From NCBI GenBank assembly GCA_951406725.2, contig OX597815.1, forward strand, positions 170,934,001 to 170,998,000: DNA of 64,000 nucleotides, in the 5' to 3' direction. This document shows, one piece after another, positions 1-64,000 of the stretch (position 1 is its first letter; the number at the start of each line of letters is the position of its first letter). The notes below the pieces were generated by a model. That model ran no database searches and was not told where the DNA came from. It saw only the letters and a program-made list of their open reading frames with translations. The position numbers and the translations under genes were made by a program. Source of the stretch: Octopus vulgaris. Its lineage: Eukaryota.

Positions 1-67
1 GTTACGTTGACGCAAACACACCAACATTGGTTTCAAGCAGTGAGGGGGGACAAATACAGACACAAAG

Positions 68-125
<58 letters not shown>

Positions 126-283
126 GACGGGCGTCATTCAATTTCCGTCTACCAAATCTTCTCACAAGACTTTGGTCGGCGCGGGGATATAGCAGAAGAC
201 ACTTGCCCAAGGTGCCTCGCAATGGGACTGAACCCGGAACCGTGTGGTTGAGAAGCAAGCTTCTTACTACACAGCCACACTTC
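1..283 (-). mobile_element. SINE family 1 copy, truncated by the window edge
   Basis: GAAGACACTTGCCCAAGG..GGGACTGAACCCGGAACC..CACAGCCAC is the reverse complement of the family head. Confidence 0.8.
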
Positions 284-3200
284 AGCTTATAATAAGGCAA
301 AACACTTCTGTATTAGACTATTATTATTTCTAGAAGAATTTGTATTAATGGCTTTGATATATTATTACATACAGCTACGAAAATATTACGTGTATATGTG
401 TGTGTGAGTGTGTGCGTGTGTGTGTGTGTGTGTTTGTAAGTGTGTTTGTGTGCGCATGTGTTTGTTGGTATGTGCATGTATGCATATAACCGTATGTGTG
501 TGTCCTTTTGTTTGTGTTTAACCCCCATCGACGATCTTGTTTTATTTATTTTCCCGTAACCTAGCGTTTCAACGCAGAGAGCCAAATAGAATAAGCACCA
601 GACATTACCATAAAGAACTCGTGTCGATTTATTCGACTAAACCCTTCAAGGTGGTGTGCCAGCAAAACCGAGGTCTAACGACTGGAACAAGTAATAGATG
701 AAACATATCTTGTGAGGAGTGTAGAATAAGTTATAAATTTCAGCAAAACAGCTCCTCTTATTCCCCTGGTGTTCGATTGACTGGAAAAACAGCTAGAAAT
801 GTTCATCTGTCCCCTTGTACATTTCCTTCCTTCTAAATAAAAGTCATATAAATTATCATATAAAAGTCATATATATTATCATATATATTTGTGACCAACT
901 AGCGATTATTTTTTGTCATATACATTTATTTTAGGGGAGTAGCCTAATTCAGTGACTTTTTAAACATTTTATTGTTTTATGTAAGGAACTAAATAAAATA
1001 CATTATTTTAAAAGACCTGTCCTTTATTACACTGGTAATATTAATCTGTAATATACGGAAAACACAGGAATTCTCGAACGCAGGACGGCTGTGAAGACAA
1101 CTTAGAAAATCGGGTAAATAGCCTTAAAAGACGGGGGAAAATGGCCTGTACAGAGAATCGAACCCTAGAATCATTATTTTGACATCTTCATAGATGTGAA
1201 GACCATTTAAAAGAATAAAGTCCTTAATTACTATAGTGTATCTGGCAATAGGCAGATAAAGATGGGTATATCATTGAGCGGGCAAACGGGCAAGCACCAA
1301 TTAAAGAAATATGCAAAGTATAAAAAAATATGCAAAGTTCCTGCCATATTCAAGAGAAGTAGCATTAGTAATAAAGTATGTTATCTACAAAACGAACTTC
1401 TAGCTAGAGGGAATATCACCTACTTTTCTGTAATAGTCACCAGAAGCTGTCGAAACTAATATACAGAAAATTGGCGAAAATGCCAAGCTCATATTAAAAT
1501 TAACTATATAGGTGTCTGTTTTCAGTGGAAGAGGCTGAGTTGAAATCATTACGACGGTATACAGTGAGTAGGTGTGCAAATTTAACTTGGACAGGTTCTT
1601 GAGTGGTCTTACTTGGAACAGTGCCTGAGTTCATTCATATTTTCATTTTACTCATGAATAGCACGATAGCAAGTTCGTTTAGACTTCGATACAGATCGAA
1701 ATTTTATGTTTGGCAATGTTGACACATAATATGTTGGTTGTGAGAGAAGGAAAAGACTTTCAGTGATGTCAGAATGGCTATTTTATTCACTGGCTTGTTG
1801 ACTGAATTGCTGTTGTAATTTAGTACGTACTACTTAGAAGGCGTATATCCCTTGCGGCAATTGCGTTTGGTGAGGAAGCAGATAGGGATAACAGAGGAGA
1901 TATTAGAGGTAGTAGGGTAATGTTCCAGTAGTGTGAGGAAGGAAAACTGTGATATGTAAGCAGGGCATAAAAATCGATCTAAAAAGAGGCAGCTGATGCA
2001 TAAAAGCAGCCAGGTCATTCCTGATAGTCTTCATGGTAATGCCGTCTTAGCTTCCGTGATGCTATTGCTTAGGAAATCACGGAAGTATGATATATTGAAC
2101 AAAAAGTACTTCTGCCAGACACTATATACATATATCTACATATCTATATATTTACGTGAACACAGGCGTACATAAGTAAGAGAAAACATGCAAAAGTTCA
2201 TTCCCAGATTATTGTATGTGGGGTTGTGTGTGTGTGCATATATGTTAGTATTTGTGTGTACATGTTTGTATGTATGTATGTATGTATGTATGTATGTATG
2301 TATGTATGTATGTATGTATAACTCTTCAAAGAAATATTTATGTCTATGCATAAATATATACTCTATTCATATACTTGAATAATACACATGGTTGTATGCA
2401 TGTATGTGTGTTCTATGTATGCACATTGTGTTTATGTATGTGTATCAGTGTTGTGTAAAAAAAAGATAGTGATTTAGAATAATATTGAGAGGCATAGTGT
2501 TAGATGATGCGTGCATGTTTTTGAGAAAATGGTAATGTGTATGAAAGCTGTATTTATGTCTTCATACCCGTATGTGCGATGTTTTAATAATGATTATTTG
2601 TTGCCTCACTGATAGAAAATAATTAAGAGCAGAAAAACATTATTCTAGAAAATCTATCTCAGAATCTATATCACACAGAAAAGTATCTACATGCACGTCT
2701 GACTCGCTAAAAATAGCAGCCAAGTTACCCTCAAACCCTAATACTGTCTTACGAAAGCAGAATCATACTAGCTGCTGTAACATTAGATATCTTTAAGGTA
2801 GGGTGATAATAGGCGGAATATCACTGATCATAGATCTGCTCAATTAGTTTCGATTTCAAGCAAAGTAACAGCAACAACAAATATAAGACATTGAGTTGCA
2901 TTTGCGGAATCAGTTTATTACAAACCTTTTAAAACAAGACCCCAGTGAGTCAAGGCTTCTTTTGTCCCTCTTTGCACCCTAGATTCGAACGCCATAAAGA
3001 ATGCCATTCTGATTTTCTAAATCTTCTAGGTAATAAAGAACACATTTTTAGAAAAACATTGCTGGTAGTGTTGAATCGTCTGACAAGTGTCGATGATATA
3101 TCTAATACATTTTTTACTAATTTACTGGTTTCAGTCTTTAGAGTGGGACCAGGCTGGAATATCACCTTATTGACTCCAGTTCTGATTTGAAGATTGCTAT

Positions 3201-3327
3201 TTATGCTGTCGGTTTCTTTGCCTAAAAGCTAAGTTATAGGAGTTTAACTTAACCAATACCGGTCGTTATACAATAGGTGGCAAACATAAACGCAAAGACG
3301 ATTACACGTATACACACGCACACACAC

Positions 3328-3376
<49 letters not shown>

Positions 3377-3845
3377 CGTTCTTCCTCACAACTTCCGTTA
3401 ACCAAATTTACTCACAAGGCGTTAGTCGAGCTGGATGTCATGCATTGGAACTAAAGCTGAAACGACGAAGTTGCGAAGCAAACTTCTTGACTATACAGCC
3501 ATACCAGCACATATCAAATAAAATTACAGATATGAATGTTTATAATTGCGCAAACAATTAATTTTATAGGTTGAATGAATTTTCATACGTCACTCAGTAT
3601 TGTTAGAATTTGAAAGCAAAATGAAAACATCGAGTAAGACTTAAAACCTTTCAAGAGTAAAAATTCGTTAGTAGCATACGTTTGCTTTTATGGGAGACGT
3701 AGGGAGGCTATATTATAGAAATCATGTTGCAGAAAGTATTAAGTCAATATGTTCATCTATATTTCAAATGATTGTGTCGACCAGATCCCCACAAAAAAAG
3801 AAGTCAAATATGAGTCAAGTAAAGATTAGGAGATGAACAACGTAT

Positions 3846-4180
3846 AGCAATGGCCGTGTGGTATAACGGTTGATTTTCCAGTCACATAGTTCTGGGTTTA
3901 GTCCCACTGCATGGCACCTTGGCTATGTGCCTTGGTAGACGAAATCTGAAAGAGATCTGTTGTCTATATAGATACACACGTGTGTGTGTGTGTCAATAGC
4001 GCTTGACAACCGATGCTGGTGTATTTAAGCCAAAGTAATGTTTTTTGGGGTGGGGTAGCCAAAGAGAGTGATAGAATAGTTACTAAGCTTAAAAACGGAA
4101 TAAGTACTGAGTTCGATTTGTTCGACTAAAATTACTCAAGGCGGTGCCCCAGCATGGCCGCAGCCTAATGATTGGAACAA
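3846..4180 (+). mobile_element. SINE family 1 copy (diverged)
   Basis: Degenerate head plus CGCTTGACAACCGATGCTGGTG and GCGGTGCCCCAGCATGGCCGCAG tail. Further decayed pieces at ~495-700, ~3200-3510, ~26000-26220, ~38915-39070 and ~51350-51540. Confidence 0.7.
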
Positions 4181-4199
4181 TAATGACTATTATCTATAT

Positions 4200-5095
4200 A
4201 CAACGGAGTTACATCAGCGAGTGGGCTCTTGAGTATAACTCTCGAAAACATTACCAAGATCTCACTCTCAATTTTAACTTTCGAGACGCTAAAACCTGCC
4301 CACTTGACCAGACGTGTTTGATAAACTCAGTCGTATGCAAAGCAGTAGCCATAGCAACGCTGCAAGGTAACCTAACCGAAAAAGTGAATCACATCCGGTT
4401 ATACGAAGGTGATTTCAAAAAACGTTATGTAAACTACCAATCTTGTTTCCGGCACATAGATAAAAGAAAAAAAAACCACTAGCCGCGGAAGTGGTTTGAA
4501 GATCAACTCCACAATATATACAATCAACTAGAGAATCGTAGAGAATTCTGTGCCATATGTTACGGGGTGGGGTCTAAGAAAAACGAAACATATACGTAGC
4601 TGAAAGATAGCATATTCTTTTTAGATCTAAGAATTTCACCACACATCTGAATTCGGGATCACAACATTTTCAGTAAATGGAAACATATGGATAAATTTCT
4701 TTTGGCGAAGTGGAGGACAAACACGCTTCTCGGACTGAGTATCTGTCTCGTAGACGTTGGACTCCATCCGTTTGAATTCTTCTAAGACAATTCTTCTACA
4801 ACAAATAATTATTGTCTTACGGTCAAAGAAAACGTAACTCTAATTTCATTTCTTTGTCCTTTTTTACTTTTTTTCCCTTTTTATTTACCCTTCATTCTGT
4901 GCATCTACCTTCTGTTCCTTTTTTTCTCGTGATTTTTCTTGTTCCAGCATTCTGATTTCTAAATTCAATAGGTCATGCGCTCAGAGCTCGTAAACTTCTT
5001 GGAGACCTAATGTGTGTTATAAAAACATGTCTAGAATTGTGTCTCCAATGCATGAAACTATTGTCTCTAAACTTTGTGCTGTGTATATTAAATTA
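4200..5095 (+). mobile_element. Decayed PLE 3' fragment (Naiad-like GIY-YIG domain)
   Basis: TCPLDQTCLINSVVCKA...HIRLYEGDFKKRYVNYQSCFRH (4144-4482), continuing across frameshifts as YTIN*RIVE..VPY, ..AER*HIL..HLNS.., NIFSKWKHMDKFLLAKW. This is a degenerate version of CPL.G.CL..SVVY.A..YIG.TE..FK.RY.NH..SF ... LN.RSE..SKC.H..KFLL. Confidence 0.7.
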
Positions 5096-5117
5096 TATAT
5101 ATATATATATATATTAC

Positions 5118-5206
<89 letters not shown>

Positions 5207-5345
5207 TGTGTGTGTGTGTTTGATAAGTGCCAATGCACGAAAATCTCGGTCCTGTAACTTCTGCCGATTTTTAATAATAAAACATATTCTCATATGTTCT
5301 GAGTCCATCTTTCTATTTTATCACCGAAACTACTCGCGCACACAG

Positions 5346-5412
<67 letters not shown>

Positions 5413-5487
5413 TGTCTCTTATTAATAACCGGCAGAAGATGCAGAGTGGCTCAAGCGCTGAGAGTTTCGTACATTAGCACTTATCAA

Positions 5488-5537
<50 letters not shown>

Positions 5538-6086
5538 ACATATAAATATAGATGTTGCAGTAAGATCATTTTTTCTTACATTGGTGTTGTCCGTCAAACT
5601 AACCTCAATCTAATTTCTCATCTCGCCTGAAGCCAACATAACATTTCAGAATTGTCTTGTCTTTATATATATATTGAAAAGAAAGATATTTTGTCTGACT
5701 TCTTAATATTAAACTGAATAGAAGAAACCAATCCTCGCTCTGGTAGAAACATACTTTCAGCTTCATATCAGACTATTATTTATATAAATTTTATTGAAAC
5801 CTAGACAATGAAGTCTTAATATAATAAGTCTCAACTAAAATGTAAAAGTTTTCAATGTTTCGAATATGTTCGTATATATATTATATATTATATATATATA
5901 TATATATGGGGGGGGGGCGGTGCGTGTGTGTACATACGTATATGCATATACGCACACACATATATATATATATATATATACACATTTGTGCGCGCGTGCG
6001 TGCGTGCGTATGCTTTAATGCACATACTCAGATAAATAAAGATACATGACTACAATTATGCAAATATAAACGTATTCATACGCATG

Positions 6087-6142
<56 letters not shown>

Positions 6143-6158
6143 CACACACATGCAATTA

Positions 6159-6205
<47 letters not shown>

Positions 6206-8024
6206 GTATATATACATATACACACACAGACATTAATCTAATTACATGTATACGAGTGTATGGTTTGAATGTGTGCGTAATTCTAATCAATGCGAGGAAA
6301 ATAGACACTTCGGCCCTATTTTGTATTAGTTTCTGTTTTCTATTTTTATGGCTATTTACATTTTTCTAGTCTTTGTATACTATTATGATTTGGCAAGATT
6401 TATCATCTTGTTGGCAAATCATAGCATTTTGTTTGAACTGAAATCAATAAGCAAAGTTTTGGTGCAGTTTCTGCATCTAAAGCAACAACAAAAAAAATGT
6501 AAAAGAATAATGTGTCCCTTAAATACTAGATCAATTGCACAACGGATAGCCAATATATTATGGATAAACTTACACGAGCACATACAAATATGTGTATTTA
6601 TATGTTTAGAAGTATAGAGTGGCTTACATGTATAGATACGCACTGACACGCACACCCTACACAGACTTATTCGCATATACATGCAGATAGACACACACAA
6701 AGACACCCCCCACACACACACATATATATAGTATGTGTGTATATGTATAAATATCCTATACTTCGTGTAGAAACAAAAACACTTGTATAGAATTTAGATT
6801 TATCCTCATAAATAAATATATGTACATATGTGCGCGTTTGTGTGTTTTTGTCAGTGTGTGCTTGTGTGCATGTGTGCATGTATACACATATATATGTGTT
6901 TGTGTGTGTGTGTGTGTGTGTGTATTTGTGCGTGTGTGTGTGTCTTGTCTGTGTGTAGGTATATATGCAAACTTTTGAAACCTTCCTGTAAATAAGGAGC
7001 TGGAGTCTAACGAAGAAACAAAGCTTCAATATTGGACTTTAGATAACTCGTTTAAATTTAGAAATGGCTGGTAAAAGTTTTATTTTAATCTATTTGATTT
7101 TATTCGCTTGCAACTGTGACTGCTTTTGTTATACGTCGTATAGGCCGTATTAGCTCTTTGCTCGTAACTCTAGATTTATGTGATTGCTACTAAAATATTT
7201 ACTAACAGAGCTAGCACACTAATGATTACAAGCATGCAGGTGAATTTATGATCTGGGCAGAGAAAGAGTAAATTTCGAAGTAGACATCTGTAATTATTTA
7301 TTTGTCACTGATTTTGAAAGCTAAATCCACATCTGAAGCCCAACTAACCTCTACAATATTCCATAATTTCTGTTTCTTATCTTGCCCTAAACATCCAAAC
7401 AACTATATTGTTTGAACTTGGCAGAAGCTCTCCCAGTAAAATTTACGCTGATATATATATATATATATATATATAAGAATAAAACGATGGGACGAGGACG
7501 CAAAACATCAGATGATACAAAAAAGGGACAAGAAAAAGCAAGGAAGGGTCATTTCTTTCCTCACTCGAGTTCCAGATTATATTTGCAATTTCGGCTGGTT
7601 ATATTCGAGATTGCTCTAATCTGGCCAGCCCCAAGAAAAAACAAAGCTAAAAGCTATACGAAAACAAAGTAAAAAAAAAAAACCGGAGGAAATGGTACAC
7701 AAATCCAAATCCAAATAACGGGACATTCACAACAGGTGTCTTTGGACTAAGGACGTACATATATATATATATATATATCAGGAGCCAATATACGTGATGA
7801 TAAAGGTAAGATTGTTATATCAAACTAGGAACCGGTCCACGTGTATACTAATTACAAAGCAATATATAGCATTATGTTAGGTATGTGAAAAAGTTTTGTT
7901 CGATCTGTTCACCTGAGTATTGTTGATTCTGTTGTTATTTTCAGTGTTAGTTTGTTATTTTTGGTGGTTTGAACGAGGGTTTTAACTCTTATATCTAGCA
8001 GGCAGGCGCATTTGTGTACTCTTA

Positions 8025-8111
<87 letters not shown>

Positions 8112-8752
8112 TATTCTAAAACAGAAACATTTTGTTTTCGACACAAGCCAGTTTTTCCTACAAGCGATATTGTATATTAGTTTGGTAACATCATTCCGTA
8201 TTGAAAGTTAGTGTAATGTAGCTTTTAGATAAATAACGTAAGCGAAATCTTCGGTGATTCCGTGGGGATTTAAGGGGTTCGGAGTCTTTTTCATCCATCA
8301 TTAGGTATTTTGTGGCTATTTTCGATATTTTGCAAAACCGTAAGCTTCAATATTTAAATATCACGAGTCCAATAGAAGCTGCACTTCCTATCAAGTGTAG
8401 CATTGGCCGTAAGTTTGTGGAAAACCTATATACATATGCAGAAAGACAGACATACACGAGCGTGCGTGTGTATGTGTAGTTGTGTGTGCGTGTGTGCGAG
8501 TGAAGAAAATTGAGCAAAGAGAATTAAATCAGAGTGACTACTGGCATTATCTCGAGCTTGAGTCACAATTACCATATCTCAATTGAGACCAGCTCCACAT
8601 GACAAGCGGGTGGGGAAGCTTAAGAGTCAACACTCTTTCAAAGTTGATATACGGATATTTGGAGATAAGCGGATATGTGTGTGTATTTGTTTTTGTGTGT
8701 GTGTTTGTGTCTGTGTGTGCGTGTGCGTGTGTGTTATACACCATTCTACGAA

Positions 8753-8980
8753 AGGCGGCGAGCTGGCAGAAGCGTTAGCACGCCGGGCGAAATGCTTAGC
8801 CGTATTTCGTCTGCGTTACGTTGTGAGTTCAAATTCCGCCGAGGTCGACTTTGCCTTTCATCCTTTCGGGGTCGATAAATTAAGTACCAGTTACGCACTG
8901 GGGTTGATGTAATCGACTTAATACCTATGTCTGTCTTTGTTTGTCCCTTCTATGTTTAGCCCCTTGTGGGCAATAAAAAA
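8753..8980 (+). mobile_element. tRNA-derived SINE family 2 (Meta/MESC-like central motif), full copy
   Basis: AGGCGGCGAGCTGGCAGAA..GAGTTCAAATTCC head, then GTCGACTTTGCCTTTCATCCTTTCGGGGTCGATAAATTAAGTACCAG and an A-rich end. Confidence 0.8.
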
Positions 8981-9499
8981 ATATATACACCTTTCTACCA
9001 ATCTGAAGTCTCCTGAGAAATCATCGGAAAAGTGTACATGTGAAAGAGTACCCTGCAGGGCCGTGGGATGTTGCTCTTTCAACCTAGAGATGTTGCTCTT
9101 TCCACTTAGGAGTACTCAGCTGGTGTATGAATTTTACTGCTTGTTTTTAGTTGATAGTATTCGAGTAAAATTGTACGACACTCAAATATAACATGATCAG
9201 AGATGCTGTTATAGGAAGAACTTAAGAAGTTAAATAACACGCAGAAGACAGCATGACCAATGATTTCTAAACAACGAAATAGGTTGAGTGGCATCAAAGT
9301 CAAAGATGAATGCCAATGCATTCAATTCGATATCTCTGACTTTCATACATTCTCATTAAACATTAAACTTCTAAAACCATCCAGCTAACGACAAAAGAAA
9401 AAATCGAAAACATCATATGGAATTATTTGTCCGTCATAATTCACGCCGCATTACATTCTATCAATGAAGAAATGTATAGAAAAAAGGATTTCTAAGGCA

Positions 9500-10212
9500 G
9501 GCACTAGGCCAATAGATTTTGAGGGTGAAGTGGTAAGTCGATACCATCGATCCCAGTGCTTCACTGGTGCTCTACTCTATGCTTCCTGGAGGGACGAAAG
9601 GCATAGTTAATCCAGGCTGGATTTGAAATCAAAATGTAATAGATGGAGAAAATACCGCAAAGCATGTATTCCAAACGTTTATTCTATTCTGCCGATTCCC
9701 CACACTAAGAAATGAATAAATATGTCCCTCTTTCTTTTTTCTTTTTTTTTTTCCACTATAGGCGCCTGGACTGATATACTCTGGGAGGAGTATATTCGAT
9801 TACATCAACTCCAGTTATCAACTGGTAGTTATTTCATTGATCCCTAAATGATGAAAGACAAAATCGACCACGACTGAAACATGAAGCCGAAAGAAATGCT
9901 TCTAAGCAATTTCATACGACGTGCTAAGGATTCTGCCAGCTCGCTATCACAAAAATAAAAATAAAAATAATAATAATAATAATAATGATAACAACAACAA
10001 CAACAACAATAATAATAATAATTTTTGCCACGAGGACAGCTTAGGGGAGATGGGGATGAATCGATTACATCGACCCCAGTTTTCAGCTGGTACTTATTTT
10101 ATCGACCATGAAAGGATGACCTCGGCGGAATTTAAACTCAGAACGTAGGGACGGAAGAAATACCGCTAAGCATTTCGTCCTGCGTGCTAATGATTCTACC
10201 AGCTCGCCGCCT
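9500..10212 (-). mobile_element. Cluster of three tandem SINE family 2 copies of differing divergence
   Basis: Reverse-complement family 2 motifs at ~9500-9700, ~9770-9945 and ~10025-10212. Confidence 0.7.
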
Positions 10213-10214
10213 CA

Positions 10215-10268
<54 letters not shown>

Positions 10269-10275
10269 GTAATAA

Positions 10276-10765
10276 TTGTAAGTGTTATCATGTACATTGT
10301 TTTGCCTTGGTATAAAAGATGGGCTACAGCAAATATTCTGCTCAATACCACAGATTTGCTTGTCAGTTGTTTGACCTTCACCAGTTTCGCATGTCCCATA
10401 GTGGCTGACGATATGTGCATCTCTGATCACGAGCAGAAGTTGTTGGGGAGCATCATAGCCATGTGTTGAGAGGGATTCTTTAGGGTTTGAATAATTCACC
10501 TCTGGAAACATAGGTGTTTCGTTCAACATCCTTAAACAACCCTTATTCAGGGACCTTTTGAGAGAGATGAGCTACTCAACCTGAAGAAAATTCTAACTGG
10601 GCCCTACCTACAAGGTCATGCGTTGTTTATCTTGATATGAGATCACCATGTCGCGTACACATGGTTGTGGTGCATGTGCCTAGTGTACCCTTACATGATG
10701 GGTATATTGGGCTTCGTATATTTTACCCCAGTGTCACCTTGATGGCATGCACTGCTCTCTCACTC
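10276..10765. mobile_element. ~490-bp non-microsatellite insert bounded on both sides by (AAT)n; probable microsatellite-targeting retroelement derivative
   Basis: Sharp boundaries with long (AAT)n tracts at 10216-10275 and 10766-10897; no convincing ORF. Confidence 0.5.
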
Positions 10766-10817
<52 letters not shown>

Positions 10818-10841
10818 GTAGTAATAATAATAATAATAATG

Positions 10842-10900
<59 letters not shown>

Positions 10901-11283
10901 ATAGGCACAAAATCTGAAAATTGGGGGCTGTCGATTACATTGACCACAGCGGTCAACTGGTGCTTAAATCACACTATACTATTACACATTTAACTTCGTC
11001 TGTTGCGCAGTCCGAAAGTATCATTAGGCCATTGGATGCCTTCAGTAGAATCCTTCAGTCTTTGGTTTAAAAGATGTCTTCTTCTATCCATCCCACCGCT
11101 CCCCTGGGTATAGCCTTTCTTGATTAAGTTATACAAAAGGAACATATTAATTTACGTGGCTCCTCGTAAATTGAGTCTATAAAAAAGAAAGAGAAGGAAT
11201 TGCCACGGCTAGAACACAGTTCATCATAAATCTCCTAAACCAGAGCGGACATACAGTGAAGCTAAGACTACTGCTGCTGCTGT

Positions 11284-11342
<59 letters not shown>

Positions 11343-12094
11343 ATACTACTACTACTGTCATCAGCGGTTTAAATGGCGTCACTATCAGCAGTGACATTGC
11401 TGAACTCTTGGTCTGATATTTTAGTCCCAGATAAGCCTTGACTGAATGGGACTATATTTTCTAATGCATTCTTTCTTCTTAGAGTAGTAGAATGTGAGCT
11501 GTTTCACATTCACCTAGCCACGTAGATGCACTGTCGTTGGTTCATCATCATCGAAGTTCATGAATCATTAGGCATGTCCTTATTCAACATACTATATAAT
11601 TTCAAACAAACGAATAAACTGAATTAATACTATAAATGATATATAATTTTCCTGGAGATGCCAGAGCTACGTGGAGAACTTATGTGAGAACTAAGTGAGA
11701 GCTTAACGTATTTAATGTTGCAAATAAAGAATGAAGAAAAAATAATTAACTGCTTAAAATTGCAGCCGTAACGGAAAGAAAAATTGTCAGTGATATCGGT
11801 AAGTTTTGTCAACGAAATTGGCTAAAATTGGGAATTAGGTCATTCAGTAGAGAGTAAGCTCATTTATTGTTAAGTACAGTGGGCAATTTTTGGTTTTATT
11901 TAACCTCATCAGTGACGCATATTTATACTCGTATTTACTAGCCCATCGACTGACTGTGAGAATAAGTTTTAGAGAAGAAAATCAGTCATCAATAAGATAA
12001 TTCGAAATATTATCATGGGAATATTTTATATGGATTCCTTTAACTTGAAGAATATACACAGATAAAATAGATTTAAAAAATAGGGGAAAAGACC

Positions 12095-12385
12095 CCTTTC
12101 GGTCACGAATTACTAGGGGATTGTTACCAGTAAGTTCCCCCTCCGAGGCACAAGTCCGGGCAAGGTTATGTGTGAAAGACCACCAGTCACCAATGCATAC
12201 CAGCCTCCCCTCTCTATGCGACTGGTGTTGTCCAAGAGAAAGGTAAAGGCTGATACAGCTTGGCACCAGCGACGTCGCGACTCCTTTCTACAGCTGGGTG
12301 AACTGGAGTAACGTGAAATAAAGTGTCTTGCTCAAGAACACAATACACAGTCAAGTCCAGGAATCGAACTCATAACCTTATAACC
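12095..12385 (-). mobile_element. SINE family 3 copy (head truncated)
   Basis: Colinear with 61084-61418 (GGCACAAGTCCGGGCAAG, GATACAGCTTGGCACC, GTGAAATAAAGTGTCTTGCTCAAGAACAC). A decayed copy lies at ~19200-19330. Confidence 0.78.
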
Positions 12386-12439
12386 GATGTTCAAATCACT
12401 GGGACATGTACCTCCACAAATATTAATGGTTTTAGCTTT

Positions 12440-12900
12440 TGAGTGACCCTGACATTAAAATTGCTCTCATAATCATTGAGCTTACGTCGTGATGAAAGGC
12501 ATTCCAACTGTGACCATCCTATCTTAGTTTTAGACATTGTACATCCATGTGTCCTATCTAGAAAAAAATTGAATAAAGACAAAAGAGAGTAAAAGAAATA
12601 CGATGTGGTTTGAGGAAATTTTGGCTGCTATTTCTAGCTCATCGAATAAAATTAATATTACTACAAAAAGTATAGGAATTTATTCCAACTGACTGTTAAC
12701 CTGCATGTCATTATTCGGTCAGTTAGAAGTAGGAGCCAAATTGTCCTCAAATCACATCGTATTTCTTTTTTCTCTTTCTTCCCCACCTTTTTTTTTTAGA
12801 TAGGACACATTAAAAACTTTTTTCTTAGAAATATAATATCTAAAACTAAGATGGGATGGTCAAGACCGGAATACCATTGATTTTGACGTCAACTCGATAA
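12440..12900. repeat. Old dispersed repeat family (motif GGAAATTTTGGCTGCTATTTCTAGC / GATGGGATGGTCA..GGAAT.CC), two copies in opposite orientation
   Basis: Related degenerate motifs recur at ~2700-2880, ~24720-24800, ~42230-42300, ~45260-45450, ~46440-46600 and ~61570-61740. Confidence 0.5.
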
Positions 12901-13020
12901 CTATGAAAGCAGTTTTTGAAGTGTGGGTCAATCAAAACTGTAACCATTATCCGTTATTCCTTCCAGCCTACAGATGAGTATGTATGGGTTTATAGTCCTG
13001 GTCACCACATACACATCAAA

Positions 13021-13082
<62 letters not shown>

Positions 13083-14437
13083 ACACACACACAGTGTGGC
13101 TGGATGTGCACATAGACACATATCTAAATATTAATAAACACATACGATGTTCAAACTATTTCACAAACCTTCTTTTAACACCAATACCCCATTAAGAAAT
13201 TTCTAGTACACCGTTACTGATACAACGATAAGAAATAGTTGTTCACAATGAACCTCTTTCTTATGGAAAGAATAAGTCTTTTTGTATACGAAGAGGAATG
13301 ACGGCATGTACTGATATTTCCGCTCTGTATCAACGAACGCAGGCGTCATAATTATGTCATATCAAGAATTTCTTATTGTAGAATCTTTATCTAGATCGAC
13401 GAAGGAAGTCTGTAAATACACGTCACAGACTGTCTTTTTTGTCTCTCCTACGATGACCTTTGCTGCTTGAAACTGCTGATCACATGCAACATTATTCAGT
13501 TACTCCCATATTACTCGTCTTTCCTCTTCTCATTACCTACATGTCTGTCTCATAAATCCCTGCTCAACTTTTCTTGCAACCGTTGATTGGCTTACAGTTC
13601 AAGTGAAAAGTGAACAGCACAAATATCGCCGATCTTGGGGAGTTTATAAAATCCATGAATGCAGCCCCTTACTCTAAATCATAATATGTCTTCTCCTCCG
13701 CCACAAATCACTATTCATTAACATTTAGCATTCAAGCTTACTAACCAGTCGTTAGTTATAATTCTGTTTGCAATATTTCACGGAGTATTAAAATCATACT
13801 GCAGAAACAAGTCATCCAAAGCAATATCATTGAAAGGGAAGCTGCATAAATCCCAACTGTGGCTTTCAAGTTAACCAGTGAATAACATCTTGCGAAGAGA
13901 AAAATTATTGTACATAATAGAATTAATTGATATATATATATACTGCATTGCCCTTTCAAATCAAGTAAAGGTATCATAAATACATATGATCAAAGAATGA
14001 AATCTGTTCAACTTACATAATGACTATCAGTCTTCTCTGAATTAGGAAACCTTCTTGAACAAATGAATGATTAAAAGAGATTTAGTATGCACAAGATTAA
14101 CCCCATCTCGAAATGTTCGATCATTTTATTATCCGGCCGTTTTTATGTGCTTTGTCTATGAAATATTAATATGATTTAAATACATTCAGTACGTGATTAT
14201 ATGAAAACTATAAGATGCAGATATGGAAAAGAAAATTGTACACTTTTAAGAATATGGTCAAACTTACATACGCAGAGTTCTATAGTATTTACACTGAATA
14301 TATAACTGTTACACAAATATTGATGTTTATTTAACACTTACAACAACGCGTATTTATTGCACACACCTACGTCTTCAAACATGATACTATACTTACTGAA
14401 CATCGATCCATATGTACAAAACTAAAATCATATATGT

Positions 14438-14564
<127 letters not shown>

Positions 14565-14969
14565 GCAGTTTCATTTTATCTCTGAAAATAAATTAAATAT
14601 ATTTACAATTAGAAGATAAAACTCCAGAATTGATACGAATTCTCTTTAAAGCTTCAAGATTTGATATTTGATTTTCCAATTACTGAAACTAAGAATGGAT
14701 ACATAATCAATAGCCTGATGTATAATTTAAACGCCATCTATCAATCTTCTAAGAGTATCATGTTATAGAGGTATATAAATATATATACATGCTACATAGA
14801 TCCAAACATATATATATATACACACATATGTAAAAACGAATCCCATGTGTTCATTATGATATTAATATCGGTGTCAATAATAATGGAGTATGTCCCAAAT
14901 TCTAGAGGTTGCAGGAGAATGCGCTTATCATTTAATGATATATAGGGTATCAGATGTTCTAATCGATCA

Positions 14970-15008
<39 letters not shown>

Positions 15009-15020
15009 ATATCTTATATA

Positions 15021-15055
<35 letters not shown>

Positions 15056-15058
<3 letters not shown>

Positions 15059-15462
15059 CGCAGGAGTGGCTGTGTGGTAAGTAGCTTGCTAACCAACCAC
15101 ATGGTTCCGGGTTCAGTCCCACTGCGTGGCATCTTGGGCAAGTGTCTTCTACTATAGCCCCGGGACGACTAATGCCTTGTGAGTGGATTTAGTAGACGGA
15201 AACTGAAAGAAGCCTGTCGTATATATATGTATATATATATGTGTGTTTGTGTGTCTGTGTTTGTCCCCCCAACATCGCTTGACAACCGATGCTGGTGTGT
15301 TTACGTCCCCGTCACTTAGTGGTTCGGCAAAAGAGACCGATAGAATAAGTACTGGGCTTACAAAGAATAAGTCCCGGGGTCGAATTGCTCGACTAAAGGC
15401 GGTGCTCCAGCATGGCCGCAGTCAAATGACTGAAACAAGTAAAAGAGTAAAGAGTAAAAGAG
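15056..15462 (+). mobile_element. tRNA-derived SINE family 1 (CORE-like central motif, internal microsatellite), full copy
   Basis: Head GGCGCAGGAGTGGCTGTGTGGTAAG..GGTTCAGTCCC, then CTTGGGCAAGTGTCTT, internal (TA/TG)n and tail GACTGAAACAAGTAAAAGAG. Many homologous copies in the window. Confidence 0.85.
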
Positions 15463-15769
15463 TATGTGTGTATACACACACACACGCAACCACACATATA
15501 TACACACATATATATTTTTAAATATAACTCTAGAGCTTTTCTATAGAATTTAGAGTCAGCACTGCTACCAAAAAAAGTGGGACCCAATATTGACTTATGA
15601 ACCTTTAATGTGCATGCCGTCTAAAATGCTTGGCAGAATTTTGTCCGTCTTCACGTTCGGAGTTCAAACTCTGCCGAGGACAACTTTGCCTTTGATAATG
15701 ACGGAGATTTGTTCCCTTCTCCGAACTTGCTAGCCTTGTGCCAAAATTTGAAAATTATACTTAATATGT

Positions 15770-15827
<58 letters not shown>

Positions 15828-16071
15828 GTGTGTACATACTCACACTCATAATGTGTCATTGGATCCCCGTATTTCGACAATGAGGATTATCTGACCAACG
15901 GAATTACCTGCTCTTGAATTAAAATGTAAAGTGACTGATCATTCTACAGTGTAGCCTTAAAAAAATTCTCAAGCGTAATTAGCGCGACGCTGTACATTTT
16001 TTTATTATTTATAATCCACAAGAAGGCCTTCTATACAGTTTCCATCTACTAATGGATATCTATAGTAATCC

Positions 16072-16396
16072 ATGTACATTATTTACATTATTTACAATTG
16101 AAGTATATTTGTCCTCATCTTGTTTGTTAACACAACGTTTCGGCTGATATACCCTCCAACCTTCATCAGGTGTCTTGGAGAAATTTCGAACTTGGGTTCT
16201 CATTCCTAAGGTATTTTTGCATGTTGTTGTTATTAATTATTATTATTATTATTATTATTACTATTATTATTATTATTATTATTATTATTATCATTATTAT
16301 TATTATTATTATTCAGGGAACTGACTGGAATCGAACTCCGAATCTGTGGTTAGTAGCCCGGGCTCTTAACTACTACGCCGCATGCCCGGGTAGTGA

Positions 16397-16445
<49 letters not shown>

Positions 16446-16699
16446 CATAATAATAATAACAACAACAACAACAACAACAGCAGCAGTAGCAGCAACAACA
16501 ACAACAACAACAACAACAACATTGAAAAATACCTTAAGAATGAGAACCCAGGTTCGAAATTTCCCTAATACACTTGACGAAGGTTGGAAGGTATATCAGC
16601 CGAAACGTTGTGTTAACAAACAAGATGAGGACAAATATCCATCAATTGTAAATAATGTAAATAATGTACATAATTCCTCATCTCTTAAATATAGAACTG
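16072..16699. mobile_element. Palindromic non-autonomous retroelement, copy A: tRNA-derived head(s) + (AAT)n + PLE-type hammerhead tail in inverted arms
   Basis: 16072-16316 is the reverse complement of ~16397-16671. A complete tRNA-like head lies on the minus strand at ~16313-16390, while the plus head is mostly deleted. HHR-like motifs occur in both arms. The right arm has an extra ~28-nt tail ending ATAGAACTG. Imperfect 13-bp direct repeats flank it: tagtaatccatgt (16063-16075) and tattaattcatgt (16700-16712). Confidence 0.85.
16129..16174 (-). ncRNA. Minimal type I hammerhead ribozyme motif (PLE type)
   Basis: Minus strand: gACAC-CTGATGA-a-GGTTG gagggtatat CAGCC-GAAACGTT-GTGTt. Intact core, stem II, palindromic mini stem III (ACGT) and stem I ACAC/GTGT. 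Mutated sister copies are at 16569-16614, 20479-20524 and 22638-22683. Confidence 0.75.
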
Positions 16700-17178
16700 T
16701 ATTAATTCATGTGTAAGAGAACTTGCTGACATGAAAAATGAAGTTAAATTTGCAATAGGTTTTAAAGAACCGCTTTTTAAAGCTCTAGAATGTGACAAAA
16801 TGTGATCAATCGTAACCCATGCTAGCATCGATATTATAATAAACGCAAGGATTTCGCTAATAGTTTATGGCTATACTCTCTGAATTAAGAAATTCAGAAA
16901 TGAACCTCTCGATGTATCCATGGCTATCTATGACGTAGCGGACAACTCAGAATTTGCGAACTATATATCCTACAAACTTGAAAAGTTAAAATATAACACA
17001 CAGACCGGAGACACATTGTACTGCATAAAACAAATGGGTTTGGTTTGAATGAACTCAAAAAGACAATAATTACTATTTAGTGATTTAAAATTTACGATGT
17101 ATACAAATAAGTGGAATTTTCTAGATACAATACACAAGAAAAACACTACTAATGCCAGAAACCCAGGAAATAATTCAT

Positions 17179-17577
17179 AGGAGTGGCTGCGTGGTAAGTA
17201 GCTTGCTTACCAACCACATGGTTCCGGTTCATTCCCACTGCGTGGCACCTTGGGCAAGTATCTTGTACTATAGCCTCTGGCCGGCCAAAGCCTTGTGAGT
17301 AGATTTGGTAGGCGGAAACTGAAAGAAGCCCATCGTATATATGTATATATATGTGTTTGTGTGTATATATGTTTGTATGTCTGTGTTTGTTTGTCTCCCT
17401 CCCCAACATCGCTTGACAACCGATGGTGGTGTGTTTACGTCCCCGTAACTTAGCGGTTCGGCAAAAGAGACCGATGGAATAAGTACTAGGCTTCCAAAGA
17501 ATAAGTCCTTGGGTCGATTTGCTCGAATAAAGGCGGTACTCCAGCATGGCCGCAGTCAAATGACTGAAACAAGTAAA
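17179..17577 (+). mobile_element. SINE family 1 copy
   Basis: Colinear with 15056-15462. Confidence 0.85.
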
Positions 17578-18991
17578 CTTAATCAGGGGTTCGAAGCAGT
17601 CTCGATCATAAAGCACCTTGCAGACAACATAAGCAAACACACATCTAGTCTTTCTTTAGAACAAGAAATACGTAGTAACGCTGCCCCGTATGTAGGGGAT
17701 GTAACTAGAAGTTTTAACAATGCTGAAATATATCTAACAGCCACGTGAAATAATCCCAAGCAGAAAATGAAATATCTATTTTGTTTGTCTTTATAGTTTA
17801 AATTTATGCGTAACTTGTGTCACGCTGATATCACAAAATCTTCAACAAAATTCTGTGGCGGCTAGCTGTGTGTATCATTGATTTGCAAATCTCTAACCAC
17901 TGTCAAAAATCTACCACAAACACTCAATTCGAATGCAACTTGGAGTGACACGACAAGACGGCAGTGAGTTAGAAAACGCAGGCCATTAAGAAATAGCAAC
18001 AGAGATGTTTCTAAATTGAGTTAACTGTAAGTACTTTTAAAATTAGATATAGACGCCACACCAATTTATTTAGATATAGAAATAAGTGTGATACGAGACT
18101 GACTGACTCTAAAGCCGATACGAGTACATATTTTTACAAGTAAGTAGTTTACGTCTAAATTTTAGTTTGAGAGCTTTGTTTGTTAGAATTTTAGTGGGAA
18201 CATTGCGCAATAAAAGCAGAAGTTACATAGCTGACAAACACGAACTTCTGCAGGTGCGGAAGTTCATATATATGTTTTGTCTTGTCTAAATAAATCAATA
18301 TCAGAAACTATGTCTTCAGGATAAAATGATACTATACAAATAAATGTTTGTAAATTTGCTGTTAAAACATAGCAAGTCGGAGAACCGACAAAATCTTTAG
18401 CACGCTAGTCAAAATGTTTGGCGGCATTTTGTCCGGCATTTTATTCTGACTTCAGCTCCCGCGGAATATCTCCTTGCTTTTCAACCTTTCGGGGCCGATA
18501 ACAGAGGTACCACCTGAAAACTGGAATCGATTTAATCGACAAACCCCGCCTCCATAAGAATATCAGTTTTTGTACATATATTAGAAAACAGAGCCACACA
18601 TTCAATGAATCATTCTCAAATTATGTGTGTGTGTGTGTTCAAGTCTGTGTTTGAATGTCTGTATGTATTATTTCAGCTAAGGCATCTAGACACATATAAG
18701 CCTTATTGTGATTATTCTTGTAATAGAGCTCCAGCTCAATCTTGATCTGGCAGAACTATAGCGATCACTATCTTTCCTTTTCGTTTATAAAAGTCTATAC
18801 TGTGTAATGAAATCTTTCTTCAATTAAGGTTTCAAGGTGTGGTTTTTAGGAGTATTGATGAAGAGTATCGGTATTTCTTTTCTTGTAGTAAGGTAAGATT
18901 CCTTTGTTCGCTCCACAAGTACAGCCATCCGTCACTCTTCAATGAGTATGACTTGCTAATATGTACCATGCTTTCGTTAATTGTTTTTCAG

Positions 18992-19061
18992 GTGCCTATG
19001 CTGTCACCAGCAGATATAGACTTCTTCATGGGCAACCTCAACCCAGTAGACCATCCAGGAT
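18992..19061 (+). CDS. Candidate isolated host-gene exon (product unknown)
   Basis: Pyrimidine-rich acceptor TTGTTTTTCAG|G, then 70 nt of higher GC open in two frames (VPMLSPADIDFFMGNLNPVDHPG or AYAVTSRYRLLHGQPQPSRPSRM*), then a possible donor T|GTGAGA. Confidence 0.3.
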
Positions 19062-19068
19062 GTGAGAG

Positions 19069-19105
<37 letters not shown>

Positions 19106-20576
19106 TGTGAAAGAGAGAGAAAAAAAAAGAGAGAGAGAGAGAAGCGGAAGGGGAAGGAACGAACTGCAGCAGCACAACCTGGCTGGTAATCATAACAGAT
19201 GAGTAGAGTGGAACCACCGAGATTAGTGTGCCTTGCTTTATGAAACAACGCACTTCCTGGTCCAGAAACTGAGTCCACGACTTTACGGTCATATACCCAG
19301 CATCATAGCCCCTAAATCACACGCCTTCACCACTGAGAACATATACCAGTAGATCCCGTAGGCATCACTATAGTTTCCGACAAAGTAATATCCTCAAATT
19401 TTCTTGACACTACATTTTATTGCTGCAAAACATTGAAAAGTTGACAAAATATTTTGCACAAGTGTGTAAAATTATTGTACAATAATACATTGCCTCAATG
19501 CCAAAGCAGGGAAACACTGATATATACCCAGTGTATATTCGTAGGCCTTTTAATTGGTTTATTCTAAAGTTCTACATATATGACCCATGTTCGATCCTGC
19601 TGTTGCTGATAAGGAGGGCTTTAATAACTGCACCAATATTTGCTTACTTGACAGCGGTCAGATGAAGTAAGGTTGAATACTTGCTAATGAGGCAATAAAA
19701 TGTTTGTAGTGTTGGTGGTGAATTGTTTTGCTAAACAATGTCCTCGTTAGTAAAACTATAATAGCCAAGAGAGAGAGAAAGAGAGAGAGAGAGAGGGAGA
19801 GATGATAAGAGAAACAAGAGGGAGAGATGGGTGGGAGGAAATTTAAAAACAAATATAAAAAGAAACGGAACATAGGAAGAGAGACAGAGAGGTAATAGAT
19901 GGAAAGTGGTTGTTAGAGATAGGAGAGGTAGGTAGATCTGAATATTATGGAGAAATATAAAATAAATTGAGAAGCAATATTGTGGTAAGGTAAAATAAGA
20001 GAGATATAGTGAAGGGGAGAAGAAGAAGGATGGAGCGGACAAGGAAGCGTGGTTGTTCCATCGGGAAACTGTGACTATTCAAATGGAGAAAAGAAGTGCA
20101 TAAATTAAAAAGGCTAATGGAATATATACATACATAAGAGGGAAAGAGAATAAAGCAAAATGAGCGAGAGAGGACTGAGTGGGAGAGATACTGAGAAAGA
20201 CAGACTGAGAGAGAGAAATAAATAGATAGATATTAATTGATAAATTATACGCAACAGTCGTAGATGTATCGCCATATATATGTTTACACACACACACACA
20301 AACAGAAACATACATACACACAAACATATATATATGAAAATAATGGCGAACAGTGTTATTAACCAATTATTTATTATTGACGAAACTGTATTATAATTTC
20401 AGTTCTATATCTAAGAGTTGAGGAATTATGTACGTTATTTATATTTGACGGATATTTGTCCTCATCTTGTTTGTTGTTAACACAATGTTTCGGCTGATAT
20501 ACCCTCCAACCTTCATCAGGTGTCTTGGGAAAATTTCGAACCTGGGTTCTTATTCCTAAGGTATTATTCGATGTTG

Positions 20577-20652
<76 letters not shown>

Positions 20653-20656
<4 letters not shown>

Positions 20657-22319
20657 TAGTTTTATTTTTATAGCGTGCTTTCACTTCACTACCGAGCGCA
20701 GCTCTGTGTGCCTTGGGTATGTGCTGTGATTTGTTGTGATGCTCTGATGGTTATTGTATGGAAAGTGTTCTGCGTAGGATGTGTGCAGTGCCTAGTAGTG
20801 CAATTTTCTGTATGTTATATGTGTTTGTAAGTCCTGGTGTTTTTGTTATGCATTTGTCTGAATATTTTTTTATCATGCCTAATGCACCTACTATGATAGG
20901 AATTGTTTCTGTTTTCAGATTCCACATTCTAGTTACCACTATTTCCAGGTCTTTGTATTTTGAGAGTTTCTCCATTTCTTTTAGAGACACGTTGTCATCT
21001 GCCGGTATTGATACATCAATTAGAAAGCATTTTTTTTCTTCATGATCTCTGACAACTATATCTGGTCTGTTGGCCTTAATTTCTCTATCTGTGTGTATCG
21101 GCATATCCCAGAGTATGGTTGCTTTCTCGTTTTCTGTGACCTTTTCTGGTGTGTGCCTATACCATCTTTTTTCTGTTGTTATTCCATAATGTTGGCATAG
21201 CTTCCAATGTATGTAGGTTCCAAATCTGTCATGTCTGTGAATATATTCCTTCTTAGCCAGGACTGGGCAGCTAGAGATAATATGATTTATTGTTTCTTGT
21301 CCATCTCCACATATTCTGCAGTTACTTGTAATATTTCTTTTCATTACATGTTTTTGGTAATTTCTGGTGGGGAGGCTTTGGTCTTGTGCTGCAATTAAAA
21401 ATCCCTCTGTTTCTGCTTTGAGTCCTGAGCTTCTCAACCATTGCTGGGATTTTTCTTTGTCTATTTCTTTTGCGTTTAGTGTAGTATTTACCATGAAGGG
21501 GCTTTTCTTGCCATCGTTTTATCATGGTTCGTTGCTGTTCTATTTTTAGTTTGGATTTCATTTGTTTTATAGCTTTTGTTGTTTCTTCATCATCTTCTTC
21601 TTCTTCTTCGTGTTTATTAGGTGGTATGATTTCTTGTTTGTATTTGTCAGCTTCCTTAAATACTGAGAACAGTTTTTTTTGTTTTGCTCGTGTTTTGCTG
21701 CTATCTGGATCAGTTTTCCTTCCTTCTGAAGTAGGTATTTTTGCAGTACTATGGTATTTATTTCATAGTAGTTTTCCAGCTGTATAAGACCTCTACCACC
21801 TTCTATACGTTGTATATATAGTCTTTCTATGTCAGATTTTGGGTGATGCATCCTAGATCCTGTCAGTATTTTTCTTGTTTTCCTATCTATTTTGGACAGT
21901 TCATTTCGTGTCCAGTTAAGGATATTGTAGCTGTAACTTATAACTGGAACAGCTAAAGTGTTGATACCTATTATCTTGTTTTTAGCATTGAGCTCTGTTT
22001 TTAGTATTGATCTAACTCGTCTATAATATTCTTTTTTATTTTCTCTTTCATTTGTGTGTGTTGTGTCTTATCTAGTTCATGGATTCCTAAGTATTTGTAA
22101 GTTTGGCTTTGGTCTAATTCTTTTATTTCATTGGTTTTATCTAGTGTGATGTTGTTACTCTTAACTAGTTTTCCTCTTTTAATGGTTACTTTGGCGCATT
22201 TTTCTAATCCAAATTTCATATCTATTTCTTTGGTAAATCCATGAACTGTCTTTAATAGTGTTTCCAGCTGTTTGTCATTTGCAGCGTATAGTTTTAGGTC
22301 ATCCATATATAAATATGGA

Positions 22320-22320
<1 letters not shown>
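20653..22320 (-). mobile_element. 5'-truncated, frameshifted R4/Dong-clade non-LTR retrotransposon (RT C-terminal part + zinc knuckle + restriction-like endonuclease)
   Basis: LYMDDLKLY RT motif (22001-22306), ERLYIQRIEGGRGL, WQEKPLHGKY, CRICG..ETINHIISSC, RHD and RPDIV..LIDVSIP..EKLSKY (RLE) in 20751-21494. Flanked on both sides by (TAA)n, the known Dong target. Confidence 0.92.
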
Positions 22321-22382
<62 letters not shown>

Positions 22383-22383
22383 T

Positions 22384-22460
22384 CAGGTCACTGACGAGAA
22401 TCGAACTCGGAATCTTGGGGTTAGGTAGCCCGCGCGCTTAACCACTACGCCATATGACCC
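22384..22460 (-). promoter_or_regulatory. Second (divergent) tRNA-like SINE head with A and B boxes
   Basis: Reverse complement reads GGGTCATATGGCGTAGTGGTTAAGCGCGCGGGCTACCTAACCCCAAGATTCCGAGTTCGATTCTCGTCAGTGACCTG. GGGTCAT/GTGACCT can form an acceptor-like stem. Confidence 0.7.
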
Positions 22461-22461
22461 G

Positions 22462-22532
22462 GGGCATATGGTGTAGTGGTTAAGAGCGCGAGTTACTAAC
22501 CCCAAGATTTGGAGTTCGATTCCAGGCAATAA

Positions 22533-22537
<5 letters not shown>
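22462..22537 (+). promoter_or_regulatory. tRNA-Arg(ACG)-like SINE head with Pol III A and B boxes
   Basis: GGGCATATGGTGTAGTGGTTAAGAGCGCGAGTTACTAACCCCAAGATTTGGAGTTCGATTCCAGGC has A box TGGTGTAGTGG and B box GTTCGATTCC. By eye it resembles metazoan tRNA-Arg(ACG) (CTAC...AAGATTCC..GTTCGA.TCC.GGC in the family consensus). Confidence 0.7.
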
Positions 22538-22601
<64 letters not shown>

Positions 22602-22849
22602 CTTAGGAATGAGAACCCAGGTTCGACATTTCCCCAAGACACCTCATGAAGGCTAGAGGGTATATCAGCCGAAACGTTGTGTTAACAACAAACAATATGA
22701 GGACATATATCTGTCAAATGTAATTAATGTAAATAATATGTATTATAATTTGTCCAACAAAACGTAGCTTGCCGTGATCATACAGAAAACCATAGGAAGC
22801 AATGCATTTTCGAATTAATTGTGGTGATCGTTTTGAAGTTCTACAAGAT

Positions 22850-24190
22850 ATTTCGTAAATAAAATCCTTTAGCTAGGAAAAAAAATCAGTGAGATATACA
22901 CTTTATTGGGATTCACCTGTTTTGTAGACAAAATTCTTGATATTATGGCTGACATTTTTTATACAACATAGTAAATGATGTAAGATGCGTTGATTTAGCA
23001 CCTGATACCAGCATATTTGAGAAGGTTCCAATGATCCTCATTCGGCGTATTTGCCGTCACTTTATAAATTTTCGTTGGACTTTTTATTGAAGTGAGTATT
23101 CTTTATGAGTTTGTTAGAAAATTCTTCAGTTGAAACTTAAAATGGCTGGAGAATGTTTTGAAGGAGCCGTCGTCCATCGTTGTGGACAACGAAAGTTTGC
23201 CCTTCGAGATACAATGACAAATATAGAACCATTCCATAAAGTTTTGGATACTTTTAGAACATTTACATATTTCTTGAGGCCAGTGCCAAATGACGAAGAT
23301 TTTGAAAGCATAACGATCGATGGAAGTTAAATCTCTCATGCACTGAAATCTAGGTGCAAATACGTGGTCTCGTAGATATGAAAAAGTGTAAAATTAGATA
23401 TAACAATCACATGATATCGCAAATATATTCTGAAAAAGAATTACCTAGAGTTCAAAACATACGAGTAGCAATGCATTGTTGAATTCTATATGCGCTTTTA
23501 ACTGGTTGCACTGAAAATAATACTATCAAAGACAAACAACCTGTTATAACTGAAAGAACAGACAACAACCAAAGAAATTCTTGTAAGTTGTAGAAAAGAA
23601 GAAAACTTTGGAAATACGTTGAAGAGTTAGAAGATACTATCAAACAAATAATCCAAGGCACACAATTCTAATTCAAGAAAACAAAAGGTCTACGCAGAAA
23701 ATATGTACCTCGTCGATTGCAAACCCTAGTTAGTGAATCACCAATAGAGCTGTCACTAGTTCAATCTGGTAAAGACTGTCATCGCATATCTTCCTGTTAT
23801 TTCAGTTTGGATAGGATGGGTGTGGAAATGAAATCAAGATTTAATGCTAATGATCGAAGCATACTCTGTGTATTTGGGTGTTTACCTCCAGTCCTGGCGC
23901 AACAAGTTTCATCGCATTATGGAATTATGCTTTGAAAGGTACAAAAGGCCATCTACTCAAAGTTTGTGGCGGATCAATGCTTACCACCAAGTCTACAGGC
24001 AACTATTGCTGGGTTGTTGAAACTGTTGGCAAGAACAATCTTTATGGCCTTTTGCTGTCTTCAACAAAACTCTGATGAGTACAATACGTCACACACGACT
24101 AAACAGTGTAACAATACTGAATATCGAGCGAAAGTATGTCTCTTGGCAAAATTTTGACCACATAATTGATATTTTTGCTGGTAACAAAAG
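22850..24190 (+). pseudogene. Decayed hAT-superfamily transposase remnant
   Basis: YFSLDRMGVEMKSRFNAND (~23795-23855) and KTLMSTIRHTRLNSVTILNIERK (24066-24134) resemble the hAT C-terminal dimerization motif K..LRSTM...RL..L..L.IE. Many stops and frameshifts; boundaries approximate. Confidence 0.6.
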
Positions 24191-26114
24191 CGGAAAACAA
24201 TATTTCTTTCACGTTGTATGTTATGTAATTTGTGTTAACTGCATATAGTCGCTTGATATATTGTATTTTATTAGAAATTTGCATTGGTATTTGTGTTCTT
24301 ATATGTGTAATATTTGGGGCATGTGAAACCGTCTATCGCCCACTTAACCAATAAGCACATACTGCTAATAACACGACACACACATGCTTACACACATATG
24401 TGGTATATAATATATCTATATCAATATATATATAAGAAACAAAGAGAGAATGAATTATATGATTGCCAGAATGTTGACTGGCAATATGCATTAAAAGAGA
24501 AAACATAAACTGAGTCTATGCATTGAAAGAATGAAGAAGCATAAGGAGAAAACATGCTGGTGCTAAAATTAAGAATAAGGGATAAAGTGAAGAGTAGACA
24601 AACAACAGAAGCTTTTGCTGTGTTTGTTAAACCAGAAGTCAACCCTAGAATGAATACTTCAGCTGTCATTATCCCATCATTCATTTAGAGACTATATGTA
24701 GGACTACATTATCCAACGACTGCTCTCTTTTATTAGACAGTTGATGCTATTTAAAGTTAAATTTGGCTGCTGTTGTTGGCAAGTCAATCAAGGGCACAAA
24801 GGTCGTCTCGTTAGCTCACGCGGTAGACTGCTGTGTATATGTGCGAAAGAGTAGAATGAAAAGAAAGGGACAGAATTGCATAGATTCTTTAAACGACAAT
24901 TTGGGCGCATTTGTCTGTCGCAGGAGCTAGATTTGCATCTAGAAGGTTCCTCTCTAAGGCTTTGATGACATTTTATATTTTAATAGAAATCCAGCAGTTA
25001 CACATATATGCAAGCCTCCTGTTTTCGAGCCACCGATGTTGTCCGGGGAAAAGGCTAGGGTTGAAATAGCATGGCACCAGTATTGTCACATTCGTTACTA
25101 TCAAATCGAAGATGGTGACAATAACAAGATCAAAAGCTCCCGCCCATACAGTAACAAATAACCAAAACTAGTACAGAAAGTTTGAAAGGTGATGTTGAGC
25201 TCTGTGTAGTTTGAATTCGGAGCACAGAGAGAAGGAAAAAGATTGCAAGACATTTTATGAAATGCACAACGACACTTCTAATTTGTCGCGTCAAAAGCGT
25301 TGATTGGAATGGAAGAAAGGGAGAGGAATGGCAAGTATAAAGAGTAACCGAAATATAGGTGAGAATGAATAAGTGATAAATAGTAAAACGTAGTTTAGAG
25401 TAAGTTTGTTTTTTTTTGTGTTGTCATTTATTGCAGATATGCTCATTTATACTGTTACACTTTTTAAGGATATTCAAAACTATGTTATCTATGCTGTCTT
25501 TTTTTTTTTAAGAATGTAAAAGTGCAATTTGAGAGAAATTTGAATGTCATTTGTATTGATACTCAATCGTTAGATCGAAGCATATTGGATAACGAAATAG
25601 GGTTATTGGTTAGAAAGGCAGACAAAAAGACATTATATTGAGTGCTTTAGTCAAAAGTGATGTTTGTGATAATCAAATAGAGAGAGATTGAATAAGGAGA
25701 GAAATAGACACTGAGCAAGTAAAGACAGATAGTGGAGAAAATGAAAGATATTAGAGAGACGGATAGAGATATAAAACGAAGAAAAATAAACAGGAAAACG
25801 TGATGTGATGAAGAAAAGGAGAATGTGAACGTAATTCCCGTATACTAAGGTCAGGTAAGGGATGGGGACGATTTAAGCTATGGAGGTGAAATAGATGTGT
25901 ATGCGCGCATGTGAATGACTTTGAGAAGTATTTTTACACGATCCCTTCAGTTTAAGTCCTGGAGAACACGAAGATTACCAATCTTTATCACTATATATAC
26001 AGTGTAGGTTAGGCTCTGTGGTTACGAAGTTAGCATCACAACCACAATCTTCTAGGTTGGATCCCACAGAGCGCTATACACATACACTCACAAACACACA
26101 TACACACACACGCA

Positions 26115-26164
<50 letters not shown>

Positions 26165-28812
26165 GCACACACACACATCACACCACACAATTTAATAGAA
26201 ACTGAAAGGTCACCAAACGTCATTCGCTTCGTGTCTCTTCTTATGTATCCATAAAAGATTTTAGAACATAAAATTTGGTATAAACTAGATGTGCAGTAAA
26301 AATGTTTAAATATAGTAATGATCACTATTTGTAAAAACTGTAAATTTAGTACATAAATATATTAAAAAATGTATATGAAAAAAAATTAAAATATCTCTAT
26401 AAGTGCAAAAATATAAAGCAGTTGATAAATGCGTTTGCATAAATATCTAACATGTCTTTAAAATCTATACAGTTATACAAAATGTTGGTGATTAGTTCAG
26501 AATTGTTCAGATATTTCAAATTATTAAACCATGCGTTTTATTTATTGGTGCAAGAATTATCCTTTTGGTGAGCAGAAATGAATTAGAACTAGATACTTTG
26601 AAGCGTGTTAACATTGGCTTAAAATATCTTATCTTTATTAGAATTTATCGCTTAACCAGACTTTTAAGCGTAAATTTGAACGAGGAATACCACATATATG
26701 TTGTAGCATTGCCATGAGAATAATAATCATCTTTAAACGGCACTGTGCTTTTTCAAAGGAAAATGCATTTGGAAAGGTTTACAAAAATCTTCCATTCAAG
26801 TTTCTTGATTGTTTGATAAGAGCAGACTTCCCACTGCAATCTATGTAGAAAACAGAATATAGTCCCATGGATATTCTACATTACTCATAAATATTACAGC
26901 ATCAATTTTGCGTGTAACCCTGATTGCGGTTTAAGCAATCTGACTAATACCGAGTTAAATATATATGAGAAGCATATTCTACCTTGCATTATACTTACAA
27001 CAAGAAAAGCAATTTTTCTCTCATTATAGAGCAATACTGTGTTCCTAATAGGATAGTCGAGCAGTATTAGCGGCAAATAGCACAGCTATTTTACAGAAAT
27101 TCGTATTAAGGAATTCTAAACCTTCATACGTAAATGCCTTCTCATCAAGGCCTTAATTTTAACAAAGTAAGCTGTGTCGAACTAATCACTGCACTTGATA
27201 TTAAACTCACTGCTCACAAAAAGAAATCCCTTTAAATTTTCGATTACTGGGTTATAAAAAACACGGGAAATTCTTTTGATATTTCCATGCAATTACGAAA
27301 TTATGAGAAATGTTTAGAATCTATATATTGAACATGTTGCCTAAAAAATCTCCTATCATAAATGGCGGGGCTACACAGAAATGATGGCTTTTAAGAGCTC
27401 TTGCACAAATATCCATACACTGTGTTGTTATAAACAGGTATATTCTTTTATTCTTTTATTTCTTAGTGATTTTAGTTACTGAACTGTAGCCAATCGGGAC
27501 CATCGTCTTATTATGGATTTTGTCGATCATATTGACTTTTTGTACAAATACAAGGGGCAAAAAGTGTTCACAACAATGATACTTATTGTAGTTAATTGAT
27601 TTGCCGTCTGCTCTGGGAGACGGCTACACACCTAAATATAATGACTTACTGCTACGAAGTGAACTGGAAAAAATTGGAGGCCTATTGTGACCACAAAATC
27701 TTTTAGAGTAAATAGAGCCACTGTAGCACACATAACGACCATTTTATTGTCAGCTCTTTTGTAATTTTGAAATAAAGGTTAAATATCACACTACATTCAC
27801 ACACACACATGTATATCTATCTATCTATTTACCCATAGATACACACACACATATAAGCATTTTCAAATTTTTATATTTCATGCTTACATATGCAGTTATA
27901 TGTGTGTGTGTGTAAAAGGAGCTTAAAGCTAACACCCAGCCTATCGAAGGAGCCCTAATGGAAGATGGTTATAGCAATAGGGGCAGACCCAAAGGTATTG
28001 TGAATTATAGAAGCACCATACAACAATGCCCTGTGTGTTGTGATCTGGGATGATTAGCTGAGTGTTTGCGCGTGGGTACTTTTTACACATTCTGGAAGCT
28101 TGTCATTAGAGTACATAAAAATTTAGATAAAATTTTGGTCTCACTGTCGCCTACATATTACGGACGACACGAACCTAATACCTACAAACTGAAAAGGTCC
28201 AGTAAACAGTTAGTGGAAGCAGGTAAAAACAATTAAGGTATAAAAATTTATGGTGTCAAGAGCAAGATTCTATTATCTGCAAGCATATATATATATATAT
28301 ATATATATATTTCCAAATTTTTCAGTACGTGAAATGTGACAAGTTCTCCTGGCAAACAGCGTGCAGAAGACAGGGAAAATAATGTACAACAAACGAGACG
28401 TTAACCAGAAGCAAAAACAAAAGAAATAGACTTTATAACTCTCTTATTCTCCGGATTGCAATATACGCCATGGACGATAAATGCAGACCAGAGTTTTTTT
28501 TAATGCTATAGTTTAGTTTTATACTTAAGATATCATGGTTAGACAGGCGTAGAAATACTGGCATAAGAAAAGTTTTTATATGACACAATAATAATAATAA
28601 TAATAAAGAGACTGAACAGGTTTGATCATGTAATAAGAGGGTTATTCATGTACAGGCCCAAAGCTTTCCAAGAACCCGTCCACGTGGTAGATTATGTAAT
28701 AGGAGGACTTTTCAAACCCGTGAATAAGTAGGACTACCACTCGCAACAGCGGAGACAGCATCTAAACAAAGTAGGTCCAGCTAGAAAACGAGAGAGAGAG
28801 AGAGGGAGAGAG

Positions 28813-28907
<95 letters not shown>

Positions 28908-28989
28908 AAAGGTCCGAAACGGTCTGAACAACTAAGTCTACAAGTATATTGCTTATTGCTCGCACAATCGCCCTTCCCCAAGTTTGTGC

Positions 28990-29235
28990 TCGCAGTTTTT
29001 CCACCTTTACTCAACAGGCATCGGAATGTTGCCTTGCAACGATGGCACAGCATACAATTTTAGGTCCAATAAAGATTGCACAATACCTCACAGACCCTCT
29101 CCACCCTAGTGATATGATCCAGAGGCAAGTCAGAGTGAGGTGACCAGTACAAATATGGGTCGCAGGCTCAGGAATGTTGGAGCACCATGATCTCAAGTGC
29201 AAGCAAAATATCCCCCAAATGCCCTAAACCATACC
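28990..29235 (-). pseudogene. Possible decayed Tc1/mariner transposase remnant
   Basis: Minus-strand MV*GIWG and YWSPHSDLPLDH resemble VMVWG and WPP.SPDLNPLD, followed by an RCKATFR..L...GG-like C-terminus. Confidence 0.4.
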
Positions 29236-29699
29236 CTGAGTATTCGGTTTTATATCAGAGTGAACTTTTACAGACATACATTCACACATAAATGTGTGTG
29301 TGCGTGCGCGCACGTGTGCATCTATGTATGTAGGCATGTATAAATGAATGTATGTGAGTGCATGTATTTATACACACATATCTCTAGAATTTTAAAACAG
29401 CGTAAGTTTAGCCGACAAAATAGAATGTTTTGTTTAAAATGAGATGAATGCAAGTATTTGTGCGAAAATGTCAAACACTTAGAAGCAGGCTTGTATATTT
29501 TTTATGCCACATCAGTTGTCTAAATTAAATACAAATCTTCTCTGTTCCCTTGCTTAAGTTACATTTGAGTTCTTTTTAATTTTTTTCTTTGCTCTAGCTT
29601 ACGATCCAAAAGATGTGCTACTAACCACTTTGAATATGTTTATTTTCTCTCTTTAGATGTTGTACATGTCGGTAACACAGATCACAAAGAGTTAAATTA

Positions 29700-30005
29700 A
29701 TTTTTCACTCACAATGTAAGATTACCTTCATCGTTTCAAGTATCGTACGTCTGCAGTGCATTGATGACATTGCAACGGAGGTTTTGCCGATTAAGCGCGT
29801 ATTCTCCAGCTGCTTATCACTCTTGTCAAACAAGCTCCTGATATTGTCCATCCATTGCGTTCTTTGCCCGCTTCTTATTCTATTGCCTTGTACTCTTCCT
29901 TTCATGATAATATTCTCCAAACCTTTACTTTTCCGAATATTACCATAATAGACTAGATTTGTGTTTTCATAATGTTCAAGAGTAAGACTGGGAGCTTAAT
30001 TTAGA
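29700..30005 (-). mobile_element. Decayed RTE-clade LINE C-terminal fragment
   Basis: YYGNIRKSKGLENIIMKGRVQGNRIRSGQRTQWMDNIR resembles the RTE YFGHI.R...LE..IM.G.V.G.R.RGR.R.RW.D.I motif. Confidence 0.65.
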
Positions 30006-32969
30006 GTTATTTGAGGCTTAAACTACTGACTGTTTTTGAATAAGCAGTGATTGAATATTACAGAGACCAACACGAAAATGAGCTCAAGTCGTATATGACA
30101 TGTAAAGAAATAATTTAAATTAATTGCTATATTTCAGTGTAAATTCAATGGAGCCATGCGATGACTTCTCGGTTTTATTCTATTCTCGTTTACATTTCTA
30201 AAGAAAAGAAAATAACCAGTAAAATTCTCCTTCTGATGGGAGCTTATAAATTTGTTAACTGCAATTATATTTCAATCAGGACGCGGCAAATTTGACTTTT
30301 GGAGTCGTAAGTGATATAAAAAATAGTTCAATTATAACTGGGTTATGAGACGAACGGACTGACATCTACCATGCATCCACAATAACAGTAGAAAAATATT
30401 TCTTCATTTAGAGTTTCTGGTTGTTACAAGAATACCATTGGAATATGAGAGAATCACATGTTGATTTATATATAAACACCAAAATCCTATTAGAGAAAGA
30501 ACAGCGTGTGATGGATATCAACAGAAATGCGAGGAACGTCGGAAAACGCATTAAGGTTAGATAAAGGAGTAAACTAAGGTCATTAATACAGTTAATGCGA
30601 ACAAAAGGCTTGTACAGAATGAAAGATAAATACAACAATGTGCATGCAAAGCTTAGGAGCTTTTTTGTTGAGAATATACGTGAAGAGGAGAATTATCAAC
30701 TATCTAAAAGATAATAAAACGTATATATTGAAAAAAAATCACTTACAAAGATGAGTGTTAGAAACTGAAGAAAGGGTTAATAATAGAAAACAGTAAACTT
30801 AGCGAAGGATTCCAGAATTTCAGGAGGGGTTGTATCTCACGCAACCACATAATCCATCAAATTGACATCGACTCATCAAACACTGGAATTGTGGGCAAGA
30901 TCCCAATATACTTTTCTCTTGCAGCGTTATCTAGTTTTCAATCGATAAATCCACCAGATGTGTGTGACAACACTCCTACTCCATCAAAATAATCTATTTC
31001 AGCCAGTAGAAAAAAAGTGAAGTAAGGGAAATAACAGTAATGGGGGCCAATGACACTGATCTAGACACCTAAGTTGCGTAGCAATGTTCTGAATAACGTA
31101 CGCAACAACATACACAGTGTATAAAAAGGTATTTAGGGCAAAACAAAATGGAACTTCAACAGCTATTATTAGTAAGGGGGCATGGTTAAGTGGGAGATAT
31201 AATGTTAACAGACAAAATGATCGCAAGAAGCATGTTTCCATGTTATTGAACCTCTTCAGCATTTTTGATCAGTCAGGAATTTATAAATAGAAAAATAAAG
31301 AGTTAAATAATCAGTTATCAGATTTTTCCCTGTGCTTGACGATCTGCTTAACTGGGAAATTGATTTTTAAGCAAAGCTCCGAGCTTTGTTAGATTAATTA
31401 TTCTAGGTTTCACTGGTTGATGAAACACAGCAATGTCGAAACACCGGTTGTGTCCGCGTCCCTTGAGCAAAGGAATTAAGTATGTCATGAGCACACATTC
31501 ATCATTAAGGAAAAATTGCTTTCCTGCGACGAAACACAGCAGCGATTACAATATTCATCTTTGAAGATACAGGAAGGCTTTAAGAATAAATATGCATGTC
31601 AATGATCTTTAATATCTTAATTTCTTTTAATTTCAACTCATTTTCATCAAATAATCACCTTTTAATACATTAAGAATATTTTTACCAACATCATTGACTG
31701 AATTCACTAAATTCTTGACTTCAAATATTTCAACTTTTTTGTTGGCAAAAATTCATCCTACATTTTTTTCTATTTAGGAAACCTCTTCTCAACTAAACAA
31801 TACAAGCCTAAATAATCTAAGCTATGCTGTTCTGATGAGCGTAATAAATCGCAAGTGTATCTGCAGCTGTCACATTATTCCCTAGCAAATCACATTTTGA
31901 TCTCAGGCAGAAAAATACAATTTTCTGTGTCGCCGATAATTAATTTATGAAGTTTTTCTTTGTTTATCTATGAAAGTCGTAAACAAATGCTAATAAGGTT
32001 TTACTGAGGCTAATTTGAATTTATTATAAGATGCTCTTTATTTCGTATGTATGTATTTGTACGTGTGTGTGTGAGTGAATGTGTGTGTACATCGTTATAT
32101 TCTAAATTATTGGTTTCAAACTATTAAACTTAGTCGAAACTCAGTAGTGCATTCTTAACCTATTTGTGTATTCGTTTACCACCTGAAAATAGATATCGCT
32201 ATCAAGATTAATGCAATATTCAAAACAGTGTTGTAACTCTCTTCTCTGTGTGTAGCCCCTGCTCTAGTTATACATACATGCGTGTGAGTGTATGTGTTTG
32301 ATGGCTGTCATCTCGTAAATGAGTATGACCATCATACCAAAGCAATGCCCGTGCAAAATGTTTGGTCCAATAAGGATTGTATAATACTTCATAGGTCTCT
32401 CCACGCTAATGATATAGTTCAGTGACAAGCCGAGGCAAGATATCTTGTACCAATATTAGATGCAGCTTCAAAAACGTGGGAGCGATATGCCAAGCTCCAG
32501 CAAAAGATCGCCAAAATACCCAATGCCACAACCTGTATATAGGGTTTTACATCAAAGTGATATTATTCCAGAAACATGCTTTAACAAAACCTGGGCTGAT
32601 CCTCAGTCCTATTGACTTCAGCATGACATATGCGAACCCGAGATTTCTGGGTGCTTGTGATATTGCTTGAGGATTGTGTAACCTACATCAGGTCCATCCG
32701 TCTTTTTGACACGTCTTCTTTTAAGTCTTGCTGGGATTTTGACAACTCTCCTCAACAGGTTAAGCTGCTGGGGATGCGGTTTTACTTGTTAACAAACAGA
32801 TGTGTAAGAAATAAAAGATTTTATTGGATACCATGTTACCAGTGGCAATCATGAGTGATTTGACAGTTACTATATATTTATATTCTTTTATTTGTTTCAG
32901 TCATCTGACAGCGGTCATGCCGGAGCTCCACCTCTAGTCGAAAAAATTGACCTCGTATATATATATATA

Positions 32970-33432
32970 TGGTGGTGGTGGTCCACTCCTTATAGAGAGT
33001 TTGACCACCTCCTGTACCTACACTTTAGAACCATCATGGCACCTAATGTGGCTTTTTAAACCAGACAATGTTCTGAAAAGACAGCCACATGGAATGCATA
33101 TCCGTTTCAGACCACCAACACTTGCAGTTAAGTTCTGATCTTTGTGGATCGTAAAATATCTTTTGAGGCCTACGTTGCATTTACAGACCTTCTGGCATAT
33201 ATTGCATTGAAAGGCAGGCACAGACACATAAGCAGAATAGTTGGTGGAGTTTCATTTTCCATGGGTTTGCAAATGAGATTTGAGCCCAGCAAAAGAAAGG
33301 CATGGTCTCTCACAGAAAGAGGCCATTGTGATTCACCTTCTCAGTCGTAACATTCTTCCTTAAATCTCTCTTAAGTCTTGCATGAGTTATCCTTGCCTCT
33401 TCAAACGCTTTCACTCCACTCCACACTCTACG
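32970..33432 (-). mobile_element. RTE-clade LINE 3' fragment with C-terminal C2H2-like zinc fingers
   Basis: RVWSGVKAFEEARITHARLKRDLRK, then FCERPCLSFAGLKSHLQTH, CNICQKVCKCNVGLKRYFTIH and CIPCGCLFRTLSGLKSHIRCH*, followed by a short 3' UTR ending in (CCA)n/(TA)n. Confidence 0.75.
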
Positions 33433-33848
33433 TTATGTGTGTGTGTGTGTGTGTGTATGTGTGTGTGACTGTACACACACACACGTATGTGTGTGGGGGT
33501 GTATATACGTGTGTGTGTATGTAAACGAATACACACAAACACGCACCCACATGTATGTTATTGTAGGGAAATGTAATGTTGCACCTAAAAGAAAATACTG
33601 TATAACATTATTGTTTACATTCTCCTACAATCCAAGGGTTCATGCCAGAATTCTCAAAGAGGCTTCATTTATTGCTTTTAGGGATATAACCTTGTTATTA
33701 TACTGTAGACACTCCATTGCCGCTCCTTGATATTGCCTTTACTGAATGCGACTTCAAACAGCCATATCGCACGCACACACGCTAGTGAACACACGAAAGA
33801 ATATAGCACTCAGCATATTTGGTATTTGCTACATATAAATTTTAATAA

Positions 33849-33984
33849 GCGTTTGACGTAGCTCAATATAACTTTCAGTTTCGTAGGCACGTAGGACACC
33901 TCCATCTCATCAGAAATCAGGAGAGATTCCTAATTTCTGATGAGAGGATGCGTCCACGAACGCTTTAGTTATACGAAGTCAAGC
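33849..33984. mobile_element. Small degenerate palindrome containing two divergent hammerhead-core motifs
   Basis: CTCATCAGAAAT (33906-33917) pairs with ATTTCTGATGAG (33933-33944). The minus strand has CTGATGA...GAAAC, and the plus strand has CTGATGA-gaGGAtgcgTCCac-GAAC. Outer TATAACT/AGTTATA. Confidence 0.5.
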
Positions 33985-34004
33985 TGTTATATATACATGC
34001 ACGC

Positions 34005-34054
<50 letters not shown>

Positions 34055-34094
34055 TCACTCACTCACTCACTCACACACACACACCCCTATAAAT

Positions 34095-34372
34095 ATTTGC
34101 TAGGCTCACATCTCATTTGCGGTCTCATGAAAAACTCACCTCCAATAACTTCTCTGCTTATATATCTGTGCGCACCTTTCATTGTCGTGTATGCCATAAG
34201 GTCTGCAAATCTAACGGAGGCCTCAAAGGACATTTTAAGATCCACAAAGATCAGAACTTAACAGCAAGTCTTGGTGGTACAAACCAGATAAGCCACAACA
34301 GACGTCATGATGATCTAAAGTGTAAGTGCAAGAGGTGGTCATATTCTGCATAAGGAGTAGACAACGGCCATA
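34095..34372 (+). mobile_element. Second RTE-clade LINE 3' fragment (same family, internally deleted)
   Basis: GLTSHLRSH..FHCRVCHKVCKSNGGLKGHFKIHKDQNLTAS. The 3' UTR gaggtggtcatattctgcataaggagtagacaac matches the minus-strand copy. Confidence 0.75.
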
Positions 34373-34550
34373 TATATCTATGTATAAGCATTGCAACTTT
34401 TTGTGCACAATATTTTTATGAACTTTTTTATATTTTCCCAAGAATTTTCCTTGTAAACTGTTTTTAACATGTTATTATTATCAAAGAATTTATATACGTA
34501 TTGTAATATTGTGTGACAACCAGTTCCTAACACAACAAAGTTTTTACATG

Positions 34551-34596
34551 TTACTTTTGACAATCTTTTCCTAAAAAAGTGAAACCGGTCTAGTAA
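34551..34596 (+). ncRNA. Hammerhead-like motif, U3-A8 core variant, in a probable PLE tail
   Basis: TTACTt-TTGACAA-tCTTTT ccta AAAAGt-GAAACCGGTC-tAGTAA, with palindromic ACCGGT stem III and GUC triplet. Mismatches flank the core. Confidence 0.55.
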
Positions 34597-35230
34597 ATAA
34601 ACAACTTTTAAAACTGTATTTTCAAACCTTCTTTCATATATAATTTTACTCGTGCGGTACCTTTGTTATATATATGCTTGTGTTGAAGGATTTTAAAATA
34701 ATTTAATTCCATTGTAAACATATTTGGTAGCTCATTGTAAAAGGCACTGGTGATGAATTCGATATACGCTGGTTAACGGAATATTTTTTCCGCAGTTTCA
34801 CTTCAATAATAATGATAATTATCGTAATGATAATTATCGTAAGAGCTAGAAGCAGAAGAAGAAGAAGAATCGACATATATCTGTGTATGTGTGTATGTGT
34901 GTTTGCGCGCGTGTATATATGAGTGTGTTGTGTGTTTATGTGTGTATATGTGTGTGTGTGAGTACAGATGCAGCCAGACAGCCACCCACACGTCTAAATA
35001 GGTAAGCTATGCGCTCGTGGCCACATGTGTGTGCGTGTTATGTGTGTAAATAAAGCAAATCAGATCAAACACAATGGTATTTGTTTGATTGGAATAATCG
35101 ATTTTGCAGACACATATTACTTTTCCCATTCCACATACACATGCACGCACGCATGCACACACACACACACAGATATGTGTGCATGTATGCATATATATAT
35201 ATATATATATATATGCACATATGTGTGTGT

Positions 35231-35282
<52 letters not shown>

Positions 35283-36733
35283 TGGTCGATTTAGAGCGCC
35301 CGTCTCAATATCGGTTTATAGGGCTTGAGACCAGAAACAAAAACCGTGCAAAGACTATGATCGGAATAAAGTATGTTACTAAACATATTGTTATACGAAA
35401 CTTGTTATATTTTCTATTTTTCTTTATAATAGTTCGCATTGTAATTGTCATCTAAATGCAGCAAGCCAATAATTACACGAATGTTCCGCTTTACTTCTCA
35501 TGTCACAGTTAAGGCTAAATTCCTGTCTGTCATGAAATTCGGAAAATGGTCTAACAAATTTCTGTTGTAGTTAGGCCACCTATTACACCACCTCCCGTCT
35601 CTCAATGCCTATACCGGCGCGATCACATATACACACAATTAGATGCATATAAACGCAAACGTATATACATGCATACATGCGGAGAGTGTGTATGTCTTTA
35701 TATTACTTCCATGCATGTGTTATCTGACTGTGAGATTTGCTTTAGCCAGGTAATGATATCCATGAGTAACAAAAAATAGGGGCTTGATAATAAATTTTAC
35801 GCAGCAGTAAAGAAATGGAGAACATTTAACTTTTTGGACTGATTTCTTTCATCAAAAGATAGAGAGTAAAAGGTAGAGAAGAATGAAAATATAGCAAAGG
35901 CTATACTATGAACAAAGCATGTTGGAGAATGGGTTGAAGTCGTTCAACGCAATCGTATTTTACAGCAACGAAGGGTTATCGAAAATATAGACATAGGCGA
36001 AAACTAAACTTCAGTGTACGCGTGTTTTGTAGTGTGTATATCCATATAGGTAAGTGTGTGTTGACAGCGTGTTGTGTGTGAATGTGTCGGTATAGGTGTG
36101 TTTCCCTGTTATTGCGAATAGAACATCGTACCGTGTATGTGCGATAGTGGCTTAATAGAGTTTAGAAGAGAGGACGAATGGTACCAAATCGAGTGTGAGT
36201 GTGTGTGTGTGTCTGTGTCTGTAAGAGACAAACGGGGAAGAGTGAAAAGCACAGAGGTAAGTATTTGAGTGTGTAGAAACTAGTATCGCAAAATAATATC
36301 ATGAAGTTCGTCATACTGTTTCAGCGAAGTGATTGTAAACTAAGTTCAGTTCTTCCTAAAATATACAGGAGACGTTGCTTCAGGGCATAAAATTATACAA
36401 CAGACGTTGAGGCGCTGCTGGGCGCGTTAAGCAAACTTTATATACTACACGTAGGAGCTGCTCTATAAAAGTCTATCAAGATCTGATCGGATTCTCCGTG
36501 CAAAAAATACCACATAGTTGACATGTTATGAAGCAAATATGGTCCGTGCAGTAAACAGAATTGGTGTAGTTTAGAAACCTGGTAAAGAGGGGCATAAAAA
36601 TTGAATCGAAGACAGCGAGTTTGGCTTGTTTACCAACCTTTGTTCTTCTGAGGAGCTAATGACAGAGTTGGAGTAGTACTGTGTCAGCACATGCACTTCT
36701 AGCATCTAATTCAGCCTCCTGTCTTCCGCTAGT

Positions 36734-36734
<1 letters not shown>

Positions 36735-36820
<86 letters not shown>

Positions 36821-36841
36821 CACACATATATATATATATAT

Positions 36842-36888
<47 letters not shown>

Positions 36889-36897
36889 TAGATAGGC

Positions 36898-36947
<50 letters not shown>

Positions 36948-37060
36948 GCAGATAGATTATATATATATAGATATAGATATGTATGTATGTATGTATGTAT
37001 GATGTGCATTACACACGCACACATACCTACACGCACGTATAATATAGATATGTGTGTGTG

Positions 37061-37135
<75 letters not shown>
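36735..37135. repeat. Compound microsatellite block (TA)n-(GATA)n-(TATG)n-(GA)n, representative of dozens of tracts in the window
   Basis: Directly visible. Similar tracts lie at 5090-5410, 14445-14560, 28790-28905, 42775-43050, 48730-49055, 54700-54925 and 62570-62720. Confidence 0.95.
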
Positions 37136-37137
<2 letters not shown>

Positions 37138-38136
37138 GGTAAGAAATGTCTTATCCATATACATTATATAAAAAAAAGAGTCGGAAGAACTCAATACAAA
37201 GTTGTAGAGTAAGTTATGAACATTGTTTTAAAGCTAAAATTTCATATAATACGACGATTACTTTCATGTTTTGTCGATGTAATAAAAGAAACAATGTAAT
37301 AAATGCAATCAATTTCATAAACGAAACAGTTTTGTTATTTGTAAACGGGATGAGTTCTGAAAAACGTTGAATATGATTTTGCTTGTTTTAAACGTATAGA
37401 TCGAATGTTATTGAATATAGTTGTCGGTCGTTCGCCTGTTTGTATTTTTAGATATGCGATGACAAAAATAACGAGTTTCTTTTTATTGTTAACTAAAGAA
37501 AGTTCATGTATGTTTGTATGCATGTGTCTGCATATATGCTATATATAAAGAGGGAGAGAGAGAAATGGACAGGAGGGTGATGAAAGATAGAAAGCGACAA
37601 ACAATGAAAGAGAAAAAGAGAGTGGTAAGAGAATGATTAAACAGACAGGCTAATAATGAACGACAAAGGGAAGAGAAAAAGAACATGAATATCACCTCAG
37701 CAGCTACAGGGGAGGACGGGGGAAGCTTCAGACGGAGAACTCCATGCAAATATAATTATTATCTAACTTTTATTTTAATTTTGTGCTTTTCGCAAATTAG
37801 ACGGCTAATGGTCGATCAATTTTAATAATTGAGAACAACCTGGGTCGATATCCTAGTTGCGCTAATGAATATGATTATATTTTAAGAAGAAACTTTTCAA
37901 TATGATAGAATGAAATTGTTGGTGTTGTGATCGTTGTTGTTGTTGCTGTTGTTGTTGTTGTTTAGCACAGAGGTCAGTAGTTCAACAATGACCATCTATA
38001 GTTCTTGTATATTACAGACTTATGTATTTGCATTGTCCACTTTGCCCTTGCTATATTAAGATGGCTAAGTTTGATTTGAGTGAGATCTGCTTTTACTTTT
38101 TTTTTATTTCTCGAAGGTCGAACGATCACGTACAGG

Positions 38137-38190
<54 letters not shown>

Positions 38191-39126
38191 CTTTCTTTCT
38201 TTCTCCCCCCTCTCTCTCTTCCTCTCTCCTCCTTCTCTTCTTTCTCTCTCTCGCTTTCTCCACCCTCGTTCTCTCTTGTTGGTTCGATAACTGAATAATG
38301 CTATCGATAATGACTATTTTTAACTTTAGAACACACGTACTCTCGGTTAGCATACCTCCTTGCCCAACCAGAAAAGCCTGACATATAAGTCAATCTAACT
38401 AACGTGGTATTAATTATTTAAAGTTTCTCCAGTCATTATTAAACGTAGTTTTCATCGAACAAAATCACGTGTGCATGTAGTCCCGACGAAAGTATAACAA
38501 AAAAAAATACAGATGTAAACGAAAAACAAAAATCAACCGAAGAAGATATAGCTTCCATTGATTTTCACAAATATATGGATATCTGTGAAGACATAGCACA
38601 ATAAACAAGCGTTTCAACGGAAAGTAGTAATCTTACTGTTCGTATAAATATTCCTATATATTGGAATATTTCCAAACAATTGCTATTTGAGAAAATTACT
38701 TCAATTGGTAGGTTCTGTTTCCATTGGTATCTTAGGCGAAAGAAATGAAACACTAGATGAAAATGTCGATCGAACCTCCAACATATATTCGGTGTTAGAT
38801 AAGTAGCATTGCAATAGCCTGGAACACCAAGAACATCAAAGCCTTTCTGTTGTTAAACAGGACACGTTGTTCTCATAAAAACGGCTGCTAATACTTCATT
38901 CTATATGTAATTATATGGCTGTGTGGTTAAGTGGTTTGTTGTAGAAACAAATGTTTCCAGGTCTCCCCACAGTGTGTGATATCTTAGGTGAGTGGCTTCT
39001 GCTATTATCTCGGGCTAATCAATATGTAAAAAGCGGAATTTGATAAACAGAAACAATGCAGAAGCCCATTTCTATTAATTCATATACCTATATATCCTTC
39101 AATATCTATCTATCTATCTATCTATC

Positions 39127-39202
<76 letters not shown>

Positions 39203-39446
39203 CTGTGTGTGACTGTGTGTATACATATATGTGTGTGTGTGTACATATATATATATATATATACATATGTTCAGCAAAATTTAGATTCAAATGAATATGG
39301 TACTTAAGTCAGATGTATCAGAATTTAGTATGGTGTTATCCATATAAATCCGTGGGGTGATCATAATCAAAATAAGCAATATCTTCTTCGGTAAGAAGAT
39401 ATTCTTGTTACTTATTTTGAGTATATATATATATGTACATATATAT

Positions 39447-39643
39447 AAAGCAAATAAGTAACAAGGATGTCCAGCTATCAGTCCATTACGGCCGTTTCAA
39501 GGCTCCATTTAATCGATCGATGCAAATATCAGATCAATTTGAAATTGATGGAATGTTTGCATTGATCGATTAAATGGAGCCGCTTGAAACGGCAATGGCC
39601 GTAATGCATTGATACCTAGACATCCTTGTTACATATTTGCTTT
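39447..39643. repeat. ~200-bp near-perfect palindrome next to (TA)n
   Basis: AAAGCAAATAAGTAACAAGGATGTC... / ...GACATCCTTGTTACATATTTGCTTT, with centre ATCAATTT-G-AAATTGAT. The adjacent small palindrome 39367-39420 shares the end CTTGTTACTTATTT. Confidence 0.85.
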
Positions 39644-39734
39644 TTATCCACCTAACTTCGAGCTGTGTAGATAATACTGGACAGACTTGGTGTCTCAGCT
39701 TAAGCATCTAATTCAACTGAATATATATATGCAT

Positions 39735-40368
39735 ATGGATTGTCTTTGCACAGGGGCCATCCAGACTCCTGCCTTTGCCGTGAACAGGAATTTTCTCTCT
39801 TCGCTCCTTTGCGCCACAAGGTCACAACACCCCTTCCCCTTTAAATCTGACTCCCTCCTCTCGTCTCTTCATCTCACACCTACTTCCTCTCTTCATTCCT
39901 ACCCACCTGTCTCTTGCCCTGACAACCACTTCCTCATCCCACCCCCACACATCCCATCCCCGCACACTAGCACTGACCACTTTCCAGCAACCACACCATC
40001 ATCCACACAACCACACATTACAGACACACACACTTACACACACACATCCACATGTCAAATTGCCCCCCACCCATCCACACGCGCACACAGACGCACACAG
40101 ACGCACGCGCACCTTCGTTTTGTGATCATCAATACTTTATTATCTCCTCTTCTTCCTAGCTCTCCTGTCTAACTACCTGTGTCCATCCAGCCGCCATGAT
40201 TGACCGCTAGCTCTAAAAGCTTTTTTTTCGTATTCTGTCTCTGTTTATTCCATCGCCTTCTTCTCTGTTGGAGAGCATATGCTCGAAACGTTATCGACCT
40301 TCTCACCTTCCCGAGCGTTAAACTAATACACCTGTCTTCGTCTTTTGTTTTTCTGTAAATTGCAACTA

Positions 40369-40370
<2 letters not shown>
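39735..40370 (+). mobile_element. Decayed PLE 3' fragment (Neptune-like GIY-YIG C-terminus + 3' region with HHR-like motif)
   Basis: GLSLHRGHPDSCLCREQE.. then (frameshifted) SLRSFAPQGHN resembles the R..E..I.......P.GLN GIY-YIG end. Motif CTGTTGG-a-GAGC atat GCTC-GAAACGTTA at 40265-40293. Flanked by TA repeats. Confidence 0.65.
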
Positions 40371-40410
<40 letters not shown>

Positions 40411-40429
40411 GAGAGAGAGAGAGAGAGAG

Positions 40430-40522
<93 letters not shown>

Positions 40523-41741
40523 TGCCTCCTTTCAACCATTAATTAGTTTTCTACCAAGTTTTCCAAGTAGGGTGAAGTGAATATCATAGTATTCTCTATA
40601 TAATAACTGAAATTGATTTCTTATTGAAGGATCAACATATATTATGAGACCAATAAATCCACCCAAGGAAGATATGATGTGGTTAAAAAAGAGTACAAAA
40701 CTATATATTTTAATACAGTTAAACCTGTAGTGTAAAGTATTGATCCTTACTTCCACATGGATAATTAATAATTTGATTACCGAGATCCTTGTACTTGATT
40801 GGTACTGATCTTGATTTAATCTGGCGAACTAATGATTCTGCTAGTTCACCTCAATTCAGCAGTTTTGGCAAGAGAGAACAAATCAATTACATCGGCACCA
40901 GTACTTGATTGATTCTGATTTGATCGACCCCAAAAGTATGAACGGAAAATCTAACCGCAGCAGCATTTGAACTCAGAACGTAAAAAGACAGAAGAGGTGC
41001 TGATAAGCATTTTACCCAGTCCGATAACGATTCTGACAAGTCATCTGCTTCATTCATTCAAATTTTTAGCACAAAGCCAGCAATTTTGAGCCGAGGGGTG
41101 CAAGTCGGTTATATTGACCCTAGTATTTGAGTCGTAGTTTATTTTATCGACCTCCTAAAGAATAAAACGCAAACTTGATTTCAAAGTGTTCGGGCAGTTA
41201 ATAATAGTGCAAAAATTGTTATAAAATTGCAACTGAATGAAACTATCTCTTGTGATTTCAAAAGACTACTTTAGACTGTAAGGCTGTGCGCTGTAACTTA
41301 TTTACTTTATGCGTAAACCCGATTTTGATAAGGAATTCCCATCATGCCTGAAATATGATAAGGCCTGTAATTAAAAAGAGAAGCCCAATACAATTGATGT
41401 TTTATTCAGGAAATATAATCAGAATTATAAATAATCAAAAGCCAAAGGAAAAACTGGCACTAGTGTTGTTAATTGAATTGTCATTGTGTTTGTTTATATG
41501 AGGGTCACAGGAGTAGCAACGGATGGATTAGTTTACTCCAGGTCCCTGTATGACAGGGTTCATAATTTCCTTTGGCTTGTCATTCCGGCGAGTGCGCCAG
41601 AAGTGTCTTTGTACCGGACATTAACAGAATGGTTGAGCGCGGTATAAAATGTTTAGCGGCATTGCTTCCGGCCCTTTACGTTCTGAGCTCAAATTCCGCC
41701 GTGGTTAATTTTGTCTTTCATTTTTTCGGAATCGTTAACAT

Positions 41742-41913
41742 AGGCGCAGGTGTGACTGTGTGGTAAGCAGCTTGCTTACCAACCACATGGTTCCGGGTTC
41801 AGTCCCACTTCATAGCACCTTGGGCAAGTGTCTTCTACTATAGCCTCGGGCCGACCAAAGCCTTGTGAGTGGATTTGGTAGACAGAAACTGAAAGAAGCC
41901 CGTCGTATATATG

Positions 41914-41961
<48 letters not shown>

Positions 41962-42160
41962 TATATTTGTCCCTCCAACATCGCTTGACAACCAATGCTG
42001 GTGTGTTTACCTCCCCGTAACATAGTGGTTCGGCAAAAGGGGCCGATAGAATAAGTACTAGGCTTACAAAGAATAAGTCCTGGGGTCGATTTGCTCGACT
42101 AAAGGCGGTGCTCCAGCGTGGCCACAGTCAAATGACTGAAACAAGTAAAAGAGTAAAGAG
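41742..42160 (+). mobile_element. SINE family 1 copy
   Basis: Colinear with 15056-15462; directly follows a truncated family 2 copy (~41610-41740). Confidence 0.85.
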
Positions 42161-42774
42161 TATAAAGAACCAGAGATATTCTCTCTGTCACTAAATCGTT
42201 ATTTTTTCTTTTCTCTAGACACAGTACACATTCAATGAGTTCTTCCTCTTTCGATAAAATAAACTGTGAGTTGAGGGAGATTTCACTGCTATTTCTAGCA
42301 GGTGCGCGCTAACGTTCATTCGATTGCACGTGATACCCGAATTAAGTTTCACTTGGCGGAAATTACATCCTGCTCATGGATTTCATCTTCCAATGTCTTT
42401 ACACGTTTCAGTTAGTCACAACGAGGGGAAATACACCAGCAATATTTTATAAACACGAACAGCAGCCACTTTAATATGTGGATATAATGTACATGAAGGG
42501 AATTTATGAATTAATTATTTAAATTGAAATATTTGATATTAATAACTTCTAATCGCACAACTGATTGATAATTTAATATAATTGATTAATTACGATTTTT
42601 GAAATGGGTCTATCACAGATTAGATTTGACATTTACGAAACTGTAAAAATTAGAAAATGAAAGCCGAAACATGTGTTCAGACACGCATGCAATCACCCAA
42701 ATACACATAGTCATTCATACATGTTGCATGTATGTGTGTAGTAATTTCCCTTATGTATTTTCTCTATGTACTTC

Positions 42775-42829
<55 letters not shown>

Positions 42830-43050
42830 TATAGATAGATAGATAGATATAGATAGATAGATGAATAGATAGATAGATAGATACTTACATACATGCATAC
42901 ATACATATATACATAGAAAGATATACAGATAGACAGATGGACAGACAGACAGATAGGCAGACAGAGATAAATAGATAGGCAGGCAGGCAGGCTGACAGAC
43001 AGACATATAGATAGATAGATTGATAGATCGATCGATAGATAGATAGATAG

Positions 43051-43147
43051 ATAAATGCACATATACATGCATATACACATGCACGTGTACATACATATTC
43101 ATAAATGCACATATACATGCATATACACATGCACGTGTACATACATA
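43051..43147. repeat. Tandem duplication of a 50-bp unit
   Basis: ATAAATGCACATATACATGCATATACACATGCACGTGTACATACATA repeated twice. Confidence 0.85.
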
Positions 43148-43544
43148 CATACTCACACACAGTTATGGCTCTTTGTTTTCAGTGGTGTATATGTGAATGT
43201 AGTATGTGTGTTTGTGCGTGTGTATATGTGTCTACAATATGACTTACGTCAGAATGTGTGTGTGTGTGTGCTGTATTTAAGTGTAAGACATGCCAGTGGC
43301 TTACCTAAATCAGCATTCGACCGTATTGTTTTCACATATGGGACAAGGTCATGCAGGAGATTACAAACAGATTAATTAGTTTCTAAATGACATCAGATCG
43401 ACACATACTATTACACTTAAACTGCTGTCCTATCAATCGAAAATTCATTTCACTTTTTTGACGTTTTTCTTTTTGCATGTCAGAGGTGTATTTATTGTTA
43501 TAAACTAACATTTCCCAACAATATAAATCTATATATTTCTATTA

Positions 43545-43746
43545 TAAGACGGAAGGCCTGCATTTTGGGGGACTGGACTAATCAGCTACGTCAACCCCAC
43601 TATTCATCTGGTACTTATTTCATTGTCCCCGAAAGGATGAATGGCAAAATCAAACTCAGCGGTATTTGCTCTTGTACGTAAATCCGGATGAACTGCCACA
43701 AGGCATTTTGTCCGGCGTGCTAACGGCTCTGCCAGTTCACCGTCTT
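43545..43746 (-). mobile_element. SINE family 2 copy
   Basis: CTGGTACTTATTTCATTGTCCCCGAAAGGATGAATGGCAAA..CGGCGTGCTAACG..GCCAGTTCACCG. Confidence 0.75.
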
Positions 43747-43770
43747 CATATAAATTCCTAATAATCTTAT

Positions 43771-43924
43771 AGGAGCAGGGGTGGCTGAGTGGTAAGAAGC
43801 TGGCTTACCAACCACATGGTTCCGGGTTCATTGCCACTCCGTCTTCTACTATCGCCTCCGGCCGACCAAGGCCTTGTGAGTGGATTTGGTAGACTGAAAC
43901 TGAAAGAAGCCCGTCGTATATATG

Positions 43925-43993
<69 letters not shown>

Positions 43994-44205
43994 TTGTTTG
44001 TGTGTCTGTGTTTGTCCCCTAGCATTGCTTGACAACTGATGCTGGTGTGTTTATGTCCCCGTTACATAGCGCTTCGGCAAAAGAGATCGGTAGAATAAGT
44101 ACAAGGCTTCCAAAGAATAAGTCCTGGGGTCAATTTGCTCGACTAAAGGCGGTGCTCCAGCATGGCCGCAGTCAAAAGACTGAAACAAGTAAAAGAGTAA
44201 AAGAG
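43771..44205 (+). mobile_element. SINE family 1 copy
   Basis: Colinear, with a small deletion in the CORE-like motif. Confidence 0.85.
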
Positions 44206-44231
44206 CAAAAGTGTAAAAAAGTAATCTTTGT

Positions 44232-44496
44232 ACTATAGGCACAAGACCAGAAATTTCGAGGGAAGGGAAATGGTCCATTGTATTGACTCAGTGCTCGGCT
44301 AGTACTAACTACATCGACCCCCAAAGAATGAAAGGTAAGCCGACTTCAGCAGAACTTGAATCGAGAACGTAAAGACATCGACCCTTAAAGAATGAATGGC
44401 AAAGTCGACCTTGAGAGAATTTGAAAGTAAAGACAGGTAAAATGCCGCTAATAATCATTTAAGCCAGCGTGCTAAAATTTTGCTACCTCGCTGCCT
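44232..44496 (-). mobile_element. SINE family 2 copy with internal duplication
   Basis: The segment CATCGACCC..AAGAATGAA..CGAC..GAA occurs twice (~44312-44375 and ~44376-44430). Confidence 0.7.
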
Positions 44497-46724
44497 TATA
44501 TAAGTCTCTAATAAAACCCTTCTTTCACACAAGGAAGATGATATTGTAGAATATTCATGAATTACCCAAGAGCAAGACATAATAGTGCTCTGTGCGGGTG
44601 AAAAACTAGATCCGCAATTACATGGTTCTAGGCTAGGTCCACTGCTCGACACATTAAAAACGTATCCACAACCTTTGCCTCGAGGTCAGCCAAGCTGTTT
44701 TCAATGAAATGAGTTGGTTAGGCAAGCAACTAGATGAAAGTTTCTTTGGGTTGTACATAAATTTATGTGATAGACCATAATCGATCAGAACGTTAAGTAA
44801 CACCACTTGGTTCCTTGCATACATTTTAAGAAGTTGAATCTTGTAACATTGAAGTTACCTTTTCGGGCTGATCATATATTTCTTCCTTTATTTAACTAGA
44901 CAGAGTTCTTGAAAGATATTGTGCGCTGTAATCTTCCGCCTCTGACAAAGCCTCAAAAAATGAACGGATTTGGGTTTTTTTATGAAAAGGAAATGGATCC
45001 TTTCCAATCATTAGGAGATGTGTCTTGCTTTATGGTGCTCGCAGCAGGGGACACTGATTCGTTTGCATTAGTGATAAATTTAGAAATATATTTAAAATGT
45101 TATCAGTTAATGGTGAGTTCTAGTAACCTAATAACTTTTCTTAATCAGTGATATAGGACAAATAAATAATAATAACTCTGGAAACTACATGTACCACGGG
45201 TGTTTTCTTTTTAAGAGTTATCCAATGAAAATCGATGCAATGAATATATCACTCCATGGTAGCTTGGTTTAGTAGAAATATCAGTGAAATCTCCCTGGAA
45301 TCAGATCTCATCACTTTAGAAAAAGTAAGGTCACGCCCGATAGTATAGTCCCTCGATATAATCTCTGAAAATATGACAAAATGGAATTGTTTGATATAAA
45401 TAAAGGCACTCACTTACAGCTCACCTGAAGCTAAGTAACAATAACAACAACGACAAACATAAGCTAGGCATCCGAAGAATGAAATTGAGTTAAACACAAT
45501 TTTCTTCTGTGATGTATCTATTATTCATGCTTTACAGAGACTTGCGGGAAAAAAATCGACGCATACTTGCAACATCAAAAGCTTAATTATTAAATGATTT
45601 GTACGATATAGTGTTTGATTTACATTGACTTAGCAAATAGCCATCATCTTCTTCCCAGTTGTTTCTTACTGGTATCTGTTTTGATAAAGACAAAAGGAAT
45701 GAATAACAGACTGCTCGACAATATTTTAAATGAGAACCGACAAAGATGGAATGTTACAAATAAAGCATGTAACTCCGTTCTTTGCTAGCTCGGTCATGCA
45801 TACCTTCTGAACTCATGCAATCATATTGACTTCATTATGATTAATCACGACAATTCTATACGATATATGAGAGAAAATTAATGATGTGTGATGTTCATGC
45901 TTTTCTCGGTGGCATAAATGGTATAAGTGACCTTGGATCAAACAAGAATCAAAATCACATCAGAATTTGAAACGTCAGCAGCTATCTTATTGTACTCAGA
46001 AAATAAAGATGTATTCTATTTAAACAATAAAATCACCAATATCTAATATATGTACGTAGCTTTAGTAGCTAGCGGTCAATCATGGCGATGGCCAGACATA
46101 TTTATATATATTTATATATATATATATATGCATTTATGTATTATGTACCCGTGTATGCATGCATGCATGTATGTGTGTATGTATGTATGTATGTATGTAT
46201 GTATGTATGTATGTATGTATGTATGTATGTATGTATGTATGTATGTATGTATGTATGTATGTATGTATGTATCCAATGGACGCAAAACAAGGCAGGCTGG
46301 TTTGGGAATAGATCCAAAGCATGAAAACATCGAATCTAAATGAGATGATGAATTTACAATTTTTACCACTTCAAAACCTAATAATAAAACAATATTGATA
46401 TCTTGGGTCAATGAACGAACCCTTACGCGGTAGATCGATCTGAAAGAAATAGATTGCATCCTACTATCTTTAGGAAAATGAATACATTGGAAGATTTTGT
46501 TCTGGATATATAAAAGTATGAAATGGTCAAAATTAGAAAGTTTTTGATGATAAATCTGCTCGATCTAACATTAACCTGAACCTAAAAAATATCAGCAACA
46601 ATATTAATCTTTAGTACATGATAGGCTAACTATAATGCAATATTTTATTTGGAACGGTGAAACTCCATGTAGATAAAGCTACAAATAATAGAATGTAAAT
46701 ATTAGATTAAGAAGAAAACTTTGG

Positions 46725-46810
46725 ACAGATAAAGTCGAGAACAGCCCGTGGGACACGAAACCACATGTTCTACAAGCATGAGACAAACGTTCAACCCTTT
46801 GGACCATTGC
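46725..46810 (-). pseudogene. Degenerate tRNA-like sequence (solo SINE head or tRNA pseudogene)
   Basis: The reverse complement has A-box-like TGGTCCAAAGG and B-box-like GGTTTCGTGTCC at tRNA-like spacing; poor cloverleaf. Confidence 0.3.
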
Positions 46811-47235
46811 AATCCTTCAAATTTCTTTCATCATTTTAGAAAATGTATTCTTACCATCGGTGATATTTAATTAATATTATAACCAAGTCAAATTTGTTAG
46901 TTAAAATAATTCGCAAAAGTATAAAAAATTTATTAATAAAATAAATATGTAGCACTAGCATGACTATGAATAAGAAATTGGCGTTGAATTAATTGACCAA
47001 AACCCTACATTGATCTAATATGGTGGTAGTTTGAAATCAGTATTAGAAGCTTTTACACCTTTCAACAATTAATATTAACTTCATAATTTTAGAGAGTACA
47101 CATCTTTTATGACAATATTAATAGTGATTAAATAACCAATGGCAAAAGCACGTTGCTTGCGCTTCATCAAAGGAAATGCACCTAGCCACACTCCCGTACT
47201 TATGCATGTAGATATGTATATTTTTGTGTGCTTCT

Positions 47236-47278
<43 letters not shown>

Positions 47279-47302
47279 TCTATCTATCTATCTTTTTTTT
47301 CG

Positions 47303-47421
47303 TTTTTGAAACTTTCAAGAGACAAAACCTGCCTAAACATTCTCACCTTCCTTTTCCAGTACCACTTGAAAAGGAAGGTGAGAATGAAGAGGCGGGTTTT
47401 GTCTCGTGAAAGTTTTAAAAA
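47303..47421. repeat. ~120-bp hairpin/inverted repeat
   Basis: AAACTTTCAAGAGACAAAACCTGCCT..CATTCTCACCTTCCTTTTC / GAAAAGGAAGGTGAGAATG..AGGCGGGTTTTGTCTCGTGAAAGTTT. Confidence 0.85.
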
Positions 47422-48756
47422 AAAGCTGGGTGAAAGTAGCAAAGATGGTGCGTGCGAGTGACGAAACCACTTTGAGCATGACCCTTTAAATCGTAAAAGA
47501 GAGAGAGAGCACCTTGCTCTCATGTGTTTATTTCCTCCCTGCCTGAGGTTATCGTGGTCTTTTCTGTAGGCTTTTCTTTCCACGGATGAACCTAATCTTA
47601 TTTCTTACTTAAAAAAAAAATATTTCTTCCTGTGATACACGATCCCTTTTGATTGCCTTTTTTTCCCGATCCCTTTTGATCGGAATTTTACATTTGTTTC
47701 CTTTTTTCCTTTTTCTTTTTCCATCTTCGAAAAGAAAAGTTCTACATTTGTATTTGTCCCCTCTGTGTTCAGCCCTGTGTGGCCAATAAAGAAAGTTATC
47801 TGTATTTAAACTTAAATTTCTTGAGAACAATCTTTTCTTAGTGGTCAGCCTTCTTATATGTATCTCTCTATCTGTATGTATGTATGTATGTATGTATGTA
47901 TGTATGTATGTATGTATGTATGTATGTATATGTGTGTGTGTATGTATGCATATATATTTACACGCAGTAGGTGTATGTTGAGTGGGATATTTGCAGAGTC
48001 ACAGTCATTTTATTTTTCAGCTTATAAAATTGATACATTTTTAGTTTCACATAGCCAAAATGCCAGATTTACAAACGATGCATTCTAACATGCATCCAAG
48101 ACCTAATTTCCCTGCTAACAGTATGAAAGAAGTAGTACATGAAGAGATGTTCATACATTAAATCTACTGGGATTGTCCTTAGCAAATATGATAGAATCGA
48201 TTGCTAGAAACGCATTGATATATATTTCTTTCAATCATTGTCAGATTATGACAATAATACGTTTTATTTCTTGTACTATTAATTGGAATTTTTCCAAGTT
48301 GTCTCAGGGAGATTCATCTAAAAACTGTATTTGATCTAAGGAATAAGACTTGAAGATACAAGTAGAATTATGCATCGTAAAGAGACCACCACTAAAATTT
48401 GAGGATGAAGCCGCGTTCTATCAAGGAAAAAAATCAATGGGACCAGCAATATATTCAGCTTGAATTATACAAGTGAAGTGGAATGTTTAATAAAATTATT
48501 TTCAGAAGGTGGAAATTAAGAGCGTTTTCTTCTTTTTTTTCCTGCAGTTTATATTTCCAATGCAAATAAATCAAATATTATTCCAACATATAGATAAGAT
48601 AGTTATTGGTTTTGGGACTTTTTTTCGTTGCGGTGTAATCTGCTCTACAAAGTAGACATATGGAAGTGTATTCCACTCATTACAAATCCAAATGTTCTTC
48701 TTTCTGAATAGACGGTAAACTAAATGAATCACACACACACACACACACAAACACAC

Positions 48757-48814
<58 letters not shown>

Positions 48815-48876
48815 TTGATAGATAGATGTATATGTAAAATGTATGCAGAGAGACAGATACTTAGATAGATACATAA

Positions 48877-49055
<179 letters not shown>

Positions 49056-50274
49056 TGTGCGTGTGTATATTTATTAACAAATGCTTACATATTTATGCAT
49101 ACTTATATCTACATACACTCATGTGTGTGTATTTGCGTGTGGATGTATGTGTCTCCTATTTGGTGTACCTTTTGTCGGATATGTGTAGGAGTAACAGGAT
49201 TGAAAATATCGATTTGCATCAACAGTTTCAGCATCTTTTCAAATACGATTTTACAACCATTCATTCTTAATTTCTTTATGTGCATATCAAATATTTTGTT
49301 TGATATCTACATAAATCTCTTATTTTAGCATGAATATATAACCCTACCTTTAGAAAAATAAGTATTTTAGCCTCCCAGGCGTTTCAGCTTTAAATAGTTT
49401 CTATGATCTACGTACAAATACGATACAATGTATCACGTATAATAATTTGCTTTCCTGAACGCGAAAAAACATGTTATCTATAAAGAAATTATTTTTCATA
49501 CATCCCTTTTGATTGTTTTCTTTTAATGTTCAGAACAATGGTATAAACTTTTGGTGGATGCTGATAGTTAACTAAATTGATTCCAGTATATATCTTGTTC
49601 ATTGTTTCACTAATTCAGGTGAGGTGAAAAGCAAAATGACCTCCACATAATCTCAAGTCAAAATGTAGAGATTCGGTGCTTCCTCAAATTCTCCATACTA
49701 TTTATTATACTTTTATGACGATTCTCGAAGTCAATAACTTGTGATAACTTCAATATTACAACTGCACCAGGTACCAGTCTGCAATATGAATTTTATTAAA
49801 TAAATCTATAGTTGACCTTCAGCATATTCCTGGTTAGAAATGAAAATTTTGTGCCCTTTAGATATTGTTATAGATATTAACTAAATTCAATATACTTGTA
49901 AAAGACTTCAGCACTTAAAATAACTGTGATAGTCTTTTAGTTGAGTTTGTGGGCATCAATCAGTCAAGTATGAAAAATAAAGTTATTCAGTTCTCTTATT
50001 GAAAGACGCTACCAAATTTTTCTTATGACTACTTTAGCCCTTTAGATGCGAGATTAAATTTCATGATTATTCCACTAATGATGTTAACTGTCTACCAAAG
50101 AACTAGAATTCGTATTATCTGCAAGTCACGTTGCTTCAGTAAACTTGACATATCTCAACGAAAAAATAGTTTCAAGCATGATATTCCTCAACAAATGTTA
50201 GATTTACTATACAAAACTGTTTTCTTCAGTTAAGAGCAATGAAATTTTGATTGTATATATATTTTATAATTGAC

Positions 50275-50478
50275 TTATTTCAGTCATTTCACTGCAGCCA
50301 TTCTGGGGTGACGCCTTGAATGTTTTTAGCCGAACAAATCGATCTCAAGACGTTTTTTTTTTTTGAAAACCTAGTTCTTATTCTATCGGTCTCTTTCGCC
50401 GAACCGCCATTTTACGGTGACTGACGTGAACACACACCATCACCGCTTGTCAAGCGATGGTGGGGACAAGCAAGGACA

Positions 50479-50525
<47 letters not shown>

Positions 50526-50708
50526 AGAAACACACACACATACGACGGTCTTCAGTTTCCGTCTATCAGATCTACTCACAAGGCAACAAGGCATTGCTCG
50601 GCCTGAGGCTATGGTAGAAGACACTTGCCTAAGGTGCTACGCAGTGGAATTGAACCCGGTACTATGTGATTGCGAAGCAAGCTTCTTACCACACATCTTG
50701 CCTGCGCC
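50275..50708 (-). mobile_element. SINE family 1 copy (diverged)
   Basis: Reverse-complement homology to 15056-15462. Confidence 0.8.
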
Positions 50709-51719
50709 TTTCTCTGCCTTTAGGTGTAAAAGGGTTAAATTTTCACTATACGATTACTCGCTTTACATTTCCAATAGATGCACATTAATGCAGAGCCACC
50801 ACTTATACAATATACAGCTGAAGAAAGAGTTGGTAGCAAAAAAGAAAACAACATAATAAATATCAATAGATATTGTATGAATGTATGGATGATGGCATCT
50901 ATGTACGCTCATGAATAATAGAAATGTTATTTTGGAACTATTAAGTTTATAATTGAGAGATTCAACATAAAATTTAGGACAACCGTAGAGAAATTATACA
51001 AATTACTTCAAACAAAAATGTTTAGCGGACGTCCCGAGCTGTTAGCCACATGACCAGAGTCTATCATCAATTTGATCTGTCTAATCGCCAACAAGATTAG
51101 ATTAATCTTCTATAATGTGATCTAACGCATGTCGAACGGCACAAATTTTCACGTGTATAAGAAATGAGTATTTGAATACATACAGATTACGCACGCAACA
51201 CACATACAAATAGGCACACACACATTCACACAAACACACACACGCTATCACACACATTCACACAAACACAAATAGACAGATACATACAAAACACACACGC
51301 GCGCACACGCACACACACACATACACATACAACATAATTCTTCTATCTTTTATCTTTTACTTGTTTCAGTCATTAGACTGCGGCCATACTGCAGCACTGC
51401 CTTAAAAATTTTTTAGTAGAAAAATTCGATCCAAATACCTATTTCTTAGTACAACTATTTCTTAGCTTGGAATTTATTCTATTGGTCTCTTTTCGTAAAC
51501 AAACCATCAGTAGTAGTTGGGGACAAACACAGATACGAAAACGCACACATATTCATGCACACACATGAACACGCGCACACACTCATACACACACGAAAAA
51601 TTGCAATTGCTTCATGACTACCGTCTCGGCTATAACCTTGGAGCATAGGAATCCATTACACCGCACTTACCTAGTGTACCTAATCGTTTAGATCACCTGT
51701 GAACTAAACGCTCATACTT

Positions 51720-51781
<62 letters not shown>

Positions 51782-51860
51782 CACACTGACACGCACAAAT
51801 ACGCACAGGTATATATATATATATATATACACCCACACCCACAAACACACACACACATAT

Positions 51861-52111
51861 TTTCTTTTACTTGTTTCAGTCATTTGACTGCGACTATGCT
51901 GGAGCACCGCTTTAGTCGACTAAATCGACCCAGGACGTATTCTTTGTAAGCCTACTACTTACTCTATGAGTCGCTTTTTCCGAACCACTAAGTTACAGGG
52001 TTGTAAACACACCGATATCGGTTAACAAGCGATGGTGGAGGGACAAACACAGACACACAAACACACACACACACACACACACATACACACACACACACAT
52101 ATATATATATA

Positions 52112-52170
<59 letters not shown>

Positions 52171-52326
52171 AGCTTCTTTCAGTTTCTGTCTACCAAATTC
52201 ACTGACGAGGATTTGGTCAACCCGAGGCTAAAGAAGACACTTGCCCAATGTGCTACGCAGTGAGACTAAGCCTGGAACCATGTGGCTGTGAAGCTAACTT
52301 CTTACTACACAATCACGCCTACGCTT
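51861..52326 (-). mobile_element. SINE family 1 copy
   Basis: Reverse-complement homology with an expanded internal (CA)/(TA) tract. Confidence 0.8.
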
Positions 52327-52344
52327 ATACAGAAAGAAAAAGAG

Positions 52345-52380
<36 letters not shown>

Positions 52381-52914
52381 TAAGAGATGGTAATAGGAGA
52401 GACCGAGAGAGGGGGAGATACAGAAAGTCAGAGCATGAGAACCAGAAGCACTGGACTATACCGAGATGGCTAGACCAAAAAAAAATGGAAGATAAAATTA
52501 GCTTTGTTCAATGTGATATGGCAGTAAATTTACTGTCATGTTTTTTTAGATAAGAACAATTCGGTTTTTGCTTCATAAGGTAACGTAAAACTGAGCAGCA
52601 GAATCCTCCATAACGCGTATACTGATGTTTGTGATATGTTTATATACATCACTGCTGTTGGGTCTAAATGATAGGAAATGAGTGAGATGTAGAAAGAAAG
52701 AAAGCAAAAGAGAAAATAAAAGAAAAAAGAAAATTAAAAAGAAAAGAGAAAGATAAAAATTTAATTATTACAGTCTAATCGGTATTTATTTAGATATAAA
52801 CATTCAATAAAAAATGTCGTGCCATATTCCGACAATTAGCGTGGTTGCATCAACTTATTATGGCAAAGTGCAGATCGTGGAATCTTCTGAATCGCAAACC
52901 TAATGAAATAATAA

Positions 52915-53268
52915 ACCACCTCTAATAATTATGATAGTGCGTTCCGTTTCTCAGGGATGATTGCCCATGCCCAACCTATATAAATAAACAGCTACCTGAT
53001 GAGTAGGTGGATTCGAATGAAACTTTCAAGGATGTTTGGCCTCGTGACTGGCACGAAGTGATTAGATTTGAGGATCGATCCAGTACACGACAAGGATTCT
53101 GGATTATTTTTCCTGTTTTTTTTTACTTAATTTTTGAAAGCGGTCGGATTCATTTTTAGTATTCTCGTTTGTGAGAGCGGTCGAGTTTATTTCAGATATT
53201 CTTGTTTTTTAATCGTTGAGAGGACGTTAGTGTTGCCATGGCGGAGGTTTGTTTGAGTGCACTTGTTA
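52915..53268 (+). mobile_element. Helentron/HINE-like non-autonomous element (decayed 5' end)
   Basis: The 3' end ccatggcggaggttt..gagtgcacttgtt and the internal ..gaaactt..gattagattt..gatcc..ggatt motifs resemble this class as I recall it. Boundaries approximate. Confidence 0.45.
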
Positions 53269-54199
53269 TTATTTAAAATTAAGTACACTGTACCCAACTA
53301 ACTCTACATCTGTTTCGCGCGCAACGTAAGTTGATTTGACTGGAAATTGCCTGTTCAGGAGAAGGTTGCTTAAGAGCACATTTCTAATTTAAGGGGTGAG
53401 ACGTAAACATGATTAGTAACGAAAAGACTATGAAGTCCAGTTTTAAATATTTAGTTCAAGCAAAGTATTTGCATAACAACAGTGTATACAAGTGTACAAG
53501 AAGACACCTATTCATAATCACTGGCTACAACTTTGTAAATAATGTTTTTAATTAAAGACAGCCTGCATACTATTTGATTTTGTCGACTTTTGTTGTTGCT
53601 GGGATGATTTTGAAAACATAAGTTTCTGGATGTCTTTACTCTTATTTTATTATTCCGTGTATGTGTGTGTGTGTGTGTATGTGTTTGTGTGCGTGTGCAT
53701 GTGTGTATAGGCTATTCTTAATCTAATCGGCCCTACATTCCAAACGCAGAAGTTTTGAAACTCAGATATCATTATACAAGCAAATATACAAATACACACA
53801 CACACACTCACGCGCACATATACTTACACACGTATATGTGTGTGTAAACATATATATATACACAAACACTTTCGATTTAAAAGGAATGTGAAATATGCAT
53901 ATGTGTAATATATAGAATTCTGTAATGTACTGATTGCCTTCATAACCACAAAACGCAGATATTTACAGAGAATAACATAGTCTATTGTCTCGACAATAGT
54001 AAAAGCCAGGCATTAACTAACTGTATCAACCATGAAAGCTAGAATTATGAATTATAAAGAATATAGTGGAAAACACCTAAATGAAGTATCGAATATTCTC
54101 GCCGAGCTACTGGTTCCTCTAACTAACGTCCACATTAATTGTAAACTAAACAGTATTCATACATAAAAACTTTCCAATGAATTTTTGAATACTGTAGGA

Positions 54200-54537
54200 C
54201 AGTGCTTTTCAAACTATCTGATGTGGATTACCGGGAGATTTTTTTTTCCAATGTTTCAGGGACAGTAATATTTCTTAGTAATATTTATTTATACCGGAAA
54301 CAATATATATATAATGAATATAATAAAATTTCTATTTTTTAATTTTCCTCTTTCTCTTCTAGTTTCAGCTCATGAGCTGTGGCCATGCTGGGGTACCGCC
54401 ATTCTTATATTATCTTATATTTATTTTGTAAACAAATAATACAATATTACATAAGCATTTTATATGCTTTTTATAATGTTTCTTTCTTTTCTGGAAACTC
54501 GCCGATGAATCGCTGACCGCCACTTTGAGTAGCACTG
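54200..54537. mobile_element. hAT (Charlie-like) MITE with a nested SINE fragment
   Basis: TIRs CAGTGCTTTTCAAACT / ACTTTGAGTAGCACTG; imperfect 8-bp TSD ctgtagga / ctcttgga; SINE 3' fragment at ~54350-54402. Confidence 0.7.
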
Positions 54538-54696
54538 CTCTTGGAGAAACATCGCTCTGAAGGCGATTTTCTCCGACCTTACAAAGTACTCACAAGCACA
54601 CACATATATATGAACAAACACACACTCACACACAAACACACACACATACATATATATAAACATACGTGCATGCATATATACATATGAGTACAGGCG

Positions 54697-54784
<88 letters not shown>

Positions 54785-54796
54785 CAGATAGATAGC

Positions 54797-54858
<62 letters not shown>

Positions 54859-54863
54859 TATGC

Positions 54864-54929
<66 letters not shown>

Positions 54930-55603
54930 AAGGGTGAAAAGGAACACACGAGTTGATATATATGAAAAAACAAGTCAAAAATAGAAAATGCTAAAATAAT
55001 TTTATAGTGAACATTTCAGTACCGGTTTCGGTCATTTTGAGACCTTTTCAACTGTAACGATTAAATAATTAAATTTAGAAAAATTAGAAGAAAAGTTTTT
55101 TTAAAGTAGTGTTCAGATATAAGTGGCATTCTGCCTTTCTCCGACTCCCTTGTTTGCACTTGTGTGTTCGAGGTCGTTGTGAGTTCTTGGTAGGGTAGTA
55201 GAGGAAGAGGGCTGGTGAGGAAAGGGGGTGGAGAATCTGGGAGTGCCCTGATGGTCGTATTTTGAATGGTCAGTGGCGGCTGGCAGTCTCAGTTCAATTC
55301 AGGAGAATATTTATATTGACAGGCTTGTTTATAGAATTAGCGTAGGTGTTATACTAAAAAACATTAGTGACAAAGTTAAGGGGTAGGGGTGGAGAAGTAG
55401 AAGAAGAAGAAGAAGAAGAAGAAGGAGAAGGAGAAGGAGAAGGAGAAGGAGAAGATGACGATGATGGTGGTGATGATTATGACGACGATGATGATGATAA
55501 TGATGATGATGAAGAAGAAGAAGAAGAAGGAGGAGAAGGAGAAGATGGTGGTGATGATGGTGGTGATGATGATGACGACGATGATGATGATAATGATGAT
55601 GAT

Positions 55604-55636
<33 letters not shown>

Positions 55637-55664
55637 AAAAACAGAGAAGGGAGAATATGAATGG

Positions 55665-55880
55665 GCCCTGCACAGATCCCAGATAAAAATTCCCCAAAAC
55701 AGAAAAATAGCTTTTAGCCAACACATAGATACTTGCGCCAACAAAAAAACACCAAACTTCAGAATTTTCCCCCTCTACCAATTTAGGGACGATACAACCT
55801 CGAGACAACGAATAAGTAAAGAAAATCTCTTTATTACAAAATACAAGCCCCTTCTTAACGGGTCTACGACAAACAATTAA
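55665..55880 (+). pseudogene. C-terminal fragment of PLE GIY-YIG endonuclease
   Basis: ALHRSQIKIPQNRKIAFSQHIDTCANKKTPNFRIFPLYQFRDDTTSRQRISKENLFITKYKPLLN* matches the H..S.H....C...F.I.P.....R..KE..FI..YKP.LN pattern of PLE endonucleases. Confidence 0.8.
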
Positions 55881-56597
55881 TATACCTCAACTTTAGAATA
55901 AAAGAAAAATATATATACACACACAAATATTACACTCCATAGAATCCATTACTAATCAGCCCCTTCATAGCTATATTTACACCCATTCATATTCTCCCTT
56001 CTCTGTTTTTTTCTTCTTCTTCTTCTTCTTCCTCTTTCTTCTTCATCATCATCATTATCATCATCATCGTCGTCATCATCATCACCACCATCATCACACC
56101 ATCCTTCTCCTCCTTCTTCTTCTTCTTCATCATCATCATTATCATCATCATCGTCGTCATAATCATCACCACCATCACCATCATCGTCATCTTCTTCTCC
56201 TTCTCCTTCTCCTTCTTCTTCTTCTTCTTCTTCTTCTACTTCTCCACCCCCTACCCCTTAACTTTGTCACTAATGTTTTTTAGTATAACACCTACGCTAA
56301 TTCTATAAACAAGCCTGTCAATATAAATATTCTCCTGAATTGAACTGAGACTGCCAGCCGCCACTGACCATTCAAAATACGACCATCAGGGCACTCCCAG
56401 ATTCTCCCACCCCCTTTCCTCACCAGCCCTCTTCCTCTACTACCCTACCAAGAACTCACAACGACCTCGAACACACAAGTGCAAACAAGGGAGTCAGAGA
56501 AAGGCAGAATGCCACTTATATCTGAACACTACTATAGAAATATTCCTTTAAAAAAACTTTTCTTCTAATTTTTCTAAATTTAATTATTTAATCGTTA

Positions 56598-56635
56598 CAG
56601 TTGAAAAGGTCTCAAAATGACCGAAACCGGTACTG
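56598..56635 (+). ncRNA. Minimal hammerhead ribozyme motif with U3-A8 core variant
   Basis: CAG-TTGAAAA-GGTC tcaaaat GACC-GAAACCGGTA-CTG: stem I CAG/CTG, stem II GGTC/GACC, palindromic stem III ACCGGT, GUA cleavage triplet. An identical inverted copy lies at 55017-55054 (minus). Confidence 0.75.
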
Positions 56636-56684
56636 AAATGTTCACTATAAAATTATTTTAGCATTTTCTATTTTTGACTTGTTT

Positions 56685-56730
<46 letters not shown>

Positions 56731-56742
56731 CTATTTTTGATT

Positions 56743-56775
<33 letters not shown>

Positions 56776-57439
56776 CTTGTGTGTGTGTGTGTGTGTGTAT
56801 GTGTGTGTGTTGAACTACATTGGCTGTTATATCATGTATGTATGTAGGTATGAATGTATATGGGTAAGTAGGTGTAAACATTTACAATGTTTGGGTTTTT
56901 ATCCTTATCCGACAAAAGACCAAAATGCATAGAAGCAAAAATAAATTAATTAATTAATAAAAATAGAATAAATATAAAAAAGAAGTAATGAGAAAATGCT
57001 CAGGTAAATTACTAAATTTACGGCATTTTTCGAAGTACGAGCTGTTGCAATAATTAATGTCATTAATTAAATGAGGATAAATGGCAAGTTAGTGAACAAC
57101 AAATAAGCATCAGAAAATTAATTAGAAAACTACTGATGAATAAATACACCACGTGCACCAAATCTTTGCATATCTTGATCAATAAAACATGTCCTGAAAT
57201 CATCTAGATTGGTTTCTGTTTAGAGTTTTTAATTAGTAATGTATCACACAAGATGATTTGTGATAGGTTTCAATCGTAAGCTCAAATCTCACTACATTCC
57301 GAGTCATTTTTTGCTTCGTACTCTAACGCAATGGTCCCCAATCAGTTTTGCACCACGGACCGGTTTCGGGTAAGACAATTTCTGCCTGGACCGGAAGATC
57401 ATGCGCATAACAAAACACATATTCTTTTTATTACAAATA

Positions 57440-57487
<48 letters not shown>

Positions 57488-57520
57488 GCACATACATACA
57501 TACACACACATATATATAAT

Positions 57521-57735
57521 CAAGGCCAGAAATTTTGGGGGAGAGGGGCCAGTCGATTAGATCGACTCCAGTGCGCAACTGATATTTAATTTATCGATCC
57601 CGAAAGGATGAAAGGCAAAGTTGACTTCGACGGAATCTGAACTCAGAACGTTAAGACAGACGAAACACCGCTAAGTATTTCGCCCGGCTAAGCATTTTGC
57701 CTGGCATGCCAATGATTCTACCAACTCGCCGCCTT
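57521..57735 (-). mobile_element. SINE family 2 copy
   Basis: TTTATCGATCCCGAAAGGATGAAAGGCAAAGTTGAC..AACTCAGAACG..CTCGCCGCCT. Confidence 0.8.
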
Positions 57736-58186
57736 CCTCAGCTTTATTATTTGCATTCATTTTACCCTTGTATATACTAATTTCTTTTAGTATTACCAGC
57801 TACAGAAAATATTCTTTCTTGAGGGGGTATATTAAATCGAAACGTGTCCGTTGCTTTCACCAAATGCTTTGTAAAATCAGGTTCCCTCAATCTACACTGT
57901 ATTTAATCTTCCAAAATATCTACTGACTATCCAAATTACATGTTTTTTAGGCTTTAACTACGGCGAGGCATTTACCCTACCAATTTTATGTAAATTTAGT
58001 TGATCTAAACATTTTAAACTCGCTATTATATATGAGAGAATCTATCGTACTTCTATTTAACATGCAGTATAATCTCCTGCCCGAGATATTTTATCGTATC
58101 TATATTATATTATTAAAATTCATAATCGGTAACAATACATTGGTTTTATATTTACATATTATATCGCATTCTCTTAGTCTTCTCAG

Positions 58187-58230
<44 letters not shown>

Positions 58231-59145
58231 AGGTTTAACAAAACCGAGACTTATTCAGCATATGCTCAAAAGACCAAATTCATATTCATTCTAATCTGCA
58301 TTGGCTATATTCACCGTACTGCAGTAATTTCTCTTCTCAGTTGTTTTTAGATTTTAAACACCACTAGATTATATGAAAAGTTCCAAAAGGGGAAAATTAG
58401 GAAATTATTTCTCACATCTGGGGCCATAATTTCAGTCCATCTTGTAATAAAAATGAACTGAGATAATACCACAATAGGAAAAATCATTAGATATGAAAAT
58501 ATAAGCTGGACATAGCAATTACTCTAGATACATATTAAAATGTAATAGTTGAGCAATAAACTCCGGAGAAACGTATTCATGAATTCATCTACAAAAATAA
58601 AAACATTAATGGCTTAATGCCTATTAGCCTTTCTCTTAATGTAATGTTCTTGTCAATTCTTTTATCGATTTGTAAGCGAACAGAATTGAAACTAGATATG
58701 TATTCCCCTTGAATATTTAGCTCATTTTCCAAGTTAGTCAATAAAGTATGCATGTAGCTATTAGTAATGAAATATATCAGAATGCCTGGTTGAGAAAAAG
58801 ACATTCTATTGATAATTTAAAAAAAGAAACATGTTGAATTCATTCCAATCGGAAATAACCATTACATTATTTTGTGTTTTTTGTTGTATTTTTGTGTCAA
58901 TGCTCATAAAACTTAAAACTGTACATGGATGAACTATAAGGTTATTTGGAGAAAACGAAAAACTTATACGTGTTGTATTGTCTATGATACGATCGATTTC
59001 TTCCATTATGATGGCGATACAAGATGTATTACTATAAATATAGCTATGTTAATATTTTAGATAATAAATATACGTATGAGCAACAGTGCAAACTAAAGTA
59101 ATATATAGCGAATTTAGATATCTAGATAAAGGTTAACTTGGAGTG

Positions 59146-59205
<60 letters not shown>

Positions 59206-59314
59206 CCCTGCTCGCTTAGCCAGCGGGGTGGCGTCATTCGAAGGCTAAAACAATGCGAACGCATTGTGATCAGCGATGTCTAACAACATCTGATGGTCTG
59301 GTCGGTCACGTGAT

Positions 59315-59356
<42 letters not shown>

Positions 59357-59474
59357 AATATGCACACATGCGCGCACCTACACATGCACACGCACACACA
59401 CACTTACCCCCCCACACACACACACACATATGTATACAGAGAAAGAAAGGGACAATAGCCAATGTGTTAAATAC

Positions 59475-59704
59475 CTATTTCTTTACTACCCACAAGGGGC
59501 TAAACATAGAGGGGACAAACAAGGACAGACAAACGGATTGAGTCGATTATATCGACCCCCCCCAGAGCGTAACTGGTACTTACTTAATCAACCCCGAAAG
59601 GATGAAAGGCAAAGTCGACCTCGGCGGAATTTGAACTCAGAACGTAGCGGTAGACGAAATACTGCTAAGCATTTTGCCCGGCGTGCTAACGTTTCTGCCG
59701 CCTT
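59475..59704 (-). mobile_element. SINE family 2 copy
   Basis: CCCCGAAAGGATGAAAGGCAAAGTCGACCTCGGCGGAATTTGAACTCAGAACG. Other decayed copies at ~15600-15760, ~18375-18580, ~25080-25290 and ~40860-41170. Confidence 0.82.
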
Positions 59705-59842
59705 AATACAGAAATAATACATGATTTAATACCATTTTCTTTCGCTTCTAGAAAACACATCATAATTACCAAATGGCAGTTATGGCCAGCTCCGCTTCAG
59801 AAGAGAAGATTCTCTCAGTATTTAAGTAATTCTCCCGAACTG

Positions 59843-60016
59843 ACATGTCATTAAGGAAAAGGACAGGCTTCTTTCCTTGAGTTAAGAGGACAGACGTGAA
59901 CACATGCTGTTTCTGGTCACATTAACGTGCTGATGAAGGCTACTAAGATTGAAACGTGTACACGAATTTTCTCCTTTCTCCAAGCAATAAGCCTGTCTTT
60001 TCCCTTAAAAGGCATG
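59843..60016 (+). mobile_element. Short degenerate fold-back element with central hammerhead motif
   Basis: Arms catgtcattaaggaaaaggacaggctt... / ...aagcctgtcttttcccttaaaaggcatg. HHR at 59926-59964: CGTG-CTGATGA-aggctactaagatt-GAAACGTGTA-CACG, with a degenerate stem II. Confidence 0.6.
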
Positions 60017-61083
60017 CCGGTTGTGATGAAAACCTGATTCTTGAATTTTTTTCTCCTGAAATTGAGTTGTTCACAGTTACTATTTGCAAATTATGATGCT
60101 TCGTCTGGAGGTGGAGGTAGTTTTAATAAATGAATTTTTGTTGTCTATGTTATTCAAATACATGCGATTAGCCACTTTGAATTGCTTCCCTTAGATAATT
60201 TTTGTTTGAAGTATGAAAACTACGTAGGCCACAACTGTTTCTAATCTGTTTTATACAAGTCTAATTCCTTTGGCAGCTGAAGATAAAGTCGGCAAATTCT
60301 GTGCTGGTGAAGGCTTGAATCAGAAACATGTATCCACGACTCTCCTGGGCATGATATTTTCCTCAATAGAAAGTCACTTTAAAAGAAACTTGAATCATGT
60401 GATTACCTCCCCTTTTCATTATTATCACTTGGTGATTATGATATATGTCTTCGAAGGTGGAGATAATTTCAAGAGATCAAGAATTTTTGTTGCGTATTAT
60501 TTGACGTACTGGCATTTGTCTATTTTATTCAAATGCATACCATTGACTTCTTCGAGTTATTGCACTTAGCTCATTTTTGCATATATGTGTGTGTGTATGT
60601 GTGTATACGAACGCGTGCCTACGTGTGTGTGTACACATAGTCTCACACATTCTCTCTCTCTCCCTACACACATGTAATTCAGGTTGTCTTTATTTTGTGA
60701 GAGAAGACCATCATCGTGAAAGAAGTTTCCTTTAATAGAAGGGATGGTCTTTAAGTTTACAAAGTAGAATCATCCCGTTAGAGTAACGATCACACCTGCT
60801 GACAACTAATGGAGGTCTGCAGCATTTTATCCAAAAGCACAGTTCATTATAAGCAACACTTTCTTTACCTTGCGGCAAAATTCTATTTTCTATAGAGATG
60901 ATAGGATATGTGCAAAAGAAATGGCCTTATGTTGAGAAGGATCAGTGATAGTTGCCTCTTTTACGTTAACTTGAAGAAATGTGAACATTTAATCGCGAGG
61001 GAAGAGCTTTAAACCATTTAATCTCATCCAATATCTCTAACTAAATATCTGATTCACTATAAACAGGTAATACGCGCGAACCT

Positions 61084-61418
61084 GAGACCCCCTTCGGTCA
61101 CGACACAGACCATGGGATTGCACCTAGAAAGTTACCCTCCCAGGCACAAGTCCGGGCAAGATTGCTTTTATGGAAGACCAGCAGACACCCATGCATACCG
61201 GCCTCCCCTCTCTACGCCACCAGCGTTATCCAAGGGAAAGACAAGGGCCGATACAGCTTGGCACCTGTGACGTCGCAACTCATTTCTAAAGCTGAGTGAA
61301 CTGGAGCAACGTGAAATAAAGTGTCTTGCTCAAGAACACAACACGCAACCCGGTCCGGGATTCGAGCTCACAACCTCAAGGTCGTAAGCTCGACGCTCTA
61401 ACCACTGAGCCATGCGCG
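61084..61418 (-). mobile_element. tRNA-derived SINE family 3 (CORE-like), full copy
   Basis: Reverse complement: GCGCATGGCTCAGTGGTTAGAGCG..TCGAATCCCGG..TTCTTGAGCAAGACACTTTATTTCAC. Homologous to 12095-12385. Confidence 0.8.
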
Positions 61419-62674
61419 CGAACCTAACCCGTAGTAAATAGACGATATGTGTGTGTGAGTGCGCGTGTATGTAATAAGCTAGTGTATCAGTGTGCGCTCA
61501 CAAATTTGTGCATGTTGCATTGTTGCAATGTTTTCCACACTACTGCACTACCAACGGAACATATCCAACACAGTCGCTTGACATTTTAGAAGTAGCAATC
61601 CGTCCCTACTATTTTTCAGAAGAGGACACATTAGATGATATACTTCTACGAATCTTTAAAAGACATGTTTCCTATGACTTGAATCATTTTCCTCATAAAA
61701 CTGCTCGATGAAAGATGCTCAGGGTTAAACAACCACATGACAACCATTTAAAATGATTTTTCTCAGTTACATTTTTCTTTTATCTTTTTTCTTTCGCAGT
61801 ATCTTATTTAGTCGCCTTGGTGTCTATTTTACTGACGACTATTTAATTGGTTAATGTCTGAAGATACTCTTTATCATTATTTTTTAATACTATCCTATAT
61901 ATATAATATTATTCTGTATATTTTCTTTTATATTGATATAAAAAGATATCCACAAACGTATGTAAAAACTTCAGTATTGTAAGTAATTTAGATATTAGTA
62001 GCTATAAAGTTTCTGAGAGTAATTTTCTGTTTCAACAGTTATAAATTAAACTATATTTTATGTATCAGATTTACGAAAACTAAAAGTACAAACCTAGAAA
62101 TATAGATTTACATACTTCAAATATAGTAAGATAGTATTGCGATGTCTGCTGGGTAATACCATGTATCACGAGTAAGGTGCAATGATGCTGCTATATTCCT
62201 GTTTGCGTAAAATAGTCGATACTCGGCCAACTATTTTGACTTGCAATGATATGTATTGATAACATACAAAATGTCTAAATATGTGTATAACAATGTATAT
62301 TATACGTATATTCCAATGAGGGTAGGTGGAAGTAACTTCTTCACTCCTTATGCTCAACATCAATTGAAATCATTTTCCAAGCCGAACATACACACATACA
62401 TAAACACATAAACACATATATACACACATACGTACATACATACATATATATATGCATATATACATACACACATAAACAAATATATACATACATACGTACA
62501 TTTACACACACGCATAAATACATACATATATACACTTACATACATAAGACAAAACATAAATCTACACATATACATACATACATACATACATACATACATA
62601 CATACATACATACATACATACATACATACATACATACATACATACATACATACATACATACATACATACATACA

Positions 62675-62707
<33 letters not shown>

Positions 62708-63530
62708 GCATACATACATAATGCAATAATATACATCCGAAATGGCGATCCGAAGCAAGTAGAAGGGGTAAACCGGTGGAATCCGACTTGCTATTCCTCC
62801 ATGGTAAGAATACAAGCCGGTCTGATAGCATCACCAAGAAGGAAAACATATGCAAATGTGTGATGATAATATAGTTAAAGAATAACATTTTGCATCATAA
62901 AAGCTGCATTAATTTGGCACGGAATGGTGGAAAGAAAGAAACGTTTGACATTTCGGATTTCGTTATTTTATCGGCTAAAATGACAAGGAAAAACTGAGTA
63001 AGGAAAAAAAGTGACAAACAGATGTCTGATCCATGTGGTTTTATGAGTAGGCTATGTTTTCAGTGAAGAAGAAATAGGAAGCGGAAAAATCATTTTGTAA
63101 CAAGAGAAATTCAATAAAGGGAGATAACATTCACAGTTCGTGTATTTCGTACGTTTAAGTATGTTTGTTTGTAGAAGTGTCAGTTAGTGCGCGTATATTA
63201 TGTGTAAACGTAGACTGGTGTGTATATGTGTGCTATTTGTATACACATATTTACATACACACTCGCTGTCATGAATCAGCTAATACTGTAAGCACTTTCC
63301 GTTGTAAAAAAAACAGCTTTCTTCCCTTACCATCCTCACTCGAACAAAAAAAAAAAAAAGAAATACAAAGGAAGCTTATTCGTGAAGGCACGTGGTTTAC
63401 ACCCTCCCTGTTTTTCTTTTTTTTCCTTCTTTCCATCTGTTGAAGGAATTACAAACCCGAAACGTTAAAATTTTCTTTACTTCGTTCATTCAGCACCAAA
63501 GTAGCTATAAAAATGTTATTCTTTGAGTTG

Positions 63531-63565
<35 letters not shown>

Positions 63566-63589
63566 CATACATACATATACATATATATA

Positions 63590-63633
<44 letters not shown>

Positions 63634-64000
63634 ATGGAAGAAATGGAGTTGAACGAAGATTGTACAGAATTCCTTTTATTACATTCTACACATGTTTCAA
63701 AGGCCACAAATTTCCAAATTCTGAATAAATAAGGGTCCCATATTGGGGCTTTCTCTTCAGGAAGCAAACGCTAGAACTATATATACCCTTAGGATTCTTT
63801 GACGATGTTAAATTTTGACAAGCAGGCCTAGACGAACACACGAACACAAAAAATTTTTTCAGCCGCCTGACAGGTTTTTTCAGCAGTGATCATTATGTAG
63901 CCCACCTCGCCAGCACACGGCCGCGCACACATAGGCCAGTACACACATACATGCTTTTAGGTAGTTTTTTTTGTCTCGCCCCCAAAAATACACCCAGTAT

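Follow-up and report, generated by a model that had tools for sequence, protein, structure and literature searches.

The palindromic repeat at positions 20400 to 22738 of the 64,000-nucleotide stretch of Octopus vulgaris DNA analysed here (the window) almost certainly originates from the pseudo-LTR of an autonomous PLE of the same genome, judging by the sequence shared by its tRNA-like head, AAT spacer and hammerhead tail. The tRNA head is probably the Pol III promoter of the full-length coding PLE, with the short copies representing run-off cDNAs of the first pseudo-LTR. A fuller reading has in our judgement an even chance of being correct: a captured tRNA gene drives an autonomous PLE, Pol III transcribes a 2.6-kb RNA whose ORF has been cleared of Pol III termination signals, and internal RT priming turns that RNA into full copies as well as more than ten thousand SINE-like ones, the SINE and its partner being one transcript.

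The element in the window consists of two inverted arms, each with a tRNA-like head, an (AAT)n spacer and a hammerhead tail, laid out as follows.

20387..20399, + strand: left copy of the TSD, 13 bp (sequence and repeat search; TSDs are enriched in the family versus shuffled flanks)
20400..20572, - strand: left arm tail, the 5' end of the putative Poseidon ORF with a mutated start codon; long 3' end with the 25-nt PLE 'tail'
20479..20524, - strand: left minimal hammerhead of type I, with a helix I of 5 bp and a stem II of 6 bp
20573..20656, - strand: left-arm (AAC/AAT)n spacer, tail-side part (sequence)
20657..22319, - strand: nested 5'-truncated LINE inside (AAT)n (RVT_1 and zf-RVT matches)
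22320..22383, - strand: left-arm (AAT)n spacer, head-side part (sequence)
22384..22460, - strand: left head, of tRNA origin, with its A box at 22442-22452 and its B box at about 22397-22406
22461..22536, + strand: right head, of tRNA origin (A box 22469-22479, B box 22514-22522)
22537..22599, + strand: right-arm (AAT)n spacer (sequence)
22600..22738, + strand: right arm tail, the 5' end of the putative Poseidon ORF with its ATG at 22609; short 3' end
22638..22683, + strand: right minimal hammerhead with a mutated core (predicted cut between 22678 and 22679)
22739..22751, + strand: right copy of the TSD, 13 bp (sequence and repeat search)

The heads are 76 nt long per arm and meet at 22460/22461. 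Location of arms and heads in the sequence bore out the palindrome order of the original prediction (tail-spacer-head followed by head-spacer-tail), the perfect 13-bp TSD it named was recovered as an exact direct repeat at 20387-20399 and 22739-22751, and its estimate of about 670 bp for the element compares with 676 bp once the nested LINE (20657-22319) is removed. The predicted difference of about 28 nt between the arms held in kind and not in amount, with the left arm extending to tail position 173 and the right to about 148, a difference of 25 nt. Repeat search matched the inverted arms over 144 nt (20425-20568/22594-22737; 90%) and again at 22320-22424/22496-22600. The nested LINE, also foreseen and confirmed by its RVT_1 and zf-RVT matches, is of the RLE type, carries the end of an RT, a zinc knuckle and a restriction-like nuclease motif, and splits the left (AAT)n; copies of 95-99% identity were found in the (AAT)n of other family members. 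Its motif suggests that it is R4/Dong-like.

Eleven heads were found to run upstream into one common sequence encoding RT and GIY-YIG motifs, and tails run downstream into the start of the same ORF. The end of the ORF was followed directly by the head in 25 of 27 ORF-end matches, which include one near-identical duplicated pair; the other two matches start with head bases and are rearranged. At one locus (L273) a tandem junction reads ORF end, head, AAT, tail and ORF start. The majority sequence of 49 fragments contains a single 835-codon ORF whose ATG lies inside the tail (window position 22609) and whose stop is 29 nt from the next head, giving a parent order of head, (AAT)n, hammerhead within the ORF start, 835-codon ORF, 29 nt and head; the tail makes up the first ~50 codons of this ORF. 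The encoded protein has an RT (RVT_1 match by Pfam) followed by a C-terminal GIY-YIG-type motif, which was read by eye and has no match to Pfam PF01541 there. Homologs of the parent protein carry RT and some also PF01541, and a related protein from another source (P0003; 55% identical) has a similar N-terminus across the hammerhead region. The proposal that the machinery comes from a PLE rather than a LINE is upheld by the tail, which matches the PLE ORF start and not the nested LINE, and the suggested search for an autonomous PLE sharing that tail led to this RT and GIY-YIG element. A partner LINE, as SINEs have, is replaced here by the PLE whose ORF start forms the tail.

The CX2-5CxxC zinc-finger linker, a feature of Neptune and Nematis whose absence was taken as a Penelope/Poseidon criterion, is absent from the ORF of locus L250 and present in Neptune-type ORFs of the same genome. 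The domain layout without this linker fits Penelope/Poseidon, a putative clade assignment based on the layout and on motifs. Neptune-type PLEs, which made up almost all of the results of a Pfam GIY-YIG search of the genome, were considered as partners and rejected, as their 3' regions have no match to the tail. No intact ORF was present among 86 protein matches in the genome, in which the family looks dead, and no DNA of close relatives was found in metagenomes (query P0003) or viral contigs.

Exact matches in the genome numbered 5,162 for a 19-nt hammerhead pattern and 4,478 for a 24-nt 3'-end pattern, together with 2,124 matches to a degenerate head pattern and 661 to an ORF-end pattern, with zero matches to reversed-pattern controls. 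Scaled by match rates within fetched copies, these correspond to rough totals of 13,000-21,000 arms versus about 2,000 ORF ends (~7-10 to 1). Insertions were sampled from 93 of the first 100 hammerhead matches listed (of 5,162), resulting in 84 insertions of which 52 were inverted, 31 single and 1 other. The proposed count of palindromic versus single-arm copies therefore returned an inverted majority, although the value of 62% is approximate, since selection on the hammerhead core favours two-armed insertions and nested elements hide arms. Two near-complete heads were present in only five of the 84 insertions, which does not support integration as a programmed head-to-head dimer. One long and one short end were found in 40 of the 46 inverted pairs having tails at both ends, the long 'tail' extension measuring 25-30 nt in the family. 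A TSD of at least 8 nt, mostly 9-15 bp, flanked 29 of the 52 inverted insertions versus 1-4 in five shuffled pairings, an excess that excludes chance as its source; none was detected in the 31 single-arm insertions with the boundaries used. Direct tandems are occasional, and inverted or single arms dominate. The two arms of an insertion share variants beyond chance, though not always, and this pattern fits one source in most cases. The palindrome is ordinary PLE behaviour: PLEs generally leave 5'-truncated copies in inverted orientation, one end of which bears a tail of 30-40 bp, as described in the available sections of PMC8557442 and in agreement with those of PMC4209133, and the family displays a tandem-derived pseudo-LTR, inverted truncated copies and a tail at one end.

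An independent non-autonomous SINE with a borrowed PLE tail, integrating as a head-to-head dimer, was the reading originally offered for this locus; it is largely refuted and now appears very improbable. The SINE-like head, the length, the copy number (5,162 exact 19-mer matches) and the inverted majority (52/84) agree with it, and, as in SINEs, the head derives from a Pol III RNA and has A and B boxes. The head is, however, included in the autonomous element (25/27), two full heads are confined to 5/84 insertions, and inverted copies are generic for PLEs in the text available from PMC8557442 and PMC4209133. Comparison of 34 ORF-linked with 98 head-start heads revealed no variants private to the short copies, and three variable sites had similar frequencies in short versus ORF-linked copies (11/33 vs 30/98, 5/24 vs 12/84 and 4/24 vs 14/82), the equal frequencies differing from what an own non-autonomous lineage would display. 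Decay was also equal (tail 4.5%, ORF 4.7%, non-CpG sites). Given these shared variants and the equal age of short and ORF-bearing copies, the short copies do not make up a separate SINE lineage. The same comparison contained a few nominally significant differences, uncorrected for many tests, which were alignment-edge gaps, one CpG site and rare alleles. A free SINE head moved by an AAT-targeting LINE was also considered and dropped, as the tail lay downstream in 28 of 29 head-selected loci (the window's excluded); the single locus without a downstream tail carries a piece of the nested LINE.

The A and B boxes are present in both heads at the window locus and intact in the family majority head. 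ARAGORN called no tRNA in the window, with relaxed settings giving noise, and Rfam returned no tRNA or hammerhead match at E<=1 in the window, only chance miRNA-type matches. In a comparison with 20 tRNA genes of the genome, drawn from 34 matches and covering 8 anticodon types, the head scored highest against Arg-TCG (z 7.8), followed by Arg-TCT (z 7.2) and Ala-TGC (z 6.1-6.6). By this comparison the head is tRNA-derived, as had been predicted, and the predicted Arg identity is moderately supported, with the Ala-TGC score close behind. The two window heads differ from the family majority at 5 and 6 of 76 positions, which looks like ordinary decay and not like two designed variants. Among the copies, which decay neutrally, divergence was 7.5% in the A box versus 5.7% elsewhere in the head. 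The start of the head is spanned by a 5-bp palindrome, and junctions often carry short antisense heads.

The predicted Penelope-type tail with a minimal hammerhead was confirmed, the tail being the start of the PLE ORF and the family majority having the expected core, an unpaired base before stem II, a short helix I (4-5 bp as the criterion) and a palindromic stem III. Twenty distinct motifs from control PLE loci have the same hammerhead layout with differing but paired stem II. At the window locus the right-arm core is changed from CTGATGA to CTCATGA and the left-arm stem-III palindrome is broken by one change; both hammerheads likely carry inactivating changes. Divergence among copies was 3.9% in the core versus 4.5% in the rest of the tail, a difference that is uninformative on hammerhead activity, as neutral decay is expected. 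MFE folding recovered no active hammerhead, as monomer or dimer. The hammerhead lies within the first ~25 codons of the majority ORF; its predicted cut falls 70 nt past the ATG and would therefore provide no translation start.

The 5' ends of the copies cluster at the head. Among 104 arms not chosen on the head, 92 reach head +20, of which 78 end between -20 and +20 and 14 extend further. The end hazard per nt was 0.036-0.052 from -20 to +10, whereas it was 0.0015-0.009 within the tail and did not exceed 0.007 upstream, with bins near +40 limited by detection. Folding revealed no stable structure in the head able to stall RT, so an RNA 5' end is likelier than an RT stall, and the RNA very probably starts at the head; in the right arm of the window this would place the transcription start at the first base of the head or just before it.

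A run of four T is the termination signal of Pol III in metazoans. In the 2.6-kb unit the sense strand contains no TTTT, against an adjusted expectation of 6.9 (Poisson P 0.001; P 0.01-0.04 versus shuffles), in a test made on one majority sequence. Runs of A, C and G were not significantly depleted, with G4 runs absent too (P 0.10), and 17 TTTT runs, nearly all private, occurred across the 49 copy fragments. None of 71 control PLE ORFs was as TTTT-poor. In 73 related PLE ORFs from other organisms TTTT runs were 1.6 times as frequent as shuffles predict, Neptune PLEs of the same genome carry 8-9 TTTT runs versus 3.6-4 expected, and in a second, overlapping control set two of 93 lacked TTTT, both about 1.1 kb with 1-2 expected. 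The controls of this test are only 30-44% identical in protein, the relatives recovered for use as controls being of 30-48%; since the comparison covers such distant elements, short of the relatives of 55-68%, the TTTT-poverty may predate the head. An A and B box pair was found downstream (within 700 nt) of 0/67 control ORFs. When three raw RNA runs and one contig set, whose species label may differ, were mapped on locus L263, depth was near-equal on both strands with a profile that tracks the number of copies in the genome, and neither starts nor ends accumulated at the head or hammerhead in this possibly unstranded library. This pattern fits passenger transcription or an unstranded library and counts neither for nor against the model. 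Drosophila Penelope is described as having a Pol II-type internal promoter in its pseudo-LTR in the available part of PMC2377424, so a start site in the pseudo-LTR alone does not imply Pol III.

From this anatomy and these statistics we infer the polymerase, the priming steps and the translation of the element, modelling two-strand nicking and internal priming on the Poseidon protein of Anolis. In the available text of PMC11167929 the Poseidon_Ac protein, a predicted dimer, nicks and extends both strands and prefers ATT. It starts RT at two internal positions within the ORF start, and these define the tail; it depends on the initial 172 nt of the ORF, and in vitro it works without hammerhead cleavage. 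The 3' ends of the octopus family fall into two clusters, at +123-129 and +154-160 relative to the ATG. Transcription would begin at the head and cross the whole ORF, in which it would meet no terminator for Pol III, and the enzyme would nick both strands of AT-rich DNA and start RT internally at a pair of sites within the ORF start. RT primed in the first pseudo-LTR of the RNA would run off at the 5' end after about 250-300 nt and give a SINE-like arm; RT primed in a downstream pseudo-LTR would give ORF-bearing copies. Two cDNAs, one per strand, would then be joined at their 5' ends, helped by the short palindrome at the start site, to leave a pair of inverted arms, only one of which has the long end, flanked by a TSD of 9-15 bp. 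At the window locus both arms would be complete by chance, with the LINE inserted into the (AAT)n later. A Pol III RNA would be uncapped, and we count against the model that it gives no explanation of its translation.

This translation problem would be sidestepped by a division of labour in which Pol III makes only short SINE-like RNAs, moved by the PLE protein, and Pol II read-through supplies the mRNA of the ORF. The pile-up of 5' ends at the A/B-box head and the rough excess of short arms over ORF ends (about 7-10 to 1) are also in its favour. It leaves unexplained, however, why TTTT is absent across the whole ORF; the unit has no terminator to end a short RNA, the short copies lack private variants and, by analogy with the 172 nt required in Anolis (available text of PMC11167929), inserted short copies would probably miss part of the protein-binding region. 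We consider this arrangement unlikely, and doubt to the same degree its implication that the short copies are a PLE-dependent SINE born inside its own partner. The head could instead be an old tRNA or SINE fragment carried in the 3' UTR, the sharp ends arising from a Pol II internal promoter or from cDNA snap-back at the palindrome. Internal promoters within the pseudo-LTR start the transcription of Penelope and Chlamys (for Penelope, available part of PMC2377424), the 5-bp palindrome and the common short antisense heads would suit snap-back, and the A box is no better conserved than the rest of the head (7.5% vs 5.7%). Against this stand a start that matches the initiation point of a tRNA-type promoter, majority A and B boxes that are intact and the absence of TTTT, and an 85% loss of arms seems much for a 5-bp hairpin; a fragment of this kind is quite improbable as the full account. 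Transcription of the coding element from its tRNA head remains our preferred reading.

In tRNA SINEs (SINE2, octopus OR/OK), as in the short copies, a tRNA head with A and B boxes, a length under 700 bp, more than 10,000 copies and TSDs are found, but the octopus element has a PLE partner with which it is collinear, head included, and no simple-repeat 3' tail. The short copies may be identical to one of the families named OR1, OR2, OK and 'Twitch', and repeat catalogues may already list them as a SINE of octopus. The family resembles Poseidon_Ac and D. virilis Penelope in its single ORF with RT then C-terminal GIY-YIG, starting at the hammerhead, and Penelope/Poseidon PLEs in having two internal 3' ends that yield an optional tail, partial tandems, inverted 5'-truncated copies and AT-rich targets (available sections of PMC11167929 and PMC8557442). 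It differs from them in a pseudo-LTR that opens with a tRNA-derived A/B-box head and an (AAT)n spacer, in an ORF without TTTT and in the sharp start of most copies at the head; the Penelope promoter is described as LINE-like and TATA-less, unlike a tRNA-type head (PMC2377424, in part). A small-RNA-derived Pol III promoter in the terminal repeat of a retroelement is shared with TRIMp3 (Cassandra, Helenus, Ajax), for which a SINE insertion into the repeat has been proposed as origin; TRIMp3 are non-autonomous LTR elements of 0.3-1.3 kb, whereas the octopus carrier is an autonomous PLE with a 2.5-kb ORF, and in place of true LTRs, a PBS and a PPT there is the pseudo-LTR of an ORF-bearing PLE (available text of PMC10886601). 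Non-LTR retrozymes are likewise short non-coding type I hammerhead repeats from PLE pseudo-LTRs, but form head-to-tail tandems of units each with a hammerhead (10.64898/2026.07.22.740005, in part), whereas octopus copies are mostly inverted pairs. Schistosoma has hammerhead pairs 100-700 bp apart on opposite strands (PMC4209133), and the available text of that paper and of 10.64898/2026.07.22.740005 makes no mention of a tRNA head. The repeat annotation in the accessible part of PMC13282606 gives counts only. No paper on a PLE with a tRNA head or Pol III promoter was listed in the literature searches.

Autonomous retrotransposons are expected to need Pol II for an RNA that is long and translated, and the autonomous partners of TRIMp3 are argued to have to use it (available text of PMC10886601). 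If the Pol III reading is wrong, what is left is a Poseidon family of the usual kind whose pseudo-LTR contains a tRNA fragment. If it is true, a TTTT-free PLE starting at a tRNA-type promoter would be a natural counter-example to the need for Pol II, and translation of an uncapped Pol III RNA would become testable. The family would also illustrate how SINE-like repeats can arise without a SINE gene of their own, and automated annotation may misfile PLE pseudo-LTRs of this kind as tRNA SINEs. Its copies provide a large natural data set on the double-strand integration of PLEs, with two priming sites, arm concordance and TSDs of 9-15 bp.

The tRNA-headed Penelope/Poseidon family has another inverted insertion within the window (16078-16700), besides that at 20400..22738, with one long end and an imperfect target-site duplication of ~10 bp. 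Its arms are as follows:
Left arm, within window 16078-16700: head complete.
Right arm, within window 16078-16700: begins in the final ~10 nt of the head.

The (AAT)n spacer of this family is a landing pad for other elements. The RLE-type LINE of window 20657-22319 was found in the spacer in 6 of the 84 sampled insertions, and in further family copies (AAT)n was interrupted by other elements ending in AAT. Spacer interruptions, by the LINE or by other AAT-ending elements, occur at:
Window 20657-22319.
Sequence loci L002, L013, L152, L153, L160, L187, L188 and L220.

A younger Neptune-type PLE family (L061, L062, L078, L079; about 940-4340) displayed numerous intact 781-aa frames, a degenerate hammerhead-like motif, and a 3' UTR with tandem repeats. 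Two additional short palindromic elements (L062 4332-4754; L066 7515-7982), one containing a hammerhead-like motif, are probably inverted pseudo-LTR insertions from other PLE families. PLE ORFs were also present in contigs labelled as bacterial or archaeal MAGs (L377-L401), probably representing contaminating host DNA.

Internal deletions spanning head and tail were frequent in ORF-bearing copies of the tRNA-headed family (L234, L242, L249, L261), and their varied positions suggest template jumps rather than splicing. Among inverted pairs (L001-L230), tail variants were common to both arms above chance (7 discordant pairs compared to 19 expected; 9 compared to 28 expected), although this sharing was not universal, with some pairs having discordant arms. 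This suggests that in most inverted pairs both arms stem from a single RNA or locus, and that two sources underlie a minority of pairs.
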